Source of the DNA: Escherichia phage vB_Eco_F27
Direction: 5' to 3' (one strand)
Length of the DNA stretch: 64,000 bases
Sequence record: OP870146.1
A program made the translations under genes and the position numbers. This document shows, in pieces, positions 1-64,000 of this stretch (position 1 is the stretch's first letter; the number at the start of each line of letters is the position of its first letter). A model generated the notes under the pieces. That model ran no database searches and was not told the DNA's origin. It was given only the letters and a program-made list of their open reading frames with translations.

Positions 1-2275
1 ATTCTTCACCTTCTTGAAGCATACGACGAATACATTCTTTAAGAGCTTTCTGTACTGCTTTAGGGGTCGAAGATTTCTGAGTTTCTAGACCCATGATTTT
101 GAGTTTAGGCTCGGCGTAACGAGTACCTTCCATATCCCACACGTTTAATGCATAACGTTTCTTACCAGTCCAGAATCCACCAATACCTTTAGAACCGAGC
201 GGAGGACCAGCGATAGCTTCTCGGTCCATGAACATTAAGTGTTGTTTATTGTTCATGTATTCACACATTTCACGGAAACCTCTATCAATAGCAGGTTCCA
301 TACGTTCACGTGCAAACTTATCTAAGAAGTCTACCCAATGGTTAGTATCGCGGAATTTAGATTCACCGACCTTATCGATAATTTTATCGGCGGATACGTA
401 AATAGAGTCTGTATCACCATAAAGAACGAAAGCTTCACCTTCTGTACCACAAACTTCATTCAGATATTCATTAACTTTACGTTCAATCCACTGTAAAGCC
501 ATTTGACCAAATGTTGTGATTGCAGTTGCATTACGCAAATCGTAATAACGGAACCAAACGTTTCCAAGTGCACCATAAAGCGAGTTGATAAGCAATTTAC
601 GGTTAATTTGTGCAGTCATACCTGCAACTTCAGTACGTTGAGCTCTAAACAACATTTCATTAAGAGATTTAGCAGACAACTTTTTAATCTTTTCTTTAAT
701 CTCATCACTGAAGTCGAAACGATAATCAACATCTAATGGTTCGTCAACAGAAAGATTAGGATTATGCAATGCCTCTTTAATTATTTCGCCATTACGTTGA
801 GCTGCAAGCATGTAACCTTTATGTTCTTTACGTTGATTAAAGACCTTAGTGATTTCAGTTGGAACTACACCATCACGGTCTTTATAATACATCATGCCGT
901 TAGGAGAGCAACTGTACACATCTGAAGGACGTTCAGCGATTGCGTTAATATAATCATGCAGTGGAGCTACTTTAAACGTTCCTGCTATTGTTTCAGGGCT
1001 AATATTCACTTGGCGAATAATACTTGGATACAGAGATGTAAGGTCGAAACTCATTACATATTTGTATCGATTTGGAATAGGTTCCTTAACAAAAGCGCCA
1101 GGATAAGGTTGAACCGGGTGAGAACGACCTTGTGGAATCACCTTGTTCTGCTCTTTAAGGCTATTAAAAATAATAGCATCCCATGTTTTAATTGGACTGA
1201 ACACAGATTGAATCTGAATTTTAGCATAATAACCCATGTCCAAACTCAAGTTGATGAACTGACGCTTAGCATCAATTTGCAATACACGATATACGTCGAT
1301 AATGTTATAAGAAATATATCGTTGGTGATTGCTTTCACGAAGTTTAGAAATAGGACCGTCGTATTTCAGTTTACCAACGTTCAATTCAAATTCTGAAATG
1401 TAATCCAGAGAATACGACGGTTGGTTCGTGAAAGAGAACTTTTTGTAAAGGTCAATGTAATCAAGAACAGAGATACCGAACAATGTAATGATTTCACGAG
1501 AACCATACATGTTTTCGATAACTTTAACACGAGTTTTACGATGTGGTGATAAACGTTTAGCGGTAGATTCGCCAAAAATATTCTTGATTCGGTTATACAC
1601 ATATGGAATATCAAATGACTCAACGTTCCATCCAGTCAAAATGACAGGAGTTTTCTGTTGCCAGAAATTGAGATATTCCATCAATAATTCTTTTTCATTA
1701 TCAAACGGCATATAAACAATTTTGTCGATAATTTCGGATGGAACTTCATCACCACCTTGTTCTTGAAGCTTAGCCGCAATTTCGATAGACCATTCTTCTA
1801 CATTACCATATGGAGAATTCAATAGATCAAATACGTAGAACCTGTCGTCAATTGAGTCATAATGGGTGATAGCATCAATCGGATGTTTTGCTTGTGACGG
1901 CTCAGGGAACCCGTCCGGAGATGTTACTTCGATGTCGAAGTTAGCCACACGAATTTTTGTATGGTCGTATTTGATTTCATAGTTATAAGTGTCAGACAAA
2001 TACGCCAATTTGAAATCGTCCATGCCAAGTGCTTCAAGTCCGATATCTTCCATGCGTTTAATCCATTGTGAGGCATCACGCATATTAGCGAACAACTTAC
2101 GAGTACACGGCTTACCATAGATATCGAAATATTTCGTAGCCTGACTTTCTGGACAATGAGCAAACAGTGATGGTTTATATTCTACTTCACGAGTACGTTC
2201 ACGGCCATTAGAATCGATGTAACGTTCAAAAATTGAATCACCGATCTGTTCAACCGTTAAGTAAAATTCTTTCAT
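1..2275 (-). CDS. 43: DNA polymerase gp43, N-terminal ~758 codons (3' end lies beyond the window edge)
   Basis: Open minus-strand frame runs off the window, so it is absent from the ORF track. ATG at 2275 follows AAGGAA. Hand translation starts MKEFYLTVEQ and reads AVQKALKECIRRMLQEGEE at the edge, as in T4 gp43. Confidence 0.93.
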   Translation of the reverse strand, partial: MKEFYLTVEQIGDSIFERYIDSNGRERTREVEYKPSLFAHCPESQATKYFDIYGKPCTRKLFANMRDASQWIKRMEDIGLEALGMDDFKLAYLSDTYNYEIKYDHTKIRVANFDIEVTSPDGFPEPSQAKHPIDAITHYDSIDDRFYVFDLLNSPYGNVEEWSIEIAAKLQEQGGDEVPSEIIDKIVYMPFDNEKELLMEYLNFWQQKTPVILTGWNVESFDIPYVYNRIKNIFGESTAKRLSPHRKTRVKVIENMYGSREIITLFGISVLDYIDLYKKFSFTNQPSYSLDYISEFELNVGKLKYDGPISKLRESNHQRYISYNIIDVYRVLQIDAKRQFINLSLDMGYYAKIQIQSVFSPIKTWDAIIFNSLKEQNKVIPQGRSHPVQPYPGAFVKEPIPNRYKYVMSFDLTSLYPSIIRQVNISPETIAGTFKVAPLHDYINAIAERPSDVYSCSPNGMMYYKDRDGVVPTEITKVFNQRKEHKGYMLAAQRNGEIIKEALHNPNLSVDEPLDVDYRFDFSDEIKEKIKKLSAKSLNEMLFRAQRTEVAGMTAQINRKLLINSLYGALGNVWFRYYDLRNATAITTFGQMALQWIERKVNEYLNEVCGTEGEAFVLYGDTDSIYVSADKIIDKVGESKFRDTNHWVDFLDKFARERMEPAIDRGFREMCEYMNNKQHLMFMDREAIAGPPLGSKGIGGFWTGKKRYALNVWDMEGTRYAEPKLKIMGLETQKSSTPKAVQKALKECIRRMLQEGEE

Positions 2276-2287
2276 TTAATTTCCTTT

Positions 2288-2303
2288 AGACGAGTTATTG
2301 TCT
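2288..2303 (-). promoter_or_regulatory. gp43 translational-operator-like hairpin
   Basis: Minus-strand RNA AGAC-AAUAACUC-GUCU lies just 5' of the SD AAGGAA of gene 43. The 8-nt loop resembles the T4 gene 43 autogenous operator loop. Confidence 0.45.
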
Positions 2304-2334
2304 TTTGTTTGTTGATGAACTTATTATACTCCAA

Positions 2335-2352
2335 ATGGGACCGAAGTCCCAT
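2335..2352 (-). terminator. UUCG-tetraloop hairpin between regA and 43 (attenuator or stabiliser)
   Basis: Minus-strand AUGGGAC-UUCG-GUCCCAU lies just after the regA stop. Only a short U tract (UUGG) follows, so termination is probably partial. Confidence 0.4.
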
Positions 2353-2356
2353 TGCT

Positions 2357-2725
2357 TTAATTACCAATTGTATATTTTGCTTTCAAAGTCCAGTCATCTT
2401 TCTGTTTAAAAGAGATAACTCGGAAGTTATTAGTCAGGCCAAACAGATCTTCACGAGCAGAGTCTTCAATAACAATCAATCCCCAGTCTTCAAGCAACTG
2501 AGCAATCGAATCACGTCGTTGGTAGTCTTCACCATCGATATCAACTTGACGTCCGTCCATACGCAGCATTTCTTTAAAGTGGACGATATAGTATTTACCT
2601 TGCTTTTGGAGGATATGACAAGACTGGTAAAGGACTTTATCCTTGTTATTAGCGATGCCCATACGGGTCAAAGTCTCTTTGACTTTCAGAAAATCTTCAG
2701 GGTTCTTCAATTTAATTTCAATCAT
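2357..2725 (-). CDS. regA: translational repressor RegA
   Basis: From the internal ATG the product reads MIEIKLKNPEDFLKVKETLTRMGIANN, 122 aa as in T4 RegA. The start overlaps the gene 62 stop. Confidence 0.92.
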   Translation of the reverse strand: MIEIKLKNPEDFLKVKETLTRMGIANNKDKVLYQSCHILQKQGKYYIVHFKEMLRMDGRQVDIDGEDYQRRDSIAQLLEDWGLIVIEDSAREDLFGLTNNFRVISFKQKDDWTLKAKYTIGN

Positions 2726-2727
2726 TT

Positions 2728-3291
2728 TTACCATTCCAATGCTAATTTTTTAAATTGTTTTTGTTCTTTCACATTTTTTGTAACTTCTTTGAGAAACTCA
2801 TCAGTGACCATGGCCTTCAGTTCTTTAAGGACTATTGGCAACTTGTTATTTTTTTCAAGGAGCCGCTTATACACAGTAGCATCATTCATGTTGATTGTGT
2901 AATGTTTCATCAACAGTTTGATAACTAGTAACTCTGAAGTGTCTTCGACTAGTTTAGCCCATTTAGAGAATCGTCGGCCACGTGGAATTGCCGCCATCAT
3001 ATAGTTGAAGTGCGCTTCATCACTTAATTCAGAACCGACCAAGTTCATCATGTAAACTGCGGGCATACATTCTGGAAACTGGGACAATGAGTTTTCAACC
3101 ATAAATTTTGAGTAGTCAACCTGAGCAATTGACATCGATTTCTTTTCATTAATTGCGTTAATGATTTTAAAGAATTCGTTCTCAGGTTTTTCTTTAAACA
3201 TGTCAGCACATTTTTGAATCGCATCAGCGTCGTTAGACTTCCATGCGATTTGGTGCTCGTTAAGTTGGACGTCATCATCAAATAAGTTCAT
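2728..3291 (-). CDS. 62: clamp-loader small subunit gp62
   Basis: 187 aa, the same length and position as T4 gp62 (between 44 and regA). Confidence 0.9.
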
Positions 3292-3292
3292 A

Positions 3293-4255
3293 TTATTTCC
3301 AAGTCAATTCACAAGTCAATTGAAGAAGCATATACATAACATGTAATTCAATATTACTAGCTAGTCCATGAAACTTATTATTTTCACCTGCAATTTCATA
3401 AAGCGAAATAATACTTTTACCTGGTGCGACTTTGTCATAACACTCAGAAACTAATTTATCGATGAACCATGAATAATCAGCGGCATATTTTGGAGCTAAT
3501 GCACGAAGCTGTTTGATATCTTTATTTTTCATTGCTTCTATGACATCATCTACCGTGCCACGATCATTGGTTACAATCGACAAAATACCTGCATCAAGAA
3601 CACCTTTAGACGAGTACTGGTCTAATTGACCAATTGTACGACGAAAGTCCGGGAAGTTCTTTTTAACCAGAGCTGCAACAACTTTCATGTCAGCGATTTC
3701 GATATTTTCGTTCTTACAGATTTCAACCATACGATGAATCATTTTCTTCATCATCGAGATTTTATCTTCTTCGGTTGGACGACCGAATTCGATAACTCGA
3801 CAACGACTACGTAACGGTTCGATAATTCCATCGATGTTGTTGGCAGTAATAATAATAGAACAGTTACTAGAGAATTCTTCCATGAATGTACGAAGGTGTC
3901 GTTGTGATTCAGCAAGGCCACTACGGTCAAATTCATCGATAACGATAACTTTAGGCTTGCCTTCCATTGAGACTGAACGAGCAAATGCAGTTAACGGACC
4001 GCGTACAAAATCAATTTTACAATCAGAACCGTTGACGAACATCATTTCAGCGTTGATATCGTTACATAATGCTTTTGCCACGGTTGTTTTACCGGTACCA
4101 GGAGAAGGAGAGTGTAAAATAATATGAGGAAGTTTTCCTTTAGATACTAAAGACTTGAATGTTTCATGGTCATACGCAGGCAGAATACATTCGTCAATGG
4201 AAGAAGGACGATATTTCTGTTCTAGAATGTGTTCTTTGGAATTGATAGTAATCAT
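3293..4255 (-). CDS. 44: clamp-loader ATPase gp44
   Basis: 320 aa. Walker [11 protein letters not shown], Walker [12 protein letters not shown] motif LRSRC. Sits in the T4 gene 44 position. Confidence 0.93.
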
Positions 4256-4281
4256 GTAATTTTCCTCATTATCATTAAACT

Positions 4282-4297
4282 GGAGGATTTCTCCTCC
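4282..4297 (-). promoter_or_regulatory. GAAA-tetraloop hairpin in the 45-44 intergenic region
   Basis: Minus-strand GGAGGA-GAAA-UCCUCC lies between the gene 45 stop and the gene 44 SD. No U tract follows. Confidence 0.35.
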
Positions 4298-4330
4298 ATA
4301 ATCGTACTACATTAAACGTAAAGCTTTGAC

Positions 4331-5017
4331 TTAGAAGTCGTGAGTAGAATCGGCTTCCATCGCAATAACATAACTTACTTGAGAGCTTTCAAACTTGGCT
4401 GCAACTTTATCACCAGCTCCCCACAACATTACTTTATAGTTACCTGGCTGGATTTTCATATTAGCCATATTGATTACGAAGTTAAAGTTGTTAGAACCAT
4501 CATAATCGGTAAGAGTCAAAGAATACTTAGGACGAGTTAGTCCGGAATCTTCAACTTTATTATAGCCATTGATAACAATTTTACCATCTTTATTTGTAAT
4601 AGCAATTGTATCAATCTGAAGTCCACGTGAAACTCGAAGCAATTGTTGAAGGTCTTCAGCTTTAATTTCAGTAATCACAGAAGCCACTGGGAATTGAATT
4701 GGCTTATTAGGAAAAACAATGGTGCTCTTGTCGGCAGCAGGCCAATAAACTGTGGAACGTGTATCTGCAATTTTAATATTGCCATCAGTATGCATTGAAA
4801 TTTCGGCATCATCAGACACTAGACTCAAAATGCTTAAGAAGCTATTCAAATCATAAAGTGCTACGTCAAAATCAATTTCATCAGAGATATTTGCTTCCGC
4901 ATAAGTGGTGCCATTAACTGCGCGAGTCATAATAAATTTACCTTGACTCAGCAGAATGCCAGAGTTAATAGAGGCAAAGTTTTTCAGAATAGCGATAGTA
5001 TCTTTAGACAGTTTCAT
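4331..5017 (-). CDS. 45: sliding clamp gp45
   Basis: From the second ATG the product reads MKLSKDTIAILKNFASINSGI, 228 aa as in T4 gp45. SD AAAGGAAAU lies upstream. Confidence 0.93.
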   Translation of the reverse strand: MKLSKDTIAILKNFASINSGILLSQGKFIMTRAVNGTTYAEANISDEIDFDVALYDLNSFLSILSLVSDDAEISMHTDGNIKIADTRSTVYWPAADKSTIVFPNKPIQFPVASVITEIKAEDLQQLLRVSRGLQIDTIAITNKDGKIVINGYNKVEDSGLTRPKYSLTLTDYDGSNNFNFVINMANMKIQPGNYKVMLWGAGDKVAAKFESSQVSYVIAMEADSTHDF

Positions 5018-5059
5018 TTTATTTCCTTTCAAGACAATTCAAAGTTTATAACAAATTTA

Positions 5060-5476
5060 TTACGCAGCAACCATCTGCTTTTTAATAGCTTCAGGCAGTG
5101 ATTCAATATATTCTGGAATTTTAGAAGCAACAATTTCGCCAGCTGCAATTAGTTGTTCGTCGGCATCAACACAGTAAAAATCTTCAAGGCGTTCAGAACC
5201 GTCTTTATCAAGAACGATTTTAGCACCTGCTTCGATAGAATCTTTATAGTGCTTACGCATCAAATGAATCCACATATCAGACACATCGTTATCAATAAAA
5301 CCATAAATCATAAAACGAGTTTCTTGTGGCAAAGATTGGAGTTTTTTAGCACTTGCGTCATCACAATGCAGGACCCATGCTTTACGAACACGATTATGGT
5401 TATGTGGGTTAGCGTCAGTACGGATAGAAGTAACTTTCAGATCAGCAGCAGTGAAACCTTTAGCAGTAGTAAACAT
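5060..5476 (-). CDS. rpbA: RNA polymerase-binding protein RpbA (positional call)
   Basis: 138-aa ORF immediately upstream of gene 45, where T4 carries rpbA. Called from position and size only. Confidence 0.6.
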   Translation of the reverse strand: MFTTAKGFTAADLKVTSIRTDANPHNHNRVRKAWVLHCDDASAKKLQSLPQETRFMIYGFIDNDVSDMWIHLMRKHYKDSIEAGAKIVLDKDGSERLEDFYCVDADEQLIAAGEIVASKIPEYIESLPEAIKKQMVAA

Positions 5477-5488
5477 ATTATTTCTCTC

Positions 5489-5689
5489 TTATTCGTAGAA
5501 GTCGGTAACTGTCCATGCGGAATTGCGATTAGACATTATTTTATTATACTCATCTTTAAAAGCAGATTTGAGCATTTGTTCAGTAACAATATGTTCTTCA
5601 CCTGAAAACGTATTGGTCAAAACATATTTTTTAATTTCAGGGACAACGAGAAGATGTTGTCCAGTTGAATACTCCATGTTGTTCTCCAT
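5489..5689 (-). CDS. hypothetical protein (T4 45.2 position)
   Basis: 66-aa ORF tightly packed between gene 46 and rpbA. Confidence 0.6.
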   Translation of the reverse strand: MENNMEYSTGQHLLVVPEIKKYVLTNTFSGEEHIVTEQMLKSAFKDEYNKIMSNRNSAWTVTDFYE

Positions 5690-5731
5690 TTAATTTGATG
5701 TGGTCATTATAACCACATCGTGTTAAAGCGT

Positions 5732-7420
5732 TTATGAAACAGTCATTACAGTAAATCGTCCAACTTTGCTCATTTGCAAATGTTGTCCATAACGTTGAGG
5801 GTCATGGTCCCTATGAGAAATAATGAACACGTTAGTATTTTGTAAACTTCCAAGAATGGTATCTATAGCCTTAACAGCTTCAGAATCAACTGCCCCATCA
5901 AAAACCTCATCAAGAATCAGAGTGTTGATTTTAACACCAGAGACCTTTTCAGCAATATCTCGCCATGTAAACAACAACGCGATATCAATGCGTGCTTTTT
6001 CACCTTGACTAAATGAAGCATAACTAAAATCTTCACGACCACGTGATTTTATAGATTCATTGAATTCTTCATCAATAGAAAACACGTAATCAGCTTCCAT
6101 AATTTTAAGATAATGGTTAATCTGCTTGTTGAACAGAGGCACATATTTTTTAATGATAGCACCTTTAATACCAGAATCTTTTAACATATCTGTGATAATA
6201 CCACGATGGTATTTTTCAAGAACGGTATCCGATTTTGTTTTAATGATTTTATCAAGTTCTTTTTGAAGCAAAGCTATCTCATCGGCATGGTCGATAAATT
6301 CTGCTGAGGCTTGCTCTATTGCAGCTTTAACTTTCTTAGCTTTATCAATAGTGGCAATCATTGCTTGTTTCTTGGTACGAATATCAGATGCAAGGTCCTG
6401 CTTAGTCTTAACATTAGCTCTATATTCATCAACTAGGACACTCAGATTATCTCTGTGACAGGTAAGTTGCTCGAATGAGTGATTACATTCATGAAGCTTA
6501 TCGGTAATCTTAGAGACAATAGGGTCACCCTGGTGCAATTGTGATGCACAAGTAGGACATGTGCCACCGTCATGATACATCTTAATAACTTTGTTATATG
6601 AGTCAATTTTAGATTTAATCAAGAATGCTTCTTGTCCTATCTTATTGAATGCCTCAGTAGGGTCTTCATCAAGAACGATATTAAGTAGTCGCTCATTAGC
6701 TTCTTCGATTTCTGCTTTTAATGAACGAGCTTCTTTGGCTAGGTCGTCATACATATTCTGTAGACGCGCTACATTATCACCAGATAATTTCTTTTGACGT
6801 TCGATATTCTCATTATAAATCTTAATTTGTTGGATAACACCATCTTTCTTGGCATCGAGAACTTGCCCCTGGGAATTAAGTTCGCGAACTTGAGACTTAT
6901 TGATTTTATCCATTTCAGCGAGTGTGCCGACTTCTAAAAGGTCTTCGACAAGTTTTCTACGAGCAGGGGTGCTAAGAGCCATGAAAGGGGTATACCCTGC
7001 CGTCCCAAGCACAACGATCTGTTTAAAAGACGCGTATGACATTCCGATGCTACGTTCAAATTCTTCTTGGAAGTCACGACTGCTGGCAGATTCATCGAGA
7101 CGAACACCGTCAACGGAGATTTCGAAAATATTGGGCTTTTGGCCGCGTCTAATGAAGTATTTTTTATCATCGAATTCCATCCAAAGCTCAACTAAGAGCT
7201 CTTTCTTGTTCGTGCTATTAATGATTTGTCCTTTCTTAACATCACGAAATGGTTTACCGAAAAGTCCGAAAGTAATGGCTTCTAACATCGTAGATTTACC
7301 ACCGCCATTTTTACCAGTGATTAATGTCTTTTGGACTTTATCTAATTGGATATCAATAGGATTCCCACCTACCGACATGATGTTTTGATAACGAACACGA
7401 TTTAATTTAAATGATTTCAT
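5732..7420 (-). CDS. 46: recombination endonuclease subunit gp46 (Rad50/SbcC-like ATPase)
   Basis: 562 aa. N-terminal Walker A GKNGGGKST, long central coiled coil with CPTC zinc hook, signature FSQGE, C-terminal Walker B LILDEVF. Confidence 0.93.
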   Translation of the reverse strand: MKSFKLNRVRYQNIMSVGGNPIDIQLDKVQKTLITGKNGGGKSTMLEAITFGLFGKPFRDVKKGQIINSTNKKELLVELWMEFDDKKYFIRRGQKPNIFEISVDGVRLDESASSRDFQEEFERSIGMSYASFKQIVVLGTAGYTPFMALSTPARRKLVEDLLEVGTLAEMDKINKSQVRELNSQGQVLDAKKDGVIQQIKIYNENIERQKKLSGDNVARLQNMYDDLAKEARSLKAEIEEANERLLNIVLDEDPTEAFNKIGQEAFLIKSKIDSYNKVIKMYHDGGTCPTCASQLHQGDPIVSKITDKLHECNHSFEQLTCHRDNLSVLVDEYRANVKTKQDLASDIRTKKQAMIATIDKAKKVKAAIEQASAEFIDHADEIALLQKELDKIIKTKSDTVLEKYHRGIITDMLKDSGIKGAIIKKYVPLFNKQINHYLKIMEADYVFSIDEEFNESIKSRGREDFSYASFSQGEKARIDIALLFTWRDIAEKVSGVKINTLILDEVFDGAVDSEAVKAIDTILGSLQNTNVFIISHRDHDPQRYGQHLQMSKVGRFTVMTVS

Positions 7421-7656
7421 ATGTATTCTCTTCGAATGAAGTCCTCTACATATTTTAACATGTCATCTCTATCAGCAAAATATTCATCTAGTTCTGCATA
7501 CATAACAACACCTGGTGCGTACTCACAGGTAACATACATTGTTCCAAAGAAACGAGGAGTTGATTCCTCGTAATTCTCAGTCCATTCAACGATACCAATA
7601 TAGCCGTCACCAATACTAAATTCATGACGATGGATTTCATAATCAGTCTTCGTCAT
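7417..7656 (-). CDS. hypothetical protein (T4 46.1 position)
   Basis: ORF 7417..7671. The ATG at 7656 has GAGG 9 nt upstream. The stop overlaps the gene 46 start. Confidence 0.6.
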   Translation of the reverse strand: MTKTDYEIHRHEFSIGDGYIGIVEWTENYEESTPRFFGTMYVTCEYAPGVVMYAELDEYFADRDDMLKYVEDFIRREYI

Positions 7657-7900
7657 TATACGCATCCTCAATACACGCTTCAGCCATTTTAATAATAGAG
7701 CCGGGAGTATCGTTGTCCATTATATTAAAGCTAAATTCAATAGCCCAGTCGGTGCAGACATGAACTGCTTTAACTTCATTGCCTTCAACGCGTAATGGCT
7801 CAATCCAATACTTGATGGTGTTCTCGAATCCATCATCATCTTTAACGTCTATTTCAACTTCAAGCCCGAGCCCAGCATTGTTAAATTCATCTAAAGTCAT
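7643..7900 (-). CDS. hypothetical acidic protein (T4 46.2 position)
   Basis: 85-aa ORF. ATGA start/stop overlap with gene 47. Confidence 0.6.
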   Translation of the reverse strand: MTLDEFNNAGLGLEVEIDVKDDDGFENTIKYWIEPLRVEGNEVKAVHVCTDWAIEFSFNIMDNDTPGSIIKMAEACIEDAYNDED

Positions 7901-8916
7901 TGTGTTGCCTCAATATAAAGTTCGTTGGAATATTTGACCAGCGCTTCTCTGTCTTCGTCTGAGATATCTGGAATCGCGTCAATATATTCTTTAATGATAT
8001 CTTGAAGTGATTTAATCTCGATTTCCTGGTCGTCATCAGATTCAACACTGTTATCAACTTTAGAAACCATACGAAGAGAGTGAACTACTTTTTCAAGTTC
8101 AGATTCAAACTTAGTCAACTCTGAATCAATTTCTGATACTATAACACGTACGGCTAGATTAGTATAATCAGAATAATTAATTTTGCCTTTAAACGGATAA
8201 GTGATTCGTCGATGCCATGTTGTTTCATTAGGAATAAATTCCATACGTTCAACATCAGTGTCAAATACCCAGAATCCGCGTGGGTCGTTCTCATCGCCTG
8301 CAGTAAGGGTCCATGGTGTCCCAATATATTTGACGTTAGCAGCTTCAGAGATTGTGTGGAAGTGGCCGGACCAGACTTGTTTATAGGTCTTTAAGAAATC
8401 AGGTTCAAGCCCATGAGACTTCATTCCTTTATAGAAATAAAAGCCATTCAGTTCCCAGTGACCAACACAATACGCAGCAGAAGAAGTCTTGATGTGCTCT
8501 AATATTTCACCTGTATTTTCTTCACACATCCATGGAACGATATCAATCAGACATCCGTCAAAATCTACAGTAGTCGGATGCTCGTAAATAGTAAAGTTTT
8601 CAAATTGAGTTAACAATTCAGAAACAGTGTTAGGTGTTATTGTATTCTTAAACGCCATGTCATGGTTTCCTATCGTGACATGAACGTGAATGCCTGCTTT
8701 AGAAATCATATCAACGATTTCACGATTGAATTCCATTGTACGATGTGTTATTGCTTTACGGACGTCAAACCAATCACCGTACTGAATCCAAGTTTTAATC
8801 CCGTGTTTCTTAGAGTATTCAATTGCTTGATGAATACCATCACGTTGAATATCTTGAACCCATGGGTCGTCTTGTTTGACTCCGATATGGAAGTCGCCTA
8901 AGTGCAAAATTTTCAT
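7897..8916 (-). CDS. 47: recombination nuclease subunit gp47 (Mre11/SbcD-like)
   Basis: 339 aa as in T4. Phosphoesterase motifs LGDFHIG, GDWFD, GNHD, GHWE and GHFH. Confidence 0.93.
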   Translation of the reverse strand: MKILHLGDFHIGVKQDDPWVQDIQRDGIHQAIEYSKKHGIKTWIQYGDWFDVRKAITHRTMEFNREIVDMISKAGIHVHVTIGNHDMAFKNTITPNTVSELLTQFENFTIYEHPTTVDFDGCLIDIVPWMCEENTGEILEHIKTSSAAYCVGHWELNGFYFYKGMKSHGLEPDFLKTYKQVWSGHFHTISEAANVKYIGTPWTLTAGDENDPRGFWVFDTDVERMEFIPNETTWHRRITYPFKGKINYSDYTNLAVRVIVSEIDSELTKFESELEKVVHSLRMVSKVDNSVESDDDQEIEIKSLQDIIKEYIDAIPDISDEDREALVKYSNELYIEATQ

Positions 8917-8961
8917 ATTATTTCCTCATTAGTTAATTCATTCTATCATCCGTTTATAAAG

Positions 8962-8988
8962 CAAAAAAAGGAACTCCGAAGAGTTCCT
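8962..8988 (-). terminator. intrinsic terminator (UUCG hairpin plus U7)
   Basis: Minus-strand AGGAACUC-UUCG-GAGUUCCU followed by UUUUUUU. The stem overlaps the stop codon of the 57-aa ORF. Confidence 0.7.
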
Positions 8989-9160
8989 ATCCACATAGTA
9001 CACCATACAGAGGCTCATTTGAACTTTTAAATCGAATGGGCTTGTACGTAATAGTTCCTTCGGCTTTAGCTTTATCATAAGACTCTTTAAAACGTCTCAT
9101 TCTTTCTGCTTTGCCTTTACGGATTTTATCGAAATTTTCAGAAGTCGGGATGTTCGTCAT
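8987..9160 (-). CDS. small hypothetical protein, 57 aa (below the ORF-track cutoff)
   Basis: Hand-translated MTNIPTSENFDKIRKGKAERMRRFKESYDKAKAEGTITYKPIRFKSSNEPLYGVLCG. GAGG lies 9 nt upstream of the ATG. Confidence 0.5.
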   Translation of the reverse strand: MTNIPTSENFDKIRKGKAERMRRFKESYDKAKAEGTITYKPIRFKSSNEPLYGVLCG

Positions 9161-9199
9161 GCATAAGCACCTCTCAGAAAATACCTAAACCGATTTCTC

Positions 9200-9406
9200 T
9201 CATTGTTTCCACCATTTCTTAACTTGAAATGAATCAACCCACACGAGTTGTTTTGGGTCTGCCTTTACAATAGGCGGACAAATTTCTGTAATAGAACCGT
9301 CATGATATTCCTTTTCAGAAATTTTAACACAAAGAGGACCTCCCAATTTAAGGGTGAACCCTGCGTTCAGCTTCAGACGTTTAAACTTTGTTTGAACTAG
9401 CGCCAT
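9200..9406 (-). CDS. hypothetical protein
   Basis: ORF 9200..9421. The ATG at 9406 (MALVQTKF) has GAGGA 8 nt upstream and overlaps the end of the upstream ORF. Confidence 0.55.
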   Translation of the reverse strand: MALVQTKFKRLKLNAGFTLKLGGPLCVKISEKEYHDGSITEICPPIVKADPKQLVWVDSFQVKKWWKQ

Positions 9407-9704
9407 TAATGATGTCCTCAATAGCCTGACGAGTAGTAACCCACTGGATTTTAATTAACTTGTCATTATATGGTTGTCGTAGAATATCCCGAGATTTCTT
9501 AATAGCATATTCGTAAGCTTCGAAGTTGTTTTGAATTGCTGCTTCTTGAGCATGTGCATAAAGACGGTTTAGTTCAAAACGATTCTTTTTAAGAATCTTT
9601 TCGGATTTTTTACGTGCTTCAGCTTCATTTTTCTTTTGGATTTCTTGTAGCATTTTAGCTACTGCATCTTCTGCTTCTTTATTTTCAATAATCTCGGTAG
9701 TCAT
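9381..9704 (-). CDS. hypothetical coiled-coil protein
   Basis: 107-aa ORF, K/E-rich helical sequence. Confidence 0.6.
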   Translation of the reverse strand: MTTEIIENKEAEDAVAKMLQEIQKKNEAEARKKSEKILKKNRFELNRLYAHAQEAAIQNNFEAYEYAIKKSRDILRQPYNDKLIKIQWVTTRQAIEDIINGASSNKV

Positions 9705-9705
9705 A

Positions 9706-9921
9706 TTATCTCATTAAATTAAAATAAAAACGTCCGTCCTCTTCAATACAGAACTCGTACTCAACTGGAGTTCCATTTATCGAAAATGACACGTCATGTG
9801 GGTTCAAAGGGTCGATGTCAAAATTAATTTTAAATTCTCGACCCAACAGTTTTACCAAATAAGGGATTGCTTCGTCAAAAGGTTCTTCTAAGTAGTTAGA
9901 GATGTCAATTGTCATCCTCAT
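9706..9921 (-). CDS. hypothetical protein
   Basis: ORF 9706..9999 overlaps the gene 55 3' end. Internal ATGs at 9921 and 9915 lie at the gene 55 stop. Start uncertain. Confidence 0.5.
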
Positions 9922-10462
9922 ATAAAAAATCCAAACTAGGCGAATCGCTAACAACTTCCTTCTTTTCAGCCCCAGGAGCTTTATAAGCGGATTCTTCATA
10001 ATGCGTCATTTTATCGTAGATGTCTTGAATAAACGTTTCATCTACCAACGCTACCATATCATCGTCATGACTGTCGTAGACATTATGAACGAAGTAACTA
10101 TATTTCTTTGCAACTTCCTTACGTTCTTTTTTGATACGTTGGACAAAAGCATTAAAACAAGCTCGAGTTATGTATGCATGTGGGTTATTGTACTTAGTTT
10201 CGTCGAAATTATGAAGTCCCTTAATAGAGGCTTCAATCCCATCTGCAATCATCTCCTGCTTCCAAGACTGGGTATATCCTGAAAAGTTGAAACGTTTGGA
10301 CAGGCCTTCGGCGATAAGCATAATTGCTAAACCGATGGTATCATTCTGACGAATAATTTTGTTTGGGTCTTTATTATTTAAGAGCTCCTTTTTCCATTCG
10401 ATTATAGCGGCGAGAAGCTCTTTATTATTCACATAGTTATTTTTAGGTTTTTGTTCAGTCAT
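9905..10462 (-). CDS. 55: late-transcription sigma factor gp55
   Basis: From the ATG at 10462 (AAGAGG SD) the product is 185 aa. [17 protein letters not shown]...[48 protein letters not shown] is near-identical to remembered T4 gp55. Confidence 0.93.
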
Positions 10463-10503
10463 AAGTACCTCTTGGCTCAATTCATAGGTCTATTATATCA
10501 TAA

Positions 10504-10527
10504 TATTTAGAGACCTATCTTAAAGCA
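10504..10527 (-). promoter_or_regulatory. candidate MotA-dependent middle promoter upstream of 55
   Basis: Minus-strand TGCTTTA (MotA-box-like), then 11 nt, then TAAATA. A TATAAT lies further downstream. Confidence 0.3.
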
Positions 10528-10617
10528 CGAGATACTATCAAAGATACGTAACTTTTATAAAGTTGTCGACTTAAAATTCACCAAACTTTTCTTCGGTTAT
10601 AGTGATTCGAGATAGTT

Positions 10618-10845
10618 TCATTCTATTTCCTTTGCTGCAAATAAGGCAGCATCCAACGAATCAAATTGGTCAACGAAATCAATATTCAACGCATCGTCAA
10701 CCGTAGCATATAACCACCATTGTTTGAATTCGTATTCTAGAATAAATCCAGGACCTTCAATCTGAGGAAGACCTAGGCTATTTGTACCAACTTCGTAACC
10801 AGCTAGACGCAAGTCATTAATCAAAGTTTCTGTTAATACGCTCAT
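10618..10845 (-). CDS. hypothetical acidic protein
   Basis: 75-aa ORF. Start overlaps the upstream stop. Confidence 0.6.
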   Translation of the reverse strand: MSVLTETLINDLRLAGYEVGTNSLGLPQIEGPGFILEYEFKQWWLYATVDDALNIDFVDQFDSLDAALFAAKEIE

Positions 10846-11174
10846 TTTACCGCCTTAACAATTTTCAAGTCAGCGAATTTTTTCTTACGTTGATTTTTCA
10901 TACGACGGATAGTCTTTTCAGAGATTTCATGTTTCTGATAAGCTTTAGATTCAACACCAAATGCAGCAACGTCAAATTCAGAAAGAATATATTGTACTAG
11001 AATTTCGCGAATAGAATTACGTCCAATTTTCTGGTCGTGTTTTTGCATGATTTCATAAAGACGGAATTCCCACGCATCAAGAACTTGAGGAGTAACAATA
11101 TTGCCGGATTCCAGAAGAGCAACAACTTTATCGAAAGCGAAAGAATTAACTACGTTTTTGATTTTAGTAGACAT
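10842..11174 (-). CDS. hypothetical protein
   Basis: ORF 10842..11213. The ATG at 11174 (MSTKIKNV) follows GAGGAAAAUAAU and lies downstream of the promoter at 11212..11241. Confidence 0.6.
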   Translation of the reverse strand: MSTKIKNVVNSFAFDKVVALLESGNIVTPQVLDAWEFRLYEIMQKHDQKIGRNSIREILVQYILSEFDVAAFGVESKAYQKHEISEKTIRRMKNQRKKKFADLKIVKAVK

Positions 11175-11193
11175 ATTATTTTCCTCGGTTATT

Positions 11194-11241
11194 TTATTAT
11201 CCAATGAGAGCATTATACTCTGCTCTCAAGAGTTTGTAAAT
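11194..11241 (-). promoter_or_regulatory. early promoter cassette (PeSL type), near-duplicate of 40442..40489
   Basis: Minus strand: -35 ATTTACA, -10 TATAAT flanked by inverted repeat GAGAGCA/TGCTCTC. 46 of 48 nt are identical to the copy at 40442..40489. Confidence 0.7.
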
Positions 11242-11243
11242 CG

Positions 11244-11444
11244 TTATCCGAACTTTTTAGCGCCTTTCCAGCCTTCGTACATAACTGCGCAAGTCAATAG
11301 CACAGCGTGTTGGCATTCTTTGTATTTGTAAATCCAGAACCAGCGTAAGAAGTCTTCATCCTCAACGCCGTTGAGTTTCATATTGGCAAAGAATTCAGCT
11401 CGTTCTTCGCGAAGTTTTTGAGATAACATAGATTCAGGATTCAT
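11244..11444 (-). CDS. hypothetical protein
   Basis: 66-aa ORF in the gene 55-nrdG spacer region. Confidence 0.55.
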   Translation of the reverse strand: MNPESMLSQKLREERAEFFANMKLNGVEDEDFLRWFWIYKYKECQHAVLLTCAVMYEGWKGAKKFG

Positions 11445-11575
11445 TTTATATTCCAGGCCCCATTTTCATCGATGAACTTAATCCAGTCATTTACAGACCA
11501 TTTAGTTGTATCACCCTTTGGATTAACATTTAAAGTATATAATCCCTGCTTAAAAAGCATTCGTTTGATATTCAT
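11441..11575 (-). CDS. small hypothetical protein (44 aa)
   Basis: The ATG at 11575 (MNIKRMLF) follows GAGGAAAUU. The longer ORF-track form would overlap the upstream gene. Confidence 0.45.
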   Translation of the reverse strand: MNIKRMLFKQGLYTLNVNPKGDTTKWSVNDWIKFIDENGAWNIK

Positions 11576-11582
11576 AATTTCC

Positions 11583-11876
11583 TCAACTGTAACGATAACA
11601 TTCGTTAGCTTTACGTTTGGCTTCAGTATGAGAAGTATTATAATCATACTCTTCTTTACTGTAAACATCTTTTTTCAACTTACGAACTTCTTTGCGGAGT
11701 TGTCGATTCATTTCATTCTTGACTTCAGAATCAACGCCTTTCATACGTTTCCATTTATCTGAGCGGAAAATGTTTTCAACCATGTCTTTGTGGCTAACAC
11801 CGTCAGGAGCTTTACGCTTACCAAAATAGTCGTAATCACGAACTTTCAAATCTTTACGACGATATGTTTTACCCAT
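11583..11876 (-). CDS. hypothetical highly basic protein
   Basis: The ATG at 11876 (MGKTYRRKDLK) follows GAGGUACUU. K/R-rich, 97 aa. Confidence 0.6.
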   Translation of the reverse strand: MGKTYRRKDLKVRDYDYFGKRKAPDGVSHKDMVENIFRSDKWKRMKGVDSEVKNEMNRQLRKEVRKLKKDVYSKEEYDYNTSHTEAKRKANECYRYS

Positions 11877-11883
11877 AAGTACC

Positions 11884-12132
11884 TCAAAGGTTGATTGATA
11901 CAATGCGTTTGATAAAATTCACTTCACTTACTGAAAGGTCTTTAAGACCGATTGATTCTAAACGCTGAGTAAGCGTCAACATCGGGATATAATCCCAATG
12001 AGTTTTATTTGCTTGATAAGTACGAACGCCATTAGCAATTTCAACATACAAATCGGAAATGGTAACGAATACCGGTCGCTCGTCATTAACTTTAAGGGTT
12101 AGAACAACTTTCTTTGAATCTAAACTAATCAT
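11884..12132 (-). CDS. hypothetical protein
   Basis: 82-aa ORF. ATGA overlap with the upstream gene. Confidence 0.6.
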   Translation of the reverse strand: MISLDSKKVVLTLKVNDERPVFVTISDLYVEIANGVRTYQANKTHWDYIPMLTLTQRLESIGLKDLSVSEVNFIKRIVSINL

Positions 12133-12311
12133 GGCTTAATTTCCTTCGCAATTGAACAGAAGATACCACGGTCACAAAGCATTTCACCAATTTCTGGATA
12201 TTTGATTGAACGGTACCAAACATCCAGGCTTGAAACTCTGGTTATCTGTACGGCATTACCATTGACAGAATAGTACTGGTCAACCTTAATTTCTTTATCT
12301 TCAATTGTCAT
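12129..12311 (-). CDS. hypothetical protein (60 aa)
   Basis: The ATG at 12311 (MTIEDKEIKV) follows GAGGAAAAUAAA. The longer track ORF runs through the promoter. Confidence 0.55.
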   Translation of the reverse strand: MTIEDKEIKVDQYYSVNGNAVQITRVSSLDVWYRSIKYPEIGEMLCDRGIFCSIAKEIKP

Positions 12312-12339
12312 TTTATTTTCCTCTATAGTAGATGGTTTA

Positions 12340-12368
12340 ATCTTAACACATCTATTGAGGATGTAAAC
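12340..12368 (-). promoter_or_regulatory. early sigma70-type promoter
   Basis: Minus strand: GTTTAC, 17 nt, TAAGAT. The spacer is partly complementary to the 5' UTR. Confidence 0.55.
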
Positions 12369-12448
12369 TGTTTTATGAAAATATTTTTGATTTGAGAGGG
12401 GCACAAGGAGATAGTGAAGTGAAGATTCCAATGGATTATATTAGAAAT

Positions 12449-12478
12449 GAGATAAAGAAGACCAGGCGGCACCTGGTC
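12449..12478 (-). terminator. intrinsic terminator after the glutaredoxin-like gene
   Basis: Minus-strand GACCAGG-UGCCG-CCUGGUC followed by UUCUUUAUCU. The stop codon lies inside the stem. Confidence 0.55.
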
Positions 12479-12800
12479 AATCTTCTATGATATCAGAGTC
12501 ATATCCTAATGAAATCAAGGACTTTTTAAACTCTGCAATATTCTTTTGTTTCTTATCATTTAAAAATATGACAGGATAACGAATGTTAAGAGATGTGAAT
12601 CCTGCACGTTTAGCAAGAGATACGATTAAAGGACGGTCATATTCAATCTTACCATTATTAGTGAGGACTTTATAAAATGTATAAGGAGCATTGAGCTCCT
12701 TTAAAAGTTTTGTAACAGTATAACATCCTGGACAACGTCCTACTTCTTCAGGGATGCCATAGATTTCAATCTTGTTCTTTAAGTTCGAGTTTTGTTCCAC
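12477..12800 (-). CDS. nrdH: glutaredoxin/NrdH-like redoxin
   Basis: KIEIYGIPEEVGRCPGCYTVTKLL has a CPGC redox motif in a thioredoxin-fold context. No ATG is available, so a GTG at 12800 with AAGGA 10 nt upstream is proposed as the start. Confidence 0.6.
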   Translation of the reverse strand: MEQNSNLKNKIEIYGIPEEVGRCPGCYTVTKLLKELNAPYTFYKVLTNNGKIEYDRPLIVSLAKRAGFTSLNIRYPVIFLNDKKQKNIAEFKKSLISLGYDSDIIED

Positions 12801-13083
12801 AAGAAATAATTCCTTGGTAAGCCCAATAAGGAGGATTAACAGGATCCTCGCCAGAGTTTTCTTCAGGAAAATAAACCTGGATAACGAAGCCGGATTCATC
12901 AAAGGTAAAATAAACCGTAGGCAGTTCACCTAACAAATCGGCACGAGCGTTGATTTCTTCGAGGTCTTGTTCACGTCCAGCCCAGAAGCTTGGGTTCAGA
13001 CTACATTCATAGAAATAATAGTCATTACCGAACATATCAAAACCATTCCAACTCTCTACTACATACCGCTCAAAACTAATCAT
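12766..13083 (-). CDS. hypothetical protein
   Basis: 105-aa ORF. Confidence 0.6.
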   Translation of the reverse strand: MISFERYVVESWNGFDMFGNDYYFYECSLNPSFWAGREQDLEEINARADLLGELPTVYFTFDESGFVIQVYFPEENSGEDPVNPPYWAYQGIISCGTKLELKEQD

Positions 13084-13085
13084 AA

Positions 13086-13301
13086 TTAAGCCTTTTTATC
13101 AAGAACAGAATTCAGTTTATTAGTAATTTTGTCCAAACGTTCATTGAATTCGCTGGAGGATAAACCCTTTTCTGGAGAAATTAAACTAATCACGAAAAAT
13201 ACGCCAGTAAAAGGAATAAGAAAAATAGCTCCAACTGCCATAAACAAAAAGAACGTTACAGTTGTAAGAAAATCAGCTAAACCTTTACGAAATTTGTACA
13301 T
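13086..13301 (-). CDS. small membrane protein
   Basis: 71 aa with one long hydrophobic stretch, FLTTVTFFLFMAVGAIFLIPFTGVFFVISLI. Confidence 0.6.
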   Translation of the reverse strand: MYKFRKGLADFLTTVTFFLFMAVGAIFLIPFTGVFFVISLISPEKGLSSSEFNERLDKITNKLNSVLDKKA

Positions 13302-13411
13302 ATTTACCCTTAATTAACTAAGCATTGATAATCATTAAACTATATTGCGAATAAAATTCTGGACCAAAACGAAAAATCATATCATTTATAGTATCCATAA
13401 TGTAATTCAAT

Positions 13412-13882
13412 TTAATCATGTTTCCACACCCCATCGGTATTTGACCAAAGTCGCTGATTATCTGATCCTCGCCACAGCTTTTTAGTCGGAAGATTTTTCT
13501 CATACTTCCCATCAATAATAACATCAACATATTTAAGCATTTCTAGTTGTTTAATATCTTCAAACTTATATCCTGTCCACAACCAAATGCTTTTATTGGG
13601 ATAAAGATTTTTTACTGTTTGAACAATGCAATGAATAACATCTCGGTTATCAGGATAGAGAGGGTCACCTCCGGTTATAGTTAATCCTTCTATATAATCA
13701 TTATTCAAACATTCAATTAATTGTTCTAGTGTTTCACCAGTGAATGGAACACCATTTCTAGCATTCCATGTTGATTTATTATAACACCCTTCGCATTTAT
13801 GCAAACAACCCGTAACGAAAAGAACGACCCTGCATCCAGGGCCATTCACAAAATCGCAAGGATAAAATCTATCATAATTCAT
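13412..13882 (-). CDS. nrdG: anaerobic ribonucleotide reductase activase NrdG (radical SAM)
   Basis: 156 aa as in T4. Cys cluster GCLHKCEGCYN. Confidence 0.92.
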   Translation of the reverse strand: MNYDRFYPCDFVNGPGCRVVLFVTGCLHKCEGCYNKSTWNARNGVPFTGETLEQLIECLNNDYIEGLTITGGDPLYPDNRDVIHCIVQTVKNLYPNKSIWLWTGYKFEDIKQLEMLKYVDVIIDGKYEKNLPTKKLWRGSDNQRLWSNTDGVWKHD

Positions 13883-15158
13883 TGGTGTTTAACCCTATGC
13901 ATGATTTCTTTATTTTTACCGAGATTAAATCCGCGTTCGTTCGGATTTCCCAAATAACCACATGTTCTTCTTATTGTGTTCATCTTTTTAGGATCAGTTT
14001 CTCCACAAATAGAACAAACAAATCCGTTTTCAGTAGGAGTCATTTCATGGGTACTTCCACATGTAAAACATTTATCTACTGGCATATTAACACCAAAATA
14101 ATCTAAATGTTGTGCAGCATAATCCCATACGGCCTCAAGGCCTTTCAAGTTATTTTTCATATCAGGAAGTTCAACATAAGAAATGTGACCACCTGTCGCA
14201 ATGAAATGATATGGCGCTTCACGAGAAATCTTTTCAAACGGAGTAATATTTTCTTCTACTGAAACATGGAAACTGTTAGTGTACCAACCTTTATCGGTAA
14301 CATCTTTTACGCTTCCATATTTTTCTGTATCAAGTTTACAGAAGCGGTAACAAAGGTTTTCAGCAGGAGTAGAATACAAACTAAAAGCAAATCCAGTTCT
14401 TTCGGACCACTGTTTAAGATGAGCATTCATTTTAGTTAAAATTTCTTGCCCAATATCACGACCGACAAGAATATTCAATTCGTGAATACCAATGTATCCT
14501 AAAGACACTGAACTTCTACCGTTTTTAAATAACTCAATTATGTCGTCATCAGGTTTAAGACGAACCCCGAATGCACCTTCTTGGTAAAGAATAGGAGCAA
14601 CAGTCGCTTTAACACCCTTTAAAGAACTAATTCTACACATCAAGGCTTCAAAACACAGATCCATTCGTTCATTAAACAATTCGATAAATTTCTGTTCATT
14701 GAACTGTGTTCCAATATAAGAATCTAATGCGATACGAGGAAGATTCAGTGTTACAACACCAAGATTATTACGTCCATCAAGAATTTCATTACCGGTTGAA
14801 TCTTTCCACACACTCAAAAAACTGCGGCAACCCATTGGAGAAACAGGAATAGATGAGCCGGTGATAGCTTTATTGTTCTTAGCTGAAATAATATCAGGAT
14901 ACATTCTTTTGCTTGCACATTCTAACGCAAGTTGTTTAATATCATAGTTCGGATCATCTTTATAAAGATTAACACCTTCTTCAACAAACATAACAAGTTT
15001 AGGAAAAATAGGAGTTATTCCATCACGACCAAGGCCTTTAATGCGGTTTTTAAGAATTGCCTTCTGAATCATTCGTTCAGTCCAGTCAGTTCCCGTACCA
15101 AATGTAATTGTTACAAAAGGCGTTTGACCGTTTGAACTGAAAAGTGTATTTACTTCAT
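13879..15158 (-). CDS. nrdD: anaerobic ribonucleotide reductase NrdD, exon 2
   Basis: Frame is open from the proposed 3' splice site at 15158. The C-terminus has the Cys cluster CFTCGS...CSICG and glycyl-radical motif RRTCGYLG. Exon 1 plus exon 2 total 1818 nt, giving 605 aa as remembered for T4 NrdD. Confidence 0.88.
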
Positions 15159-16202
15159 CATTATATTCAGCATGAGTCGCAAATTCATGCCCGTTTATAT
15201 GAAACAACAAAATTTGGATAGTCCATAGATATGCAACGTTCTTTTATAGTGCTAGGATGAAAATTTAGCGCTTTAGCTGCTTCTATATAAGACGTATACT
15301 TAATACCGTCAACAACCACATATTCAGGAACTTTATGAATAGTAGTCTTAATACTCAAAACAAGAGGATGAGTTTCGACTTCACTTTCAGTGCAATTTAA
15401 ATATTCCGCTGCTTTTTTAAAACTTCTAAAAGTTTTATTTTTAAGCTTTATCGATACTTGTTTTTTACTTTTTCGACTATTGATATTATTTTGCACATGT
15501 TCCTTAGATCTTCCGTTTTTAGCATAATATTCAGCTACAGAAGATTTTATATTGTTTTTATGAGATTCGGATAACACTTTACCCTTATGAGCATCTCTTA
15601 ATTTTTGAATATGTTCTTCAGTATCCGGATGCTTATAAAACTTTTTACCGCCTATGGATTTATTTAAACATTTTTTGCTATAAAAATATTTACGTATGAC
15701 CTCTTCTTCATGTTTTAATGCATCTTTATAACTATCAAATGTTTTTAAAATTATCCATTTAGTAGGTGTATCAGTTTTTAAGCGTTCATTTATATACTTA
15801 GATGACGTTGTGTAAGTTTTCCAGTTTGTGGGCTTGTTTTTAATTGTTCTAAATTTTTTATAACCGATATAAATGTCGCCATTAGAAAACTTAACTAAGT
15901 ATGTAAATGCGTCTTTATCTTTTATTTTAGTACAACGTCTTTTATCCATTTCATTGTTTCACCTCGTATTCATAAGATAATCTTATTTATACAAGATGAC
16001 TGCTGCATGTCGCCATGCAGATTAGACTATATCTTCATCTTTCGATGCCGGTCGTTTCGAATAGCATTAGCTTCTATTCTACACCGCTACATTCATCACG
16101 GTTAGTCGTTAGGCATTTAGTTCAAAAGAACATTTAGCACGGGATTGTCTACTAGAGAGGTTCCCCGTTTAGACCGGTTTTACATGAGCCTGAATTAAAT
16201 TA
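15159..16202 (-). mobile_element. group I self-splicing intron in nrdD (sunY-type) carrying a homing endonuclease ORF
   Basis: Exon 1 frame hits a stop at 16195. The 5' part reads CUAAACGGGGAACCUCUCUAGUAGACAAUCCCGUGCUAAAU...AAAUGCCUAACGAC...CGAAACGA...GAUAUAGUCU...CUGCAUGGCGACAUGCAGC, typical of T4 group IA cores. The 5' exon ends in U and the intron ends in G. Splice sites are inferred from frame and product length. Confidence 0.85.
15185..15949 (-). CDS. intron-encoded GIY-YIG homing endonuclease, I-TevII-like
   Basis: 254 aa. YLVKFSNGDIYIGYKK (GIY...YIG-type N-terminus) and the KHEE...IRKYF...LNKSIGG...PEYV...VSYKR pattern match remembered I-TevII. Located in the 3' part of the intron, as in the T4 sunY intron. 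Confidence 0.8.
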   Translation of the reverse strand: MDKRRCTKIKDKDAFTYLVKFSNGDIYIGYKKFRTIKNKPTNWKTYTTSSKYINERLKTDTPTKWIILKTFDSYKDALKHEEEVIRKYFYSKKCLNKSIGGKKFYKHPDTEEHIQKLRDAHKGKVLSESHKNNIKSSVAEYYAKNGRSKEHVQNNINSRKSKKQVSIKLKNKTFRSFKKAAEYLNCTESEVETHPLVLSIKTTIHKVPEYVVVDGIKYTSYIEAAKALNFHPSTIKERCISMDYPNFVVSYKRA

Positions 16203-16740
16203 ACTCATACGCCTGGAACGCGTCATAGACATCTTTTTCTGTTTTAGATTGAGCATAATTCAACGCATCAGCGATTTGCCATTTTTCTGCATCTTCAACA
16301 TGTTTAGCGTATGTGCGTTTAACATAAGGAGAAAGTACTTTATCGACATTCGCAAATGTAGTTCCGCCATACTGGTGTGAAGCAACTTGTGCAGTAATTT
16401 GTGCCATAATTGCAGTAGCAACGCCAATAGATTTAGGCGTTTCAATTTGAGCATTGCCTAATTTAAATCCATTCTCAAGCATCCCCTTTAAATCGACCAA
16501 ACAGCAATTAGTAAACGGAAGAGCAGGAGAATAATCAATATCATGCATGTGAATGATTCCGCTTTCATGCGCATTCATAATAAAAGACGGGACCATATTT
16601 TTGGCAATGTGCTTAGACACAATACCAGCCATAAGGTCCCGTTGAGTTGGAAAAACACGAGAATCTTTATTAGCATTCTCGTTCAAAAGATCTTTATTAG
16701 TTTTATGAATTAATCCTTCAATTTCTTTTTCAATTTTCAT
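16203..16740 (-). CDS. nrdD: anaerobic ribonucleotide reductase NrdD, exon 1
   Basis: MKIEKEIEGLIHKTNKDLLNENANKDSRVF. Reads through to ...AFQAYE then into the intron. Proposed splice after GAGU at 16203. Confidence 0.88.
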
Positions 16741-17210
16741 TTTAAACTCTTTCTAAGCTGCTTTTTGAATGAAGCTATTAATTGTGTTTTAGTATCAGAT
16801 TCATTATATTCAAATCCTCTTTGAAGCATCTCGGCCATCATTTCCTCTTTACCTAGTCTTGAGAACTCTTTAGTTTTGTCTGGAACAAAATTAGGATGGA
16901 TATTATTAGCAGAATAATCTTGTTTCAAATAAGCAAGAAGAGCTTCAAGCCATTCGAGGTAGTCGACATCACGACCTTTAAGACCAGAACGGTTGAACTT
17001 ATGCTTCATTTGTCCTTCTGCTGCGTTGCACAGAGAACAGAGTAATCCACGAACTCTACCGGCTTTTGGCCCGTTTAATTCATGGTCGTGGTCAAGATGG
17101 TTACCTTGAACATCAGGGTCTAATTCACGGTGGCAAATAGGACACTTACCGTTCTGTGCATCATAAAATTTTTGTTTTTCTTCTTTATATTTTGCGCCTG
17201 ATAATAACAT
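16737..17210 (-). CDS. 49: endonuclease VII (Holliday junction resolvase) gp49
   Basis: 157 aa as in T4. CPIC...HLDHDH...CSLCN zinc and H-N-H-type motifs. Confidence 0.92.
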   Translation of the reverse strand: MLLSGAKYKEEKQKFYDAQNGKCPICHRELDPDVQGNHLDHDHELNGPKAGRVRGLLCSLCNAAEGQMKHKFNRSGLKGRDVDYLEWLEALLAYLKQDYSANNIHPNFVPDKTKEFSRLGKEEMMAEMLQRGFEYNESDTKTQLIASFKKQLRKSLK

Positions 17211-17245
17211 GATAAACCCTTACCTTAAATAGATAAGGGTATTTA

Positions 17246-17671
17246 TTAACTTAAACGTCTTTCTAAATATTCAATGTATTCTGCGGCTGCTTGCATCAGG
17301 TTACCTTCATAGCCGTCGTTATTTTCTTGTCCGGCTAATTTAGCTAATGCATAAGAAATTCGTTCACCTTCGAATTCACCAAGTTTACTACCTAGCACAT
17401 CCGCAATATCAGCCGAATCAATTTCTTCGAGTTCATCTATTGAATGTGATTCCCAGAAGCACCAAAGAGAAGTATCACGGTCATAGATGCAAAGTTTCTC
17501 ACCAGTGTTCAACATCACTTCAATAATGCCATGGTCGCCATAACCATCTTCGGTAGTAGTACCAATTACCTTGATGATTGTATCTTTCTTTAATTCAGGA
17601 AACTTGACTTGTAGTTCTTCATCTTCTTTAACAATCTTGAACCATTTACCGCGAGTTTCAGAAATATTCAT
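17246..17671 (-). CDS. hypothetical acidic protein (occupies the T4 pin position)
   Basis: 141-aa ORF adjacent to gene 49. Identity with Pin cannot be verified from memory. Confidence 0.55.
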   Translation of the reverse strand: MNISETRGKWFKIVKEDEELQVKFPELKKDTIIKVIGTTTEDGYGDHGIIEVMLNTGEKLCIYDRDTSLWCFWESHSIDELEEIDSADIADVLGSKLGEFEGERISYALAKLAGQENNDGYEGNLMQAAAEYIEYLERRLS

Positions 17672-17672
17672 A

Positions 17673-17843
17673 TCAATATTCTCTATAAAAGTTATGATGA
17701 GAACGTTTAGCTTTGCGAAGCTGACGTTTAGTAGGACGAACTGTAAATGGTTGTCCGGAGAAAAAATTTGGTTCAGTTTTAATCAACACATACCAATCGT
17801 GTTCGCCACTTTTTAATAAACGGTATAACAATTTAACTTGCAT
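17673..17843 (-). CDS. small basic hypothetical protein
   Basis: The ATG at 17843 (MQVKLLYRLL) lies downstream of the promoter at 17893..17922. GGAAGAG lies upstream. Confidence 0.5.
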   Translation of the reverse strand: MQVKLLYRLLKSGEHDWYVLIKTEPNFFSGQPFTVRPTKRQLRKAKRSHHNFYREY

Positions 17844-17892
17844 AATAATCTCTTCCCATTTCCAAATCAATTATATCGTTTACTGTAGGTTC

Positions 17893-17922
17893 ATTATAAC
17901 ACGTTTCTTCGTCGTTGTAAAC
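17893..17922 (-). promoter_or_regulatory. early sigma70-type promoter
   Basis: Minus strand: GTTTAC, 18 nt, TATAAT. Confidence 0.6.
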
Positions 17923-17971
17923 TGTTTCGACGTCTGGCTCGACAGTTTCCCATCGAGCCGAATACCATGGT

Positions 17972-18328
17972 TTAGCCCCGGAGTTTATTGAGCTCTTCAT
18001 AATCAATCCAGGATTCTAGCCCTGACGGCAGGTCACATTCAATGTTCCACAGAAGCTCTTCAATGGCTTGCAGGCGATTATATTCTTCAACGGTAATGGT
18101 AACCATTGGTGCAACCGGTTCTGCCTTTTTAACCATCATATCGTTCATCAGGACGTAAAGGTCATCACGAACGTCAGTGTCGTTCCAACCCCATGATTTG
18201 GCTTCGTAAGCTAATGATGAAGTGAGCACATTTAAAACTTCAATAATAGTTGGAGCATCAGGACCAAGTTCATTGGCACAAACTTCGTATACATCTTGGA
18301 AATCTTTAAGATTTAATGAATATGTCAT
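17972..18328 (-). CDS. hypothetical acidic protein
   Basis: 118-aa ORF. Start overlaps the nrdC stop region. Confidence 0.6.
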   Translation of the reverse strand: MTYSLNLKDFQDVYEVCANELGPDAPTIIEVLNVLTSSLAYEAKSWGWNDTDVRDDLYVLMNDMMVKKAEPVAPMVTITVEEYNRLQAIEELLWNIECDLPSGLESWIDYEELNKLRG

Positions 18329-18588
18329 TTAAAATATTCTCGTAGTTGGTCAAAGCCACCGATCGAAGTTCCATCAGGAGCAAACACCTGAGGCATCGTC
18401 AATCCAACATGTGTTTCACGTCCAAGCTTAGCCAGAAGCTCAGCAATTTTTTCTTCATCGAATACACCTTTTTCTGGCATAACATTAATGAATTCGAACG
18501 GCTGTTTCTTAACAGTCAGCAATCGTTTCGCATTATCACAATAAATGCATTTATGAATAGTAGAGTCATACCCGTACACTTTAAACAT
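18325..18588 (-). CDS. nrdC: phage glutaredoxin (T4 thioredoxin) NrdC
   Basis: From MFKVYGYDSTIHKCIYCDNAKRLL the product is 87 aa with a CxxC active site, as in T4 NrdC. Confidence 0.9.
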   Translation of the reverse strand: MFKVYGYDSTIHKCIYCDNAKRLLTVKKQPFEFINVMPEKGVFDEEKIAELLAKLGRETHVGLTMPQVFAPDGTSIGGFDQLREYFK

Positions 18589-18994
18589 TATTTTTCCTTT
18601 CATCGATTAAATATGCAATGCCAAATACAATACATGTAATAAAACCTGTGATACAGATAGAGACCAACAACACTGTACCAAAGAACCAAATCAAGTTATC
18701 TTTAGTAGTTTGTTTGATATCCATCTCACGAATTTCTATAGCTATCGTATCACCTTTATTCAGAAGCGTATAAAATGATGGAGATACACGCCTGTCAAAA
18801 ACTCGTCCTTGCTCATCTTTATAGACTGCAATAAATTCTAATTTAGAATATTTTCCTGTAGATTGGCCTGAGATTAATTCCACTACCTCCACAGGAATTA
18901 CTTTAGTTTCCATGTAAGTATTCTGACTGTTCCAAATGAATGGAATAATGGCAAAAACTAAAGCTGCGATAAAACAACGAAGACTATATCTCAT
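18581..18994 (-). CDS. membrane protein (nrdC.1 position)
   Basis: 137 aa with N- and C-terminal hydrophobic helices. Confidence 0.6.
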   Translation of the reverse strand: MRYSLRCFIAALVFAIIPFIWNSQNTYMETKVIPVEVVELISGQSTGKYSKLEFIAVYKDEQGRVFDRRVSPSFYTLLNKGDTIAIEIREMDIKQTTKDNLIWFFGTVLLVSICITGFITCIVFGIAYLIDERKNNV

Positions 18995-19299
18995 TATAAT
19001 GTTCTCTCAAATTTGTGGAAGCATTTACGGCATTTCAATTTCAAGTTATCAGTGGTCCAGTTAACCAGTTGGACTTGGATAGTTCCACATTCTGGGCATG
19101 GATGTTTTGCTGCCGATTTGGCAGCATTTTCACGTCGTTCAACCATTTTCATTATTTCGTTCCATGCCGGAGGAACGAACTCTTCTTCACCGTGGATTTT
19201 ATCTCGCTGAACAAATTCAATCTTTGAACTATCGCCAATAAACTTAACCAAGCGGTGATTAGTGTTCATATCAATATCCTCTAAAAGACGTAGTTTCAT
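18994..19299 (-). CDS. zinc-ribbon protein
   Basis: 101 aa. CPECG...CRKCFHKF pair of CxxC motifs. Confidence 0.6.
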   Translation of the reverse strand: MKLRLLEDIDMNTNHRLVKFIGDSSKIEFVQRDKIHGEEEFVPPAWNEIMKMVERRENAAKSAAKHPCPECGTIQVQLVNWTTDNLKLKCRKCFHKFERTL

Positions 19300-20249
19300 T
19301 ATAATACCTCAATGGCATTTCGTAAACCATCCGCTTTTGCATTCAGAGCTTTTAATGATTTAGTTTGTTCTGCAATTTGGGCTTCGACTTCTTTCAGACG
19401 AGATTTGAGATATTCGCGTTCTTCAGCCATGATATCGACCTTTTCTGCTTTAGGTTCTTTAATAAGCTTAGGTTTATACGTATTAGGGTTCTTCAGCTTA
19501 ATTCGGGTACGAGAACTGAATAACATTGAACCGTTATCTTCGGTTTCGTCGAACATTTCAACAACATCCATAGTCTCTAACAATGTAATAAGTTTATAAG
19601 ACAACGAACGAATAGTTTTGTTGTGCTTATTAATTTCTTCGGCTTTCATGGTACCGAGATTACGTGAGTAATAATAAGGAACCTGGATATCAATTGATAA
19701 TGATGCGTTACCATTACCGGTTGGTTTGAATACTGCAGTAACCCAATCTTTAACATGAACTTTATTTGTACGACCATCACCGCCTGTGAATAATTTACGA
19801 GAATGTTTAAAAAGCATATTCACTTGTTTATTGAATTCACAAGCAAATTTATCAGCAAATTTAGTTTCAGGAATGGTAGTTAACCAATCAGCCAAATGAG
19901 TCTTTTTAACATCGTTAATAATAGTGAATTCAACCAAATCGGTTTTAGACGTCACAGATTTAATAAAACTCGGCTTCATAAAGTTTTTAATGTTATCGCG
20001 AGCTACAGTAGAAGATAATAAACGAGAACGTTTGAACCATTGAAGCAACGTCCCTAACGAATGAGAATACGCATTTTGAGTATCTTTACAGATATGATTT
20101 TCTTGGCCTATGTATGTACCAAAATCGCGAAGAATACCACTTACCACATCTCGGTGTGGAACATCAAATCCTAGTGCACCAGAAGCGCGCTGAGCATGAA
20201 CGTTAGCGATAAGACCTGCAAAATAATCAATGTAATGTGAACGTGTCAT
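19299..20249 (-). CDS. hypothetical protein with C-terminal coiled coil
   Basis: 316-aa ORF. The last ~45 aa are heptad-like (EEREYLKSRLKEVEAQIAEQTKSLKALNAKADGLRNAIEVL). Confidence 0.65.
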   Translation of the reverse strand: MTRSHYIDYFAGLIANVHAQRASGALGFDVPHRDVVSGILRDFGTYIGQENHICKDTQNAYSHSLGTLLQWFKRSRLLSSTVARDNIKNFMKPSFIKSVTSKTDLVEFTIINDVKKTHLADWLTTIPETKFADKFACEFNKQVNMLFKHSRKLFTGGDGRTNKVHVKDWVTAVFKPTGNGNASLSIDIQVPYYYSRNLGTMKAEEINKHNKTIRSLSYKLITLLETMDVVEMFDETEDNGSMLFSSRTRIKLKNPNTYKPKLIKEPKAEKVDIMAEEREYLKSRLKEVEAQIAEQTKSLKALNAKADGLRNAIEVL

Positions 20250-20277
20250 AATATTTTCCTCTCGTTAAGATAGAAAG

Positions 20278-20307
20278 ATTATACTCCAACCATCCTTGGT
20301 TGTACAT
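20278..20307 (-). promoter_or_regulatory. early promoter cassette, related to 40959..40988
   Basis: Minus strand: ATGTAC, 18 nt, TATAAT. The spacer contains CAACCA-AGGA-TGGTTG. It shares CCATCCTTGGT..TGTACATCATT with the cassette at 40965..40992. Confidence 0.55.
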
Positions 20308-21302
20308 CATTCCTTAAGAAGTTTTACTACTTGAATAAGATTAGCTCGTTCTGTTTTATTTTTACCGTTTAAGCCTGCTAATCGTGAGATTTCATCGTCA
20401 GTCTGTTGAATAGTTACATTAAGTTCGTTAATCAAAGCTTCAAAGTATTTGATTTGCTCAGCATGTTTTGATTCAAATTTCTGAACCGGAATAACGTCTT
20501 GATTCAGTTCATCAATAAGGTCTTTAAGAGCATCTTCTTGGTTGATATCATATTCAACTTCTTTTATTTCTTCAACGAGCTCGTCTTTATATCTAACGTC
20601 TTTTAGTCCTGGAGCTGGTCCTAAAATCTCTTCTTTAAGAGTACAAACATATCCAATACGATATCCAGTGCCGTCTCGCTTGATATCAACTTCGTCGATA
20701 AATCCACAATGTTTAAGACCAGAGCCGATTAGGTTAAAATATCCTTGACGTCGTCCTTCAAACGTTACGCGAACTACTAAGACAGTTTTACCTGCAACCT
20801 TTTGAAGCTCACATTTATAAAAGTCAGTTGAACCTGAATAACGTGGATGAGTTTTAAAGTTCATCTGACGATCTAGGCCCATTTGTAAACGTGCTGATAC
20901 GGCCAGAAAACGTGTTTGGTTCTCGTTAAGATGAGCAACAATCTGTTTCAAAGGCATTTTACCATGTTCACGACCGAACAAATCAGTACGTCCTAAATTA
21001 CGCAGGATATTGTTAGAGTTAATCATCGACAGAACGTTAAGTTTATTCAGCGCGCTGAAGATTCCATCAGCCATTGATTTTCCATAACCTTTACACGCTT
21101 TAATAAGTGCTCGCGGCAGATTAGTATAGATTTCAGACGGCATATGAAAATCAAATTTACTAACCAGTAATTGATGAACTTGGATAGAAATTTGTTCATA
21201 ATTAAGTGCTCTGCGATCATTATGGTCTTTAAACCACACTTTAATCTGTGAAGCACATAAACCATTAATTTCATGTTTTACCGCATCAGATGTAATGCTC
21301 AT
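20307..21302 (-). CDS. hypothetical protein with C-terminal coiled coil
   Basis: 331-aa ORF. The C-terminal ~90 aa are acidic and heptad-like. Confidence 0.65.
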   Translation of the reverse strand: MSITSDAVKHEINGLCASQIKVWFKDHNDRRALNYEQISIQVHQLLVSKFDFHMPSEIYTNLPRALIKACKGYGKSMADGIFSALNKLNVLSMINSNNILRNLGRTDLFGREHGKMPLKQIVAHLNENQTRFLAVSARLQMGLDRQMNFKTHPRYSGSTDFYKCELQKVAGKTVLVVRVTFEGRRQGYFNLIGSGLKHCGFIDEVDIKRDGTGYRIGYVCTLKEEILGPAPGLKDVRYKDELVEEIKEVEYDINQEDALKDLIDELNQDVIPVQKFESKHAEQIKYFEALINELNVTIQQTDDEISRLAGLNGKNKTERANLIQVVKLLKE

Positions 21303-21337
21303 AACTATTTCCTCAGATTGAATTGGAACTCAAAACC

Positions 21338-21363
21338 ATTATAACCCGTCCTTGGGTAAAGCG
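21338..21363 (-). promoter_or_regulatory. candidate MotA-dependent middle promoter
   Basis: Minus strand: CGCTTTA (MotA-box-like), 13 nt, TATAAT. The spacing is too short for a -35/-10 pair. Confidence 0.35.
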
Positions 21364-21364
21364 T

Positions 21365-21889
21365 TTATGCGTGAACCGTCTTTAAACGTTCTTCAAATTT
21401 CCGAAGAAGTGCTTGGCGTTCTGCTCGTTGTTCCATATAAGTTTTAATACGACCTGAAGTGAGGGCGTATTGTTCGTTTACCGATTCCTTCATAAAATCA
21501 GGAATCTCACGACAAGTTTTGATTTCGTCGAACTTGTCAATAACTGCTTGTTGTTCTGCAATCAGATTATTGTAGTATTCGATATCTGATTTAATGTTTT
21601 GGATATCAGACTCAGTAGGCATGTTACGTGCTTTACGTTTTGCCTGATATTCTGCGTTTGTAGCACGACTCCAGTGAAGAGTACGTTTTTTGTTAGTGTT
21701 TTTGTAGACTTCCACAATTCCAACTGAATCGATGATAACAATCCAATTCCAGCGAGATTTGAAAATCTGACCTCCGTCCACGGTAATCTCGTTACCATAA
21801 GCAACATCATTAAAGAACTTGCTTTGTGCTTCAGATTTAAATTTACCGTCGTTATAATTTACCAGGTTGAAAATATCTTTAGCGTTCAT
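21365..21889 (-). CDS. hypothetical protein with C-terminal coiled coil
   Basis: 174-aa ORF. Confidence 0.65.
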   Translation of the reverse strand: MNAKDIFNLVNYNDGKFKSEAQSKFFNDVAYGNEITVDGGQIFKSRWNWIVIIDSVGIVEVYKNTNKKRTLHWSRATNAEYQAKRKARNMPTESDIQNIKSDIEYYNNLIAEQQAVIDKFDEIKTCREIPDFMKESVNEQYALTSGRIKTYMEQRAERQALLRKFEERLKTVHA

Positions 21890-21916
21890 GTTTTACCTCC
21901 AGTAGTTGATAGGTCT

Positions 21917-21945
21917 ATAATAACATAACCGTAGACCTTGTAAAC
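21917..21945 (-). promoter_or_regulatory. early promoter cassette (PeSL type)
   Basis: Minus strand: GTTTAC, 17 nt, TATTAT. Inverted repeat AGGTCTA/TAGACCT brackets the -10. Confidence 0.65.
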
Positions 21946-21947
21946 AA

Positions 21948-22235
21948 CTAAAAGAAACTTTTTTCGGTATTTTTTCCACTGAACCAAACAGACTTCGGTA
22001 TTTTCTGTAATTTTTCAGATTTAAGTTTCTCTTCCCGTTCTTTCTTATATACACCCTTGTCGTACTGGAGCATCTCTATGGCATTCTTTTGCAAACGATC
22101 TAAGGTAATTAAGGCTTTAGTTTTTCCTTTCAAGGAAGAGTCCTGGCGAACCTCCTCGCTATATTGCATTGTAGAACTAACCATATGATGAGCATAGAGT
22201 TCGACTGCGGCTTTAATTTTTTGCATAAAATCCAT
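21948..22235 (-). CDS. hypothetical protein
   Basis: 95-aa ORF. Confidence 0.55.
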   Translation of the reverse strand: MDFMQKIKAAVELYAHHMVSSTMQYSEEVRQDSSLKGKTKALITLDRLQKNAIEMLQYDKGVYKKEREEKLKSEKLQKIPKSVWFSGKNTEKSFF

Positions 22236-22373
22236 AACATATCCTCTTTGATTTGTACATCATTATTTTTAAATATTTCTATGCCCTAAGTAGGTTCCTG
22301 GTGTCCTTCTTTGAGGTAAGCCATATGATTATTCATCTTTATGGCTTTTGTTACCTCAGAACTTCCTATAAGC

Positions 22374-23375
22374 TTATTTCAGTAAAGTTACTTCAGAGAT
22401 TTCCTCCCAACCATCTTTATCAGTTGAAATAAAATCTGCTACATAAAGAGCCGTACGTAATGATACATTGCGAAGACGAGATACGTTAGCCTTCATCCAG
22501 GACAATGCTTTATACGTTTCTGCATCCGTCAGACCACGTTTCTGCATCATGTCAGTAGATAATATTACATCTTCAACTCGAACCATAATCTCTTCATTAG
22601 AGTGTACTCCAAGGTCGAGATACACTGAACGAGATACTAAAGCTTGAAGGTGCGGAGCAAGTTTCGAACCGCGTTCTAACTCTTTATCGATATCAACGTT
22701 TGTAATGAAAACGATAGTACCTTCAAACTCAAATTCTTTATCAATACCCTTATCATCGAGATAAGATGACGCAGTGCTCCAACAAACTTTGCGTTTATCT
22801 CCGGTATCTAATGCTGCTTTAAGAAGGTTCAAGATGTCCATATCTGAGAATACATCAACGTCGTCGATTAAGAGAACGCTGTCTGCATCACGGTTGAGCC
22901 AAAGTTGTTCGTAAAGGCCAATACCAGAGATTTTACCATTAATGCTTTTGTATTTGATGAAACCATTATCATTAGCATTATTAAGTGCTTTATCCAGAGA
23001 ATACGTCTTACCAATACCGGCTGCACCTGAAATAATGAGTGAACGAATTTTGCCATCGATAATGCCATTCGTCATCATGTTCATTACTTTAAAGCGTTTG
23101 TTGATACGAGTTTTCATATCTTCAGTGCTTTCAACAACTGCAACTGGTGGTGTCTCAACTCCTTCCATTACGATGTCTGATTTGAAGACCCATACTCCAC
23201 GTTCAGAACCATCAATCATAACGAAAATTTTACCATCACCTAAGTGGGAACATTCAGGATTAAGCTTTGCCGGGAACCATGTCTTTGTGGCAACATAAGA
23301 ACCAGAGATTTCGTTATTACGATAGATACCTTTTTTGATTTGAACGTTGAACATTTTATTCTCCAATTTACTCAT
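22374..23375 (-). CDS. AAA+ family ATPase
   Basis: 333 aa. Walker A GAAGIGKTYS, Walker B VLLIDDVD, sensor-1-like IVFITN. The N-terminal ~100 aa form an extra domain. Confidence 0.75.
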   Translation of the reverse strand: MSKLENKMFNVQIKKGIYRNNEISGSYVATKTWFPAKLNPECSHLGDGKIFVMIDGSERGVWVFKSDIVMEGVETPPVAVVESTEDMKTRINKRFKVMNMMTNGIIDGKIRSLIISGAAGIGKTYSLDKALNNANDNGFIKYKSINGKISGIGLYEQLWLNRDADSVLLIDDVDVFSDMDILNLLKAALDTGDKRKVCWSTASSYLDDKGIDKEFEFEGTIVFITNVDIDKELERGSKLAPHLQALVSRSVYLDLGVHSNEEIMVRVEDVILSTDMMQKRGLTDAETYKALSWMKANVSRLRNVSLRTALYVADFISTDKDGWEEISEVTLLK

Positions 23376-23392
23376 TTCGTTTCGATAGGTCT

Positions 23393-23421
23393 ATAATAAC
23401 ATGTTTAAAGCAAAAGTAAAC
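23393..23421 (-). promoter_or_regulatory. early promoter cassette
   Basis: Minus strand: GTTTAC, 17 nt, TATTAT, then AGACCTATC. Confidence 0.65.
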
Positions 23422-23423
23422 AA

Positions 23424-23642
23424 TTATTTGCGACGAGATTTTTTGGTAAGAGGTTGAAAGAACACTGCTTTACCTGCTGGGGATAAGGTGACTCGTAATG
23501 CATTACCGATTCCTAAGGATGCTTTAACTAAACCTTTAGCTTTCAGTTCACCAAATGCTTGACGTTGGTCTGCATCACGAGTGTTAACCATAAGACCTTT
23601 ATCACCTGCTTCACGAATCATTTCTAACATTTTGGTTTTCAT
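23424..23642 (-). CDS. small basic protein, possible winged-helix DNA binder
   Basis: The ATG at 23642 (MKTKMLEMIREAGDKGL) follows AGAGGAGAA. The longer track ORF crosses the promoter. Confidence 0.5.
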   Translation of the reverse strand: MKTKMLEMIREAGDKGLMVNTRDADQRQAFGELKAKGLVKASLGIGNALRVTLSPAGKAVFFQPLTKKSRRK

Positions 23643-23669
23643 TTTGTTCTCCTCTTGTTTTGATAGGTC

Positions 23670-23698
23670 TATAATAACATATCCTAAAAGCATGTACA
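23670..23698 (-). promoter_or_regulatory. early promoter cassette
   Basis: Minus strand: GTGTAC, 17 nt, TATTAT, then AGACCTATCAAAAC. Confidence 0.55.
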
Positions 23699-23711
23699 CT
23701 ACTTTTTAAAA

Positions 23712-23746
23712 ATATTTTAACCCCCTAAAGGGACCCGAAGGTCCCC
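23712..23746 (-). terminator. UUCG-hairpin terminator module
   Basis: Minus-strand GGGACC-UUCG-GGUCCC followed by UUUAGGGGGUU...AUUUUU. Same architecture as 41378..41408. Confidence 0.6.
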
Positions 23747-23750
23747 ACAT

Positions 23751-24032
23751 TTACTTATCGCACTTAGCAACATAATTAGGCATATCACAGAATACGGAGC
23801 GAGTAACTACTCGGCCCTTTGACCATGCTTCAGTTGCTTGTCCGGCCGTGCTATTAATATAGCTTGATTTGATATTCTCAATACCCTGAGAATGTGATGC
23901 ATTTACCGAACCATTAGAAGGCCCAGAAGACTGGTTACCACCAGCTCCTGCACTACCGCTAGCTGCACCTGTGGTAGCGCCAACAGAGAATGCCATCATT
24001 ACTGCGAATAAACCAATTACTAATTTTTTCAT
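23751..24032 (-). CDS. secreted small protein (signal peptide)
   Basis: MKKLVIGLFAVMMAFSVGA is followed by a G/S/A-rich segment. Two C-terminal Cys residues. Confidence 0.65.
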   Translation of the reverse strand: MKKLVIGLFAVMMAFSVGATTGAASGSAGAGGNQSSGPSNGSVNASHSQGIENIKSSYINSTAGQATEAWSKGRVVTRSVFCDMPNYVAKCDK

Positions 24033-24063
24033 ATTTACCTCAAGTTAAGGGTTATTTATCTAC

Positions 24064-25053
24064 TTATTTATAGTAAGAATTATGATTTTCGAGATAGACT
24101 TGTTCAAGGAAGTCATCCCAGAAACTCATATCTACTTTTTGTTGCATACCGTTCTTAGTGGCTTGTTCCGATGCTTGTTCAACTTGGTCAACGATATCTT
24201 CTAGGAATTCTTGTACAGTTTTAAACGTATGTTTACCAAGCTTAACATCGAGAATAAATGGAGCATCCTGAAGTGGGTAAACCAGGTCGCCGGTTTTGTA
24301 AATTTCCAATAGTTGAAGTCCACCACGACATGCATGACTCAATGCTTTCCAGTCAATACCTTCGTTGGCTTCTGCCTTACGAGCACGTTCACCATAGTTC
24401 TCTTCCAGTTTAACCAGGATGGCATTGAACTCTTTATTGGTTAACGTGTCTTGGAATTTACGGTCTAACAGATTATAGAATGTTTGCTTACCTGTTTTCT
24501 CGTTTTCGGTTTCAACCCACGAAGCAAATTCACCTACAGGCAGAACATTCTTCATATGTGATAAACGAATTACTGCACCATTATCAAAGTATTGTCCCCA
24601 TTCATTAGAACGTTTAAGGGCTTGACGAAGAACAGCCAGTCGAGAACCCTTGACACCGTATTTAGAAGCTTGCTTACGGACATACCCTAAATAAGATTTC
24701 ATGTTAGTAGTATAGAAACGAGACCTGTTGTCTTGAATATACTTCCACACGTCAGGCAAATCAGATTTAACTACTAGACTTGGTGGAGTGTGAAGCATAT
24801 CTAATGCGACGGTTTCACCATCCGCAGCTAGTTTAAAGAAATATTTGAGACTATACAACTCATGGTCCACGTCGTCTTTTGTGTTCTTAGAAGATGTGTT
24901 ATTCGTGTTCTTGCTCATGTGTTCTTTAACGTTACCGGTCAAGATATCACGAGCATGAGGGACATAAATTTCTTTAAAATCGACGTCAGATTCAGGAGTA
25001 GACGTTCCATAAAGGTGGCTACCAAAGTAGCCTTTCATAATTGTTTTCATCAT
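24064..25053 (-). CDS. nucleotidyltransferase-fold protein (pol-beta superfamily)
   Basis: 329 aa. N-terminal FGSHLYGTSTPESDVDFKEIY fits the hG[GS]-x(9-13)-DhDh minimal NTase motif. Confidence 0.6.
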   Translation of the reverse strand: MMKTIMKGYFGSHLYGTSTPESDVDFKEIYVPHARDILTGNVKEHMSKNTNNTSSKNTKDDVDHELYSLKYFFKLAADGETVALDMLHTPPSLVVKSDLPDVWKYIQDNRSRFYTTNMKSYLGYVRKQASKYGVKGSRLAVLRQALKRSNEWGQYFDNGAVIRLSHMKNVLPVGEFASWVETENEKTGKQTFYNLLDRKFQDTLTNKEFNAILVKLEENYGERARKAEANEGIDWKALSHACRGGLQLLEIYKTGDLVYPLQDAPFILDVKLGKHTFKTVQEFLEDIVDQVEQASEQATKNGMQQKVDMSFWDDFLEQVYLENHNSYYK

Positions 25054-25523
25054 TTAGCCTTATATTCAAGAGTAGGACAGACTTTTTCTTTACGAGCTTT
25101 AAGGTATTCGCCTATTAATGATTTCTTACGTTCAATAGGCTCAAGTCCATTTTTAATTCGTTCTTGGTTTTGTGCAATGAGCTCAATTTCTTTATAATAT
25201 TTTCTGTCGTTATATTTGTCTAACAACCAAGACGGACCAATTACCAACCCGGTAGCAATAAAAGCCATGACTGCTACAATTAAAACGCCTACACCAATTG
25301 AGGCTGGAACTAATGTCCATAGACTGCTAAAAACAAAGAATTTAGTTAAAATTTCCTGGCCAATGATTGTGACTGCTGCTAAAATCGCAAATCCAATAAT
25401 TGAAACAGCTAATACCGGGATTAGCGTTTTCCAAAAATAAGCACACAACGTTTTCGGACGATTCCATGTACTATTGAACGCGGCATAAATTTTAAAGTGC
25501 CAAGAGTTTTCATTGATAATCAT
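25050..25523 (-). CDS. membrane protein
   Basis: 157 aa with three or four hydrophobic helices and a basic C-terminal tail. Confidence 0.6.
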   Translation of the reverse strand: MIINENSWHFKIYAAFNSTWNRPKTLCAYFWKTLIPVLAVSIIGFAILAAVTIIGQEILTKFFVFSSLWTLVPASIGVGVLIVAVMAFIATGLVIGPSWLLDKYNDRKYYKEIELIAQNQERIKNGLEPIERKKSLIGEYLKARKEKVCPTLEYKAK

Positions 25524-25532
25524 AATAATTCC

Positions 25533-26063
25533 TTATTTCAAAGTTGGGATAATAGAATCGAGATAAGCTTTAAGAGCAACTGCTTCATCTTTGTCTAATG
25601 TAATGATATGTTGACGAAGGTCATCAATTTGGCGAATAACTACGACATCACCGTCTTCATAAGAAGGATTAACGCCTAGGACTGTTGTATAGTCAGGGCG
25701 GTCCTGATTTGTAATAAAAGCATTACGGCATTTAGCCCATTGAAGTTTGGCCTTTTTGGCTGTTTCAGATTCCATTAATTCTTTCACCTTAGTGACGAAT
25801 GTTTTCCAATTATTGATAGAAAGGCATTCATCTTCTGTTTCGATATTAACCCCACTATAAAGACCGTGATAAAAACGAACTTGAAGGTCTTCATCAATGT
25901 TAATTACAGATGCATGGCCGGGCGGATTGAGTTTCAAAATCTTGTCCAGTTCCATAGGAAGAATAGTAACAGCATCATCTTCTTGTGTCAGAACGTAAGC
26001 ATAACCACGTTTTTCGATACATAAATCACCAAACAACTCAGTCGTTTCAATTACAGTTTTCAT
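25533..26063 (-). CDS. hypothetical protein
   Basis: ORF 25533..26075. The ATG at 26063 (MKTVIETTE) is preferred over the upstream TTG. Confidence 0.6.
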   Translation of the reverse strand: MKTVIETTELFGDLCIEKRGYAYVLTQEDDAVTILPMELDKILKLNPPGHASVINIDEDLQVRFYHGLYSGVNIETEDECLSINNWKTFVTKVKELMESETAKKAKLQWAKCRNAFITNQDRPDYTTVLGVNPSYEDGDVVVIRQIDDLRQHIITLDKDEAVALKAYLDSIIPTLK

Positions 26064-26314
26064 ATTATTCACCAATTAAAGTTTCAACAAAATTCACTAA
26101 AGCATTCTGGCAAGCATCAACCTGATTTCTATAAAAATTAAATAAGATCCATCAATTTATTAGCTTGTTCACGAGTCATTTTACCATGCTCGCTTCAATA
26201 AGATTCATTACACCATTTACCATGTTATAGGTAAACATCGGATAATTGTATTGTACTACAACATAAGCGATAAGCAAAAGTTTCATTTTGTTCTCCATTT
26301 GTTTTGGTAGGACT

Positions 26315-26344
26315 ACTATAACATAGTCCTACCAAGTTGTAAAC
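26315..26344 (-). promoter_or_regulatory. early promoter cassette (PeSL type)
   Basis: Minus strand: GTTTAC, 18 nt, TATAGT. Inverted repeat TAGGACTA/TAGTCCTA surrounds the -10. Confidence 0.65.
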
Positions 26345-26550
26345 TACCGATTGTGTTTTAAATGTTGATAAAGCTCTTCAACTTGTTTAGGGTCCAAAAC
26401 AATTAAGTCATTTTCTTGACGAAGATAAATCCATCCCTTATCCCCAGGACCATTTTTACAAAACATCACCACCATATCATCATCTTCAGCGCTTTCAGGT
26501 AAAAGTTCAAGTACACCGTCTTCAGATTTTCCAGTATAATCGTAAAGCAT
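26344..26550 (-). CDS. hypothetical acidic protein
   Basis: The ATG at 26550 (MLYDYTGKSE) follows GAGGAUAUU. Confidence 0.55.
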   Translation of the reverse strand: MLYDYTGKSEDGVLELLPESAEDDDMVVMFCKNGPGDKGWIYLRQENDLIVLDPKQVEELYQHLKHNR

Positions 26551-26557
26551 AATATCC

Positions 26558-26737
26558 TCACATAATCTCGTTAACATACATTTGCAATTCGGTGTGGGCG
26601 TCAGCCATCTTTTTCATAGCTCTGTTAATGTCGATGTCTCCATCTTCGCAACCATGAGCATTTTCCCAATCAGATACCGCATTAGCGTACTCTTCAATCA
26701 AAAACATTAACTTAGAAATTTTTTCTTTACGTGACAT
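26558..26737 (-). CDS. small hypothetical protein
   Basis: The ATG at 26737 (MSRKEKISKL) follows AGAGGAGAAC and lies downstream of the promoter at 26765..26793. Confidence 0.55.
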   Translation of the reverse strand: MSRKEKISKLMFLIEEYANAVSDWENAHGCEDGDIDINRAMKKMADAHTELQMYVNEIM

Positions 26738-26764
26738 AACGTTCTCCTCTAGTAAGTAAGGTTT

Positions 26765-26793
26765 ACTATAACACAACCTGAGGAGAAGTAAAC
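26765..26793 (-). promoter_or_regulatory. early promoter cassette
   Basis: Minus strand: GTTTAC, 17 nt, TATAGT. The spacer TTCTCCTC is complementary to GAGGAGAA in the 5' UTR. Confidence 0.65.
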
Positions 26794-26804
26794 TGATAGA
26801 TGCC

Positions 26805-26832
26805 AAAAAGCCCCAACCTTTCGGAAGGGGCT
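26805..26832 (-). terminator. intrinsic terminator after rI, identical copy at 42073..42101
   Basis: Minus-strand AGCCCCUUCC-GAAA-GGUUGGGGCU followed by U5. The 28-nt sequence recurs exactly at 42074..42101. Confidence 0.75.
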
Positions 26833-26838
26833 AGTAAA

Positions 26839-27141
26839 TTAGATAGATGTAGGCTCTAATTTTATTTTCATGAACTCGGCAAATTGTCTGGCAGTTTTTA
26901 TGCCTTGTTCATGACATTCAAATGCATCATCACAGGGGCTATTTTTGTAATGCTTTGCCATATACTTATAGAATTTTTCAGAATTCTCGACATTTTGAAT
27001 TTCAAACAAAGTATATACGTTTTTAATCCCTGATTCCATAAAGTTATCAAAATATGGGTCGATATATGCAGTACCAACGATAGGAGTTGTTGCTGCAAAA
27101 AACCCCAGCATCGCCATGACAGCTATCGCTCTTAAGGCCAT
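26839..27141 (-). CDS. rI: lysis-inhibition regulator rI (antiholin)
   Basis: 100 aa. The signal-anchor N-terminus and DPYFDNFMESGIKNVYTLFE...PCDDAFEC...IKLE align with remembered T4 RI. Confidence 0.85.
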   Translation of the reverse strand: MALRAIAVMAMLGFFAATTPIVGTAYIDPYFDNFMESGIKNVYTLFEIQNVENSEKFYKYMAKHYKNSPCDDAFECHEQGIKTARQFAEFMKIKLEPTSI

Positions 27142-27153
27142 ATAGGCCTCCTG

Positions 27154-27366
27154 TTAATTTTGGCCAGTATTTATTTTTCGCCTTTGGACGGCCTTAACAT
27201 CTGTGAGGTATTTTTCCAGCTTGCGCTTGCGTGTATAATCAGCTTTAGAACCAGTTTGACGGATATCCTCGTTTAAATGAGAAATAGAATGTCCTAATTC
27301 TCTTCGGATTTCATCCAATTTGGTTACAGTAAGATTACGAAGTTGTCTTTCGTTTAATTGCTGCAT
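27154..27366 (-). CDS. hypothetical basic protein (rI.1 position)
   Basis: 70-aa ORF between tk and rI. Confidence 0.6.
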
Positions 27367-27393
27367 ATATACCTCTTGGTTAGATATTAGTAT

Positions 27394-27975
27394 TTATAAC
27401 AACCCTGTCAAATCGTTCCAATGCTTCCGGCATAATGACACATATCTATCGGTATCACCAATTTCAATTTGACTGCCATCTGTAATTGGAAGTCCGTCTT
27501 CCGTGACTCTAGCTACCATTGTGGCCTTTTTACCGCAATGACAGACACCTTTAAGTTCAACAAGCTTATCGGCAATAGCCATTAATGCTTGAGAACCTTC
27601 AAATAGATTACCTTTAAAATCTGTTCGTAGTCCATATGCCATTACCGGCACATTGTATACGTCAACAATACGACTAAGTTGATACACCTTTTCAGTAGTT
27701 AAGAACTGAGCTTCGTCAACAAATACGCAGTGAATATCCTTTTGTGCTGCAGCCCATTTATAGAATTCAAAGATATCCATGTCTTTTGTAATTATATTGG
27801 CGTCCTGGCGAATACCAATACGAGAGACTATTTCACCTTTTGAATCGCGAGTATCAATAGCCGGTTTAAGAACTAATACACCCATGCCACGTTCTTTATA
27901 GTTATGTGCGGCAGTAAGTAATGAAGCAGACTTACCAGCGTTCATAGCGGCATAGGTAAAAATTAAACTAGCCAT
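27394..27975 (-). CDS. tk: thymidine kinase
   Basis: 193 aa as in T4. P-loop AMNAGKS, FVDEAQF, zinc motif CHCG...CRKH. Confidence 0.93.
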   Translation of the reverse strand: MASLIFTYAAMNAGKSASLLTAAHNYKERGMGVLVLKPAIDTRDSKGEIVSRIGIRQDANIITKDMDIFEFYKWAAAQKDIHCVFVDEAQFLTTEKVYQLSRIVDVYNVPVMAYGLRTDFKGNLFEGSQALMAIADKLVELKGVCHCGKKATMVARVTEDGLPITDGSQIEIGDTDRYVSLCRKHWNDLTGLL

Positions 27976-27984
27976 AAGAGTCCC

Positions 27985-28167
27985 TTATAGTGAATTCACG
28001 TAGTCAATGAGTTCTTGTTCTTTCCTGTCAAATGATTCCAACAATGCTTGATATTCTTCGTCCGTCAAAGGAGCATATTCATCATACGCATTGGTGGCTG
28101 CTTGCTCATCCAATAGGTCATGGATAAGTTCAAACAGTTTAGTTTTCTCTTCTTTAGTCAATTTCAT
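27985..28167 (-). CDS. small acidic hypothetical protein
   Basis: 60-aa ORF (tk.1 position). Confidence 0.55.
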   Translation of the reverse strand: MKLTKEEKTKLFELIHDLLDEQAATNAYDEYAPLTDEEYQALLESFDRKEQELIDYVNSL

Positions 28168-28376
28168 TTAGGTTCACCTTCTTTAACGAAATCTGGGTAA
28201 GGGTAAAATCCTGAGTAAAACCCTTCACCTTTATGATTGCTACAACCTTTGTTCGAACAGTAACACCAATAATCAAAATCACAAGCCATTTCGTCATTGC
28301 ATAAAGCAAAAACTACAGGCCATTCGCATTTTTCGCATTTAGCACCTGTAAGAATTTTTGTTTGACTCATAGCCAT
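28164..28376 (-). CDS. Cys-rich small protein
   Basis: The ATG at 28376 (MAMSQTKIL). Contains CEKCEW...CNDEMAC...CYCSNKGCSNH. Confidence 0.55.
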   Translation of the reverse strand: MAMSQTKILTGAKCEKCEWPVVFALCNDEMACDFDYWCYCSNKGCSNHKGEGFYSGFYPYPDFVKEGEPK

Positions 28377-28579
28377 GTCACCTTTAAGCAATATTCTTCT
28401 ACATGTTGTTTACGGCCTTTCTTATCAATAAAGGTATATTCAACGAATGTTCCGATGTAGTCTTTATCTACATCATGTGGACTATTAATTGGACATTTAG
28501 TACGACAAATGCGTTCCCATTGACGAATAATTACTGCCTTATTCTTTGGATCATATGGATGTGGATAATGTATATTCAT
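28367..28579 (-). CDS. hypothetical protein
   Basis: The ATG at 28579 (MNIHYPHPYDP) overlaps the stop of the macro-domain gene (ATGA). Confidence 0.55.
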   Translation of the reverse strand: MNIHYPHPYDPKNKAVIIRQWERICRTKCPINSPHDVDKDYIGTFVEYTFIDKKGRKQHVEEYCLKVTWL

Positions 28580-29043
28580 AATAACGGTTCCCAATCAACA
28601 ATCACAATTTCTAGTTTAGTGGAATACGTATCTAAAATCTCTTCGATGACATCCCAGTTTCCACCACCAATACCTGCACCAATTCTTGGCATATAAATTA
28701 CAGGCTTTGTTATCTTATTCTTTCCGAATTCATTTAATTCTATTATACAATTCATTAAAGCAGAGTACTCAAAATTAGGTCCCGGCTCAAACTGTGTATA
28801 AAGATTAAAGCAATAAGCTTTATGGGTCTTAAAATATTTTTCATAAACCGAATAAGTCCAGAGTTTAGACTTGTCTCCGAATTCGGTTTGAAGTTTATCG
28901 GCTTCCAGAATTTTTGGATAAGCCTTTGCTAATTGCCCTGCCACACCAGCGCCCATTGTATGAAAACAATTACACCCATGAGCAATATTATTACCTTTAG
29001 AAAACAGGGCGACAATATCGCCCTTGATATAGTTTTTAATCAC
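28576..29043 (-). CDS. macro-domain protein, TARG1/OARD1-like
   Basis: IKGDIVALF...AHGCNCFHTMGAGVAGQL...MPRIGAGIGGGNWDVIEEIL parallels the human TARG1 blocks (KGDLF, [28 protein letters not shown]). Start is uncertain: GTG at 29043 with AGAGGA upstream, or TTG at 29073. Confidence 0.6.
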   Translation of the reverse strand: MIKNYIKGDIVALFSKGNNIAHGCNCFHTMGAGVAGQLAKAYPKILEADKLQTEFGDKSKLWTYSVYEKYFKTHKAYCFNLYTQFEPGPNFEYSALMNCIIELNEFGKNKITKPVIYMPRIGAGIGGGNWDVIEEILDTYSTKLEIVIVDWEPLL

Positions 29044-29383
29044 TTGCTGCAAGTCCTCTATTATAAGAGTCAACTAAACGGTCCACCATAGAATTGCATG
29101 CTGCCTTATCTTTAGGTTCCGCCACCGAGCATTCTAATATTTGCCATTTTTTATAGTATCTTTTAATTAAGGTAGACGCCTTGAACCTACTAGACGCCCC
29201 ATCTTTTTCTCCGTCTTTATAAGCGTATAACAATTTTTGTGAAAAATCTACTTTACACTCTTGACTTTTACCACAATAATCAGACGCCGTTCTGTTTGTA
29301 TACTCCGTTACATCAGTATATGTAGTATTAGCAAGAGCGTTAAATGAAACCAAGCCAACTATTAAAGCCAACATTTTGGTCAT
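29036..29383 (-). CDS. secreted protein (T4 vs position, same 115-aa length)
   Basis: Signal peptide MTKMLALIVGLVSFNALA. Four Cys residues. Assignment to vs is positional only. Confidence 0.5.
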   Translation of the reverse strand: MTKMLALIVGLVSFNALANTTYTDVTEYTNRTASDYCGKSQECKVDFSQKLLYAYKDGEKDGASSRFKASTLIKRYYKKWQILECSVAEPKDKAACNSMVDRLVDSYNRGLAASD

Positions 29384-29922
29384 TCTTTTATTTCCAGTAG
29401 TTTATTTGATTTAAGGTAATTAGCCTTTTCTAGGACTTCAGAAGCATATTTACTTCCAGCACTTGTCTTCCATCCCGCATTATATGAGGATATAGCTTTT
29501 CTTATATCCCCGTTATGTATATTTAACCAATAAGAAAATTCGATATAAGCCCATCTGGTTGAATTAGACCGCTTAGATAGCATTTTCTTAATTTGGGCAT
29601 CAGTCATATTATAACCAAGCTGGTTAATTCTTGCCCTCATTGTTGGTAGATAATTTTGGAACATTCCATACGCATGGTGACCTTTCTTATCTTTAAGATT
29701 AATACCGGCAGATGATTCCTGCCATAGTATTGCGGCCATTATGTATCCAAGTCCTTTCTTATGCATATTTTCATGCGTTTTAAATTTTCCATCCTTAGAA
29801 AACTGTTCCCCAAACTGATAAGCATAATTCAAGTTATCGAGTTGGACATTACTAAAAGTATGCTCGGAGCTATGTGCTGATAACGAAAGAGCAAATAGAC
29901 CAGCGAGTAGTGCTTTTCTCAT
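29380..29922 (-). CDS. secreted soluble lytic transglycosylase (SLT) domain protein (vs.1 position)
   Basis: Signal peptide MRKALLAGLFALSLSA. SLT motifs WQESS, GMFQ and SYNAGW. Confidence 0.75.
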   Translation of the reverse strand: MRKALLAGLFALSLSAHSSEHTFSNVQLDNLNYAYQFGEQFSKDGKFKTHENMHKKGLGYIMAAILWQESSAGINLKDKKGHHAYGMFQNYLPTMRARINQLGYNMTDAQIKKMLSKRSNSTRWAYIEFSYWLNIHNGDIRKAISSYNAGWKTSAGSKYASEVLEKANYLKSNKLLEIKE

Positions 29923-29930
29923 GTTTACCT

Positions 29931-30389
29931 CTAGATTTTAATCACTGCTTTAGAAGCTTTTCCTGGTAGTCGTTTACTGTTAATAATAGCCATTCTGCAT
30001 TGAAGAGTCTTCATTTTGAATGCTGGATTTTCGCGACAAACTGTAAGTCCTAACCAAAGATTTCCGTCAGTTATTTCTAAACGGCCTGGACGATACTCGA
30101 CACCTTCGACAAAATCTTCATCAACATCTGGACGGGCCGGCATTGATAAAAATTCTGCAACTTCTTTAACATGATTTTTTACTTTATGAAATAATTCAAA
30201 AACGTAATTCTCATCTATTTCTCTCTGGATGGCACGATCTAAGAGATGTTGAGAATACTTGATATGAAAGCCTGGTAGTCCAAGAGACTTTGCAGCATCT
30301 TTTATACTGGCATTTATTTTGCGGAACTCCGTTTCAAAGATTCGACGGAGTTTATTACGGCGGATAAAAACGTCTGAATTGATAGTCAT
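29931..30389 (-). CDS. regB: sequence-specific endoribonuclease RegB
   Basis: 152 aa. MTINSDVFIRRNKLRR...HLLDRAIQREIDE.YVFELFHK...GVEYRPGRLEITDGNLWLG...RLPGKASKAVIK matches remembered T4 RegB. Confidence 0.9.
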   Translation of the reverse strand: MTINSDVFIRRNKLRRIFETEFRKINASIKDAAKSLGLPGFHIKYSQHLLDRAIQREIDENYVFELFHKVKNHVKEVAEFLSMPARPDVDEDFVEGVEYRPGRLEITDGNLWLGLTVCRENPAFKMKTLQCRMAIINSKRLPGKASKAVIKI

Positions 30390-30417
30390 TTTGATTTCTC
30401 CTCTAGTTGACAGGTCT

Positions 30418-30446
30418 ATAGTAACACAACTAGAGGAGAAGTAAAC
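30418..30446 (-). promoter_or_regulatory. early promoter cassette of regB with SD-sequestering inverted repeat
   Basis: Minus strand: GTTTAC, 17 nt, TACTAT. The spacer TTCTCCTCTAGTTG (30427..30440) is perfectly complementary to CAACTAGAGGAGAA (30397..30410), which contains the regB SD. Confidence 0.7.
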
Positions 30447-30449
30447 TGC

Positions 30450-30659
30450 TTATTCTTGGAATGGTGTGAGTTTTCCAGCTATCGAACAAATTTCTACCAT
30501 TGCAGGATAAAACTCTTTCACTTGTTCAAGGCGCTGGACAGCGTACCGCATTTCGCCTTCTTCAAGACAAGCCACCTGGTCATCGAGCAAATATTTGTGG
30601 TAACCAGTACAGGCTTCACTAATGATACGTTGGAATTCTTGCAAACTTTCAATTTTCAC
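30450..30659 (-). CDS. hypothetical protein (vs.3 position)
   Basis: ORF 30450..30701. A GTG at 30659 (KIESLQEF...) with GAGGA 9 nt upstream avoids a 43-nt overlap. Confidence 0.5.
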   Translation of the reverse strand: MKIESLQEFQRIISEACTGYHKYLLDDQVACLEEGEMRYAVQRLEQVKEFYPAMVEICSIAGKLTPFQE

Positions 30660-30925
30660 TAGTATTTTTCCTCGGGTCGAAATACTGCACGACATGCCCA
30701 CATGCTGGCTTCTTTTAGATGTTGCTTAGCATACTTAAGAGCCTGTACTGCATCCATATCTTCTTTGGTTTGTTGCTCTGTTTCATTTTCTTTCAAGATA
30801 TATGCTTCTTCAATCAGAGCATCAAACAACAATCCAAGACGGACTTCTGCATCTTTAATAGCGTTCACTTTACCGATTTTATCGTCGGTATGTGGCTTGT
30901 AGCCTTTAATATCTTCAATCGACAT
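30659..30925 (-). CDS. vs.4: Acb2-like cyclic-oligonucleotide sponge (T4 vs.4 homolog)
   Basis: From the ATG at 30925 the product is 88 aa, MSIEDIKGYKPHTDDKIGKVNAIKDAEVRLG...LKYAKQHLKEASMWACRAVFRPEEKY. Both the vs.4 position and the ...EA.MWA.RA... C-terminal helix are typical of Acb2. Called from memory only. Confidence 0.55.
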   Translation of the reverse strand: MSIEDIKGYKPHTDDKIGKVNAIKDAEVRLGLLFDALIEEAYILKENETEQQTKEDMDAVQALKYAKQHLKEASMWACRAVFRPEEKY

Positions 30926-31139
30926 AAGGAATTTCCTCATCGGTGGCAAGGTCATATTCGACCAATTGGATAGGCTCATTAATACCATATCCACGTACAG
31001 TGATATCAGTTGCCGGATAGTTTCCAGTAATATCACCCATTCTAAATGCTTCAGTGAATGATTGCTCGCCTGAGCAACTAAACCAGGCGGCAAAACATTT
31101 TAAAACATCTTCAGACCCTTCTATAATCAATTTAGCCAT
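30915..31139 (-). CDS. hypothetical acidic protein (vs.5 position)
   Basis: 74-aa ORF. Confidence 0.6.
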   Translation of the reverse strand: MAKLIIEGSEDVLKCFAAWFSCSGEQSFTEAFRMGDITGNYPATDITVRGYGINEPIQLVEYDLATDEEIPYVD

Positions 31140-31501
31140 TATAGACTCTCAGTAAAGGTACGAGCGATAACGTCGCGCTGCTGTTCCGGAGTCAGAGAGT
31201 TAAAGCGAACTGCATAACCGGATACACGGATGGTCAGCTGCGGATATTTTTCCGGATGCTTAACTGCATCTTCCAGAGTTTCGCGACGCAGAACGTTAAC
31301 GTTCAGGTGTTGACCACCTTCAATTTTAACTTTAGGTTGATGTTCAATTTCAATTTCACGGGCATGCAAACCGTAGAAAATTTCCGGGTCTACAATAGAG
31401 TCTTCTTTAAAAGTCTTAGAGACGATAATCCGGGCTTGAGTACCGTCTTCAAAATAAATAGTGCCTTTATGTGTACCTTCAAGAATTTGATATGCTTTCA
31501 T
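31139..31501 (-). CDS. autonomous glycyl-radical cofactor (GrcA/YfiD-like; T4 Y06I homolog)
   Basis: 120 aa. The C-terminal [29 protein letters not shown] carries the RVSGYAV glycyl-radical motif of PflB and GrcA. Confidence 0.85.
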
Positions 31502-31507
31502 ATAACC

Positions 31508-31816
31508 TCAATTAGAAAATAAATTTATCCAAGATTTTTCTTTAATCAAAAATGGGTCGGAATTAAACGCCATTAAACTTTGAGTGATTAATCCCTTAAA
31601 TGGCCCATCAATAAATTCCATTTTGAAATGTGGAATACTAGTCATCAACCGTGCATTAGGAGCAGTACAAAGAACATGCTGCCCTGCGAACGGACCTTTA
31701 GTTAAACGATATCGTTTAGGTTTAAAATGGTAAATCTCGTAATTTTCTACAAGAGCCCTTTTATTGCATACTGGGCTGTTATAACAATACTCAAAAACTT
31801 CAATAGTGGTCATCAT
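31508..31816 (-). CDS. hypothetical protein
   Basis: 102-aa ORF. Confidence 0.6.
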   Translation of the reverse strand: MMTTIEVFEYCYNSPVCNKRALVENYEIYHFKPKRYRLTKGPFAGQHVLCTAPNARLMTSIPHFKMEFIDGPFKGLITQSLMAFNSDPFLIKEKSWINLFSN

Positions 31817-32352
31817 TGCATTCCAATCACAAAAAATTGAGGACGAGCATTACCGCCGATGCAATATTTGCTTTTGCAGCAGTGCTGTACTGTTTTAATG
31901 TGGACATTGTAAATCTTATCCATATCAGGAGCTTTAATAGGCTCGTCAATTATATACAGAATACGAGAAAGCGTTAATCCACGGAATTTAGAACCTTCAT
32001 TGCCAATAAAACTACGAACAGAATCAGTAAATAAACGGAATCGAATATCATCGCTAGAATAACGAGAAAATTCTTTTTTAATGTTGCCAGCAGAAATTTT
32101 AGCATAAGCTGAAGTATTAGAAAGAACAATAACTGTTCCACCATCATATAGCCAATTAACAGCAAAATTAGTTACTGCGGACGATTTACCTGATTGTCTG
32201 CCGCCGTCTAAACGAAGTGTACAGTACTGCTTGAGTACGTCTTCAAATGGTGGGGCATAACCGTTCTTACAAATTTCTTCTACTCTAGCATCAGAATGGT
32301 GTGTAAAAGCATTCATCAGGGATAGATAAGGTCCAGTTAAAAATGTTCTCAT
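31813..32352 (-). CDS. P-loop NTPase
   Basis: 179 aa. Walker A GGRQSGKSS, Walker B LYIIDEP. Confidence 0.65.
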   Translation of the reverse strand: MRTFLTGPYLSLMNAFTHHSDARVEEICKNGYAPPFEDVLKQYCTLRLDGGRQSGKSSAVTNFAVNWLYDGGTVIVLSNTSAYAKISAGNIKKEFSRYSSDDIRFRLFTDSVRSFIGNEGSKFRGLTLSRILYIIDEPIKAPDMDKIYNVHIKTVQHCCKSKYCIGGNARPQFFVIGMQ

Positions 32353-32433
32353 TTAGTTTCTCTTTTAGGTTGGGCCATTCCGTGGCGCATGAATTGTCCA
32401 TTTCTGTATTTACCCCTCCAAGTAATTATGAAT

Positions 32434-32462
32434 ATACTATCACAATTCTAGGAGATGTAAAC
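32434..32462 (-). promoter_or_regulatory. early promoter
   Basis: Minus strand: GTTTAC, 17 nt, TAGTAT. The -35 abuts the stop of the upstream internal-protein gene. Confidence 0.55.
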
Positions 32463-32861
32463 TTATTTGTAGGTTTTCATCCAATTCTTGAACAAAGCCG
32501 CGACGTCTTTCTCTTTAACGTTCAGTTTAATGTCCAACATTTTACCGCCCGCTGCTCTCGTTTGACGAATCTTAGCAGTACCGGTTTCACCATTCCACTC
32601 AACATAATATTGCCCAGTGTTCATAGCGATACCGTTGCCAAAGTCTTCGTTATTAGAAGTAGTGAATGCCAACTTCATGGTCTTAGAGACACGGGCCGGC
32701 ATGCCTGTCTGAAGGGCATTACGAACGCGAATAACCTGAGGAGTGGCCTGGGTCAGGTTCTCATTCAGTTCTTCGGTGAACTCTTCAGATTCAAACATCG
32801 CCAAAAGTTCTTTAGATGCAGGAATTACATTCTCTGCGATAAATTCTTTATATGTTTTCAT
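32463..32861 (-). CDS. capsid-targeted internal protein (IP-A)
   Basis: The N-terminus MKTYKEFIAE-N is the T4 capsid targeting sequence, with an I-x-E prohead-protease site at residue 10. Sits in the ipII/ipIII neighbourhood next to e. Confidence 0.75.
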   Translation of the reverse strand: MKTYKEFIAENVIPASKELLAMFESEEFTEELNENLTQATPQVIRVRNALQTGMPARVSKTMKLAFTTSNNEDFGNGIAMNTGQYYVEWNGETGTAKIRQTRAAGGKMLDIKLNVKEKDVAALFKNWMKTYK

Positions 32862-32892
32862 TTTTTGTTTCCTTGTTTGTTTTGATAGAGTA

Positions 32893-32922
32893 ATTATACC
32901 ATATTAATACTTAAGCGTAAAC
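32893..32922 (-). promoter_or_regulatory. early promoter
   Basis: Minus strand: GTTTAC, 18 nt, TATAAT. Confidence 0.6.
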
Positions 32923-32925
32923 CGT

Positions 32926-33186
32926 TTAAGCTTTACCGCCAGAAATAATTCCGAAGTTGTTAAAATCGTATCCAATATCGTCAACATCTACTTTAGGACT
33001 TACTACAACATAAGCAATTTCACTACGTTTTGCATAGGTGTTTATTTCTTTACCATCACCACCTAAGAAAGAATACCCATTACGTTTTAATGAGCCAAAG
33101 TCTTCCGCATCACCAATGAAAGCTTTAACTTTAAATTTAGGACCTTTGGCATCTGCTTCAACGATAAATTCTTGATACATTTTCAT
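32926..33186 (-). CDS. capsid-targeted internal protein (IP-B)
   Basis: N-terminus MKMYQEFIVE-A (CTS plus I-x-E site). 86 aa. Confidence 0.7.
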   Translation of the reverse strand: MKMYQEFIVEADAKGPKFKVKAFIGDAEDFGSLKRNGYSFLGGDGKEINTYAKRSEIAYVVVSPKVDVDDIGYDFNNFGIISGGKA

Positions 33187-33192
33187 TTTTCC

Positions 33193-33303
33193 TTAGTAAA
33201 TTGATTTACCATAGTATTTGTACCAAGTCGGACGTTGAGCAATTTTTTCATCTAAGCGTGCTTGATTTATCGCAATGGACGCTTCGGACGGGTCATAATT
33301 TCC
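33193..33303 (-). pseudogene. denV: denV (endonuclease V, pyrimidine-dimer glycosylase) 3' remnant
   Basis: The translated tail [36 protein letters not shown] matches the C-terminus of T4 endonuclease V ([37 protein letters not shown]). The upstream ~100 codons are missing and no in-frame ATG remains. A promoter cassette abuts the break. Confidence 0.8.
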
Positions 33304-33323
33304 TCCAAGTAGTTGATGAATGT

Positions 33324-33353
33324 ATAGTATCAAAACCCTTGGAGGAAGTAAAC
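33324..33353 (-). promoter_or_regulatory. early promoter cassette at the denV breakpoint
   Basis: Minus strand: GTTTAC, 18 nt, TACTAT. The spacer TTCCTCCAAG (rc of 33338..33347) is complementary to CTTGGAGGAA (rc of 33300..33309). Confidence 0.6.
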
Positions 33354-33355
33354 AA

Positions 33356-33637
33356 CTATTTTTCTGAAGCGCCTGAAATATATTTTTCAAGACGTTGTTT
33401 CATTAAAGAGCCGTTCTTAGCGATTTCTTCCGGTTTATCGCACATACGCAACAAGGCTTCGAGCTTAACGATATCGCTGGTACGTTCAAATTTGCGAGTA
33501 TCTATCTTACTAGCAAGTTCAGAAATACGTGCTAATAGACTTTCGGCTTCAACCAAAGCTGCACCTAGCTTAGTTGCAAATGTGTCAGTAGCTTCGTTAA
33601 GAATAGATTCTGATAAAAATTCACTATATGTTTTCAT
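33356..33637 (-). CDS. capsid-targeted internal protein (IP-C)
   Basis: From the ATG at 33637 (ATGA overlap with the e stop) the N-terminus is [11 protein letters not shown] (CTS plus L-x-E site). 93 aa. Confidence 0.7.
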
Positions 33638-34122
33638 ATATACGCTTTCCAAGTTCCTGTTTTAAATGTTGAGATTACGCGTTTCGCGCGATTAGGTGTC
33701 TGACGATACCATTTAGATTGGGCTAGATTTACTGCCGCTTCGTCCCAACGTTTCTGTTGAAGCATACGAAGAGAATTAGTAAAACCGGCAACGCCTGCTA
33801 CGCCCATTTGGAAGACCATATTGACCAATGCACATCGACGAACAGCATCTAAAGAATCATATACCGGTTTAAGTTTAGCATTACCCAAGATTCCGCGAAC
33901 GGCTTTATCAACGTCTTCATTAAATAGCTTTTCAGCCTCATCAAGGGTAATTGTACCGTTGCATTTACGACCGATCATTCTGTCAAGTTCAGCTTTAGCT
34001 ACGGCTAAAGAAGGGTTCTTTGTTACTAAATGGCCTATGCCAATCGTCCAAAAGCCTTCAGTGTCTTTGTATAAAGTCAGTCTAAGACCTTCGTCATTAC
34101 GAAGCATTTCAAATATATTCAT
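33634..34122 (-). CDS. e: lysozyme (endolysin) e
   Basis: [32 protein letters not shown]...[56 protein letters not shown] is near-identical to T4 lysozyme. 162 aa. Confidence 0.95.
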
Positions 34123-34150
34123 AATACCTCCCACGTTTATAGGAGGTATT
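34123..34150 (-). promoter_or_regulatory. SD-sequestering hairpin of gene e
   Basis: Minus-strand AAUACCUCC-UAUAAACGUG-GGAGGUAUU lies immediately before the e ATG. The 9-bp stem buries the SD, and a late-promoter-like TATAAAC sits in the loop. T4 controls e translation this way. Confidence 0.7.
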
Positions 34151-34156
34151 TATTAC

Positions 34157-34612
34157 TTATAGGAGGGTAGTGAGCACCTTATATAATGATTTGCCCATTA
34201 CATATTCCCATTGAGAAGGTTTAATTAAAGCGAATGCATCAAATTCAGGAATCTGACGTCCGTCTGGGAATGTATGATAGGAATTACAAACACTGTTTCT
34301 GAATTGCTCGTGCTCTACAGGGATGGTATATAGGAACAGATGAATATTCTTATTGTCTGAGTAATGATGTTCACCTAGGTCTTTCAGGAAGGCAGGGTCA
34401 TATTGTGTAAACCCAGTTTCTTCTTCGCATTCACGAATAGCGGCTTCAATAGGAGATTCGCCAGGTTCGACACGGCCTTTAGGAATATCCCACCGATGAG
34501 CTAATGCACCTTTAGGACGAGAACCAGTTACACGGCCCATGAATAATTCTTTATCTTTTGTCATGAAGATAATACCAGCGGACAACTCTTTCACTTTATT
34601 TTTCTTACTCAT
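34157..34612 (-). CDS. nudE: Nudix hydrolase NudE (e.1)
   Basis: Nudix box GRVEPGESPIEAAIRECEEETG. 151 aa from the second ATG, adjacent to e as in T4. Confidence 0.88.
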   Translation of the reverse strand: MSKKNKVKELSAGIIFMTKDKELFMGRVTGSRPKGALAHRWDIPKGRVEPGESPIEAAIRECEEETGFTQYDPAFLKDLGEHHYSDNKNIHLFLYTIPVEHEQFRNSVCNSYHTFPDGRQIPEFDAFALIKPSQWEYVMGKSLYKVLTTLL

Positions 34613-34841
34613 CATCTCGGTCCCATGATTTGGCCATTAATTCGGACATAAATTCTTCAATGCGCGTTTCTTTAGATGGACTTTCACTATTAGAGACCGC
34701 AAGTTTGTAATCTGCAATAGGACAGAACATATCAAGGTCCATATTAAGGTCGTCTTTGATTTTTTCTTCTGACACATCTTTATCGTATGTGTACAGATAA
34801 CTATCACATGATTCTGATTTAATGTAAATTGCTATACTCAT
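34605..34841 (-). CDS. hypothetical acidic protein
   Basis: The ATG at 34841 (MSIAIYIKSE) has AGGAA 8 nt upstream. That SD is encoded within the ..ECRN.. tail of the upstream gene. Confidence 0.55.
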   Translation of the reverse strand: MSIAIYIKSESCDSYLYTYDKDVSEEKIKDDLNMDLDMFCPIADYKLAVSNSESPSKETRIEEFMSELMAKSWDRDDE

Positions 34842-35329
34842 CTCAAATTCCTGCATTCGGTAATAAAACGTTCAACTTCATTATTCTTGGCCTTTATCTT
34901 GTCTTTACGTTCCTGTAAACTACTTTTAACAAGATTAATAATGATGCCTACAGTACCTCCACCAATAATACCACCAATAATACTTACAATAGTAGATGCT
35001 AATAAGATAGCGATAATATCTAGTACAGCAAAGGCACTTACTTTAGTACTAAAAAACCATACCGACGGTACAAATATAATCCATCCTGTTATCCATTGGC
35101 ACTTATTGAAAAACTTTTCAAGCTCAGCTTGAGTTGTTCGTATTACTTCATCGATAGGTTGATATCCATTAATGTATCTGTTCACAATAATACCTGCTGG
35201 CTGGTCGATTTTAAATTCTTGGCAAATATGTTTCACTAAGTAGGATGGACATCCTGTCCAATCTACCGAATAATACGAAATACCTTCGTTGCCATCGTCT
35301 ATATTAGACCAATATGTTTTGTTAATCAT
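34838..35329 (-). CDS. membrane protein with ERFITECR C-terminal tail
   Basis: The ATG at 35329 overlaps the upstream TAA. Two TM helices (WIIFVPSVWFF..., LDIIAILLASTIVSIIGGIIGGGTVGIII). Ends ...NNEVERFITECRNLR. Confidence 0.6.
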   Translation of the reverse strand: MINKTYWSNIDDGNEGISYYSVDWTGCPSYLVKHICQEFKIDQPAGIIVNRYINGYQPIDEVIRTTQAELEKFFNKCQWITGWIIFVPSVWFFSTKVSAFAVLDIIAILLASTIVSIIGGIIGGGTVGIIINLVKSSLQERKDKIKAKNNEVERFITECRNLR

Positions 35330-36015
35330 TACCAACCTTCCATAGGGAATTCCAGATAAACTTGGGCATTGACACGAATTTCATTGGTAATCTTTTTAAC
35401 TCGGTCTGTATTACGAGATACACGTCCGAACCAACGCCATCCATTACTAATTGCACGAGAACCAGTGTGCCATGTTTGCCAATCAAACTGAAGAAGAGTA
35501 CGATCTGGAGCTTCCCATTTCTCTAGTTCACCTTTTTCAATTTTTTCGAGGACTTCTTTGTGCCACTGGCGATAGATAAGTTCGCCATCAGGAATCTGAC
35601 TGAACTCTGCAGTTCCTGTTGCAAAATGAGTAGGACACACATCAGCGTTAACAAGACCAAGAATATGTTCAGACAAATAGCGAGGATTGTCATAATCAGG
35701 TTGTCCTGCAGTAATAAAATGTTGTCCTGTTGGAATATCTGGGCGTGGTACGTCATCATGGTGATATCCAGGAATAGCAGGGTACCAACCAGGCATCAAC
35801 ATGTGGACTCGTGAATCAAATACTACATCCGAGTCTTTCCAATCGTCAGGGAGATTTTGAATAAAGCTACGAGTAATTGGGCCGCCATTATCAAAAGCAA
35901 AATTCAAATCGCAGTTAAAGAACATAGGCTCGTTTTTAATCTGGTCGTTTTTAATCGCATGAGCAAAACCACCTACTGCACGAGCTTGACTATTAAACAC
36001 TTTAGAACTATTCAT
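35329..36015 (-). CDS. hypothetical protein, possible Fe(II)/2-oxoglutarate dioxygenase fold
   Basis: 228 aa. PGYHHDD (HxD-like), a distal WHTG His, then GRVS (RxS) 14 residues later. This is the pattern of the 2OG-oxygenase facial triad plus 2OG-binding Arg. Motif-level evidence only. Confidence 0.35.
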   Translation of the reverse strand: MNSSKVFNSQARAVGGFAHAIKNDQIKNEPMFFNCDLNFAFDNGGPITRSFIQNLPDDWKDSDVVFDSRVHMLMPGWYPAIPGYHHDDVPRPDIPTGQHFITAGQPDYDNPRYLSEHILGLVNADVCPTHFATGTAEFSQIPDGELIYRQWHKEVLEKIEKGELEKWEAPDRTLLQFDWQTWHTGSRAISNGWRWFGRVSRNTDRVKKITNEIRVNAQVYLEFPMEGW

Positions 36016-36016
36016 A

Positions 36017-36322
36017 TTATTTTCCTCGACATTCTTTAATGAAATTTTCTAGATTGGTAGATTCAATAGCTTTTTTACGAGCTTCAACATGTTCTTCTTC
36101 AGACAATTTACATTTATAATTGACCCAGACATTATGGTCGAAACTAGTCGTGGCATATAATAACAAAGCTCCGACGAATAATAAAAACGGTGATAAGAAT
36201 ATACAACCAGGCACACCATCCATACTGTAAGCCTTTTGTAATACTGCAACAGAAAGAGTTGCGTAAAAAAGTGATGCAAATATTGTTAAAAGACCAATTC
36301 GGTTGGTTTCGCCTAATTTCAT
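36017..36322 (-). CDS. membrane protein with ENFIKECR C-terminal tail
   Basis: 101 aa with two TM helices. Ends ...STNLENFIKECRGK. The next gene's ATG lies 2 nt after the stop. Confidence 0.6.
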   Translation of the reverse strand: MKLGETNRIGLLTIFASLFYATLSVAVLQKAYSMDGVPGCIFLSPFLLFVGALLLYATTSFDHNVWVNYKCKLSEEEHVEARKKAIESTNLENFIKECRGK

Positions 36323-36350
36323 AATATTCTCCTCATGTTTTAATAGGACT

Positions 36351-36380
36351 ACTATAACATAGTCCTATAATTGTGTAAAC
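36351..36380 (-). promoter_or_regulatory. early promoter cassette (PeSL type)
   Basis: Minus strand: GTTTAC, 18 nt, TATAGT. Inverted repeat ATAGGACTA/TAGTCCTAT surrounds the -10. Confidence 0.65.
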
Positions 36381-36392
36381 AGTTTTGCGAAA

Positions 36393-37349
36393 TTATTTGA
36401 AAGGTTTTACCATATGGAAATTTTGTTTGAAACGTTTGACGTAATCGTCATGTCCTAAGCTTTGGTACATACTTACTACTTTGCTGTAGTTTTCCCAGGC
36501 GTATTCACGGAACCAACCGGAGGTGATGCTTGTGCAGACTTTTTCTAATGCCATCATGAAACTGGCTTCAGGGTTAATTTTAAAGTCATTAGGAATCTGA
36601 GAACGTTCTAATGCTAGTACACATGATTCTTCATATACACCGGCCAATTTGACCATTTCTGGTAACGATTCGAACTTCTCGCGTGAGGTCATGACTTCAG
36701 AACCGTCTTTCATATAAAATGTATAAGCCGGACGGTCTGTTAGTGCAATGGCTTCATGAATAGTATCATGGTCATATGTATAGATGTCATCTTTAAAGAA
36801 CGCACTTTTAGAAGTGTCAAGAACCGGGTGAGCATAGTTCAAGGTTTCTTTCTGGCGTTTCAGCATAATTTCAGTAAGTTCATCGTTCAGTGTAACACCT
36901 TTACCACGAAGATACTGAATATGGTTCATAGTCTTTAAAAAGAATGGATTATTTTTCTTGAAACGATGAGACATCTTAATTGCAAGACATATCTCAGGAG
37001 TTGCCCAGTAAAACCCGTTCAAACGGTCTTTAGTCAAATTTTTCTTGGCGTATTTTAAAAGGTCATAAGAAGACGTGAAATCTTCAGGAGTGAGTTCACC
37101 GACTAATTCACGGACATTAGTGATTGCCGGAACAATATATGCTTCAAAATGAGTTTCGCGTCCATTATGGAAGCATTTGAAAACTTGGACATCAGGGTTA
37201 TCTTGGTGAACATATACACCCATCATTTGATTTTTGAATGCATTCCAAGAACCTTGGTCCGCAATAAAGTCCCAATCGCTATTTTTGATAGCGCTAGAAT
37301 CAATAAGACCATGATAGTGAAGTGCACGAGAACCAATAACTAACATCAT
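36393..37349 (-). CDS. hypothetical protein, possible nucleotidyltransferase-fold N-terminus
   Basis: 318 aa. VIGSRALHYHGLIDSSAIKNSDWDFI loosely fits G[GS]-x(n)-DxD. Confidence 0.4.
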   Translation of the reverse strand: MMLVIGSRALHYHGLIDSSAIKNSDWDFIADQGSWNAFKNQMMGVYVHQDNPDVQVFKCFHNGRETHFEAYIVPAITNVRELVGELTPEDFTSSYDLLKYAKKNLTKDRLNGFYWATPEICLAIKMSHRFKKNNPFFLKTMNHIQYLRGKGVTLNDELTEIMLKRQKETLNYAHPVLDTSKSAFFKDDIYTYDHDTIHEAIALTDRPAYTFYMKDGSEVMTSREKFESLPEMVKLAGVYEESCVLALERSQIPNDFKINPEASFMMALEKVCTSITSGWFREYAWENYSKVVSMYQSLGHDDYVKRFKQNFHMVKPFK

Positions 37350-37377
37350 AATATTTTCCTCGGATTAATTCATTAAC

Positions 37378-37617
37378 TTAAATTTCACGACATGCGATAT
37401 TATATTCGTCCCAGAGGTCATCGTGTGAAGCCTCTACCAATGGAACGATTGTACCGTTTATGTCTTCATTATAAGGGCAAATTGTACAGTGCGCATCTTC
37501 GAATCGGATGCCTTTGTGTTCAGATTTTTTATAACGCATATCGAATATCTTTGCAAACTTTTCACGAGTAATGGTTTTAGCAACCACTTTGGTTCCGATA
37601 CTTTCGTAATAAATCAT
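37378..37617 (-). CDS. hypothetical protein
   Basis: The ATG at 37617 (MIYYESIG) has GGAG 7 nt upstream. The first ATG at 37629 lacks an SD. Confidence 0.55.
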   Translation of the reverse strand: MIYYESIGTKVVAKTITREKFAKIFDMRYKKSEHKGIRFEDAHCTICPYNEDINGTIVPLVEASHDDLWDEYNIACREI

Positions 37618-37645
37618 TGTGGACTCCATTTAATTTGATAGGACT

Positions 37646-37675
37646 ACTATAACATAGCCCTATCTTGTTGTAAAC
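37646..37675 (-). promoter_or_regulatory. early promoter cassette (PeSL type)
   Basis: Minus strand: GTTTAC, 18 nt, TATAGT. Inverted repeat ATAGGGCTA/TAGTCCTAT. Confidence 0.65.
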
Positions 37676-37679
37676 TGTT

Positions 37680-37877
37680 TTAGCAAGAATAACTAGATGA
37701 TACCCAGCCTTGAACAGTGATACTATTATGGGATAATGAGATCGCGTCCTGGAGATTCAGACCTGCGTTATCTTCAATCCATAATGTAACTTCTTCGCGT
37801 TCTTCTGTTGCAATTTGGAACAGGTTTTCCAGAGCAGCTACTGCCGTACGTACAGCACAATCTAATTCACGAGACAT
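37680..37877 (-). CDS. WVSS-x-x-C tail family protein, paralog 1
   Basis: 65 aa ending GWVSSSYSC-stop. Third member of a tandem paralog triplet. Confidence 0.65.
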   Translation of the reverse strand: MSRELDCAVRTAVAALENLFQIATEEREEVTLWIEDNAGLNLQDAISLSHNSITVQGWVSSSYSC

Positions 37878-37886
37878 ATTGTTTCC

Positions 37887-38159
37887 TTAGCAAGTGTGAG
37901 AAGATGCGACCCAACCACCAGTTTCGAGGCTCAGGTTGTAGTCGTATTGGTAAACGTCAGCCCATTCAGCATAGCCGTTTTTTGTACAACGTTCAAGATC
38001 GGCTTTAAGATGTCCGGGTGAATGATAGGTTCCACCCATACCATAAGCTGGATACAAGTCGAATGTTGTGTTTTGTTTATCAGCAATTTCTTTGGCAGCC
38101 TCAATAGCTGCATAGATTTTTGCTACAGCTTCAGCCAGTTCGGTTTGTTCTTTAGACAT
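37887..38159 (-). CDS. WVSS-x-x-C tail family protein, paralog 2
   Basis: 90 aa ending GGWVASSHTC-stop. Shares the A..I...I..A..IAD....F......YG.G.TY..G core with paralog 3. Confidence 0.65.
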   Translation of the reverse strand: MSKEQTELAEAVAKIYAAIEAAKEIADKQNTTFDLYPAYGMGGTYHSPGHLKADLERCTKNGYAEWADVYQYDYNLSLETGGWVASSHTC

Positions 38160-38168
38160 AATGATTCC

Positions 38169-38474
38169 TTAGCACAACGCAGAAGACGAAACCCAAGCAC
38201 CTTCAGTAATAACGTAACCATTACCTTCACGCTTAACATCGCCACCATTATTTTCAATTTCATCTTTCATCCACTGGGATACGATTTCACCCTTAGGATA
38301 ATAAGTACGACCACTACCATAATCACCTACAGAAAATGATACGGCATATTGGTCTGCGATCTTTGTTGCTTCTTCTTCGATACGTTCAGCTTGATTCAGA
38401 AGTTTATAAATTGCATCTGAAGCGGATTTGGCATCATTAAACTCTGGTACTTTAATTTCAATAATCTTACTCAT
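38169..38474 (-). CDS. WVSS-x-x-C tail family protein, paralog 3
   Basis: 101 aa ending GAWVSSSALC-stop. Confidence 0.65.
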   Translation of the reverse strand: MSKIIEIKVPEFNDAKSASDAIYKLLNQAERIEEEATKIADQYAVSFSVGDYGSGRTYYPKGEIVSQWMKDEIENNGGDVKREGNGYVITEGAWVSSSALC

Positions 38475-38830
38475 TTTCTACATTCCTTAATAAAGTTTTC
38501 GATTGTTTCATTTTCACGTCTAGCTAGGAGTTCATTATAACTAATCGTTTGAGAAGCGTAAACCTTTTTATTTTTCTTGTTGTGGTTTATAAAATCGTAG
38601 TAAAAATAGACTACAGTACAAAATGATGCGATGGATGCAAAGGCTTGGGTATACCGTAAGTCCTGCCATTGGTCTGTGAATCCACCAGTGTTCCCTATAA
38701 ATCCTAACACAACGCCGTCAATAAGAAATCCAACTAATCCAAAGGCAAATCCCATGCCAATACTCATAATAAAAATTAGAATGTTCTCACCAAGAGAAGG
38801 CCATACGGTTAAGAGTTGAGGCTTTTGCAT
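38471..38830 (-). CDS. membrane protein with ENFIKECR C-terminal tail
   Basis: 119 aa with three hydrophobic helices. Ends ...ENETIENFIKECRK, and the stop overlaps the next ATG (AAAUGA). Confidence 0.6.
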   Translation of the reverse strand: MQKPQLLTVWPSLGENILIFIMSIGMGFAFGLVGFLIDGVVLGFIGNTGGFTDQWQDLRYTQAFASIASFCTVVYFYYDFINHNKKNKKVYASQTISYNELLARRENETIENFIKECRK

Positions 38831-39204
38831 CTTATTTCCTTAACGAATTCCATAGCTTCTTCATATTCATACTTTTTAACAGCTTCATCATACTGAGCTT
38901 GGGCTTTTGCGCACTGAACTTTCCATTCGCGTACTCGAGCTCTATAATGACGGCCTTGGTGCCAATATCCTGCCCAATTAATAGGCATTAATAAAAATGG
39001 CACAATAAACGGCCCGGCTATAATAAGTAAAAACACTGCATCAGACGATATAACTTCACTAGAATCTAAAACAGCTCCTATAATCATAAAGATTAAAAAT
39101 GCTAAAGCTAAAATAGGGCCAAATAGTACTTCATTTGGGATTAATTTACGTTTGTATTCGTATGCCCAGGGCTTAATTGGCATGTACAGGGTTGGCTTTG
39201 ACAT
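38809..39204 (-). CDS. membrane protein with EFVKEIRC C-terminal tail
   Basis: The ATG at 39204 (MSKPTLYMPIK). Two TM helices. Ends ...YEEAMEFVKEIRCKSLNS with the next ATG embedded in the tail. Confidence 0.55.
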   Translation of the reverse strand: MSKPTLYMPIKPWAYEYKRKLIPNEVLFGPILALAFLIFMIIGAVLDSSEVISSDAVFLLIIAGPFIVPFLLMPINWAGYWHQGRHYRARVREWKVQCAKAQAQYDEAVKKYEYEEAMEFVKEIRCKSLNS

Positions 39205-39775
39205 ATTCTCTACATTCCATAATAAATTGCTCAAGGATTAAATTGTTAGTGAAATTAGGACTAACAACCATAGTTTCATAAAGCGCATCAATAGCACTTA
39301 AAGCATCAACTCTTTTAAGCAAAGGCTTGCCTTCATACATAGTTTCAGAATCGATGATTAACGTAAAGTAATATTTTTTATTATCGACTAGAACTTCCGT
39401 ATCGATATAAAACATATTAGACCTCAGAAGCTTATCTCTAAAACCATAATAATCTTCAGAGCGTTCGCTGATATATTCCCATTCAGTGTTTAAACAACAA
39501 ACAGACCATGTAGGAGCAACGAAATCGGTGAATCTAATATCATGGTCTGCAACTAGTTTAGCAATAGCTCCGATATCATGAATCATAATACCTGGGGCTA
39601 ATAAAGATTTTCTGCTATGGCTAGCCGTTTTCTCAGTAGTCTCATAAGAAGACGACCAGTACCATTTACGTCCAGTTGCAACATATCGTAATGAATCAAC
39701 TAAAGATGTAGGTGGATTTACCTTATCTCGGAACTCTTCGAACATTGAGTCAATATCATTATTTTGGTTTCGCAT
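39173..39775 (-). CDS. hypothetical protein with QFIMECR near the C-terminus
   Basis: The ATG at 39775 follows AAGGAG. 200 aa ending ...LILEQFIMECREYVKANPVHAN. The next gene's ATG lies just after ECRE. Confidence 0.6.
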   Translation of the reverse strand: MRNQNNDIDSMFEEFRDKVNPPTSLVDSLRYVATGRKWYWSSSYETTEKTASHSRKSLLAPGIMIHDIGAIAKLVADHDIRFTDFVAPTWSVCCLNTEWEYISERSEDYYGFRDKLLRSNMFYIDTEVLVDNKKYYFTLIIDSETMYEGKPLLKRVDALSAIDALYETMVVSPNFTNNLILEQFIMECREYVKANPVHAN

Positions 39776-39792
39776 GTTAACTCCTTTATTAT

Positions 39793-39816
39793 CCAAAAGG
39801 AGGACCGGAGTCCTCC
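39793..39816 (-). terminator. hairpin terminator
   Basis: Minus-strand GGAGGAC-UCCG-GUCCUCC followed by UUUUGG, 8 nt after the stop of the PspA-like gene. Confidence 0.55.
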
Positions 39817-39824
39817 GTATTATT

Positions 39825-40418
39825 TTATTTCAAAGAGTTAATATATTCTTGTACATCAGCAGAAGTGGTTTCGACGCCGGCTGGAGTGCCATTGAACGTT
39901 TCAACACGAGTCAGAGTGTCTTCGATATCAACCTTAGTCAGTGCAGCGATTTCAATTACATCATCGGCCGTAGAGATACCAAGGGCATTGGCTGCTCGAG
40001 TTTCACGAATGTATTCGAGTTTGATTGCCAGGTTCTGACGAGCATCGTCAAGTTCAACCACCTTACGAGCAATTTCAATTCGCATAGCGGCATACCCGTC
40101 AGCTTTTGTATTAAGTTGTTCGGCAGTTCGACGATACAGAAGACCAAGCTTAGCATGCATGGTAACATCTTGTCCTTCAGCCAGGAGCTTACGAATTTCA
40201 CGTTCCTTAGAAGCGGCTTGCTTGTTCTTTTCATTAACAAGTTCGCGAATACGTTTTTCTTCATTAATAGATTTAACAGAAGCCGTTTTTAGTTCTTTGA
40301 TTTGGGTAATCAACTTATCTGCAGCTGCGTTATACTGTTCTTCGACAGTCAGATTTTTAGCCATAGCAGTACCAAGTTTAGTGCGGATGAATTCAACAAG
40401 TTTCTTCAGTGTGTTCAT
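39825..40418 (-). CDS. long coiled-coil protein, PspA/IM30-like
   Basis: 197 aa from the ATG at 40418. Continuous heptad-rich helices resemble PspA in size and layout (compare [13 protein letters not shown] with PspA LSETRARQQALML). Similarity judged by eye only. Confidence 0.35.
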
Positions 40419-40441
40419 ATTATTACCTTTCAATTGGTGGT

Positions 40442-40489
40442 TTATTATCCAACGAGAGCATTATACTCTGCTCTCAAGAGATTGTAAAT
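40442..40489 (-). promoter_or_regulatory. early promoter cassette, near-duplicate of 11194..11241
   Basis: Minus strand: ATTTACA, then TATAAT flanked by GAGAGCA/TGCTCTC. 46 of 48 nt are identical to the copy at 11194..11241. Confidence 0.7.
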
Positions 40490-40716
40490 TATTTTTTAAT
40501 CAAATTGACATAAAACTCGGCGTCTTCCGGGTGCATGCCTTCGCAGTATTCTTCAACCATGAACTTCTTAACAGCTTCATAAGGACCGCTCAGATTAAGC
40601 TCAGTTGTCCAGAACTTGGAATCTTGGACCGAATCGATACGAACTTCAGGGTGACGGTTGCGAATAACTTCTTCAGTGTATTCATAATCAACGACATCAA
40701 TACTAACTGTAGCCAT
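40489..40716 (-). CDS. hypothetical acidic protein
   Basis: 75-aa ORF. AGAGGAGAAAC lies upstream. Confidence 0.6.
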   Translation of the reverse strand: MATVSIDVVDYEYTEEVIRNRHPEVRIDSVQDSKFWTTELNLSGPYEAVKKFMVEEYCEGMHPEDAEFYVNLIKK

Positions 40717-40745
40717 TTTGTTTCTCCTCTTGATTTGATGTGATT

Positions 40746-40775
40746 ACTATAACATAAACGTACTTAGATGTAAAT
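40746..40775 (-). promoter_or_regulatory. early promoter
   Basis: Minus strand: ATTTAC, 18 nt, TATAGT. Confidence 0.55.
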
Positions 40776-40928
40776 TATTTCAACGTCACCTTTAGCGGCT
40801 TTATAACCTTCAGCCCAAGATACAACAGAGTTTTTATCCGAGGATTCAAATTCAGGCATTGGACTTTCACCAATATTCACACAGTATGTTTCTTCATTTT
40901 CATCGAACCAAATAATTAAAGTAGTCAT
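40764..40928 (-). CDS. small hypothetical protein, 54 aa (below the ORF-track cutoff)
   Basis: Hand-translated MTTLIIWFDENEETYCVNIGESPMPEFESSDKNSVVSWAEGYKAAKGDVEIIYI. AGAGGAGUAAAC lies upstream, downstream of the promoter at 40959..40988. Confidence 0.5.
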   Translation of the reverse strand: MTTLIIWFDENEETYCVNIGESPMPEFESSDKNSVVSWAEGYKAAKGDVEIIYI

Positions 40929-40958
40929 TTTGTTTACTCCTCTGTAGTTGATAAGTCT

Positions 40959-40988
40959 ATAGTATCACCATCCTTGGTGCTTGTACAT
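40959..40988 (-). promoter_or_regulatory. early promoter cassette, related to 20278..20307
   Basis: Minus strand: ATGTAC, 18 nt, TACTAT. The spacer contains CACCAAGGATGGTG. Confidence 0.55.
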
Positions 40989-40996
40989 CATTATTT

Positions 40997-41302
40997 TTAA
41001 TTTTTCCAACTTAACAACTTGTAGTGTCCTTCATTCATACGTGGTTTATCCCAAGAAATACTAATATATGATTCGCTGTCAATAGAAGTCGCCGGGTTTT
41101 TCTCTACCGTAAGACCTTCACTTTCCAGCCATTCAATAGTATTTGCGCATAAATCAGAAGAACACCTAATCGGAAACCGGCAAGATTTTTCACCTTTAGC
41201 TGCAGTGTTATACATCTTTTCTAAAATACGCTTTTGCACGTTTTTAAAAATAGTTTCAGCAGATTCTTCAGATTTTTTATTCAGTTCAGTGTAAAGACTC
41301 AT
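40997..41302 (-). CDS. hypothetical protein
   Basis: 101-aa ORF. GAGGAGAAUAUU lies upstream. Confidence 0.6.
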   Translation of the reverse strand: MSLYTELNKKSEESAETIFKNVQKRILEKMYNTAAKGEKSCRFPIRCSSDLCANTIEWLESEGLTVEKNPATSIDSESYISISWDKPRMNEGHYKLLSWKN

Positions 41303-41330
41303 AATATTCTCCTCATGTTTTGATAGGTCT

Positions 41331-41359
41331 ATAGTAACACATCTAGGGAAGAAGTAAAC
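41331..41359 (-). promoter_or_regulatory. early promoter cassette
   Basis: Minus strand: GTTTAC, 17 nt, TACTAT, then AGACCTATCAAAAC. Confidence 0.65.
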
Positions 41360-41377
41360 AACTTTTTCAGTAAGTTA

Positions 41378-41408
41378 TAAACCCCCTAATGGGGACCGAA
41401 GTCCCCAT
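41378..41408 (-). terminator. UUCG-hairpin terminator module
   Basis: Minus-strand AUGGGGAC-UUCG-GUCCCCAU followed by UAGGGGGUUU. Same architecture as 23712..23746. Confidence 0.6.
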
Positions 41409-41411
41409 TCT

Positions 41412-42038
41412 TTACTTACGAGTTTTTGCATATTGAGCAGCGTCAGCAGCCAAACGACCTGCCTGACGAAGTTTTTCTTTAATCGCATCGTGAAGTGGTT
41501 GAGTGTACTTCAAACCTTCGATAGTCAAATAAAGACGATAAAGGTCCGGGGTATCAAGGTTGTTGATATGTTGGCCATTACGAAGAATATTGAATTCACG
41601 AACGAGTGAAGATGTATCGGATTCAATATCACGAACAAGCGAAGATAGTTGTTTATATTTTTTTTCCAGACTAGAAGTATCAAACTTAAGAGCAGGAGCT
41701 TTAGGAGTTGCTTTTACTTCAGGCTTAGGCTCAGGTTTTGCTATTGCTTTAGGGGTCGCAGGTTTAGGAATGGAAGGAGTAGGTTTTACTTTAGGCGAAC
41801 CCGATTTAGCAGAAACACCACCACTAACAATATCTTTGAATGCTTTAGAAGCTCTGTAATATTCTTTTTGGCTGGAAGTGTCGATACCGTACATGGCTTG
41901 AACGTTTTTGAAAAACTCTGTACTAGTTTTTGTACCAGAAATAGCATCGTAAGCAGCTTGCCATTTCTCTTTTGTCATACGTACACCGGCTTCGGTGATT
42001 ACTTCCGTTTCGGCTAAAAATTCATTAAAAGTATACAT
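41412..42038 (-). CDS. capsid-targeted internal protein (IP-D) with a Lys/Pro/Ala-rich tract
   Basis: N-terminus MYTFNEFLAE-T (CTS-like, L-x-E site). Central KVKPTPSIPKPATPKAIAKPEPKPEVKATPKAPALK. A late promoter lies directly upstream. Confidence 0.65.
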   Translation of the reverse strand: MYTFNEFLAETEVITEAGVRMTKEKWQAAYDAISGTKTSTEFFKNVQAMYGIDTSSQKEYYRASKAFKDIVSGGVSAKSGSPKVKPTPSIPKPATPKAIAKPEPKPEVKATPKAPALKFDTSSLEKKYKQLSSLVRDIESDTSSLVREFNILRNGQHINNLDTPDLYRLYLTIEGLKYTQPLHDAIKEKLRQAGRLAADAAQYAKTRK

Positions 42039-42063
42039 CGATGGTCCTTAGAAAGTAGGTTTA

Positions 42064-42071
42064 TTGTTTAC
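42064..42071 (-). promoter_or_regulatory. late promoter (TATAAATA)
   Basis: Exact minus-strand TATAAATA, 26 nt upstream of the IP-D ATG and directly after the terminator. Confidence 0.7.
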
Positions 42072-42072
42072 T

Positions 42073-42101
42073 ATATTTATACAAAAAAGCCCCAACCTTT
42101 C
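42073..42101 (-). terminator. intrinsic terminator closing the tRNA/stable-RNA unit (identical to 26805..26832)
   Basis: Minus-strand AGCCCCUUCC-GAAA-GGUUGGGGCU followed by U6. Confidence 0.75.
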
Positions 42102-42144
42102 GGAAGGGGCTATATACCTTGTCGGGGTTTCCACCTACTAAGGC

Positions 42145-42236
42145 AAGTGTTTGTACGAAACGCCGGGATTCGAACCCGGTTATTGAGTAGTTGACGCTAC
42201 TCAATATTTTTAAAAGGCCATATCTCGACCATATCC
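42145..42236 (-). ncRNA. tRNA-like stable RNA (candidate counterpart of T4 rnaC/rnaD species)
   Basis: Has a 7-bp acceptor-like stem (CGGAACG/CGUUUCG), a canonical T arm (CCGGG-UUCGAAU-CCCGG) and a 10-bp hairpin (UAUUGAGUAG-CGUCAA-CUACUCAAUA). No normal anticodon arm is present. Lies at the 3' end of the tRNA unit, as the T4 species 1 and 2 RNAs do. Confidence 0.5.
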
Positions 42237-42410
42237 GAACGTTCCGTCAAAAACGCTACTCGGCTTACGGCAAAGATATTTCCTCGAATCGATAATTCGG
42301 TGCGCCGTTTCTGCTGTGATGTAAGGGGATATTAACAAATCGTAAAGATTTATTAAGACCAGTCCTTACTCAGGGAACATCAGTCCGACGACTTACCGGT
42401 AGCGACCCGG
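42237..42410 (-). ncRNA. non-coding transcribed spacer or second stable RNA candidate
   Basis: 174 nt lacks any ORF and lies between the ORF at 42415 and the tRNA-like RNA. It contains the small hairpin CGAAU-UAUCG-AUUCG. Boundaries unknown. Confidence 0.3.
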
Positions 42411-42414
42411 CTTC

Positions 42415-42759
42415 TTATTTTGGCATATCATCAATTTGCTCTCGACGCCGACGCCATAGATTAATCGCTTCATAAACACATTCTGCGTTTGGTATATGAC
42501 GGCAATAATATAATGATTCGCGTTTCTGGAATCGATGTTGCAATGGGATTTCGTTTAAAAGGTCTTTACGGTCAAAGTATTCAAAACTAGTTAACCCGGA
42601 ACGGTTTTTAATGAACTTCCAATGACCAAATTCATTTTGAACATAGATGTAATCTGCATGTTGGTATAACAAATTAATCAATCGGTCTGAAATAACTGTA
42701 TCATGTTCGTTAAAATAAAACGTTAAATCATGAACTACTAAGTAAACATTACCTTTCAT
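42415..42759 (-). CDS. hypothetical protein embedded in the tRNA region
   Basis: The ATG at 42759 (MKGNVYLVVHD) follows GUGAGGAAAAU. The longer track ORF would overlap tRNA-Arg. Confidence 0.6.
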   Translation of the reverse strand: MKGNVYLVVHDLTFYFNEHDTVISDRLINLLYQHADYIYVQNEFGHWKFIKNRSGLTSFEYFDRKDLLNEIPLQHRFQKRESLYYCRHIPNAECVYEAINLWRRRREQIDDMPK

Positions 42760-42777
42760 ATTTTCCTCACTTAAAAT

Positions 42778-42854
<77 letters not shown>

Positions 42855-42954
42855 ATGATGCGGCTTTGGGTGTTTCAGTGTTACTCGTTTGTAGGTTCTA
42901 CTTTTAACCCTTATTCGAACAACTTACCTACCTAAGAGCGTACTCACCGCGAAT

Positions 42955-43029
42955 TGGTGGCCCTGGCTGGTTTCGATCCAGCTACCTATCAGTTATGAGC
43001 TGACAGCTCTCCCATTGAGCTACAGGGCC
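42955..43029 (-). tRNA. tRNA with CAU anticodon (Ile2-type AUA reader after lysidine modification, or Met)
   Basis: Cloverleaf: GGCCCUG UA GCUC AAUGGGA GAGC U GUCAG CUCAUAA CUGAU AGGUA GCUGG AUCGAAA CCAGC CAGGGCC ACCA. The C4-G69 and C5-G68 pairs and the GCUGG/CCAGC T stem resemble E. coli tRNA-Ile2. The T loop is unusual (A54). Confidence 0.8.
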
Positions 43030-43091
43030 TAAATAAATTTCTATTATGAAAGGCCCTTGAGGGAGCACCTTTGGTAATAGAGGGTAGATTA

Positions 43092-43118
43092 ATAATAACA
43101 CATAATTCTTAAAGCAAA
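43092..43118 (-). promoter_or_regulatory. MotA-dependent middle promoter for the tRNA unit
   Basis: Minus strand: TTTGCTTTA (MotA box), 12 nt, TATTAT, about 60 nt upstream of the first tRNA. Confidence 0.55.
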
Positions 43119-43125
43119 TTACGTT

Positions 43126-43416
43126 TTACCGTACCATATTAATGTAGTTATATTCAATGCAACGTAATTTCAAAGGGTTCTTGAAAATATCATATTCAAG
43201 AGGGCCTTTTTCTGTTTCAATAAAGAAATCAAAGTTAACTGTGTTAAATTTAACGTCTTCACAGAGTAATTTAACTTGTGAAGATGAACGGTCGATATAA
43301 ACCTTTTCAACCTCAAAGATAGTCAGAATACCGTAGTCATTAACCAGTGCTTTAGCTGCACGTTGGTCGCTTTCATATCCGTTCTCAATGGACGATACTT
43401 TAGCATAAAGAATCAT
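43126..43416 (-). CDS. hypothetical protein
   Basis: 96-aa ORF. ATGA overlap with the upstream gene. Confidence 0.6.
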   Translation of the reverse strand: MILYAKVSSIENGYESDQRAAKALVNDYGILTIFEVEKVYIDRSSSQVKLLCEDVKFNTVNFDFFIETEKGPLEYDIFKNPLKLRCIEYNYINMVR

Positions 43417-43775
43417 GAATGTTCCACCATTTCAAAGGTATGAGCATCAACAATATGATACCAGTCAAAATTTTCTTCCGCGTTTTTATAAATTTCGCGA
43501 AGAGCTTCAACAGTTTTTCCTGTAGCAACAAGATCGTCAATACCACCAAGAGGATAACAGTAATAACCAGCAAACAGAAGGAAATTAATAGTTTCTGTAG
43601 GTTCTGGATGCAGAACACCGTTATCGTCTACCACTTCAAAGAAAGTGTAAGAAGGAGTACAAGTTTTAATCCAAGCCCATGCTTGAGCTGCTGAATCAAA
43701 TGGTCTGCGTATCAAACGACAATCAGGGTCTTTAGAAGGATTTGCTTCAAAATCCGCATATACGTGATATTTCAT
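43413..43775 (-). CDS. hypothetical protein
   Basis: The ATG at 43775 (MKYHVYADFEANP) follows GGUGAGUAAA. Confidence 0.6.
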   Translation of the reverse strand: MKYHVYADFEANPSKDPDCRLIRRPFDSAAQAWAWIKTCTPSYTFFEVVDDNGVLHPEPTETINFLLFAGYYCYPLGGIDDLVATGKTVEALREIYKNAEENFDWYHIVDAHTFEMVEHS

Positions 43776-43776
43776 T

Positions 43777-43983
43777 TTACTCACCTTTTGCAATTTTATC
43801 CATAACGATAGCGATTAAGCCGATTAGAAATGCTACTACCAATGAGATAGAGTTTTCAGTTGTTGTCAGTAGTCCACAAATGAATCCTACAAACATCGAA
43901 AAACTAAAAGCCATTGAAGCAATTACTACAGCAACATTACGAATCAGTTCAGCGCGTTTCATTTTATTTCTCCATTTACTCAT
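43777..43983 (-). CDS. small membrane protein
   Basis: 68 aa with two hydrophobic helices (VAVVIASMAFSFSMFVGFICGLL, SLVVAFLIGLIAIVM). Confidence 0.6.
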   Translation of the reverse strand: MSKWRNKMKRAELIRNVAVVIASMAFSFSMFVGFICGLLTTTENSISLVVAFLIGLIAIVMDKIAKGE

Positions 43984-43999
43984 TTGTTTTGATAGGACT

Positions 44000-44029
44000 A
44001 CTATAACATATCCCTATAGGCTTGTATAC
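44000..44029 (-). promoter_or_regulatory. early promoter cassette (PeSL type)
   Basis: Minus strand: GTATAC, 18 nt, TATAGT. Inverted repeat ATAGGGATA/TAGTCCTAT. Confidence 0.55.
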
Positions 44030-44031
44030 CT

Positions 44032-44295
44032 TTATTTCAAATATATTGCGTATTTTTTATAGCCACCAGGCTCGTGTCGAAGACCTTTATCATTCGCAAA
44101 ACGTTGAATGTTATTGAACTGATTTTCATCAAGTTCGGATGTGTCAAATATGAAAAAGTTTCGTTTGTTGCCAAGCGTGATATGCGGAGTTAAGTCAATG
44201 TTATACAAATTAAGAATATCAGCAATAACCTGATTGACCGCTTTGTTAATTTTCACACCAGACGATTCTGAGATGAATTCGTTGAAAGTTTTCAT
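44032..44295 (-). CDS. capsid-targeted internal protein (IP-E)
   Basis: From the ATG at 44295 the N-terminus is MKTFNEFISE-S (CTS plus I-x-E site). 87 aa. Sits at the ipI locus next to 57B. Confidence 0.65.
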   Translation of the reverse strand: MKTFNEFISESSGVKINKAVNQVIADILNLYNIDLTPHITLGNKRNFFIFDTSELDENQFNNIQRFANDKGLRHEPGGYKKYAIYLK

Positions 44296-44327
44296 TTTAG
44301 GTTCCATTTGGTTGTTTTGATAGGACT

Positions 44328-44357
44328 ACTATAACATAATCCTATCGTGTTGTAAAT
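44328..44357 (-). promoter_or_regulatory. early promoter cassette (PeSL type)
   Basis: Minus strand: ATTTAC, 18 nt, TATAGT. Inverted repeat GATAGGATTA/TAGTCCTATC. Confidence 0.6.
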
Positions 44358-44668
44358 TATTTTATGCCTTTAGAAGAAATGGTGTTTTGGCGTTTGGTCC
44401 CTGTTTGTGAAAAATCGTGGTTATCGATTTGGTCGACTCGCATAACACCAAATGCAGATTTAATTTTAGCCTTTGAACCTTTTTTGATACTAATTATCAT
44501 ATAAGTATCATTTTTCTTATATTCGAAATTTGTTACTTCAACGCCTTGATTAGAAATTGACTTAATAATAGCATTAGCGTATTCATCATCTAACGGACCG
44601 GTGGTGTTAATAATAAAATTTTTATCGGCTTTAGTAGCTTCAGCGATAAACTCTTGATAAGTTTTCAT
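44357..44668 (-). CDS. capsid-targeted internal protein (IP-F, ipI position)
   Basis: From the ATG at 44668 the N-terminus is MKTYQEFIAE-A, the canonical T4 CTS. 103 aa. The longer track ORF runs through the promoter. Confidence 0.7.
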   Translation of the reverse strand: MKTYQEFIAEATKADKNFIINTTGPLDDEYANAIIKSISNQGVEVTNFEYKKNDTYMIISIKKGSKAKIKSAFGVMRVDQIDNHDFSQTGTKRQNTISSKGIK

Positions 44669-44704
44669 TTGTTTTTTCCGTTTGGTTTGAGATTTGATAG
44701 GATG

Positions 44705-44734
44705 ATAGTAACACACCATCATCCTTATGTAAAC
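44705..44734 (-). promoter_or_regulatory. early promoter cassette (PeSL type)
   Basis: Minus strand: GTTTAC, 18 nt, TACTAT. Inverted repeat AGGATGAT/ATCATCCT. Confidence 0.65.
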
Positions 44735-44747
44735 TGTTTTGTGAAAA

Positions 44748-45433
<686 letters not shown>

Positions 45434-45437
45434 TTTA

Positions 45438-46172
45438 TTACCTTAAGATTGTTTCAATTTTAGAATAAAGCTCTTCTAAAGAGCCGTCGTTTGTAATAAC
45501 TAAATCGCCTTCTTCAATAGGCAACCCAGCTTCTGTAATATGTTTATCAGTGGATTCCGTACCAGAGCGAACCACATGAATAACTGTAGCACCCATCGCT
45601 CTAGCGGTTTCCATTTCATGGACTTGGCGTGTATCGGTTACAACATAGTAATCGAAATCACTTCCAATATAATCCATATAGTTTAATGCAAAAAGCTTAA
45701 CCCAATACATACGGTCAAATAAATTAACGACAACATCCGTACCGAGGGCTTGCATAAGACGGCGGATTGACCATGTGTCGTTGATATTATTTATAGCTTC
45801 ACGCAGGGCTTCATATGGTTTAATATCTAGATATGAATACCCACCTTCTAATGATGATAATACTTTAACATTATTAATTGGTAAATATTGACTTTGTAAA
45901 TAAATTAGCGCTTCTTCCAATAATTCAATAACATCCAACTTATTGATATTTAATGGTGTTTCACGGTCATATCCGACACCTTCAAAGTATTCGTATTTCA
46001 ACTCTGTGAATACATCAGGATCTTCAGCATGTTTACGTCCCCAGGCTATTGCTAGAGCGTCTTTAATCGGATATGCCAATTGGTATTTTACGGATTTAAA
46101 GTTTGAATTGATGTAATCAGCAGTAGTGTCTTTACCACTACGTTTGATGCCGCTTAAAAAGATTAGCTCCAT
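45438..46172 (-). CDS. 1: deoxynucleoside monophosphate kinase gp1
   Basis: 244 aa. P-loop LSGIKRSGKDT. WSIRRLMQALGTD...RMYWVKLFAL...DTRQ.HEM..ARAMGATVIHVVR...ITNDGSLEEL matches T4 gp1. Confidence 0.92.
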   Translation of the reverse strand: MELIFLSGIKRSGKDTTADYINSNFKSVKYQLAYPIKDALAIAWGRKHAEDPDVFTELKYEYFEGVGYDRETPLNINKLDVIELLEEALIYLQSQYLPINNVKVLSSLEGGYSYLDIKPYEALREAINNINDTWSIRRLMQALGTDVVVNLFDRMYWVKLFALNYMDYIGSDFDYYVVTDTRQVHEMETARAMGATVIHVVRSGTESTDKHITEAGLPIEEGDLVITNDGSLEELYSKIETILR

Positions 46173-46225
46173 AGGTTTTCCTCATATAATTTATGAGTGA
46201 TTATAACATACGGAGCTAGAAGCGA

Positions 46226-46810
46226 TTAACGCAAAGAAGGGTGTCTAGAAATGGATTTAGATTCGGCTGCCTGACGTGGTTGTTGAGATACAATGACTTC
46301 ACCATCTTTTTCTATCGTCATATACGCATAGTGAATAGTTGCTACGCACGTAACAGCAGGGTCAGAGTCTTCAGTGTAACTAAATTCAATTTCACTCAAA
46401 TCAGAAATCCATGGTTTATAGAAATTTGCCGTCAAAACGACTTCAGTCTTATTGTTGTTTAAAATGTGCAAAGTAACAAACTCAGGACCATCGGAGTGGG
46501 CTGTATTATGTCCGGTTATATAGTTATTAGTGCTGAGCATCCATTTATACATGTTCATCCAGGACGTCATGTCTTCATCAACTATAAATCGTACAACAAA
46601 AGGGTCATATTCAAATGTGGTGCCTGCACGCATTGCACGCCCTAACCCCATTGTGCCTGTCACAGTTTCAACAACAGGAATTCTCACACCTGGCAATGGT
46701 GCCGTTTGGGCATTGAGCACAAAACCTGAAGTTCGTGTACTATCCGGGATATCCACAACAAAGTTTGTTATATTTGTTTGGTTAAAAATCTGTCTCGTTG
46801 GACGAGTCAT
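46226..46810 (-). CDS. 3: tail completion / tail-tube terminator gp3
   Basis: ORF between genes 1 and 2 in the T4 gene 3 position. The ATG at 46810 follows GAGGUGCUU. Called mainly by synteny. Confidence 0.7.
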   Translation of the reverse strand: MTRPTRQIFNQTNITNFVVDIPDSTRTSGFVLNAQTAPLPGVRIPVVETVTGTMGLGRAMRAGTTFEYDPFVVRFIVDEDMTSWMNMYKWMLSTNNYITGHNTAHSDGPEFVTLHILNNNKTEVVLTANFYKPWISDLSEIEFSYTEDSDPAVTCVATIHYAYMTIEKDGEVIVSQQPRQAAESKSISRHPSLR

Positions 46811-46912
46811 AAGCACCTCAAAAACGCTTTAATAAAAATGCAGTATAATGGTTTTAGGTCTCTTCCATTAATCTGGTTCAACAGAATATCAGAAGAACGG
46901 AAGAGAATAGAA

Positions 46913-47734
46913 TTAAGATTTCCAAACAGTATTCGCAGAGAAACGTTTTCCTTTTGACATAAACTGCTGAGTAGGTAACATGATTATGTTAGCCCAGTCT
47001 TTAGGAGCTATTTCTGTTATTGTTCCTCTAATGTGGCCTGGCAGGTATGCTTTAATCATTTTGTCAGCACCTTGAAATCCTTTCACCTTGCTCCAGTCTA
47101 TCTTCAACTTTGTGTTATTAGTAATAGTAGTTGTGCTAGCGTATTGCTTCAGCAATTCTTCAAGAAACTGTTGACGTGCTTTAGGTGGGATATAGTGCAA
47201 GTTTAACCCGTACATCAAATTATGTTTACCTAATCCCAAATAAATAATTAAAGGATATCGGTCCCAGTATGGCAGAGTATCTTTATGTTTAGCATCATAC
47301 ATGTAAGTATAAATTTTGCCTGGCGTAGGCTTGACTACTTTATGACCCTTTACACTTTTCTTAATTGTTTCAGCAAACCACTTAGATGATTTGTTGTTTA
47401 CTGCTGCGCCTTCATTTCTAATCTTTTCTCGTATTGAACTGCGAAACGAGTTTATCATCAGAAGTTGACGTTCTTGCTTATTGAGTTTATTTTTAGGTTT
47501 AGATTCAAGCGTTTCAATTTTCTGTGCAGTCTTAATAGATGATGCATATCTAGACATTGCGGATGTAAACGACGAGTATTTTATTCCTTTTGATTCTGCA
47601 AATGCTTTTGCAGTGATTCCTTTCTCTTTAGCTTTCTTGTATTCTAATCCTATCTCAATCCATTTTCTTTCATTCATAGACTGAGCAATCTTAGGGGCTT
47701 GTACGCCTTCAGATATAATTTGGAATATGCTCAT
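46913..47734 (-). CDS. 2: DNA end-protector protein gp2
   Basis: 273 aa (about 274 in T4). Sits between genes 3 and 4. Confidence 0.8.
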
Positions 47735-47736
47735 AA

Positions 47737-48186
47737 TTACCCCTTGTATCCGAGTTTTCTAAGACCATCTTCGGTTAGAACTCGAAATTTTATATTTCTC
47801 TTTTCAGCAACAGCTGAGGCAGCTTTCCATTTGTCACAGTTCACAGACCACGTGTAGATTTCATTCATATAACGTTTCTTTGCTGCAGTCGTAAGATTTG
47901 CAGGCTTAATAGGTGGTTGAGTTTCTTTCTTTGGTTTTATTTCTACAAAGAACTCTTGACCTGATGCATCTTTCATCCATATGTCCATATAGTATCGACG
48001 TTTCTTACCTTCAGCATTACAAAAATATGGAATTACTGCTGTTTCACTACCCCATGCAATAATTTCTGGATTTTTATCTAACCATTCGAAAAAGAATTTT
48101 TCCCAGTTTGAACGATACGTTATTTTGGTATGGTCTCCACGGTATTTTTTTAAATTTTTTGGGACCCATTTACCAGAGTAGGCCAT
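47737..48186 (-). CDS. 4: head completion protein gp4
   Basis: From the ATG at 48186 the product reads [53 protein letters not shown], near-identical to T4 gp4. Confidence 0.92.
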
Positions 48187-48197
48187 GTTGTCCTCCT

Positions 48198-48205
48198 TAT
48201 AAATA
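48198..48205 (+). promoter_or_regulatory. late promoter (TATAAATA) for gene 53 and the baseplate operon
   Basis: Exact TATAAATA 43 nt upstream of the gene 53 start. Confidence 0.75.
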
Positions 48206-48212
48206 GTATTAT

Positions 48213-48220
48213 TATTTATA
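48213..48220 (-). promoter_or_regulatory. late promoter (TATAAATA) for genes 4, 2, 3
   Basis: Exact minus-strand TATAAATA 27 nt upstream of the gene 4 ATG, divergent from the gene 53 promoter. Confidence 0.75.
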
Positions 48221-48247
48221 CCAATTTCATATTGGAAGGAGACTATC

Positions 48248-48823
48248 TTGTTATTTACATTCTTCGACCCAATAGGATATAGTGCTAAAACAGTTAATAA
48301 GAATGCACCTACTATTCCTATGACAGACATATTTCGTAATTATAAAGAGTACTTTAAGCGTGTGGCTGCCAATTATAGATTACGTTCTTATTATATTAAA
48401 GGCTCTCCACGTCCTGAAGAACTAGCGAATATCATTTATGGCAACCCGCAATTATACTGGGTTCTTTTGATGTGTAATGATAACTATGATCCGTATTATG
48501 GTTGGATTACATCTCAGGAAGCAGCGTATCAAGCTTCTATTCAGAAATATGCTAATGCCGGCGGCGACCAAATTCTTTATCATATTAACGAGAACCGTGA
48601 GAAATTTTACAATTTAGTTTCATATCCTGACGAGCCTTTAGTGTGGTACGATAAAGGTGATGAAGCTCGTAAGTATCCGCAATATAAAGGACCTTTAGCT
48701 GCAGTAGATATTTATGAAGCGGCTGTATTAGATAACGAAAAACTTCGTAAAATAAAAATTGTTGCAAAAGAAGATATAAACTCGTTTATTACTGATTTGA
48801 TTCGTGAGATGGAGATTGCATAA
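48248..48823 (+). CDS. 53: baseplate wedge protein gp53
   Basis: MLFTFFDPIGYSAKTVNKNAPTIPMTDIFRNYK matches T4 gp53. The start codon here is TTG, preceded by GGAGACUAUC. Confidence 0.9.
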   Translation: MLFTFFDPIGYSAKTVNKNAPTIPMTDIFRNYKEYFKRVAANYRLRSYYIKGSPRPEELANIIYGNPQLYWVLLMCNDNYDPYYGWITSQEAAYQASIQKYANAGGDQILYHINENREKFYNLVSYPDEPLVWYDKGDEARKYPQYKGPLAAVDIYEAAVLDNEKLRKIKIVAKEDINSFITDLIREMEIA

Positions 48824-50556
48824 TGGAAATGATTAGCAGTAGCCTTAATTGGTTCGTGGGTGTTGTCGAGGACAGAATGGACCCATTAAAACAAGGGCGA
48901 GTTCGAGTTCGAGTCGTTGGTCTTCATCCAGCACAGAGAGCACAAGGTGATGTACAAGGTATTCCTACAGAAAAACTTCCATGGATGACTGTTATTCAAC
49001 CTATTACGTCTGCATCAATGTCAGGTATTGGTGGTTCTGTTACAGGTCCTGTTGAAGGAACTCGAGTATATGGTCATTTCTTAGACAAATGGAAAACAAA
49101 CGGGATTGTACTTGGTACATACGGCGGAATCGTACGTGAAAAGCCTAATAGACTTGAAGGTTTTTCAGACCCGACAGGCCAATATCCGCGACGTTTAGGT
49201 AATGATACGAACGTATTAAACCAAGGTGGTGAAGCTGGTTATTATTCGAACTCTAACGTAATTCAAGATAACAACTTGGATTATGGTATAAACCCAGACG
49301 ATACAGATTTAGCAAATATTCCAGAAGATGATGACCCTAATTTTACAATAACAGAAATGTTACGTCGTGACGAAGGTCTTCGTGATAAAGTGTATTGGGA
49401 CCATCTCGGATATCCTACCGTAGGTATTGGACACCTTATCGTAATGGAAAAGACCAGAGATATGTCTCGAATTAATAAATTGTTATCCGATCAAGTAGGG
49501 CGTGAAGTAACAGGAAATCCGGGAACTATTACATTAGAAGAAGCAACAGCGTTATTTGAGAAAGACCTTGCTAAGATGCAGAAAGACATTCGTTCTAATT
49601 CTAAAGTAGGTCCTGTTTATGCTAAAATGAACAGGTCTCGTCAAATGGCATTAGAAAACATGTGTTTCCAAATGGGCGTTGGTGGTGTAGCAAAATTCAA
49701 TACTATGCTTAAAGCAATGGCCACAGGCGATTGGAAAACTGCATACAAATCTGGACGCGATTCATTATGGTTCCAACAGACTAAAGGACGCGCTTCACGT
49801 GTAACAACAATTATTTTAACCGGTAACATGGAATCATACGGTGTTCCTGTTAAAACTCCGCCTTCACCAGGAGTTGGTGCCGATTTAGTTACTAGAAATA
49901 CCGATCCAGAAGACCCGGCCGGTCCTCCTGTTCCATTAGATTCACGTATCCTTTTTAAAGAACCAGAATCAAGTTATCGTGGTGAGTATCCATACGTTCA
50001 TGCTATGGAAACAGAAAGTGGTCATATCCAAGAATTTGACGATACTCCAGGTAATGAACGTTATCGCTTAGTTCATCCAACAGGGTCATATGAGGAAGTT
50101 TCTCCATCCGGCCGTCGTACTCGTAAAACTGTAGAAGACCTTTTTGACATCACTAATGGCGATGGGAACTTTTTGATTTCTGGCGATAAGCTTGTTAACG
50201 TTGGTGCTAATGAAATATATTATAACATGGCAGACCGCCTCCATCAAATAGACGGCAATGACACAATCTTTATTCGTGGTAACCAATCTAAAACTGTTGA
50301 AGGCGATGGAACTCTTTACGTTAAGGGTAATATCAAAATAGTTGTTGACGGAAATGCAGATATTCTTGTTAAAGGTGATGCTAAAACTCAGGTCGAAGGG
50401 AATCATGATTACACCGTCAACGGAAACGTTAAATGGACTGTTAATGGTAATGTTGATATGACTGTTGCCGGGGATTGGGCAGAAACAATGTCTACAATGA
50501 GCTCAGTAGCTTCAGGACAATACACCGTTGACGGATCTCGTATTGATATTGGGTAA
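48823..50556 (+). CDS. 5: baseplate hub / cell-puncturing device with lysozyme domain gp5
   Basis: 577 aa. N-terminal OB domain (VGVVEDRMDPLKQGRVRVRV), central T4-lysozyme-like domain (EMLRRDEGLRDKVYWDHLGYPTVGIGHL) and C-terminal VxGxxxxx beta-helix repeats. Confidence 0.95.
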   Translation: MEMISSSLNWFVGVVEDRMDPLKQGRVRVRVVGLHPAQRAQGDVQGIPTEKLPWMTVIQPITSASMSGIGGSVTGPVEGTRVYGHFLDKWKTNGIVLGTYGGIVREKPNRLEGFSDPTGQYPRRLGNDTNVLNQGGEAGYYSNSNVIQDNNLDYGINPDDTDLANIPEDDDPNFTITEMLRRDEGLRDKVYWDHLGYPTVGIGHLIVMEKTRDMSRINKLLSDQVGREVTGNPGTITLEEATALFEKDLAKMQKDIRSNSKVGPVYAKMNRSRQMALENMCFQMGVGGVAKFNTMLKAMATGDWKTAYKSGRDSLWFQQTKGRASRVTTIILTGNMESYGVPVKTPPSPGVGADLVTRNTDPEDPAGPPVPLDSRILFKEPESSYRGEYPYVHAMETESGHIQEFDDTPGNERYRLVHPTGSYEEVSPSGRRTRKTVEDLFDITNGDGNFLISGDKLVNVGANEIYYNMADRLHQIDGNDTIFIRGNQSKTVEGDGTLYVKGNIKIVVDGNADILVKGDAKTQVEGNHDYTVNGNVKWTVNGNVDMTVAGDWAETMSTMSSVASGQYTVDGSRIDIG

Positions 50557-50559
50557 TAT

Positions 50560-51075
50560 ATGGCACAAATACTTCCTTTAAATACCGACTTAGGAGAAGA
50601 CATGGAAGGGGCGTCTATTGACGTCCTTTTTACTCCACAGTTAGAAACAACCGAAACTTTAGTGTCAATAAATATAACAGATTATGAACCGACACAAGGC
50701 ATTACGGTAGATGGTAATCGTTTATATGGAACATATGAAAGTGTGTTTAGCTTTTCTTCGGACGCATTGAAATACCGATTAAATGATGATTTTGAAACTG
50801 CATCTTCATGGGATGATTTACCAAAAGATGAGTCTACACAGTTATATTTGTGGAGAGCTCCTCAGAATCTTCGTAAAGTGTTTAGTTATACGGTTGAAAT
50901 GATTTATAACTACCAAGAAGAAAGTTCATCAGGCGGTTCTAGAAGTGACTCTGGTACAGAACCTCCACCGGCTCCAGTACAAAAAACTCTTACTAAGGTT
51001 TATACAAAAACTATAGTAGGAAATTGGAGCAAATGGGCTCATCAATTACGAAACTATGTTTATGTGAGGCCGTGA
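50560..51075 (+). CDS. 5.1: gp5.1 (baseplate-operon protein of unknown function)
   Basis: 171-aa ORF directly after gene 5, as in T4. Confidence 0.75.
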
Positions 51076-51077
51076 AA

Positions 51078-51371
51078 ATGTCTGGCTTAAGTTACGACAA
51101 GTGCGTTACAACAGGTCATAAAGCATGGCCTCCTACTGTAATAAATGCTTCCCAATCTAAAGTGTTCACCGGCGGTATTCCTGTTCTTGTGGCAGGAGAC
51201 CAAATAACACCTCATACAGAAATTAAAAAACCATACGAGACTCATGGAGGTGTTACTGAACCTCGTACATCTAAAGTATACGTCACCGGTAAAAAGGCCG
51301 TTCAAATGGCTGACCCAATTTCATGCGGGGATACTGTTTCTCAGGCCTCGTCAAAAGTCTTTATAAAATAG
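51078..51371 (+). CDS. 5.4: PAAR-repeat spike-tip protein gp5.4
   Basis: From the ATG at 51078 the product is 97 aa as in T4 gp5.4. [14 protein letters not shown]...[10 protein letters not shown]...HGG... Confidence 0.85.
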
Positions 51372-51379
51372 GAATTAAA

Positions 51380-53353
51380 ATGGCAAACACTCCTGTAAAT
51401 TATCAATTAACACGAACAGCGAATGCTATTCCCGAGATTTTTATCGGGGGCACATTTGCCGAAATCAAACAGAACATTATCGAATGGCTCAATGGACAGA
51501 ATGAATTTCTTGATTATGATTTTGAAGGTTCACGCTTAAACGTATTGTGCGACCTTTTAGCATATAACACTCTTTACATCCAACAGTTCAGTAATAGTGC
51601 AGTGTATGAAAGTTTTATGCGTACTGCAAACTTGCGTAGTTCTGTTGTACAAGCGGCTCAAGATAACGGATATCTGCCTTCATCTAAATCAGCAGCACAA
51701 ACAGAAATTATGCTCACATGTACAGATGCATTAAATAGAAACTATATCACCATTCCACGTGGCACTCGTTTCTTAGCATACGCTAAAGATACTTCTGTTA
51801 ACCCGTATAACTTTGTTTCTACTGAAGATGTCATTGTAGTTAAAGACAAAAATAACCAATATTTTCCACGTCTTCGATTAGCTCAAGGACGTATTGTTCG
51901 CACTGAATTAACATTTGATAGATTAAAACCTATCATTATTCGTGATAAGAATATTGACCGTAATTTGGTTAAGTTGTATGTTGACGGAGCAGAATGGATT
52001 AACTGGACTCGTAAGTCGATGGTTCACGCTGGTTCTACGTCAACAATCTATTATATGCGTGAAACAGTTGATGGGAACACCGAATTTTATTTTGGTGAAG
52101 GCGAAATCTCTATTAACACATCAGAAGGTGCGTTAACATCTAACTATATTGGTGGCCTTAAACCTGTTCAGGGTTCTAAAATCGTAATTGAGTATATTTC
52201 TACTAATGGCGCAGATGCTAACGGTGCTGTAGGATTTTCTTATGCTGATACATTAGCTAATATCACGGTAATCGATATTAACGAGAACCCTAGCAATAAC
52301 CCAGACTTTGTCGGGGCCATCGGCGGCGGTGACCCTGAAGATATTGAACGTATCCGCGAATTAGGCACAATTAAACGCGAAACTCAACAACGTTGTGTAA
52401 CCGCTTCCGACTATGACACATTCGTCTCTGAGCGGTTTGGTTCTATTATTCAAGCGGTTCAAACATTCACAGATTCATCTAAACCAGGGTACGCATATAT
52501 TGCTGCTAAGCCTAAATCTGGATTGTATTTGACTTCTGTCCAACGCGATGATATCAAAAACTATTTGAATGATTATAACTTAGGGACTATTACACCTGTT
52601 GTTATTTCGCCTGATTATTTGTTTATCAAAATGAATATCAAAGTTACATACGCGTTGAATAAACTCCAAGAATCAGAACAATATCTTGAAGGGCAGATTA
52701 TTAATAAAATAGACCGTTATTATATTGAAGATGTAGAAATTTTTAACTCATCGTTTGCAAAATCTAAAATGCTAACTTATGTCGATGATGCAGATATTTC
52801 TATTATTGGTTCTTCAGCTACTATTCAAATGGTTCGCGAAGTACAAAACTTCTATAAAACGCCTGAGGCCGGTATTAAATACAATAATCAGATTAAAGAT
52901 AGATCGATGGAATCTAATATATTCTCGTTTGATTCGCACAGACCTAATCCAGAAAATGTAAATGAAACTATTAAATACGGTGTTCGCATAGTATCTTCTG
53001 ACCGTAATGATCGTGGCATAGGTCAAGTTATTATTGGTCCATTTGCAGACGGTGATGTTGTTGAAAACGAAAATATACAACCTTATACAGGTAATGATTT
53101 TAATAAACTTACTGTTACTGACGGACGAAACAAATACTATTCAATTGGTGAAGTGAATTATCCTGCCGATTCGATTTATTGGAACATTGCTAAAATTGAC
53201 CTCACTTCAGACCGTTTTGAAGTTCAAACAATTGAACTTTATTCCGACCCTGCAGATGATATTATTTTTACAAAGGATGGTTCTTTAATCGTATTCGAAA
53301 ATGACTTACGTCCTCAGTACTTAACTATAGATTTGGAGCCTATTTCACAATGA
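51380..53353 (+). CDS. 6: baseplate wedge protein gp6
   Basis: Starts MANTPVNYQLTRTANAIPEIF. 657 aa (about 660 in T4). Confidence 0.92.
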   Translation: MANTPVNYQLTRTANAIPEIFIGGTFAEIKQNIIEWLNGQNEFLDYDFEGSRLNVLCDLLAYNTLYIQQFSNSAVYESFMRTANLRSSVVQAAQDNGYLPSSKSAAQTEIMLTCTDALNRNYITIPRGTRFLAYAKDTSVNPYNFVSTEDVIVVKDKNNQYFPRLRLAQGRIVRTELTFDRLKPIIIRDKNIDRNLVKLYVDGAEWINWTRKSMVHAGSTSTIYYMRETVDGNTEFYFGEGEISINTSEGALTSNYIGGLKPVQGSKIVIEYISTNGADANGAVGFSYADTLANITVIDINENPSNNPDFVGAIGGGDPEDIERIRELGTIKRETQQRCVTASDYDTFVSERFGSIIQAVQTFTDSSKPGYAYIAAKPKSGLYLTSVQRDDIKNYLNDYNLGTITPVVISPDYLFIKMNIKVTYALNKLQESEQYLEGQIINKIDRYYIEDVEIFNSSFAKSKMLTYVDDADISIIGSSATIQMVREVQNFYKTPEAGIKYNNQIKDRSMESNIFSFDSHRPNPENVNETIKYGVRIVSSDRNDRGIGQVIIGPFADGDVVENENIQPYTGNDFNKLTVTDGRNKYYSIGEVNYPADSIYWNIAKIDLTSDRFEVQTIELYSDPADDIIFTKDGSLIVFENDLRPQYLTIDLEPISQ

Positions 53354-56300
53354 CAGTAAAAGCGCCAGCAGTCACAAGTCTCAGAATATCCAAGTTGTCC
53401 GCTAACCAAGTTCAAATACGCTGGGATGACGTTGGTGCTAATTTCTACTATTTTGTAGAAATCGCTGAGACTAAAACGGCAGACGGGGAAATAATTCCCA
53501 CTGCCAGCTACAGATGGATAAATTTAGGATATACTCCTAATAGCAACTGGTTCGAAAGTAGCTTAGACCCATTAACTTCTTATATTATTCGTGTATCAAC
53601 TGCCGCCGAAGGCTTCGAGAGATCTGATTGGGTATATACCGAAATATTTGAATCATTTCAGACTAACGCGTATACATTTCAACATATGATTGAAATGCAA
53701 TTGGCTAACACTTTTATTAGAGAAAAATTTACAAATAACAACATGGCTTATGTCGATTTTAATACCGACACTATAATGGCAGCTCTAATGAATGAATCGT
53801 TCCAATTTAGCCCTGCTTATGCGGATATTTCATCTATTAAAAATTTCATTATTGGCGAAAATGAGTATCATGAAATTCAAGGTTCGATTCAACAGGTGTG
53901 TCATGATATAAACCGTGTTTATTTGATGGAATCCGAAGGAATTCTTTATTTGTTTGAACGGTATCAGCCTGTGGTTAAAGTCTCTAATGATAAGGGACAA
54001 ACCTGGAAATCGGTTAAATTGTTTAATGACCGTGTAGGGTACCCTGTATCAAGAACAGTGTATTACCAGACAGATTATACCACGTATGTTCTTGGGTACG
54101 ATAAATTATTTTACGGTCGTAAATCAACTGACGTTCGTTGGTCTGCTGATGATGTGAGATTTAGTTCTCAAGATATAACATTTGCTAAAATTGGTGACCA
54201 GTTAAATTTAGGATTTGATGTAGAAATATTTGGTAACTATGCATCATTACCTGCTAACGTATCACGTATTGCAGAAGCTATCGTTTGCAATGACGATTAT
54301 GTATACGTTGCTGCTCGAGATAAAGTTCGTTTTATTAAAACTAGTAATGCCCCTATTGATTCAGACCCGTTATCTCCGACATATTCCGAACGTTTGTTTG
54401 AACAAGAAACATTTAACATCACAGGTAACCCTAAGGCAGTTTGCTATAAAATGGATTCTGTCGGTGGTAAGATATTTGCACTGATTATCGGTGAAGTTGT
54501 TAATCTTAACGATGACCCGAGGACTACTCCTATTGTTGATTCTTCTGATAAGGGTATTTACGTTCTAGACCATGACGCTGGCACATTTAAACGTGTGTTT
54601 GGTAATACTGAAGAAGAACGTCGCCGTATTGAACCAGGGTACACCAGTATGTCTACTGATGGTGTTGAGTTATCTATTTCATCTAGTAATTTTAAATTTC
54701 TAGAATCAGATATTGTTGATGACCCAAAAACACAAGTCAAGTACGGTTTAATCGGTGCTGTTAAATATGAGTATCCTCGTGAATGGCTGGCTGATAAACA
54801 TTACCATATGATGGCATTTATTTCAACTGAAGACTCTCAATGGGAATCGTTCACTCCCCAACCGATGGAATACTATGCCGAGCCGTTCTTTAGTTATTCT
54901 AGAAAGTCTGGTACTCGTTGTTGGATTAATAACTCAGACAAGGCCGTTGTAATTTATTCTGATTTACTTTACACTAAGGTTATTGAGAATCATCCACTTA
55001 GTTCTTCAGACCGTGAAGTTCATGAATATTGGAAGGACGGTGACTGTACAATAGTGATGCCTAACGTAGATTTCACCGGATTTAAAAAATATGCATCCGG
55101 CATGATTTTCTATAAATCATCAGGTGAGATTATTTCTTATTATGATTTTAGTTATCGTGTTAGAGATAATGTTTCTATAATTTGGAAGCCTACTAATATA
55201 TTCTTAACAGCATCATTACAAAACCAAGAAAAAGATACCACATGGACTCCTGTGGAAGAGAATGGTATTGCGGACCCAGATTTACGACCATTGCTCACTA
55301 CAATGATGCCGGAGTCTTATCTTTTAGATAATACAAACTTCGAAGCATTCTGCGAGGCTTATATTCAGTATCTTTCTGACGGTTATGGGACCCATTATAA
55401 CAACCTTTTGAATCTTATTAAAAATCAATATCCGCGCGAAGAACATGCGTGGGAATACTTATGGTCTGAGATTTATAAACGAAACATTTACTTAAACGCC
55501 GAAAAACGCGATTTAGTGTCTCGTTTCTTTGAATCAAGAAGTTATGACTTCTATTCAACTAAAGGAACTGAAGCATCGTATAAATTCTTGTTTAAAGTGC
55601 TTTATAACGAAGATGTTGAAATTGAAATTGAATCTAGTTCCGGGACCGAATATGATATCATCATTGAATCTGATTCGCTGACAGAAGATTTGGTCGGACA
55701 AACCATATACACCGCGACAGGACGTTGTAATGTGACGTATATCGAGAGAAGTTACTCTAAAGGTAAATTACAATGGACTGTAACAATTCACAACCTCTTA
55801 GGTCGTTTAATCCAAGGACAGGAAGTTAAAGCTGAAAGACTCCCTGGTTTTGAAGGTGAAATTGTTCGTGGTATTAAAGGTAAAGAGCTTTCTCAGAACA
55901 ACATCGATTACATAAATCGTGGTAGAGCATACTACGTAATGAAGATTAAATCTAAACTTCCATCATCTCGTTGGAAATCAGACGTATTACGTTTTGTTCA
56001 TCCGGTTGGATTTGGATTTATCGCAATTACACTTCTCACAATGTTTATTAACACCGGTTTAACACTTAAACATGTTGAAACCATTATTAATAAATACAAA
56101 AACTATAAGTGGGATTCTGGATTACCGACTAAATATGCAGACCGAGTGGCTAAATTAGACCCACAAGGAAATGTTGAGTTTGACCCTATTACAGGTAAAG
56201 CGATATATGAAATAGGCCCTATGGCTGGTCAAGATTATCCATTACCTGAAGATTATAACGCTGAAAACAATAACTCCATATTTCAAGGTCAACTTCCATC

Positions 56301-56448
56301 GGAACGACGTAAACTGATGAGCCCATTATTTGATGCGTCCGGAACAACATTCTCTAGATTTAGAGATTTGGTTGAACAACGGTTAATCGATAATGTAGGA
56401 AATCCAAGAGACCCCGTGAATCCACCACAGGTTAAATTAGATGAATGA
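53350..56448 (+). CDS. 7: baseplate wedge protein gp7
   Basis: 1032 aa, the same length as T4 gp7. ATGA overlap with gene 6. Confidence 0.92.
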   Translation: MTVKAPAVTSLRISKLSANQVQIRWDDVGANFYYFVEIAETKTADGEIIPTASYRWINLGYTPNSNWFESSLDPLTSYIIRVSTAAEGFERSDWVYTEIFESFQTNAYTFQHMIEMQLANTFIREKFTNNNMAYVDFNTDTIMAALMNESFQFSPAYADISSIKNFIIGENEYHEIQGSIQQVCHDINRVYLMESEGILYLFERYQPVVKVSNDKGQTWKSVKLFNDRVGYPVSRTVYYQTDYTTYVLGYDKLFYGRKSTDVRWSADDVRFSSQDITFAKIGDQLNLGFDVEIFGNYASLPANVSRIAEAIVCNDDYVYVAARDKVRFIKTSNAPIDSDPLSPTYSERLFEQETFNITGNPKAVCYKMDSVGGKIFALIIGEVVNLNDDPRTTPIVDSSDKGIYVLDHDAGTFKRVFGNTEEERRRIEPGYTSMSTDGVELSISSSNFKFLESDIVDDPKTQVKYGLIGAVKYEYPREWLADKHYHMMAFISTEDSQWESFTPQPMEYYAEPFFSYSRKSGTRCWINNSDKAVVIYSDLLYTKVIENHPLSSSDREVHEYWKDGDCTIVMPNVDFTGFKKYASGMIFYKSSGEIISYYDFSYRVRDNVSIIWKPTNIFLTASLQNQEKDTTWTPVEENGIADPDLRPLLTTMMPESYLLDNTNFEAFCEAYIQYLSDGYGTHYNNLLNLIKNQYPREEHAWEYLWSEIYKRNIYLNAEKRDLVSRFFESRSYDFYSTKGTEASYKFLFKVLYNEDVEIEIESSSGTEYDIIIESDSLTEDLVGQTIYTATGRCNVTYIERSYSKGKLQWTVTIHNLLGRLIQGQEVKAERLPGFEGEIVRGIKGKELSQNNIDYINRGRAYYVMKIKSKLPSSRWKSDVLRFVHPVGFGFIAITLLTMFINTGLTLKHVETIINKYKNYKWDSGLPTKYADRVAKLDPQGNVEFDPITGKAIYEIGPMAGQDYPLPEDYNAENNNSIFQGQLPSERRKLMSPLFDASGTTFSRFRDLVEQRLIDNVGNPRDPVNPPQVKLDE

Positions 56449-57445
56449 TTCAAGTGTTATCTATCGTGCAATAGTTACATCAAAATTTAGAACAGAAAAA
56501 ATGCTGAATTTTTATAATTCAGTTGGGGATGGAGATGATAAGAACTCCATTTATATTACGTTTGGACGTTCAGAGCCTTGGGCGTCAAATGAAAATGAGG
56601 TGGGCTTCGCCCCACCTTATCCTACAGATTCTGTTCTTGGTGTTACTGATATGTGGACCCATATGATGGGTACCGTTAAAGTTTTACCTTCAATGTTAGA
56701 TTCTGTTATTCCTAGACGTGATTGGGGAGATGTGCGATATCCAGACCCTTACACGTTTAGAATTAATGATATAGTCGCATGTAATACTGCTCCGTACAAC
56801 GCGACAGAAGTTGGAGCCGGTTGGTTAATTTACCGTTGTTTAGATGTCCCTGACGTAGGGCTCTGTTCAATAGAATCTTTAGATAATAAAGATGAATGTC
56901 TTAAATTGGGTGGTAAATGGACTCCGTCTGTTCGTTCTATGTCTCCTCCTGAAGGCAGAGGCGATGCTAATGGGGTTATCGAAACCGGTGATGGATATAT
57001 TTGGGAATATCTTTACGAGATTCCTGCCGATGTGTCAATTAACCGTTGCACTAATGAATATCTTGTAGTTCCGTGGCCGGAAGAAATTAAAGAAGACCCC
57101 ACCCGTTGGGGATATGAAAATAACTTAACTTGGCAACAAGACGACTACGGCTTGATTTACCGTGTTAAAGCTAATACGATGCGGTTTAAAGCATATTTTG
57201 ATTCTGTTTATTTCCCTGAGGCAGCTTTGCCTGGTAACAAGGGTTTTAGACAGATATCAATTATCGCAAACCCGTTAGAAGCTAAGAAAAATCCAAATGA
57301 CCCTAATGTTAAAGCAGAAAAGGATTATTATGACCCTAGAGACCTGCAACGTCATTCTGGTGAAATGATTTATATGGAAAACCGACCACCTGTTATTATG
57401 GCAATGGACCAAACAGAAGAAATTAACATTTTGTTTATGTTTTAA
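56441..57445 (+). CDS. 8: baseplate wedge protein gp8
   Basis: 334 aa, the same as T4 gp8. Confidence 0.92.
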   Translation: MNDSSVIYRAIVTSKFRTEKMLNFYNSVGDGDDKNSIYITFGRSEPWASNENEVGFAPPYPTDSVLGVTDMWTHMMGTVKVLPSMLDSVIPRRDWGDVRYPDPYTFRINDIVACNTAPYNATEVGAGWLIYRCLDVPDVGLCSIESLDNKDECLKLGGKWTPSVRSMSPPEGRGDANGVIETGDGYIWEYLYEIPADVSINRCTNEYLVVPWPEEIKEDPTRWGYENNLTWQQDDYGLIYRVKANTMRFKAYFDSVYFPEAALPGNKGFRQISIIANPLEAKKNPNDPNVKAEKDYYDPRDLQRHSGEMIYMENRPPVIMAMDQTEEINILFMF

Positions 57446-57448
57446 TTA

Positions 57449-57472
57449 GGGAGCCTTCGGGCTCCCATTTTT
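57449..57472 (+). terminator. intrinsic terminator after gene 8
   Basis: GGGAGCC-UUCG-GGCUCCC followed by AUUUUU. Confidence 0.75.
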
Positions 57473-57477
57473 GTATC

Positions 57478-57485
57478 TATAAATA
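57478..57485 (+). promoter_or_regulatory. late promoter (TATAAATA) for gene 9
   Basis: Exact TATAAATA 33 nt upstream of the gene 9 ATG. Confidence 0.75.
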
Positions 57486-57517
57486 GAATATAATATCGGA
57501 CAACAAAAGGCAGAATT

Positions 57518-58390
57518 ATGGCATTTTTTAAGCAAACTCCTAAACAATTAATCGATACCGGCGAAATTGGTAATGCCTCAACAGGTGATATCTTATTCGA
57601 CGGTGGTAATAAAATAAATGACGATATCAACGCTATTTACAATGCATTTGGCGATCAACGTAAAATGGCCGTGGCAGATGGAACCGGACCTACAGGTCAA
57701 ACTATTCATGCCACAGGTTATTATCAAAAAGGAAAGGCGGTCGATTATCAAACTCCTATTAAACCAGGCACTATGCATGATATTGATGCTTCTGATGGTG
57801 GTGTGATTGTTATTATTGACCGTCCTGAATTAGGTGACTCTGTAGAATTCATAAACTCTAATGGGTCTATTTCTGTTAACAATCCTTTAAGTATCCAAGT
57901 AACCGATGGTTCGATTAAAGGTGTTCTTAATAATCTTGTTATTTCCACCCCTTATACCCATGTTGTTCTTCGTTGTGTTGAAATTAATGGGCCAACTTCA
58001 GTATGGAATTATTCTACTGATAGCATGTTTGGGCAGAAAGAATCTCCTGTTGATGGGACTTGGAGTCTTACAGGAAACTCAGTTTCTATTCCTCTGTTTT
58101 ATCGCACAGATTATAACATGGCTAAATTGCTTGTTACATGCCAATCCGCCGACGGTAGAAAAATAAAAACATGTGAAATAAATATTCTAATAGATACAAT
58201 TAACTCAGAAGTTCTTTCTACCGAATTTGCAGTAATGCGAGTTGGTAATGTAGATGAAACCGACGAGATTGCTAATATTAGCTTTAGTATTATTAACAAC
58301 TTTGCTACTATGACGATTACATCCGATATTATTGGATTACGTTCAGCAGTTAAAATTATCTCAACTCAGAAAATTGGGGTCGCTCAATAA
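57518..58390 (+). CDS. 9: baseplate protein gp9 (long-tail-fibre socket)
   Basis: 290 aa (288 in T4). Starts MAFFKQTPKQLIDTGEIGNASTGDILFDGGNKINDD. Confidence 0.9.
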   Translation: MAFFKQTPKQLIDTGEIGNASTGDILFDGGNKINDDINAIYNAFGDQRKMAVADGTGPTGQTIHATGYYQKGKAVDYQTPIKPGTMHDIDASDGGVIVIIDRPELGDSVEFINSNGSISVNNPLSIQVTDGSIKGVLNNLVISTPYTHVVLRCVEINGPTSVWNYSTDSMFGQKESPVDGTWSLTGNSVSIPLFYRTDYNMAKLLVTCQSADGRKIKTCEINILIDTINSEVLSTEFAVMRVGNVDETDEIANISFSIINNFATMTITSDIIGLRSAVKIISTQKIGVAQ

Positions 58391-60195
58391 TGAAACAAAA
58401 TATTAAAATTGGTAACGTCGTTGATGACGGACAAGGCGATTACCTTCGTCGAGGTGGTGAAAAAATAAATGAGAACTTTGACGAAATCTATTATGAATTA
58501 GGTGATGGTGAAGTTCCTTATGCCGCTGGTGCATGGAAGACTTATGATGCGGCTGATGGTCTTAATCTTAAGGCTGCTTGGGGTAAATCTTATGCAATTA
58601 ATACTACTTCTGGGCGAGTTTCGGTAAATCTTCCTAAAGGGACAATTGCAGACTATAATAAAGTTATTCGTGCTCGTGACGTATTTGCAACTTGGAACAT
58701 TAACCCTGTTACTTTAATTCCGGCAAACGGAGACACGATTAAAGGTTCTTCATCTCCGGTAGAAATTAACGTTCAGTTCTCTGATTTAGAATTAGTTTAT
58801 TGTGCTCCTGGACGTTGGGAATACATCAAGAACAAACAAATTGACAAAATAGTTAGCTCTGACATTAGTAACGTTGCTCGTAGAGAATATCTGGTTGAAA
58901 CCCAAGGTCAGACCGATTTCATGGATGTTTTTAACGGGACCTCTTATAACGTTAACAACATTCGCGTAAAACATCGTGGCAACGAATTGTACTATGGTGA
59001 TGTATTCAGTGATAACAGTGATTTTGGTTCTCCAGGCGCTAATCCTGGTGAACTGGTTGCACTTGATGGATTTAATATTAGATTACGCCAACCATGTAAT
59101 GTTGGAGACACTGTACAAATTGAGACATTCCTAGATGGTGTTTCTCAGTGGCGTAGTTCATATACTCGTCGCCAAGTTCGCATTTTAGATAGTAAATTGA
59201 CTGCTAAAAAGTCTATTGACGGAAGTATTTACGTCACCGATTTGAGTACTTTCCGGTCTATTCCATTTACAGCATTTGGTATTAATCCTACGGAACCACC
59301 TAACCCAAATTCATTAGAAGTTCGCTTCAATGGTATTCTCCAAGAATTAGCTGGTACTGTTGGAACTCCTATTTTCCGTTGTGAAGGTGTGGATGCTGAT
59401 TCTGAAGAGTCATGCGCTAATCTCGGTGGGACATGGACCCAATCATATACAGATTATGCGATTGAATATACTGATAATATCCCTAGCGCAATTCTGTTTG
59501 ACCGTCAATTTGAAGACCAAGACATTATTACCATCACATGGTTTAATAACGATTTAGGAACTCTTCTTGAAATGGAAGAAATCCTTGATGTCGCTGATGA
59601 GAAATATGTTTCTCAAGGGTCTAACATTGAAATTACTGGTGACGTTGCATTAACCGATTTCGATAAAATTGGATGGCCTAATGTAGAACCTGTTCCTAAG
59701 TATGAACGTGAATTCTCGACTATCTCAGCAATATTTGACACAATTTATCCTGTCGGGACTATTTACGAAAATGCGGTTAACCCTAATAATCCGGCCACTT
59801 ATTTAGGTTTTGGTTCGTGGAAAATTTGGGGACAAGGCAAAGTATTAGCAGGTTGGAATGACGACGCGGCGGATCCTAATTTTGCATTAAATAATAATGA
59901 CCTTGACGTCAATGGTAACCCTACTCATACCGCAGGTGGTACTGTTGGTGTAACAACTATCACATTAGAAAATGCTGATTTACCAGCTACACAAACCGAT
60001 GAAAAGGTTCTTATTTCTGATGATAATGGTACGGTAATTATAGGCGGTTGCCAATATGACCCGGATGCAGAAGGTCCTATTTACACTAAATATCGTGAAG
60101 ACCATGCAAAGACTAATGGATCTCATGTTCCAGCGCGTTCTATAACTAATATTCAGCCATCTATAACTGTATACCGTTGGGTAAGGATTGCATAA
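58390..60195 (+). CDS. 10: baseplate wedge / tail-pin protein gp10
   Basis: 601 aa (602 in T4). Starts [32 protein letters not shown]. Confidence 0.9.
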
Positions 60196-60854
60196 TGACT
60201 GTACTTAATACAAAGGCTGGAGTTATTTCCCGTCATGCTGATTTTTTGAATTACAGAAAAAATCCAGCTCAAATTGATGTTTTAAACAACCAAGCTGTAG
60301 GTTCCGTGACTATTTCTCAGTTAGCTCGCGGTTTTTATGATGCTAACGTAGAATCTGCAATAAATGATGTCCATAATATGGCACGAGCTGATATTGGTAC
60401 TGTTGTCACAAACACTTCAGGCATATCGCCTGAAGGTACAGCACAAGTTGATTATTGGACTTTTTCTGGTGATGTTCTCGACGATACTTTGGCCCCTGGA
60501 ACGCCGGTCGTTATTAACGTATTTGGACTTGCTGTTAAAGCAACAATCGGTATGACTGATAACGAATTAACGGCACAAGTTCGTATAGCTTTACAAGAAG
60601 CCATTGCTAATCAAATCGCTATTTCTTCTTATAAAGACCATCCGTCTGAAGGTAATAAACTTCAGGTGACATATTTAGATAACCAACGTCATGTGTTGCC
60701 AACATATGCTTCGTTTGGTGTAACAATTTCGCAAGAAATTTTGTCTGAAGCAAAATCCGGATACGGAACATGGAATTTATTGGGTGCCCAAACGGTTACT
60801 CTTGATAACCATGATACTCCTACCGTTTTCTACCACTTTGTGAGAGCCTCATGA
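60195..60854 (+). CDS. 11: baseplate wedge / tail-pin protein gp11
   Basis: From the ATG at 60195 (TAATG overlap) the product is 219 aa as in T4. [17 protein letters not shown]...[16 protein letters not shown]...[24 protein letters not shown]. Confidence 0.92.
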
Positions 60855-62434
60855 GTAATAACAATACATACCAACACGTTTCAAACGAATCCATTTACGT
60901 TGAATTCGACCCTACGGGGTCGAATTTTCCAGATACAGTCACTAATGTCCAAGCCGCATTAGCTGCTATTTCTCCTTCAGGTGTTAATGGCGTACCAGAA
61001 GCAACAACTACCACACCTGGAATTATTCAAATAGCTACTCCACAAGAAGTTATTGATGGATTAGATAATAGTAAAGCTGTTACTCCGGCAACACTGAATG
61101 CTCGTCTACAATATCCTAATGCAACCGAAACTCAATATGGCTTAACTCGTTATGCTACTGAAGATGAAGCAGTAACAGGAACTATTGACGATGCATCAAT
61201 TACTCCGCTTAAATTGAATCAAAAAATAGACGATGTATTTCAGACAAAAGTGTCAACAGAAGCAACAAATGGTGTAATTAAAATTTCAACTTCTGCTGCG
61301 GCATTAGCTGGTTCTGATGATACAACGGCAATGACCCCGTTAAAAACACAACAATTAGCAATTAAACTTATTTCACAAATTGCTCCAAATAATAGTGACG
61401 CCACCGAATCTATTACCGGTGTTGTTCGTTTAGCTACAGTTGCACAAGCACAACAAGGCACCCTGCGTGAAGGCTATGCAATTTCACCTTATACCTTTAT
61501 GAATTCAGTAGCATCAGAAACTAATAAAGGTGTCGTTAAACTAGGGACCCAGACTGAAGTAAATAGTAACAACTCTTCAGTTGTAGTGACCGGCGCAACA
61601 TTAAACGGGCGTGGGGCTACAACTTCTTTACGTGGAGTTGTTCGTTTAACTACACAAGCGGGTAACCAATCAGGTGGTGATGGTTCTTCTGCCCTTGCTT
61701 GGAATGCTGATGTTATCCACCAACGAGGCGGACAAACTATTAATGGCACGCTTCGCGTTAATAATACGTTGACGGTTGGTTCTGGCGGTGCTAATATAAC
61801 GGGTAATGTCAATATGACTGGTGGTTATATTCAAGGCAATCGTATTGTGACTCAAAACGAATTAGACCGAATTCTTCCAGTTGGCGCTATTACAATGTGG
61901 GCTGCAGATAGTTTACCAAGTTCTGATTGGCGCTTCTGCCACGGTGGGACCGTTTCTGCTTCAGAATGTCCGGTATATGCTTCCAGAATTGGGACACGAT
62001 ATGGTGGTAGTTCTTCTAACCCAGGCTTGCCTGATATGCGTGGATTATTTGTTCGCGGCTCAGGTCGTGGTAACCATTTAACTAACCCTAATGTTAATGG
62101 TAATGACCAATTCGGTAAGCCTCGACTGGCAGTAGGTTGTACTGGTGGATATGTCGGTGAAGTGCAAAAACAACAGATGTCGTATCATAAGCATGCTGGT
62201 GGTTTTGGCGAACATGACGATTCCGGTGCATTTGGTAATACTCGTCGTTCAAACTTTGTTGGTACTCGTAAAGGACTTGACTGGGATAACCGTTCATATT
62301 TTACTAACGAAGGATATGAAATTGATCCAGCGTCTCAGCGTAACTCTAAATATACCATGAATCGTCCAGAATTAATTGGAAATGAAACTCGTCCATGGAA
62401 TATTTCTTTAAACTATATCATTAAGGTAAAATAA
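60851..62434 (+). CDS. 12: short tail fibre gp12
   Basis: 527 aa, the same as T4 gp12. Repeated [11 protein letters not shown] / [10 protein letters not shown] / ITGVVRLAT / NKGVVKLGT / LRGVVRLTT motifs. Confidence 0.93.
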
Positions 62435-63882
62435 TGGCTGATATAACTCTGGTAGATTTACCATATGTTGACGGCCCGCCAGACGCGGGTCAGAGTCGTA
62501 TTGAATGGATTAAAAACGATGAAGAAATAACAGGTGCTGACACAAAATACGGTTCTGAAGGTGTAATGAACCGTCCTATTGTTGAAGTTCAACGTAACGT
62601 AGAAGCGTTAGATGTTAATATTAAAACTATAGCATCTTCTTTGAATACGGCCAATGAAGATATCAAAGTTATTCAAGGTATTTTAGATGTTTCTGGGGAT
62701 GTTGATGCTCTTGCACAGATAGGCCAGAACACCCAAGATATCGATGTCATTAAAGTCACAGTTCAAACCCATGCCAGTGAATTGAATGATTTGAATGAAC
62801 ATATTGATGCGAATACTGATGATATTGGTGTTTATAATCAGGAAACAGATTCAGTTTATAGAACGGTTCGTAACGACCTGCTTTGGATTAAAAATGAATT
62901 AGGACAATATACTGGTCAAGATATTAATGGGGTTCCTACTCCAGGAAATGATAGCACTGGTATGAAACGCCGTATTATGTCTAATAGCTCCGTAATTGTT
63001 GACCATGGTGTTCGATTAACTGATTTAGAAACTAAATTTGCTGATTCTGATGTTGGCTCTTTAACTACTGAAGTCGAACACTTGCGTGAAGAAATGGGAC
63101 CTCGCACTTCTTTCACTACTCCAGTGTTTAGTCGTCTTTCTAGTATTGATTTAACTTTGTCGCGTCAAAATGCTGACTTGGATGGCATTAAACAGTCTAT
63201 TGGGTATCCTAATATGACTTCTATTATTACTACCACTAATGCAAATAGTTCAGCAATAAATGACATTAATCTTGAGCTCAATCAATCCGGTGGTATTAAA
63301 CCTCGTTTGACTACAGTAGAAACTGCCATTGGCGCCGATGATTTGCCTACTACAATCCAAGGACGTATTAAACTAAATACTGATGCTATCGGAGCATTGA
63401 ACACTGTTGTCGGCTCTGATTCTTCTTCAGGATTGCGTTTTAATGTGTCATGGTTAAATAACGTAGTTGGTGTTGACGCTTCAGGTGGGAAACCGGAACC
63501 AGACGGCTCTTTGCTTTATCGTACTCGAGAGCTTGAAGGAACTATCAGTGGGATGAGTAATGACATCCAGAACATTCAAACTGATGTTGGGACTAATTCC
63601 ACAGGAATTAAGGGTTCTGTAAACACATTAAATACTCTTATAAACGGCACCCACCCAAATGGTTCGACTGTTGAAGAACGCGGTATATTGCCTACAGTTA
63701 AAAGTCATGATACGACAATTAATGGTTTAACTTCTAGAATTGCTACTCTTGAAACTGATTTGGCCGCTGCAGAAGCTGAAATCCAAACTCTTAAGGACGC
63801 TGGATATATTGAAGATGCTCCTTCAGACGGTAAATTCTATGTTCGCAAAGATGGTGCATGGGTTGAACTTCCTACAGCTTAA
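62434..63882 (+). CDS. wac: fibritin (whiskers) Wac
   Basis: 482 aa (487 in T4). Segmented coiled coil. The C-terminal foldon GYIEDAPSDGKFYVRKDGAWVELPTA matches T4. Confidence 0.93.
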   Translation: MADITLVDLPYVDGPPDAGQSRIEWIKNDEEITGADTKYGSEGVMNRPIVEVQRNVEALDVNIKTIASSLNTANEDIKVIQGILDVSGDVDALAQIGQNTQDIDVIKVTVQTHASELNDLNEHIDANTDDIGVYNQETDSVYRTVRNDLLWIKNELGQYTGQDINGVPTPGNDSTGMKRRIMSNSSVIVDHGVRLTDLETKFADSDVGSLTTEVEHLREEMGPRTSFTTPVFSRLSSIDLTLSRQNADLDGIKQSIGYPNMTSIITTTNANSSAINDINLELNQSGGIKPRLTTVETAIGADDLPTTIQGRIKLNTDAIGALNTVVGSDSSSGLRFNVSWLNNVVGVDASGGKPEPDGSLLYRTRELEGTISGMSNDIQNIQTDVGTNSTGIKGSVNTLNTLINGTHPNGSTVEERGILPTVKSHDTTINGLTSRIATLETDLAAAEAEIQTLKDAGYIEDAPSDGKFYVRKDGAWVELPTA

Positions 63883-63887
63883 TGAAA

Positions 63888-63903
63888 AGGGCCTTCGGGC
63901 CCT
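63888..63903 (+). promoter_or_regulatory. UUCG hairpin after wac
   Basis: AGGGCC-UUCG-GGCCCU lies 6 nt after the wac stop. No U tract follows, so it may act as a stabiliser or weak terminator. Confidence 0.45.
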
Positions 63904-63905
63904 AA

Positions 63906-64000
<95 letters not shown>

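Follow-up and report, generated by a model that had tools for sequence, protein, structure and literature searches.

The window, by which we mean the whole 64-kb stretch of DNA that was analyzed, is approximately 97–98% identical to the phages G2469, mogra, JK42, and FL18 over 25-kb stretches. The genes at the locus considered here are all on the minus strand, and their order in the direction of transcription is nudE, the lysozyme gene e, a gene for a 93-aa internal head protein (IP), a remnant of the endonuclease V gene denV, a gene for an 86-aa IP, a 132-aa IP-like gene, and a vs.8-like gene. These genes and the smaller features between them are as follows.

34157–34615, minus strand: nudE
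33634–34134, minus strand: lysozyme gene e
33356–33637, minus strand: upstream 93-aa internal head protein gene (PHROG 3499, E 1e-46), which likewise lies 5' of intact denV
33324–33353, minus strand: T4-type early promoter native to denV, with −35 GTTTAC (33353–33348), an 18-nt spacer, and −10 TACTAT (33329–33324), from motif scan and alignment
33302–33345, minus strand: hairpin with arms CCTCCAAG (33345–33338) and CTTGGAGG (33309–33302), which encloses the −10 box, from RNA folding
33302–33306, minus strand: native denV Shine-Dalgarno sequence GGAGG, also in the 3' arm of the hairpin and the same in intact relatives
33288–33300, minus strand: deletion junction with a single hybrid repeat copy, AATTATGACCCGT, from the repeat offset, the alignment gap, and the BLAST overlap
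33267–33296, minus strand: frameshifted mini-ORF from the native denV start (MTRPKRPLR-stop), from direct translation
33193–33292, minus strand: denV 3' remnant of 32 codons and a TAA stop, in a different frame from the native ATG, from tblastn, PHROG 1183, and alignment
32926–33186, minus strand: downstream 86-aa internal head protein gene (MKMYQEFIVE...; PHROG 2667, E 4e-21), which likewise lies 3' of intact denV
32463–32861, minus strand: 132-aa IP-like gene (PHROG 15461)
31813–32352, minus strand: vs.8-like gene

Both IPs flanking the remnant are of T4 type, with the N-terminal MKTY.EF..E targeting/cleavage motif and matches to internal head protein PHROGs, and relatives of the upstream one were found at 7 loci in IMG/VR. 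The 86-aa IP gene starts 6 nt past the denV stop codon. The order in relatives is e, IP (93 aa), denV (414 nt, 137 aa), IP (86 aa), further IPs, and vs.8, and since this order is identical in Mosigvirus-type relatives, the location of denV between IP genes is its native arrangement. The original prediction had taken this location as the sign of a recombination scar; the location was right, but the scar does not follow from what is the normal Mosigvirus-type order. In the T4 species, the order is e, ipIII, ipII, denV, and vs.8 (RB59). Farther downstream, AlbertHofmann, Shf125875, and FL18 have other IP genes in place of the 132-aa IP-like gene body (32469–32832, minus strand), which is shared by HMD-9 (Tequatrovirus). 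Homology around this swapped body resumes at the N-terminal MKTY.EF..E codons (32833) and at the downstream GTTTAC hairpin (~32468).

The last 32 residues and the stop codon of a T4-type endonuclease V are encoded at 33193–33292 (minus strand). In a tblastn search of the 64-kb window, T4 DenV residues 96–137 were matched with 33 of 42 residues identical (E 1e-17); the query agrees with PDB 2END. DenV residues 102–137 of AlbertHofmann (Mosigvirus) likewise matched the remnant (tblastn; 92% identical, E 4e-18), and a 65-aa ORF at 33193–33390 matched positions 100–138 of the 139 positions of PHROG 1183 (E 2e-8), labeled "endonuclease V N-glycosylase UV repair enzyme". By both the tblastn and the profile matches, the DenV C-terminal segment is present in the remnant, and these matches put the identity of the 33193–33303 translation far beyond chance. 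The remnant aligns to nt 311–414 of intact denV in relatives and is orthologous to DenV residues 106–137. Conversely, the Pfam domain Pyr_excise (PF03013), which covers residues 1–87 of an intact relative (E 7e-14), was absent from the window ORF at 33193–33390. The locus thus carries a non-functional 3' remnant of denV, as originally predicted, but the length given for it, 36 codons, was too great: homology by descent begins at 33292, which leaves 32 codons plus the stop. The "GNYD" of the 36-residue translation resembles N-N-Y-V only because of a repeat described below; it arises when the ribosome-binding site and the bases around the start (GGA AAT TAT GAC) are translated in the frame of the remnant.

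DenV catalysis depends on the alpha-amino nucleophile of the N-terminal Thr2 and on Glu23. At this locus, codons 4–102 are deleted and the frame is shifted, with ATG ACC CGT (M-T-R) kept, and the resulting translation, MTRPKRPLR-stop, has no Glu23 in frame with the remainder of DenV. The absence of the catalytic N-terminal part from the window was borne out, as tblastn found no other denV sequence, N-terminal part included, in any frame of the 64 kb. At the DNA level, the N-terminus is not wholly lost, since ATGA (33296–33293; ATG ACC CGT when the repeat is counted) is kept. The number of nucleotides missing, 310, cannot be divided by 3, so that a 9-codon ORF now begins at the native ATG and the denV codons are out of frame. 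The 65-aa ORF that starts at a TTG is spurious, as had been suspected, because it overlaps the upstream IP gene and passes through the promoter.

The promoter hairpin noted earlier at 33324–33353 (GTTTAC/TACTAT) proved to be real. Its RNA fold has a free energy of −20.7 kcal/mol (z −2.78), and the pattern GTTTAC-N16-19-TANNAT-N10-30-GGAG occurs 6 times on the minus strand of the window against 0.04 expected. A generic sigma-70 scan misses the denV promoter (score 8/12, threshold 9), which a T4-early-specific pattern detects, and the record of phage Lutter has a "promoter" feature at the homologous place. The −35 and −10 boxes lie on either side of the 5' arm, so the hairpin would form only in read-through RNA, in which it would mask the denV ribosome-binding site. 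The six motif sites, all on the minus strand, are at 21897–21945, 23361–23421, 30398–30446, 32416–32462, 33303–33353, and 41309–41359, and in at least three of them (30398, 32416, 33303) the promoter spacer is complementary to the GGAG region; folding covers the denV copy (33303) among the six. A paper on RegB and denV concerns the Shine-Dalgarno sequence of T4 denV and has no bearing on the deletion.

An alignment of the window with three phages whose denV is intact (414 nt, 137 aa), namely AlbertHofmann, Shf125875, and HMD-9, shows a single clean gap of 310 columns. The 5' side is identical through GGAGGAAATTATGA, and the 3' side resumes at CCCGTCCGAAG (33292 onward) and continues past the denV stop codon (33195–33193) into the next IP gene. 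On the 5' side of the gap, the IP stop, GTTTAC, the 18-nt spacer, TACTAT, the hairpin arms, GGAGG, and ATGA are all kept base for base. The original prediction had described the remnant as fused to an early-promoter cassette; the alignment contradicts this, as the promoter hairpin, GGAGG, and ATG belong to denV itself and are the same in AlbertHofmann, Shf125875, and HMD-9.

The 310 nt lost correspond to the interval between two copies of AATTATG[A/T]CCCGT, which form 13-nt imperfect direct repeats. In the intact AlbertHofmann allele, AATTATGACCCGT is located at −4 from the ATG, at the start codon, and AATTATGTCCCGT at +306, in codons 102–106, with an offset of exactly 310. The junction in the window reads GGAGGAAATTATGACCCGTCCGAAG, with one hybrid repeat copy and no filler DNA, and the BLAST alignments to intact relatives overlap on 33288–33300 (13 nt), as expected at a short-repeat junction. 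This repeat pair is one of only two 13-nt direct repeats (one mismatch or fewer) in the 496-nt AlbertHofmann locus. In alleles with ACT as the second codon (Shf125875, HMD-9), the repeat is weaker and the 13-nt pair with one mismatch or fewer is absent. T4-type denV (RB59), in which codons 102–105 read GAT TAT ATT CCC, does not have the 13-nt repeat and is thus not prone to this particular deletion.

From these comparisons, we conclude with a probability of roughly 90% that denV of this RB69-like Mosigvirus was inactivated in place by the loss of 310 nt between direct repeats, with the native promoter and start codon kept. Replication slippage or illegitimate recombination at the repeat would have removed the 310 nt, leaving one hybrid repeat copy and the promoter, hairpin, ribosome-binding site, and ATG untouched. 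Translation from the ATG would then run through the 9-codon frameshifted ORF, making the last 32 denV codons an untranslated out-of-frame remnant, and the retained promoter may still drive transcription of the downstream IP genes. The allele is a natural, ordinary pseudogene that arose via a known deletion mechanism; it is a new case within a known class of events, and involves no new mechanism or system. For the rII system of T4, Pribnow et al. in 1981 and Singer and Westlye in 1988 reportedly described spontaneous deletions bounded by short direct repeats. The denV deletion resembles them in its short direct repeat borders, in the one copy kept, and in a size equal to the repeat spacing, but the rII deletions were selected in the laboratory, whereas this natural allele persists and spreads in the wild across two genera.

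We investigated the distribution of the deletion allele with a 100-nt junction-centered probe at E < 1e-30, so that only junction-spanning matches pass. The junction was found in 15 public records, which represent 13 phages besides the window (G8, G4498, BF15, Phaginator, 235Ecol030PP, JM17, FL18, B1.1, Shinka, JM10, FL12, FL23, and FL44) in Mosigvirus and Tequatrovirus. Among the records opened, G8, Phaginator, and Shinka belong to Tequatrovirus and JM10 and FL18 to Mosigvirus, and the sources were German manure, Danish pig feces, Polish wastewater, and US sewage. Another 186 records were intact across the 3' repeat; therefore, approximately 7% of the records with this denV type (15 of 201) carry the deletion. 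More broadly, 1093 of the 1119 DenV-matching phage records had a full-length match. The exact junction was found in IMG/VR in phage G8 only, and a scan of JGI metagenomes for it gave no match. A literature search on natural denV loss, denV in Mosigvirus, and denV as a defense trigger returned nothing relevant, and the allele is previously undescribed in the 13 other public genomes.

In the last 32 codons of five intact alleles, the differences were almost only synonymous (CCG/CCT/CCC, GAT/GAC), with one I-to-V change. In carriers, nearly every change in the remnant alters the protein in the DenV frame: S to N in the window, FL18, B1.1, G8, and Phaginator; A to D in B1.1, G8, and Phaginator; and Y to F (33212) in every inspected carrier but the window, with no occurrence among the five intact alleles compared. 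JM10 adds one silent change (CGT to CGC), and its remnant has a 1-nt deletion. An engineered Y-to-F probe found no 100% match among intact alleles, although an allele with F and another SNP would escape this probe. The amino acid-changing substitutions and the frameshift in carriers point to relaxed constraint on the remnant, which would now be decaying. The JM10 group, which by probe length also includes FL12, FL23, and FL44, carries the extra 1-nt deletion (JM10, L009 1260–1591). The downstream 86-aa IP gene of JM10 has an AA insertion and an annotated CDS of 180 nt versus 261, which indicates further decay of the locus.

Flanking markers bear on the history of the allele. The window, B1.1, G8, and Shinka have an extra T at 33355, directly after the upstream IP stop (TAGTTGTTTAC vs TAGTGTTTAC), which Phaginator, JM10, and the three aligned intact alleles lack; this T may mark the deletion haplotype through linkage. 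At the one position where the repeat copies differ, Shinka has T, the base of the 3' copy, and not A, the base of the 5' copy, which all others have. Furthermore, all four combinations of the variants at 33266 and 33212 occur. Shinka's T and these four combinations require either recombination or recurrence. The left flank of the window is like that of B1.1, and rightwards from between 33266 and 33212 the window is like intact AlbertHofmann-type alleles, such that the window itself looks like a recombinant.

We consider it probable that the deletion originated once and was then distributed by recombination, a reading favored by the Y-to-F change and the extra T at 33355, both of which were seen in carriers but not in the intact alleles compared (five for Y to F, three for the extra T). 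The single loss probably occurred in an ancestor with ACC as its second codon, and homologous recombination would then have spread the allele into many Mosigvirus and Tequatrovirus backgrounds. Shinka's T fits a separate crossover in the repeat, a single event whose A/T heteroduplex segregated, or subsequent conversion by an intact allele. The alternative is that the 13-nt repeat is a hot spot that loses the 310 nt repeatedly, the carriers in different genera being independent. Shinka's 3'-copy T would fit a different crossover point in the repeat, carriers fall in two genera, and their flanking haplotypes are mosaic. However, derived markers are shared (Y to F at 33212, Shinka included, and the extra T at 33355 in four of the carriers inspected), Shinka's T is also explained by a heteroduplex or a conversion from an intact allele after one event, and most of the intact alleles inspected have the ACT second codon and hence the weaker repeat; recurrence thus appears rather unlikely. 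It is considerably less likely still that denV loss is favored, with a hot-spot repeat and a null allele that spreads as a natural escape allele owing to a cost of DenV or to its detection by a host defense in gut and sewage E. coli.

Three other explanations concern the structure itself. PeSL (promoter-early stem-loop) cassettes mediate modular shuffling (Arbiol et al. 2010, PMC2839356; Comeau et al. 2014, PMC4122927), with TTTACW-N17/18-TAYWAT as the promoter in the T4/PST pair (PMC4122927). The denV element fits this promoter plus hairpin and its motif recurs in the window, but the denV cassette is not a breakpoint, as the deletion begins past the start codon and the cassette is unchanged. 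The original prediction held that a cassette-bounded module had replaced most of denV; in such a model, a PeSL-type replacement would have overwritten its 5' three-quarters and left the 3' end joined to a foreign cassette. Such motifs are abundant in the window (6 vs 0.04 expected), they are documented as gene-swap boundaries in T4-type phages (PMC2839356, PMC4122927), and the neighboring 132-aa IP-like module was swapped at such boundaries. Nevertheless, the cassette has the same sequence and position 5' of intact denV; it and both flanks are collinear and 97–98% identical in intact relatives, with the breakpoint inside the denV coding sequence; the interval between cassette and remnant contains no foreign DNA and keeps the ribosome-binding site and ATG ACC CGT; and the missing segment is exactly the interval between direct repeats inside denV. 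The alignment refutes a replacement at denV, which we regard as highly improbable: nothing foreign was inserted, and what is seen is a 310-nt intragenic deletion. The 132-aa IP-like body is a cassette exchange bounded by PeSL and targeting sequences, and the modular shuffling originally envisaged applies there and not at denV. An assembly or sequencing artifact that collapsed two repeats would suit a missing segment flanked by a short repeat, but is next to impossible given that 13 nt is far below read length, that 13 independently sequenced phages share the junction, and that carrier-specific substitutions have accumulated in the remnant. Finally, the remnant might be kept for a function, either because it encodes a small protein (from a TTG or from the 9-codon ORF) or because the downstream IP gene requires it as a 5' leader, as approximately 100 nt persist in all 14 carriers with the promoter and ribosome-binding site and a 46-aa "endonuclease" is annotated there in GenBank records. 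This is improbable as well, since the DenV-frame changes are nonsynonymous, the JM10 group is frameshifted, the TTG starts fall in the −10 box or the upstream gene, DenV has lost its catalytic part, and persistence is expected of a young deletion. In-place inactivation by the repeat-bounded deletion therefore remains our preferred reading.

Among complete genomes that carry this allele, that of FL18 is nearest to the window (97.9% identical over 24.8 kb). In the complete FL18 genome, tblastn found no second denV, only the remnant and a weak match to the EndoVII gene, gp49 (E 4e-4), and blastn found no copy of the deleted 310 nt, a segment that occurs just once in each of the 220 records containing it. 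In the window, a 157-aa gp49 EndoVII-like ORF (16737–17210, minus strand) gave a weak match to DenV residues 56–103 (16773–16898, E 1e-3) and is not a denV copy; a short similarity between EndoVII and EndoV has reportedly been noted in older literature. Since a second denV is absent from FL18, the phage has likely lost its own dimer repair, and DenV activity is very likely lost in the phage studied here. By analogy with T4, a phage without DenV would be UV-sensitive like a T4 v-minus mutant, and it is reasonable to predict this phenotype here.

The intact allele of the relatives is ~93% identical to T4 DenV (PDB 2END, 1VAS; PF03013) over 137 aa, and compared with T4 DenV, the window has a natural truncation without Thr2, Glu23, or Pyr_excise. 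The expected phenotype would equal that of a null v mutant among T4 v-minus mutants. T2 is a wild T-even phage that is likewise without denV between e and vs.8: tblastn found no denV match in the syntenic 12 kb of T2 (AP018813.1, 58–70 kb). T2 is reportedly more UV-sensitive than T4 according to a classical report, and its denV-less locus fits this sensitivity, in parallel with the T2-like phenotype named in the original prediction. In T2, the gene is gone from this locus without a recognizable remnant, whereas the promoter, start codon, and 100-nt 3' remnant are kept here, which makes the deletion event reconstructable. In the T2 record (AP018813.1, L021 3941–4114 and 4430–4903), e and a 57-aa vs.8-like fragment flank one 157-aa IP, and many of the products listed are clearly mis-transferred annotations.

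The GenBank records of B1.1, JM17, and FL18 label the remnant "endonuclease", and other records leave this stretch blank. In B1.1 (L005 1452–1592) and FL18 (L018 38853–38993), the label belongs to a 46-aa call from a TTG inside the −10 box. These labels are misannotations that hide the loss of denV, and the UV-repair capacity of therapeutic or environmental T-even phages would be misjudged if read from the annotation. The approximately 7% of sequenced phages with this denV type that carry the deletion (15/201 records) are predicted to be UV-sensitive, which bears on UV inactivation, environmental persistence, and phage production. Additionally, a dead allele that was probably moved between two genera by recombination may serve as a neutral marker for exchange in the hyperplastic internal-protein region. 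Two further denV variants were encountered: ESCO47 (OM386662.1) matches DenV residues 1–35 only (29628–29732), which is a different truncation, and IMG/VR contig 2974787500 (L010 2329–2757) carries an intact denV whose 5' end is of the native type and whose remainder has diverged.

Follow-up and report, generated by a model that had tools for sequence, protein, structure and literature searches.

A conserved C-terminal peptide on otherwise unrelated phage proteins and its possible role as a docking tail

The proteins encoded by five genes in the 64,000-nucleotide stretch of DNA analyzed here (the window), which comes from Escherichia phage vB_Eco_F27 (OP870146.1), an RB69-like Mosigvirus, end in the same short peptide, although their bodies are dissimilar, and this tail is conserved at the protein level. 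The best reading, which we put forward tentatively, is that the tail forms a helix by which the carriers dock onto one shared partner, the candidate being the product of the neighboring gene e.6.

Tail carriers and occurrence of the motif

The five carriers are the counterparts of RB69 e.2, ORF133c, e.3, e.4, and e.5. The coordinates given for them in an earlier note hold, as does its claim of a shared C-terminal motif, one of the five (e.4) carrying a variant. All of them, like every other feature located below, lie on the minus strand. The e.2-type membrane protein (163 aa; 34838..35329) ends in ERFITECRNLR, a strict tail (V-E-R-F-I-T-E-C-R-NLR, coded at 34850-34867) in which AGGAA, across the Arg codon and the codon that follows, is the Shine-Dalgarno (SD) sequence of the downstream ATG. 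This ATG overlaps the e.2 TGA stop, and the start of the RB69ORF130c homologue (78 aa; 34605..34841) is coupled to the e.2 tail. The RB69ORF133c homologue (101 aa, two hydrophobic segments; 36017..36322) has the strict tail L-E-N-F-I-K-E-C-R-GK (coded at 36026-36043), and the RB69ORF132c homologue (228 aa; 35329..36015) starts 10 nt past its Arg codon. The e.3 membrane protein (119 aa; 38471..38830) likewise ends in a strict tail, I-E-N-F-I-K-E-C-R-K (coded at 38477-38494); at this junction AAG GAA serves as the SD sequence and ATGA is the stop/start overlap, coupling the tail to the start of the first of three paralogues ending in WVSSSxxC (38169..38474). The e.4 membrane protein (131 aa; 38809..39204), with the C-terminus EFVKEIRCKSLNS, carries the variant M-E-F-V-K-E-I-R-C-KSLNS (coded at 38830-38847), in which Ile occupies the Cys position and a Cys is found two positions later; the ATG of e.3 sits within its Arg-Cys codons (AGA TGC). 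Finally, the soluble e.5 protein (200 aa; 39173..39775) has the strict tail L-E-Q-F-I-M-E-C-R (coded at 39209-39226), after which 11 more residues overlap the e.4 start (C-terminus QFIMECREYVKANPVHAN).

When the entire 64 kb was scanned in six frames for F[IVLM]xE[CI]R, exactly five matches came up, all in the carriers and none elsewhere, each 1-11 residues from the stop, and the stricter F[IV]xECR gave 4 matches against 0.01-0.03 expected. Specifically, the expectations for the loose and strict patterns were 0.33 and 0.03 in 200 second-order Markov simulations, and 0.11 and 0.008 when the residues of the long ORFs were shuffled; none of the simulations produced as many matches as the 5 and 4 observed.

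The same position was found on searching T4-like genomes, as the earlier note had suggested. In 45 loci from at least eight genera, the coding-strand stop-to-stop ORFs of at least 60 codons (271,310 residues) contain 152 matches to [FW][IVL]xxC[RK]; 149 of them are no more than 15 residues from a stop, and the remaining 3 are 21 residues from it. The opposite strand of these loci has 24 matches, of which only 5 are close to a stop. Across the whole T4 genome, coding-frame matches near a stop occur only in e.5, e.3, and the 3' remnant of e.2, with one further near-stop match in an opposite-strand frame and one internal match in the six frames. The motif is therefore strictly C-terminal, and each genome encodes 3-6 otherwise unrelated proteins that carry it.

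Level of selection and use of the tail at gene junctions

The tail consensus is Φ-[E/N/D]-x-[F/W]-[I/V]-x-x-C-[R/K]. After it come 0-15 residues, most of them basic, and in distant phages as many as 28. Of the "ECR" motif originally proposed, the C-[R/K] core is conserved; the Glu before the Cys is limited to three genera, and neither it nor the "KE" seen in the window belongs to the conserved motif. Since the e.4 lineage has I, V, M, A, or S at the Cys position, Cys is not essential in every carrier.

Comparing synonymous with non-synonymous variation, a check proposed at the outset, places the conservation at the level of the protein. In 119 distinct tail contexts, codon entropy is approximately zero at first and second positions and near its maximum at third positions: Phe is encoded by TTT (86) or TTC (29), Cys by TGT (65) or TGC (54), and Arg by AGA (37), CGT (31), AGG (21), CGA (9), CGC (8), or CGG (1). 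Within the window, ORF133 and e.3 encode the same ENFIKECR peptide with four synonymous codon differences. Synonymous sites are saturated, and therefore it is the peptide that is selected, not the DNA.

The selected residues also have the character of a helix. Hydrophobic residues occupy positions -3, 0, +1, and +4, that is, i, i+3, i+4, and i+7, a spacing that fits a two-turn amphipathic helix; Pro and Gly together make up 2.9% of the tail segment, and its mean hydrophobic moment is 1.48, compared with 0.91 in shuffles. Such periodicity would also be expected if there were no separate partner, the tail being either an amphipathic helix on the membrane surface or a helix joining the carriers together. 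The basic residues after the motif (mean net charge +1.7 over +4 to +9), the many membrane proteins among the carriers, and the acceptance of I, V, M, or A at the e.4-type Cys position are in keeping with this alternative, and the acidic residues at -2 and +3 would fit tail-to-tail self-association. However, those acidic residues are common and should disfavor binding to anionic lipids, and a membrane tag adds little to proteins that already have transmembrane anchors. In addition, C-terminal membrane-targeting helices such as those of MinD and FtsA are defined by composition, and we know of none in which F, C, and R are nearly invariant and a fixed distance apart, as they are in the tail. We regard this alternative as unlikely, although the carriers may associate through their tails.

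The tail is, at the same time, part of the gene junction. In the window, the next ATG begins 8 (e.2), 10 (ORF133), 2 (e.3), -1 (e.4), and 4 (e.5) nt from the Arg codon, and the description of the motif as lying directly against the next start is correct for that reason. The sole SD-like sequence upstream of those starts (AAGGAA, AGGAA, or GAGGAA) is within or just past the motif, so that tail codons double as the SD sequence of the next gene, as had been noticed. A survey of 108 distinct junctions across genomes shows where this dual use is found. When the ATG lies no more than 6 nt past the Arg codon, the two variable positions are K-E, K-G, or E-E and their codons are purine-only in 29 of 34 junctions, versus 5 of 74 when the ATG is farther away. 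The variable positions thus become purine-rich SD codons only where the next start abuts, a use of the two free positions that follows from the tight packing of the genes.

These data allow two translational explanations to be weighed. If the motif were kept for its SD sequence and coupling context, the peptide would be a by-product; the proximity of all five window motifs to the next ATG, the purine-only codons at abutting junctions, and the e.5-type genes, which keep the next start near the motif though their ORF reads on, all agree with this. Yet coupling fails to explain the conserved residues, because Φ, F, I/V, C, and R/K lie over saturated synonymous sites. These residues do not form SD sequences, Arg is encoded by both AGR and CGN, and SD-like codons are confined to variable positions with an adjacent start. 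Moreover, the motif is retained at junctions with 29-84 nt before the next start and in ORFs that run 25-28 residues further, and the five junction RNAs have no significant fold (z-scores of -1.2 to +1.4). We consider this explanation very improbable. Nor do we give much more than nominal weight to a nascent-peptide effect, in which the tail would slow termination or elongation from within the exit tunnel and thereby tune re-initiation on the next gene. The strictly C-terminal, peptide-level conservation is what such a mechanism predicts, and in many genes the motif lies 1-3 codons before a stop that overlaps the next start; but the register of known arrest peptides is fixed, whereas the distance from the motif varies from 0 to 28 residues to the stop and from -1 to +84 nt to the next start. 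Ordinary coupled overlapping genes resemble the tail junctions in their stop/start overlap (ATGA or TAATATG) and in an SD sequence that lies within the final codons of the preceding gene. They differ in that no specific peptide is conserved across unrelated upstream genes, while at tail junctions the SD sequence takes up only the two positions that the peptide motif leaves free.

Carrier bodies, paralogy, and recombination

The carriers were described as otherwise dissimilar, and all-against-all blastp of those in the window confines their similarity to the last 9-23 residues. Four of the five are membrane proteins, as the earlier note says, and e.5 is soluble. By hydropathy analysis, e.5 has no long hydrophobic stretch, and the families of e.2, ORF133, and e.3 have one or two; inspection of the e.4 sequence suggests two. 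In the membrane carriers, the tail comes after a Lys/Arg-rich linker that is presumably cytoplasmic.

Could the tail be ordinary family conservation, the carriers being deep paralogues that arose by tandem duplication and are now recognizable only at the C-terminus? The e.2 family profile (phrog_2203) aligns over its C-terminal half with ORF133 (E = 2e-5), tandem near-identical tails occur in other genera (e.g., NWIKGCRK beside NWVKGCRK, and DFIKNCRR beside NFIKSCRK), and the membrane carriers are built alike, with transmembrane segments, then a charged linker, then the tail. Nevertheless, without their tails the carriers split into approximately 23 blastp clusters, about half membrane and half soluble, and nearly all pairs have no homology detectable by blastp clustering or hhalign. 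The latter joins only positional orthologues, giving probabilities of at most 15%, or alignments of only 8 columns, for other pairs. The unlinked bodies do not support full-length paralogy, and the same tail is found on soluble proteins of 180-316 aa and membrane proteins of 88-130 aa. We find this explanation improbable, and even if true, it would leave the constancy of only these nine residues unaccounted for.

The earlier note also proposed a portable recombination joint, and part of this proposal stands, since two natural in-frame gene losses have occurred by crossover within the repeated junction. Specifically, a Tequatrovirus contig (L010) lacks e.2, the crossover lying inside TGCAGGAAA, which is common to the e.3 and e.2 tails, with a 30-nt stretch that aligns to both. 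L017, L019, and L021 lack e.4, and their e.5-type protein has the hybrid tail ECREYAKEVQNGTA, with a 21-nt stretch aligning to both junctions. That the repeat is maintained so that cassettes can be lost, gained, or swapped in frame is, however, a doubtful proposition to which we assign little credence. Window tails agree at no more than 17-21 of 27 nt, and their identical runs are 5-10 nt long; selection for homology would be expected to leave the reverse of saturated synonymous sites; only deletions were found, with no gain or swap; and in phiC120 and LF82-1 the deletion that affects e.3 falls inside the gene, away from the tails. Recombination at these junctions is therefore a real evolutionary consequence of their repetition, not what maintains the motif; tight gene packing makes the repeats an occasional microhomology for in-frame gene loss.

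The candidate partner e.6 and known systems

All tail carriers are encoded in a cluster that starts with e.6 (197 aa; 39825..40418). An automatic test detects the motif in the ORF that follows e.6 at 44 of 46 loci. The other two also encode the tail and were missed, one because the gene is frameshifted and one through an artefact of start calling. Because e.6 anchored the collection of most loci, this co-occurrence is partly built in, and it is also confounded with phylogeny. The link is kept in Aeromonas phages and Pseudotevenvirus, in which e.6 lies beside nrdD/nrdG or gp31/cd rather than nudE, and the one Pseudotevenvirus nudE neighborhood examined contains no tail carrier. Co-regulation, and not contact, may underlie the synteny. 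Between e.6 and e.5 lies a terminator-like hairpin (39799..39816), which counts against the contact reading.

The predicted structure of e.6 (pLDDT 76) has an N-terminal helix and a hairpin of 55-60 residues (helices at 3-22, 25-80, 86-145, 166-175, and 186-196), and the model is most similar to PspA/Vipp1: the top eight Foldseek matches in the PDB are all either Vipp1 structures or 6zvr, a Vipp1/PspA entry (E = 3e-4 to 2e-2, probability 1.0). One GenBank record labels an e.6 homologue "shock protein A". At the sequence level, e.6 has no match in Pfam or the PDB, profile search included, nor to the Pfam PspA_IM30 model, and hhalign against an E. coli PspA sequence gave a probability of 0.15%.

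Since selection acts on the peptide and the tail is always found in an e.6-headed cluster, it is probably a common docking tag. According to this docking reading, the hydrophobic face (Φ, F, I/V, and C) and the basic residue that follows would bind one common partner, for which we infer e.6, with its long helical hairpin, to be the candidate, and varied membrane anchors and a soluble protein would thus be plugged into the same complex. The evidence points to this neighbor, and none of it to superinfection exclusion or lysis control, the functions previously suggested.

The nearest known systems are LiaI-LiaH of Bacillus and PspB/PspC-PspA of enterobacteria, in which small membrane proteins have cytoplasmic tails, as the membrane carriers presumably do, and are encoded beside a protein of approximately 200 aa with a long hairpin, as the carriers are beside e.6 with its predicted hairpin. 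Such anchors bring the PspA-like protein to the membrane, as LiaI does for LiaH (PMC9239133). The membrane carriers may similarly be small anchors recruiting a PspA-like e.6, as LiaI does LiaH and PspB/C do PspA. The tail carriers do not belong by sequence to the PspB, PspC, or LiaI families, and they differ in that several unrelated anchors and a soluble protein have one explicit C-terminal peptide. To our knowledge, no such shared peptide has been described for Psp or Lia systems.

Two T4 systems are also comparable. T4 internal proteins have an N-terminal capsid targeting sequence, closing with an (L/I)xE site cut by the gp21 protease, which is likewise a short conserved peptide on hypervariable proteins from the same plastic regions. 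Its E-F-I/L-x-E resemblance to the tail is superficial, given that the tail is C-terminal, has C-[R/K] as its hallmark, and does not conserve its Glu beyond three genera. The peptides that bind the gp45 sliding clamp are C-terminal on T4 polymerase, gp33, gp55, and RNase H, so that unrelated proteins share a short C-terminal docking peptide for one partner, as we propose for the tail; they differ from it in sequence, and many tail carriers are membrane proteins.

A common C-terminal tail on dissimilar proteins

The window belongs to a Mosigvirus; over this region, identity reaches 98% with phage mogra and 97% with RB69. Named after the RB69 annotation, the genes bearing the tail (the carriers) are e.2 (34838-35329), ORF133c (36017-36322), e.3 (38471-38830), e.4 (38809-39204), and e.5 (39173-39775), all on the minus strand, and they sit between nudE (34157-34615, minus strand) and e.6 (39825-40418, minus strand). 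The translated C-termini match the spelling in the earlier note, which had described a tail common to five genes and abutting the next start codon; the latter holds at all five junctions, where the spacing from the Arg codon to the next ATG is 8, 10, 2, -1, and 4 nt. When all six frames of the full 64 kb were searched, F[IVLM]xE[CI]R was found at exactly five sites, each 1 to 11 residues ahead of a stop, and F[IV]xECR at four. Simulation predicts 0.33 and 0.03 sites for the two patterns, and residue-shuffled long ORFs give 0.11 and 0.008.

It was conceivable that the five carriers are full-length paralogues sharing ordinary family conservation. By blastp, however, their resemblance is confined to the final 9-23 residues, and each belongs to a different PHROG family, although ORF133 also matches the e.2 family over its C-terminal half (of the family; E = 2e-5). 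No window carrier matched a family in the local Pfam copy. With tails removed, the 138 distinct carriers from the collected phage loci form about 23 blastp clusters, and hhalign comparison of the tail-less family alignments linked only positional orthologues (probability 60-71% among e.5-position families and 38% for e.3 types). These results argue against full-length paralogy, while very deep paralogy could still connect the carriers. Of these clusters, about 13 contain long hydrophobic stretches (one or two), and about 10 are soluble. In the membrane-type clusters, the tail starts 13-68 residues past the last hydrophobic stretch, after a Lys/Arg-rich linker which, by the positive-inside rule, suggests that the tail side is cytoplasmic.

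Searches of Pfam, NCBIfam, and PDB sequences matched no carrier, e.6, or the RB69ORF132c homologue. Single-protein searches with e.5 returned only near-identical clusters and the T4 type, too few for a deep alignment, and its model is poor (pLDDT 56.6); recurrent Foldseek matches of this model to small alarmone synthetases were insignificant (E at least 0.01, TM 0.2), and that assignment was rejected. The e.5 cluster of a large protein database carries a precomputed Pfam family, PF26876, which is absent from the local Pfam.

The tail extends to other phages. In T4, it is present in e.3 (KEFVIDCRKIK at the stop) and e.5 (EKFVKECREYVK) and, in its variant form, in e.4 (KFVKESRCKSQS at the stop), and in SP18 (Gaprivervirus) and CIP9 (Kanagawavirus) it occurs on the same genes and on others (for example NSFIEECRK, ETFIKECKS, DKFIKQCRRNQNVS, and DKFVKGCRNGRN, all directly before the stop). 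Sampling of loci was anchored on the conserved e.6 and gave 34 viral contigs with e.6 identity from 100% to 55%. Across 45 loci, [FW][IVL]xxC[RK] matched the coding strand 152 times in 271,310 ORF residues; 149 matches lie within 15 residues of the stop, three lie at 21 residues, and none is internal, compared with just 5 near-stop matches among 24 on the opposite strand. There are 102 distinct tails and three to six carriers per genome. In the complete T4 genome, near-stop coding-frame matches are confined to e.3, e.5, and a leftover 3' piece of e.2 that lacks annotation, with one chance match on the other strand.

Loosening the pattern to any hydrophobic residue in place of Cys is unspecific by itself (21 C-terminal vs 66 internal matches in T4), and the membership of e.4 therefore rests on synteny and on conservation across the e.4 family. 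The thymidine kinase C-terminus, YVSLCRKHW, was rejected as a chance match. A 46-sequence tail profile run against the large protein database gave only 16 candidates and 3 matches, a motif-only search being uninformative because E-values are scaled to 5.8 billion sequences and nine residues cannot reach significance.

The same cluster contains other conserved features. Three tandem small paralogues on the minus strand (37680-37877, 37887-38159, and 38169-38474) end in G-x-W-V-[S/A]-S-S-x-x-C right before the stop (QGWVSSSYSC, GGWVASSHTC, and GAWVSSSALC). This W-V-S-S-x-x-C end is a second C-terminal signature, unrelated to the tail; other genera have three to seven copies with the same C-terminal Cys (e.g., WVSSSMEC, IWYPSSC, and FWFNSSMSC). 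In most cases GGAA comes directly after the stop, and the resulting TAAGGAA serves the following copy as its SD. Of the window paralogues, two match phrog_899, the 65-aa copy matches phrog_4882, and none of the three has a Pfam family. In every Tevenvirinae genus examined, the RB69ORF132c homologue (35329-36015, minus strand, 228 aa) shows very strong conservation, with a nearly invariant C-terminus (VNAQVYLEFPMEGW at the stop), and always lies just upstream of the e.2-type gene.

Peptide-level selection and the use of gene junctions

Across 119 distinct contexts, the entropy of the conserved codons is about zero at positions 1 and 2 and near its maximum at position 3. Phe is encoded by TTT (86) or TTC (29), Cys by TGT (65) or TGC (54), and Arg by AGA (37), CGT (31), AGG (21), CGA (9), CGC (8), or CGG (1). 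Within the window, ENFIKECR is identical in ORF133 and e.3 despite four synonymous differences, and the four strict tails agree at no more than 17-21 of 27 nucleotides. Selection on the motif thus acts at the level of the peptide. An effect of the nascent peptide is a further, improbable reading of such a tail.

Counting from Phe as position 0, the consensus has L/I/F/V at -3 (103 of 119 contexts) and E/N/D at -2; F/W and I/V come next, and after two free positions the motif closes with C and R/K. The Glu of the "ECR" noticed initially is limited to three genera (Mosig-, Tequatro-, and Gaprivervirus); elsewhere G, S, N, Y, H, Q, M, L, or D stands ahead of the Cys. The spacing of the hydrophobic residues (-3, 0, +1, and +4), the near absence of Pro and Gly, and a raised hydrophobic moment indicate a two-turn amphipathic helix followed by basic residues. 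In e.4-type proteins, I, V, M, A, or S replaces the Cys, so that this position acts as one more residue of the hydrophobic face. A less likely alternative to docking is that such a helix associates with itself or binds the membrane. MinD/FtsA-type C-terminal membrane-targeting helices are defined by composition, being basic and hydrophobic without fixed residues; the tail is amphipathic with trailing basic residues, yet its F, C, and R are near-invariant at fixed spacing and acidic residues are frequent.

All five window junctions have the geometry of translational coupling, with the stop within a few nucleotides of the start and an SD inside the upstream ORF, and an SD-like AGGAA, GAGGAA, or AAGGAA lies within or immediately past the motif. 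Across genomes, the distance from the Arg codon to the next start is usually 1-10 nt, reaching 84 nt, and in 14 of 108 junctions the next start lies at least 29 nt past the stop; between Arg and the stop there are 0 to 15 residues, or 25-28 in distant phages. Where the next start is no more than 6 nt away, K-E, K-G, or E-E fills the free positions, with purine-only codons in 29 of 34 cases, as opposed to 5 of 74 where it is farther away. The two unconstrained positions thus take on the SD as the spacing requires. The proposal that the tail doubles as an SD therefore stands for this window but does not explain the conserved residues. An ATG inside GAATGY as an ancestral start or start-stop mini-ORF was discarded, given that T4 e.3 reads GAT TGC there and that codons differ again in other genera.

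Folding of the junction RNAs revealed no unusual fold and no RNA structure. In T4-type genomes, PeSL cassettes consist of an intergenic early promoter and stem-loop flanking shuffled genes; the tail is not such a cassette, since it lies inside coding sequence and without RNA structure. Separately, the window holds a near-identical pair of 26-nt palindromes at ~36343-36379 and ~37638-37674 (ATAGGACTACTATAACATAG[T/C]CCTAT, plus strand), upstream of ORF133 and ORF135, which overlap an early-promoter-like TTTACA-17-TATAGT on the minus strand and look like cassettes of the PeSL kind.

Two natural whole-gene losses, both in frame, have their crossover inside the repeated tail/SD/ATG junction. In a Tequatrovirus contig (L010, 11880-11960), e.2 is gone and the e.3 tail reads GAT TGC AGG AAA / TTA AAA TGA, a fusion to which the e.3 tail contributes its 5' part and the e.2 tail its 3' part; a 30-nt stretch aligns to both T4 sites. 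Loci L017, L019, and L021 (~11141-11200) are without e.4, and their e.5-type protein has a hybrid end (FIAECREYAKEVQNGTA at the stop) whose 21-nt stretch aligns to both junctions of locus L014; L015, L016, and L018 also are without e.4, with variant endings. These hybrid tails show that the repeated junctions act as microhomology for in-frame cassette loss. The earlier note had proposed a recombination joint, and this much of the idea survives; given the low DNA identity of the tails, we read recombination as a consequence of the repeats rather than as the cause of their upkeep. Selection for coupling or recombination is an unlikely alternative.

Remnants of carriers also occur. In phiC120 and LF82-1 (locus positions ~4990-5090), e.3 has an internal deletion and a frameshift, and its start and last ~90 nt survive as an unannotated remnant that retains the tail and the next gene's SD. 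In the T4 reference, e.2 (102 aa) has been truncated or split, whereas the Tequatrovirus loci L011-L013 have it intact at 162 aa; the e.2-nudE "intergenic" gap of T4 (NC_000866, ~67,490-67,650) holds a 53-codon remnant with the e.2 tail (NNFITECRKLK at the stop) that abuts nudE. The annotated T4 NudE start (MQEIKM...) is an ATG inside the GAA TGC codons of the tail, and the second Met, overlapping the TGA stop, has a better SD.

Linkage of the tail to e.6

Of the 46 loci in which e.6 is complete, 44 have the motif in the last 30 residues of the ORF that follows e.6; a frameshift in e.5 accounts for one exception, and an artefact of start calling for the other. We found e.6 in 1124 phage records, among them Aeromonas phages and Pseudotevenvirus, in which it lies among nrdD/nrdG or gp31/cd genes and the following gene still bears the motif. 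Examples are the 288-aa protein of AS-gz (IEMFVDYCRRTAPKRE at the stop), ORF268 of RB43 (LEKFIHSCKKNV) and gp256 of SemperBestia (316 aa, MEKFIHSCKKNV), both 25 residues ahead of the stop, and the 227-aa protein of avDM6 (LQDFIKECRDIF), where the next gene encodes a 197-aa protein with LRRFVNECRLLV. The nudE neighbourhoods of Miller (Pseudotevenvirus), PM2 (Bragavirus), and Klebsiella phage Roth41 contain no e.6 and no carrier. Altogether, these results suggest that the tail travels with e.6 rather than with nudE or e. In avDM6 (11222-12019), two small membrane proteins encoded downstream of the e.6/e.5-type genes end in a related signature of different spacing (KLFEECNTLPRINLKQW and RIFLECTNPKSVTWEKW, each at the stop).

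A strictly C-terminal, peptide-level amphipathic motif is thus present on unrelated membrane and soluble proteins, always in a cluster headed by e.6.

A candidate partner and comparison with known systems

The AF2 model of e.6 (197 aa; 30-sequence alignment, pLDDT 76) has helices at 3-22, 25-80, 86-145, 166-175, and 186-196, that is, an N-terminal helix, a hairpin of 55-60 residues, and two short C-terminal helices. This layout matches the PspA/IM30/Vipp1 architecture (N-terminal amphipathic helix, long alpha1 / alpha2-3 hairpin, short C-terminal helices, about 200-220 aa). Proteins of that family, part of the ESCRT-III superfamily, assemble into rings or rods and bind or remodel membranes. 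When the model was compared with the PDB by Foldseek, Vipp1 and the Vipp1/PspA entry 6zvr took the first eight places (E = 3e-4 to 2e-2, probability 1.0), with PspA 7abk and CdvB2 at lower ranks. At the sequence level, Pfam (PspA_IM30 was sought) gave no match for e.6 and 10 homologues, the PDB gave none for e.6 as single sequence or profile, and hhalign against E. coli PspA gave 0.15% probability; one GenBank record calls an e.6 homologue "shock protein A". We treat the predicted Vipp1/PspA likeness as a lead.

We propose that the tail would dock, as a helix, onto a single partner, for which e.6 is the most plausible candidate, and that the membrane carriers, which adjoin this PspA-like candidate and have hydrophobic segments with a cytoplasmic side suggested solely by the Lys/Arg-rich linker, would serve as its anchors. 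Their role would be comparable to that of LiaI, the anchor for LiaH (PMC9239133). No carrier, including e.2, ORF133, e.3, and e.4, had an above-noise Pfam or NCBIfam match that would make it a PspB, PspC, or LiaI member. A broader picture, which we consider unlikely though worth stating, is that T4-like phages encode their own PspA/ESCRT-III-like membrane system, with an e.6 core addressed by the C-terminal code Φ-D/E-x-F-I-x-x-C-R; varying small membrane anchors and the soluble e.5-type proteins would share this plug, and by gaining or losing tail-bearing cassettes the phage could change the place and timing of e.6 action at the inner membrane of the host.

The genes e.2-e.6 belong to the many T4 genes without known function, and the tail offers one approach to all of them, predicting that they work together in a single complex and pointing to the residues worth mutating and to e.6 as candidate partner. 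If e.6 is truly Vipp1/PspA-like, the phages would have a system of their own for maintaining or remodelling membranes, with adaptors that are modular. The junctions further illustrate dual coding, in which free positions of a peptide motif are recruited as the ribosome-binding site of the next gene, and show how repeated gene ends can lead to in-frame loss of an intervening gene in plastic regions of T4-type genomes.

Searches of open-access text found nothing relevant on the function of e.2-e.6, the motif, or a phage-encoded PspA. The T4 capsid targeting sequence is N-terminal with an (L/I)xE cleavage site; the shared tail is instead C-terminal, and its Glu is unconserved outside Mosig-, Tequatro-, and Gaprivervirus, so the analogy to a capsid targeting sequence or gp21 protease site (I-x-E) was rejected. 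A short docking or targeting peptide shared by several proteins is a known principle, whereas this tail, its link to e.6, and the placement of an SD in its free positions appear to be new.

What the first reader, a model, noticed from the sequence alone, without database searches (positions are those of the whole stretch)
37680..38474. Tandem triplet of paralogs ending in an invariant W-V-[SA]-S-x-x-Cys-stop tail
Three adjacent genes encode related proteins of 65, 90 and 101 aa. They are separated by 9-nt spacers, each containing its own SD.

The C-termini are GWVSSSYSC, GGWVASSHTC and GAWVSSSALC. In every case a Cys is the very last residue. The codons differ synonymously (TGG GTA TCA TCT / TGG GTC GCA TCT / TGG GTT TCG TCT), so the tail is kept at the protein level.

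Paralogs 2 and 3 also share an N-terminal amphipathic helix and a Y-G-x-G-x-T-Y core.

A strictly C-terminal Cys after a Ser-rich stretch could indicate a modification, conjugation or metal-binding handle. The triplet lies immediately downstream of the ENFIKECR-tail membrane genes in one transcription unit.
Basis: seen in the sequence. Interest (0 to 1): 0.6.

Follow-up and report, generated by a model that had tools for sequence, protein, structure and literature searches.

The report
Cys-tailed small proteins partnered with enzyme
Three adjacent small phage genes belong to a large, uncharacterised, phage-only family whose members almost always end in Trp-x-Ser-Ser-Ser-x-x-Cys, and which almost always sits just upstream of one conserved enzyme-like gene of unknown function, so the two probably work together in an undescribed way.

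Summary
The window is an RB69-like T-even phage. Three minus-strand genes (65, 90 and 101 aa; RB69 ORF136c, 137c, 138c/139c) end in GWVSSSYSC, GGWVASSHTC and GAWVSSSALC.

They belong to a large phage-restricted family (phrog_899 and phrog_4882, no Pfam). Of 194 retrieved members, 180 end in Cys. Trp(-8), Ser(-5) and Ser(-4) are about 99% invariant. The two Ser positions use all six Ser codons, so selection acts on the protein.

The AlphaFold model is confident (pLDDT 91) and matches no solved structure.

The main new result is a two-way gene linkage. The family lies directly upstream, on the same strand, of a DUF7277+DUF7275 protein (window 36393-37349, RB69 ORF134c):
- 107 of 117 loci that carry the enzyme also carry 1-5 family genes.
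- 55 of 57 loci that carry a family member also carry the enzyme.

The upstream ENFIKECR-tail membrane genes are not conserved partners.

The enzyme's only invariant N-terminal residues form a GS...DxD signature like that of Pol-beta nucleotidyltransferases. Its C-terminal domain has an H...HDxxH pattern. Neither assignment could be confirmed.

Best reading: a two-component early-gene module in which the enzyme recognises, and probably modifies, the tail. The function remains unproven and I found no literature on it.

The parts
38169..38474 (-). Paralog 3, 101 aa (RB69 ORF138c+139c). Full-length family member with N-terminal helix, YGSGRTYYP Gly-loop and tail GAWVSSSALC-stop.
   Evidence: ORF list. 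phrog_899 E=1.3e-22. Family HMM E=1.9e-26. AF2 pLDDT 91.3. Start overlaps the e.3 stop codon, ATGA.
37887..38159 (-). Paralog 2, 90 aa (RB69 ORF137c). Full-length family member with YGMGGTYHSP Gly-loop and tail GGWVASSHTC-stop.
   Evidence: ORF list. phrog_899 E=3.5e-19. Family HMM E=3.7e-24. BLASTP against paralog 3 E=3e-6.
37680..37877 (-). Paralog 1, 65 aa (RB69 ORF136c). Degenerate member: N-terminal helix plus tail GWVSSSYSC-stop, with the Gly-loop core missing.
   Evidence: ORF list. phrog_4882 E=7.7e-37. Family HMM E=4e-4, driven by the tail. BLASTP against the other paralogs E=4e-4 and 1e-3. Loop-less paralogs are common in other arrays.
38172..38195 (-). Codons for the invariant tail W-V-S-S-S-A-L-C of paralog 3.
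   Evidence: Sequence. Family tail statistics.
37890..37913 (-). Codons for the invariant tail W-V-A-S-S-H-T-C of paralog 2.
   Evidence: Sequence. Family tail statistics.
37683..37706 (-). Codons for the invariant tail W-V-S-S-S-Y-S-C of paralog 1.
   Evidence: Sequence. Family tail statistics.
36393..37349 (-). Conserved partner gene, 318 aa (RB69 ORF134c). DUF7277 (N-terminal, invariant G6 S7 ... D25 x D27) plus DUF7275 (invariant H128, H194-D195, H198, E240/241, E248-R249, K270). Putative nucleotidyltransferase/phosphohydrolase-like enzyme.
   Evidence: Pfam DUF7275 E=4.8e-79 and DUF7277 E=9.9e-28. Invariant columns. Linkage surveys. Some GenBank depositors label Acinetobacter-phage homologs 'putative nucleotidyltransferase'.
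37646..37674 (-). Sigma-70/T4-early-like promoter match (TTTACA-17-TATAGT, TG extended) just after the paralog 1 stop codon, ahead of ORF135c and the enzyme gene. No terminator-like site lies between the triplet and the enzyme gene.
   Evidence: Consensus scan. This is a pattern match only.

Best explanation
The three genes are members of a phage-restricted family of small, acidic proteins (median pI 4.5). Members have an N-terminal helix, usually a Y-G-M/S-G-G-T-Y-Y-P loop, and an invariant C-terminal G-x-W-x-[S/A/P]-S-S-x-x-Cys-COOH tail.

The family is the obligate genomic partner of the DUF7277+DUF7275 protein encoded 330 bp downstream. Together they form a two-component, probably early-expressed accessory module.

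Shown here:
- family membership;
- protein-level invariance of the tail;
- two-way linkage that respects strand and gene order;
- restriction to phages.

Inferred:
- The tail is the element the enzyme recognises. It is the only feature kept in every paralog, including those that have lost the Gly-loop.
- The enzyme acts on the tail covalently. The most likely form is O-nucleotidylylation of the invariant Ser hydroxyls, possibly reversible through the His/Asp-rich C-terminal domain, or chemistry involving the terminal Cys thiol/carboxylate.
- The variable body of each paralog gives it its individual role in host takeover or counter-defence.
For: Family and tail:
- 211 representatives at E<=1e-3 in the exhaustive search.
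- 180/194 sequences end in Cys, with W(-8), S(-5) and S(-4) about 99% invariant.
- All six Ser codons are used at both invariant Ser positions.

Linkage:
- 46/48 loci anchored on the enzyme have family genes within about 2 kb upstream on the same strand.
- 55/57 loci anchored on the family carry the enzyme. One of the two exceptions is cut at a contig end.
- Pooled, 107/117 loci are linked. There are 180 upstream genes against 3 downstream, none on the opposite strand and none farther than 3.5 kb.
- 43 of 53 enzyme clusters (at least 60% identity) are linked.
- No other window neighbour is conserved with the module.

Tail as the key element:
- Loop-less paralogs keep the tail.

Enzyme character:
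- The only invariant residues in the first ~120 positions are G6 S7 ... D25 x D27, the minimal Pol-beta nucleotidyltransferase signature.
- The C-terminal domain has invariant H, HD, H, E and R residues.
- It keeps 44-48% identity between T4-like and jumbo phages.
- Independent depositors annotate homologs as 'putative nucleotidyltransferase'.

General pairing:
- A distant enzyme clade (Gordonia, Streptomyces and KVP40 phages) abuts a different conserved ~97-aa small protein. Pairing with a small protein therefore seems a general property of the enzyme family.

Phage restriction:
- Only 6 loci, all in metagenome-assembled genomes, among 185,579 species genomes.
Against: - No biochemical or structural evidence of an interaction was obtained. 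Gene linkage alone cannot separate substrate, regulator and co-factor roles.
- The nucleotidyltransferase assignment rests on a four-residue motif and third-party annotation.
- Pfam and NCBIfam give no nucleotidyltransferase or HD hit for 26 members.
- PDB sequence and profile searches are empty.
- hhalign against E. coli Cca and GlnD gives probability below 1%.
- The only structure prediction of the enzyme failed (pLDDT 36, run without an alignment).
- In the AF2 model of the 101-aa paralog, the tail Trp-Val-Ser is a beta-strand of the fold rather than a free peptide. The conservation could therefore be partly structural.
- Ten of 117 enzyme loci lack a detectable family member.
- Paralog 3 is frameshifted in the RB69 reference genome, so individual copies are dispensable.
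Confidence: 0.45

Rival explanations
1. Regulator or antitoxin-like model. The small proteins are not substrates. They are inhibitors or regulators of the downstream enzyme. The C-terminal tail inserts into the active site, with the terminal Cys thiolate/carboxylate capping the catalytic metal (a 'cysteine switch'). This keeps a potentially toxic enzyme silent until needed.
For: - Small gene(s) lie immediately upstream of a larger enzyme gene on the same strand, as in many toxin-antitoxin operons, including nucleotidyltransferase toxins (MenAT, AbiE; established knowledge, PMC10435456 listed).
- The linkage statistics fit.
- The enzyme has an invariant His/Asp/Glu cluster suited to metal binding.
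- A strictly terminal Cys offers a bidentate S,O ligand (inference).
Against: - One to five divergent paralogs per locus is unusual for an antitoxin.
- Internal W-[D/E]-S-S-G-C repeats in some members make little sense for a single plug.
- There is no evidence that the enzyme is toxic.
- The module is found in virulent phages rather than in bacterial genomes.
Confidence: 0.2
2. Independent binder model. The small proteins act on their own as acidic ligand-, metal- or host-protein-binding factors, for example sponges for a signalling nucleotide or thiol/metal-binding proteins that oligomerise through the terminal Cys. The Gly-loop, aromatic residues and Ser-Ser-Ser cap would form the binding site. 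The neighbouring enzyme only works in the same pathway, for example by making or destroying the ligand.
For: - The invariant residues are of the ligand-binding type: Y52, G53, G55, T57, Y58, W94, S97, S98.
- The model is confident and compact, with the tail partly in the sheet.
- The proteins are small and acidic (median pI 4.46), like known phage sponges and DNA mimics (established knowledge).
- Some members carry 2-3 extra SSGC motifs, which could supply several thiol ligands.
- 85 of 180 members have a single Cys, so any multi-thiol site would need oligomers.
Against: - Paralogs that have lost the Gly-loop still keep the tail.
- Linkage above 90%, with fixed order, to one enzyme across very distant phages is tighter than expected for merely related functions.
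Confidence: 0.2
3. Scaffold or precursor model (RiPP- or pearlin-like). The small proteins are ribosomal scaffolds. Their C-terminal Ser-x-x-Cys is converted into a cross-link (lanthionine- or aminovinyl-cysteine-like) or into a released small molecule. The enzyme would activate the Ser hydroxyl by nucleotidylylation or phosphorylation before elimination.
For: - One to five tandem precursor-like genes sit directly upstream of an enzyme gene.
- The last residue is strictly invariant. This is also seen in precursors whose C-terminal carboxylate takes part in the chemistry (MftA, epidermin, cypemycin; established knowledge).
- S(-4)-x-x-C(-1) matches the i,i+3 spacing of AviCys rings (sequence).
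- Repeated W-x-S-S-G-C units occur in some members.
Against: - No radical-SAM, LanB/LanM/LanD, YcaO or PEARL-type gene is in the window neighbourhood or the other loci inspected.
- The proteins are predicted to be folded, with the tail Trp in the core.
- The conserved part is the 'core' and the variable part is the 'leader', the reverse of most RiPPs.
- S(-5) is at least as invariant as S(-4).
Confidence: 0.1
4. No specific function. The tail is conserved for trivial reasons (a DNA or RNA signal such as the TAAGGA stop/Shine-Dalgarno overlap, or recent duplication), or the ORFs are not real genes.
For: In paralogs 2 and 3 the stop codon is part of the next gene's Shine-Dalgarno sequence.
Against: - Tail codons vary freely. 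All six Ser codons, both Cys codons and all three stop codons occur in 100 distinct tails.
- The last gene of the array has the same tail with no following Shine-Dalgarno sequence.
- Homologs at 25-45% identity in unrelated phage groups keep the tail.
- No Rfam hit in the region.
Confidence: 0.02

Closest known systems
GlnD-PII (bifunctional uridylyltransferase/uridylyl-removing enzyme acting on a ~110-aa signalling protein)
   Same: If the motif-level inference holds, this is the same logic. A Pol-beta-type nucleotidyltransferase domain is fused to a His/Asp metal-hydrolase domain. It works on a dedicated small protein that carries a conserved Tyr/Gly-rich loop and hydroxyl acceptors.
   Different: - No detectable sequence relationship (hhalign probability 0.1%).
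- The small protein's predicted fold matches no PDB entry, PII included.
- The conserved element is a C-terminal tail ending in Cys, not a T-loop Tyr.
- Partners are encoded in tandem arrays next to the enzyme.
- The module is phage-only.
Nucleotidyltransferase two-gene modules: MNT-HEPN (type VII TA), MenAT/AbiE
   Same: A ~300-aa minimal nucleotidyltransferase-like protein with an N-terminal GS...DxD motif is encoded in an operon with a smaller partner. In MNT-HEPN the nucleotidyltransferase AMPylates its partner protein (established knowledge).
   Different: - The partner is not HEPN (no Rx4-6H) and has no wHTH.
- No PADLOC, Pfam or NCBIfam hit.
- There are 1-5 paralogous partners.
- It is found in virulent phage genomes and essentially absent from bacterial genomes.
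- Toxicity is untested.
Ribosomal precursor/scaffold peptides with an invariant C-terminal residue (MftA ...GVY, epidermin/cypemycin S/C-x-x-C giving AviCys, TglA-Cys pearlin scaffolds)
   Same: Small genes, often in several tandem copies, lie immediately upstream of the modifying enzyme. The extreme C-terminus is invariant and must be the last residue. The Ser-x-x-Cys-COOH spacing matches.
   Different: - None of the known maturase families is present.
- The proteins are 60-140 aa and confidently predicted to fold.
- The conserved/variable pattern is inverted relative to leader/core.
Small acidic phage counter-defence proteins (Tad1, Tad2 and Acb2 sponges; Ocr- and Arn-type mimics)
   Same: Small, acidic, encoded in early accessory regions of large lytic phages, variable in copy number, and rich in conserved aromatic and Gly residues.
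   Different: - No fold or sequence similarity to any solved structure.
- Obligate linkage to an enzyme gene.
- Defined by a C-terminal Cys tail, which none of those families has.

Membership tests
PHROG phrog_899 / phrog_4882 (unknown function) | Significant match to the family profile | tested here: met
   Paralogs 3 and 2 match phrog_899 at E=1.3e-22 and 3.5e-19. Paralog 1 matches phrog_4882 at E=7.7e-37.
Pfam DUF7277 + DUF7275 (partner gene 36393-37349) | Score above the Pfam gathering threshold for both domains | tested here: met
   265.1 and 97.1 bits against a cut-off of 27. All 26 diverse homologs match both domains.
Pol-beta-like nucleotidyltransferase superfamily (partner gene) | hG[GS]-x(9-20)-[DE]h[DE]h active-site signature near the N-terminus | tested here: met
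   G6, S7, D25 and D27 are the only invariant columns in the N-terminal domain of 26 sequences with 37% mean column identity. All 48 homologs show hhhGS...DxD.
Pol-beta-like nucleotidyltransferase superfamily (partner gene) | Detectable profile or fold similarity to a known nucleotidyltransferase family | tested here: not met
   - No nucleotidyltransferase Pfam or NCBIfam hit at E<=10 or E<=1.
- PDB profile search empty.
- hhalign against E. coli Cca and GlnD gives probability below 1%.
- The fold could not be assessed because the AF2 model has pLDDT 36.
HD-domain phosphohydrolases (partner gene, C-terminal domain) | H...HD...D metal-binding motif and an all-helical fold | tested here: inconclusive
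   Invariant H128, H194-D195 and H198 plus E240/E241/E248 resemble the motif. There is no HD Pfam hit and no usable structure.
Lanthipeptide/AviCys-type RiPP precursors | Ser/Thr-x-x-Cys at the extreme C-terminus | tested here: met
   S(-4)-x-x-C(-1) occurs in 177/180 members.
Lanthipeptide/AviCys-type RiPP precursors | Dehydratase (LanB/LanM/LanKC) and/or LanD-type flavin decarboxylase in the cluster | tested here: not met
   Pfam scans of the window neighbours and called genes in five other contexts show none.
ThiS/MoaD-type sulfur-carrier or ubiquitin-like proteins | C-terminal Gly-Gly and a beta-grasp fold | tested here: not met
Known anti-phage defence or anti-defence families (PADLOC-DB; solved sponges) | Profile or fold match | tested here: not met
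Toxin-antitoxin module | Toxicity of one component, neutralised by the other | not testable with these tools
   Requires expression experiments.

The most novel reading that the evidence does not exclude
The module is a previously unknown phage-encoded system for modifying protein C-termini. A Pol-beta-type nucleotidyltransferase/metal-hydrolase enzyme would build a covalent adduct on the invariant Ser-Ser-Ser-x-x-Cys-COOH tail of dedicated small carrier proteins. The adduct could be a nucleotide, a protein-primed oligonucleotide, or a Ser-to-Cys thioether formed after activated elimination. The products would act in host takeover or counter-defence.
Probability: 0.2. Interest if true: 0.85.

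Novelty: categorically new. Interest (0 to 1): 0.66.

Why it matters
Both components are widespread. The enzyme occurs in 733 of 50,697 phage records and forms about 2,500 clusters at 90% identity. The small family has more than 200 clusters at 50% identity. Both are completely uncharacterised.

A near-absolute requirement for Cys as the very last residue, combined with obligate linkage to one enzyme-like gene, is the kind of signature that has led to new post-translational chemistries before. Examples are the mycofactocin precursor (MftA), aminovinyl-cysteine (AviCys) peptides, pearlins and protein AMPylation.

If the module modifies proteins or makes a signalling or inhibitory product, it would add a new tool to phage host-takeover and counter-defence biology. 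It would also give a function to two Pfam DUFs and two PHROGs.

The hypothesis can be tested directly with three small proteins and one enzyme from a standard E. coli phage (RB69 group).

Tried and rejected
- Upstream ENFIKECR-tail membrane genes (e.3, e.4, e.5) as functional partners: rejected. Homologs occur in 0-1 of 48 related loci.
- The 'sulfurtransferase' label in phage JK45: it sits on the e.4 homolog, not on this family, and has no supporting evidence.
- Pfam, NCBIfam and PADLOC scans of the three proteins: only sub-threshold noise.
- PDB profile search with the family: only generic helical or designed proteins.
- Structure of the partner enzyme: submitted without an alignment, giving pLDDT 36, which is unusable. 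This was my mistake and it used the last prediction job.
- hhalign of the enzyme profile against E. coli Cca and GlnD: no similarity.
- ORF132c (35329-36015) as a third module member: found in only 10 of 48 loci, with no family assignment.
- ORF135c, which lies between the triplet and the enzyme: found in only 2 of 48 loci.
- Enzyme Cys272 as a disulfide partner of the tail Cys: only a weak correlation. It is Cys in 77 of 85 partner-linked enzymes, but Ala or Ser in 8.
- Literature searches by ORF names, DUF and Pfam identifiers, motif strings and keywords: nothing relevant. The NAR 2026 RB69 paper concerns a different nucleotidyltransferase, gp52:53.
- Rfam scan and base composition of the region: nothing unusual.
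Full report
**1. What is there**

The window is an RB69-like T-even phage (Mosigvirus). Positions 36000-40500 are 97.8% identical to RB69 and 98.5% identical to phage mogra.

On the minus strand lie three consecutive ORFs of 101, 90 and 65 aa: 38169-38474, 37887-38159 and 37680-37877. They correspond to RB69 ORF138c/139c, ORF137c and ORF136c.

Their C-termini are GAWVSSSALC, GGWVASSHTC and GWVSSSYSC, each followed directly by TAA. The two spacers are 9 nt, and each holds an AAGGA Shine-Dalgarno sequence built from the preceding stop codon. The first gene's ATG overlaps the e.3 stop codon (ATGA).

Paralogs 2 and 3 are clearly homologous (BLASTP E=3e-6; both match phrog_899). They share a long N-terminal helix and the Y-G-x-G-x-T-Y loop. 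The 65-aa protein lacks that loop. It is related through the tail, the N-terminal helix and its position.

There are no Rfam hits and no compositional anomaly in the region.

**2. The tail defines a large family**

A word-indexed search and an exhaustive HMMER search with a seven-sequence profile recovered 211 cluster representatives at E<=1e-3.

Of the 194 sequences held, 180 end in Cys and 6 more carry one extra residue. Most of the rest look truncated or frameshifted.

Among the 180 that end in Cys:
- Trp is at -8 in 179.
- Ser is at -5 in 179.
- Ser is at -4 in 177.
- Position -6 is Ser, Ala or Pro.
- Positions -10 and -9 are mostly Gly.

In 100 distinct tails taken from fetched loci, both invariant Ser positions use all six Ser codons, including the AGY box. 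Cys uses TGT 32 times and TGC 68 times, and all three stop codons occur. Selection therefore acts on the protein, not on a nucleic-acid signal.

The family is acidic, with median pI 4.46 and median net charge -9. Eighty-five of the 180 have the terminal Cys as their only Cys. Some members carry internal W-[D/E]-S-S-G-C repeats in the acidic linker.

The family has no Pfam, NCBIfam or PADLOC assignment.

An AlphaFold2 model of the 101-aa paralog, built on a 45-sequence alignment, is confident (pLDDT 91.3). It shows a helix at 15-43, a hairpin carrying the Gly-loop, a short helix, and three strands. The last strand contains Trp-Val-Ser, followed by a one-turn C-terminal helix.

**3. The real context is a conserved enzyme-like partner**

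Looking up distant family members showed a DUF7277+DUF7275 protein just downstream in two unrelated contexts. The window has the same arrangement: ORF134c at 36393-37349, 318 aa (DUF7275 E=4.8e-79; DUF7277 E=9.9e-28).

I tested the linkage in both directions:
- **Anchored on the enzyme.** Of 48 viral-contig loci, 46 have at least one family member. Every one is on the same strand and within about 2 kb upstream.
- **Anchored on the family** (pattern YGMGGxYx[PG]). Of 57 loci, 55 have the enzyme at E<1e-85 on the same strand, and 53 of those have it downstream. One of the two exceptions ends at a contig edge.
- **Pooled.** Of 117 loci, 107 have 1-5 family genes. There are 180 upstream genes against 3 downstream, none on the opposite strand and none beyond 3.5 kb. 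Linkage holds in 43 of 53 enzyme clusters defined at 60% identity or more.

By contrast, e.3, e.4, e.5, ORF133c and ORF135c have homologs in 0-2 of the 48 loci. ORF132c has homologs in 10.

Arrays usually hold one loop-bearing member with or without loop-less paralogs. The window's pattern (two loop-bearing plus one loop-less) occurs in 4 of 84 non-identical arrays.

The enzyme occurs in 733 of 50,697 phage records. Hosts include Escherichia, Acinetobacter, Aeromonas, Pseudomonas, Vibrio, Stenotrophomonas, Gordonia and Streptomyces. In 185,579 bacterial and archaeal species genomes it appears only six times, always in metagenome-assembled genomes.

The RB69 annotation gives a T4 counterpart for e.2 and e.3 but none for ORF132c-139c.

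**4. What the partner looks like**

Across 26 diverse homologs, the only invariant residues in the N-terminal domain are G6, S7, D25 and D27. This hhhGS-x(11-20)-DxD pattern is the minimal signature of Pol-beta-type nucleotidyltransferases. All 48 homologs show it.

The C-terminal domain has invariant K125, H128, K139, E168, H194, D195, H198, E240, E241, E248, R249, K270, S274 and G278. This is an H...HDxxH pattern reminiscent of HD-type metal hydrolases.

The protein is highly conserved, at 44-48% identity between T4-like and jumbo phages. Depositors of some Acinetobacter phage genomes call it 'putative nucleotidyltransferase'.

I could not confirm either assignment:
- No nucleotidyltransferase or HD profile hit.
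- No PDB sequence or profile hit.
- hhalign against E. coli Cca and GlnD gives probability below 1%.
- The single-sequence AF2 run was useless (pLDDT 36) and used the last prediction job.

A distant clade of the enzyme (Gordonia ClubL, Streptomyces Wakanda, Vibrio KVP40) lacks the Cys-tail family. Instead it abuts a different conserved ~97-aa small protein. Pairing with a small protein may therefore be a general property of the enzyme family.

**5. How it most likely works**

Shown:
- a phage-restricted family with a protein-level invariant C-terminal tail;
- obligate linkage, with fixed order and strand, to one enzyme-like gene.

Inferred:
- The tail is what the enzyme recognises, because it is the only element kept in loop-less paralogs.
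- By analogy with nucleotidyltransferases that act on protein hydroxyls (GlnD-PII, MNT-HEPN; established knowledge), the invariant Ser-Ser is the likeliest acceptor.
- The need for Cys to be the last residue suggests that its thiol or free carboxylate also takes part.

I give the partner/tail-recognition model 0.45. The rivals are:
- an inhibitor or 'cysteine-switch' regulator of the enzyme (0.2);
- an independent ligand or metal binder that shares a pathway with the enzyme (0.2);
- a RiPP- or pearlin-like scaffold that yields a thioether or a small molecule (0.1);
- no specific function (0.02).

One test for a disulfide partner was only weakly positive. Enzyme Cys272 is Cys in 77 of 85 partner-linked enzymes and Ile or Val in the four enzymes of the distant group (three that pair with the other small protein, plus L054). 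But 8 partner-linked enzymes have Ala or Ser there.

Expression is probably early. A T4-early-like promoter match lies just downstream of the triplet, there is no terminator-like site between the triplet and the enzyme gene, and the triplet is translationally coupled to e.3. These are pattern matches only.

**6. Comparison with known systems, and novelty**

The module works most like the nucleotidyltransferase-plus-small-partner systems (GlnD-PII, MNT-HEPN, MenAT), or like precursor-plus-maturase clusters. It fails every membership test that could be run (see the membership table).

Full-text searches by ORF names, DUF and Pfam identifiers, motif strings and keywords found nothing on either component.

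I therefore rate it as not assignable to any known kind. If the nucleotidyltransferase inference is confirmed, it may turn out to be a new variant of protein-nucleotidylylation modules.

**7. Verdict**

Interest is 0.66. This is a clean, widespread and experimentally tractable lead, but it has no demonstrated function.

Noticed in passing
window 38169-38474 vs L001 (RB69 AY303349) 6160-6481: The RB69 reference genome has a 1-nt insertion (extra T after ...CAGTGG) that splits paralog 3 into ORF138c and ORF139c. It also has a Ser-to-Pro change at tail position -4 (VSSPALC). This copy is either a pseudogene or a sequencing error in the reference. It is intact in the window and in 48 other member sequences of its cluster.
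   Followed up: yes
window 34838-35380, 36017-36322, 38471-38830, 39173-39796 (all minus strand): Four genes (e.2, ORF133c, e.3, e.5) share a C-terminal or near-C-terminal E-x-F-I-x-E-C-R motif: VERFITECRNLR, LENFIKECRGK, IENFIKECRK and LEQFIMECREYVK. e.2 and e.3 are annotated as predicted membrane proteins. The motif is unexplained and unrelated to the Cys-tail family's conserved partner.
   Followed up: partly
L120 3600-3887, L121 3594-3890, L122 2360-2653: A distant clade of DUF7275 enzymes (Gordonia ClubL, Streptomyces Wakanda, Vibrio KVP40) lacks the Cys-tail family. Each is directly adjacent to a member of a second conserved ~97-aa small-protein family (28-30% mutual identity, motif GYYDSY.G...EV.P, no Pfam).
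   Followed up: partly
window 35329-36015 (minus strand; RB69 ORF132c): This 228-aa protein has no family assignment. It carries a VHMLMPGWYPAIPGYHHDDVPR motif and co-occurs with the enzyme in 10 of 48 loci. One of these is very distant (L054), where the homolog sits immediately upstream of the enzyme. It may be an occasional third component.
   Followed up: partly
family members P0054, P0099, P0102, P0113, P0131, P0141: Some members carry one to three internal copies of a shortened tail-like unit in the acidic linker before the terminal motif (W/F-[D/E]-S-S-G-C, or W-E-S-S-S-E-G). This suggests the tail is a modular, repeatable unit.
   Followed up: no
L125 5234-6893 (phAPEC8-like contig): Five tandem genes lie upstream of the enzyme. 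Four end in Cys: HAWCSSSMTC, DNWFPSSLGC, GSVWVTSSC and GIWVSSSEMC. One, HGWISSSICW, has a Trp after the Cys. Together with L056 (five family genes), this is the longest array seen.
   Followed up: partly
L004, L126, L127 (jumbo-phage contigs): In jumbo phages the module sits in a block flanked by T4-type RNA ligase 1 and PNKP (tRNA repair) on one side and metallophosphatases and DNA ligase on the other. In L004 and L005 it also lies near a Gad2-domain protein. In DSS3_VP1 it is next to RNA ligase 2. This may hint at an RNA-repair or counter-defence neighbourhood.
   Followed up: no
window 37378-37629 (minus strand; RB69 ORF135c): This 83-aa protein lies between the triplet and the enzyme gene and contains an H-C-T-I-C-P motif. 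It has homologs in only 2 of 48 related loci, so it is not part of the conserved module.
   Followed up: partly
window 36351-36379, 37646-37674, 40460-40488, 40746-40774 (minus strand): Four near-identical TTTACA-17-TATA(G/A)T promoter-like sites (three with an extended TG) punctuate the gene row. They resemble T4-type early promoters. A strong terminator-like hairpin at 39799-39816 separates e.6 from e.5.
   Followed up: no
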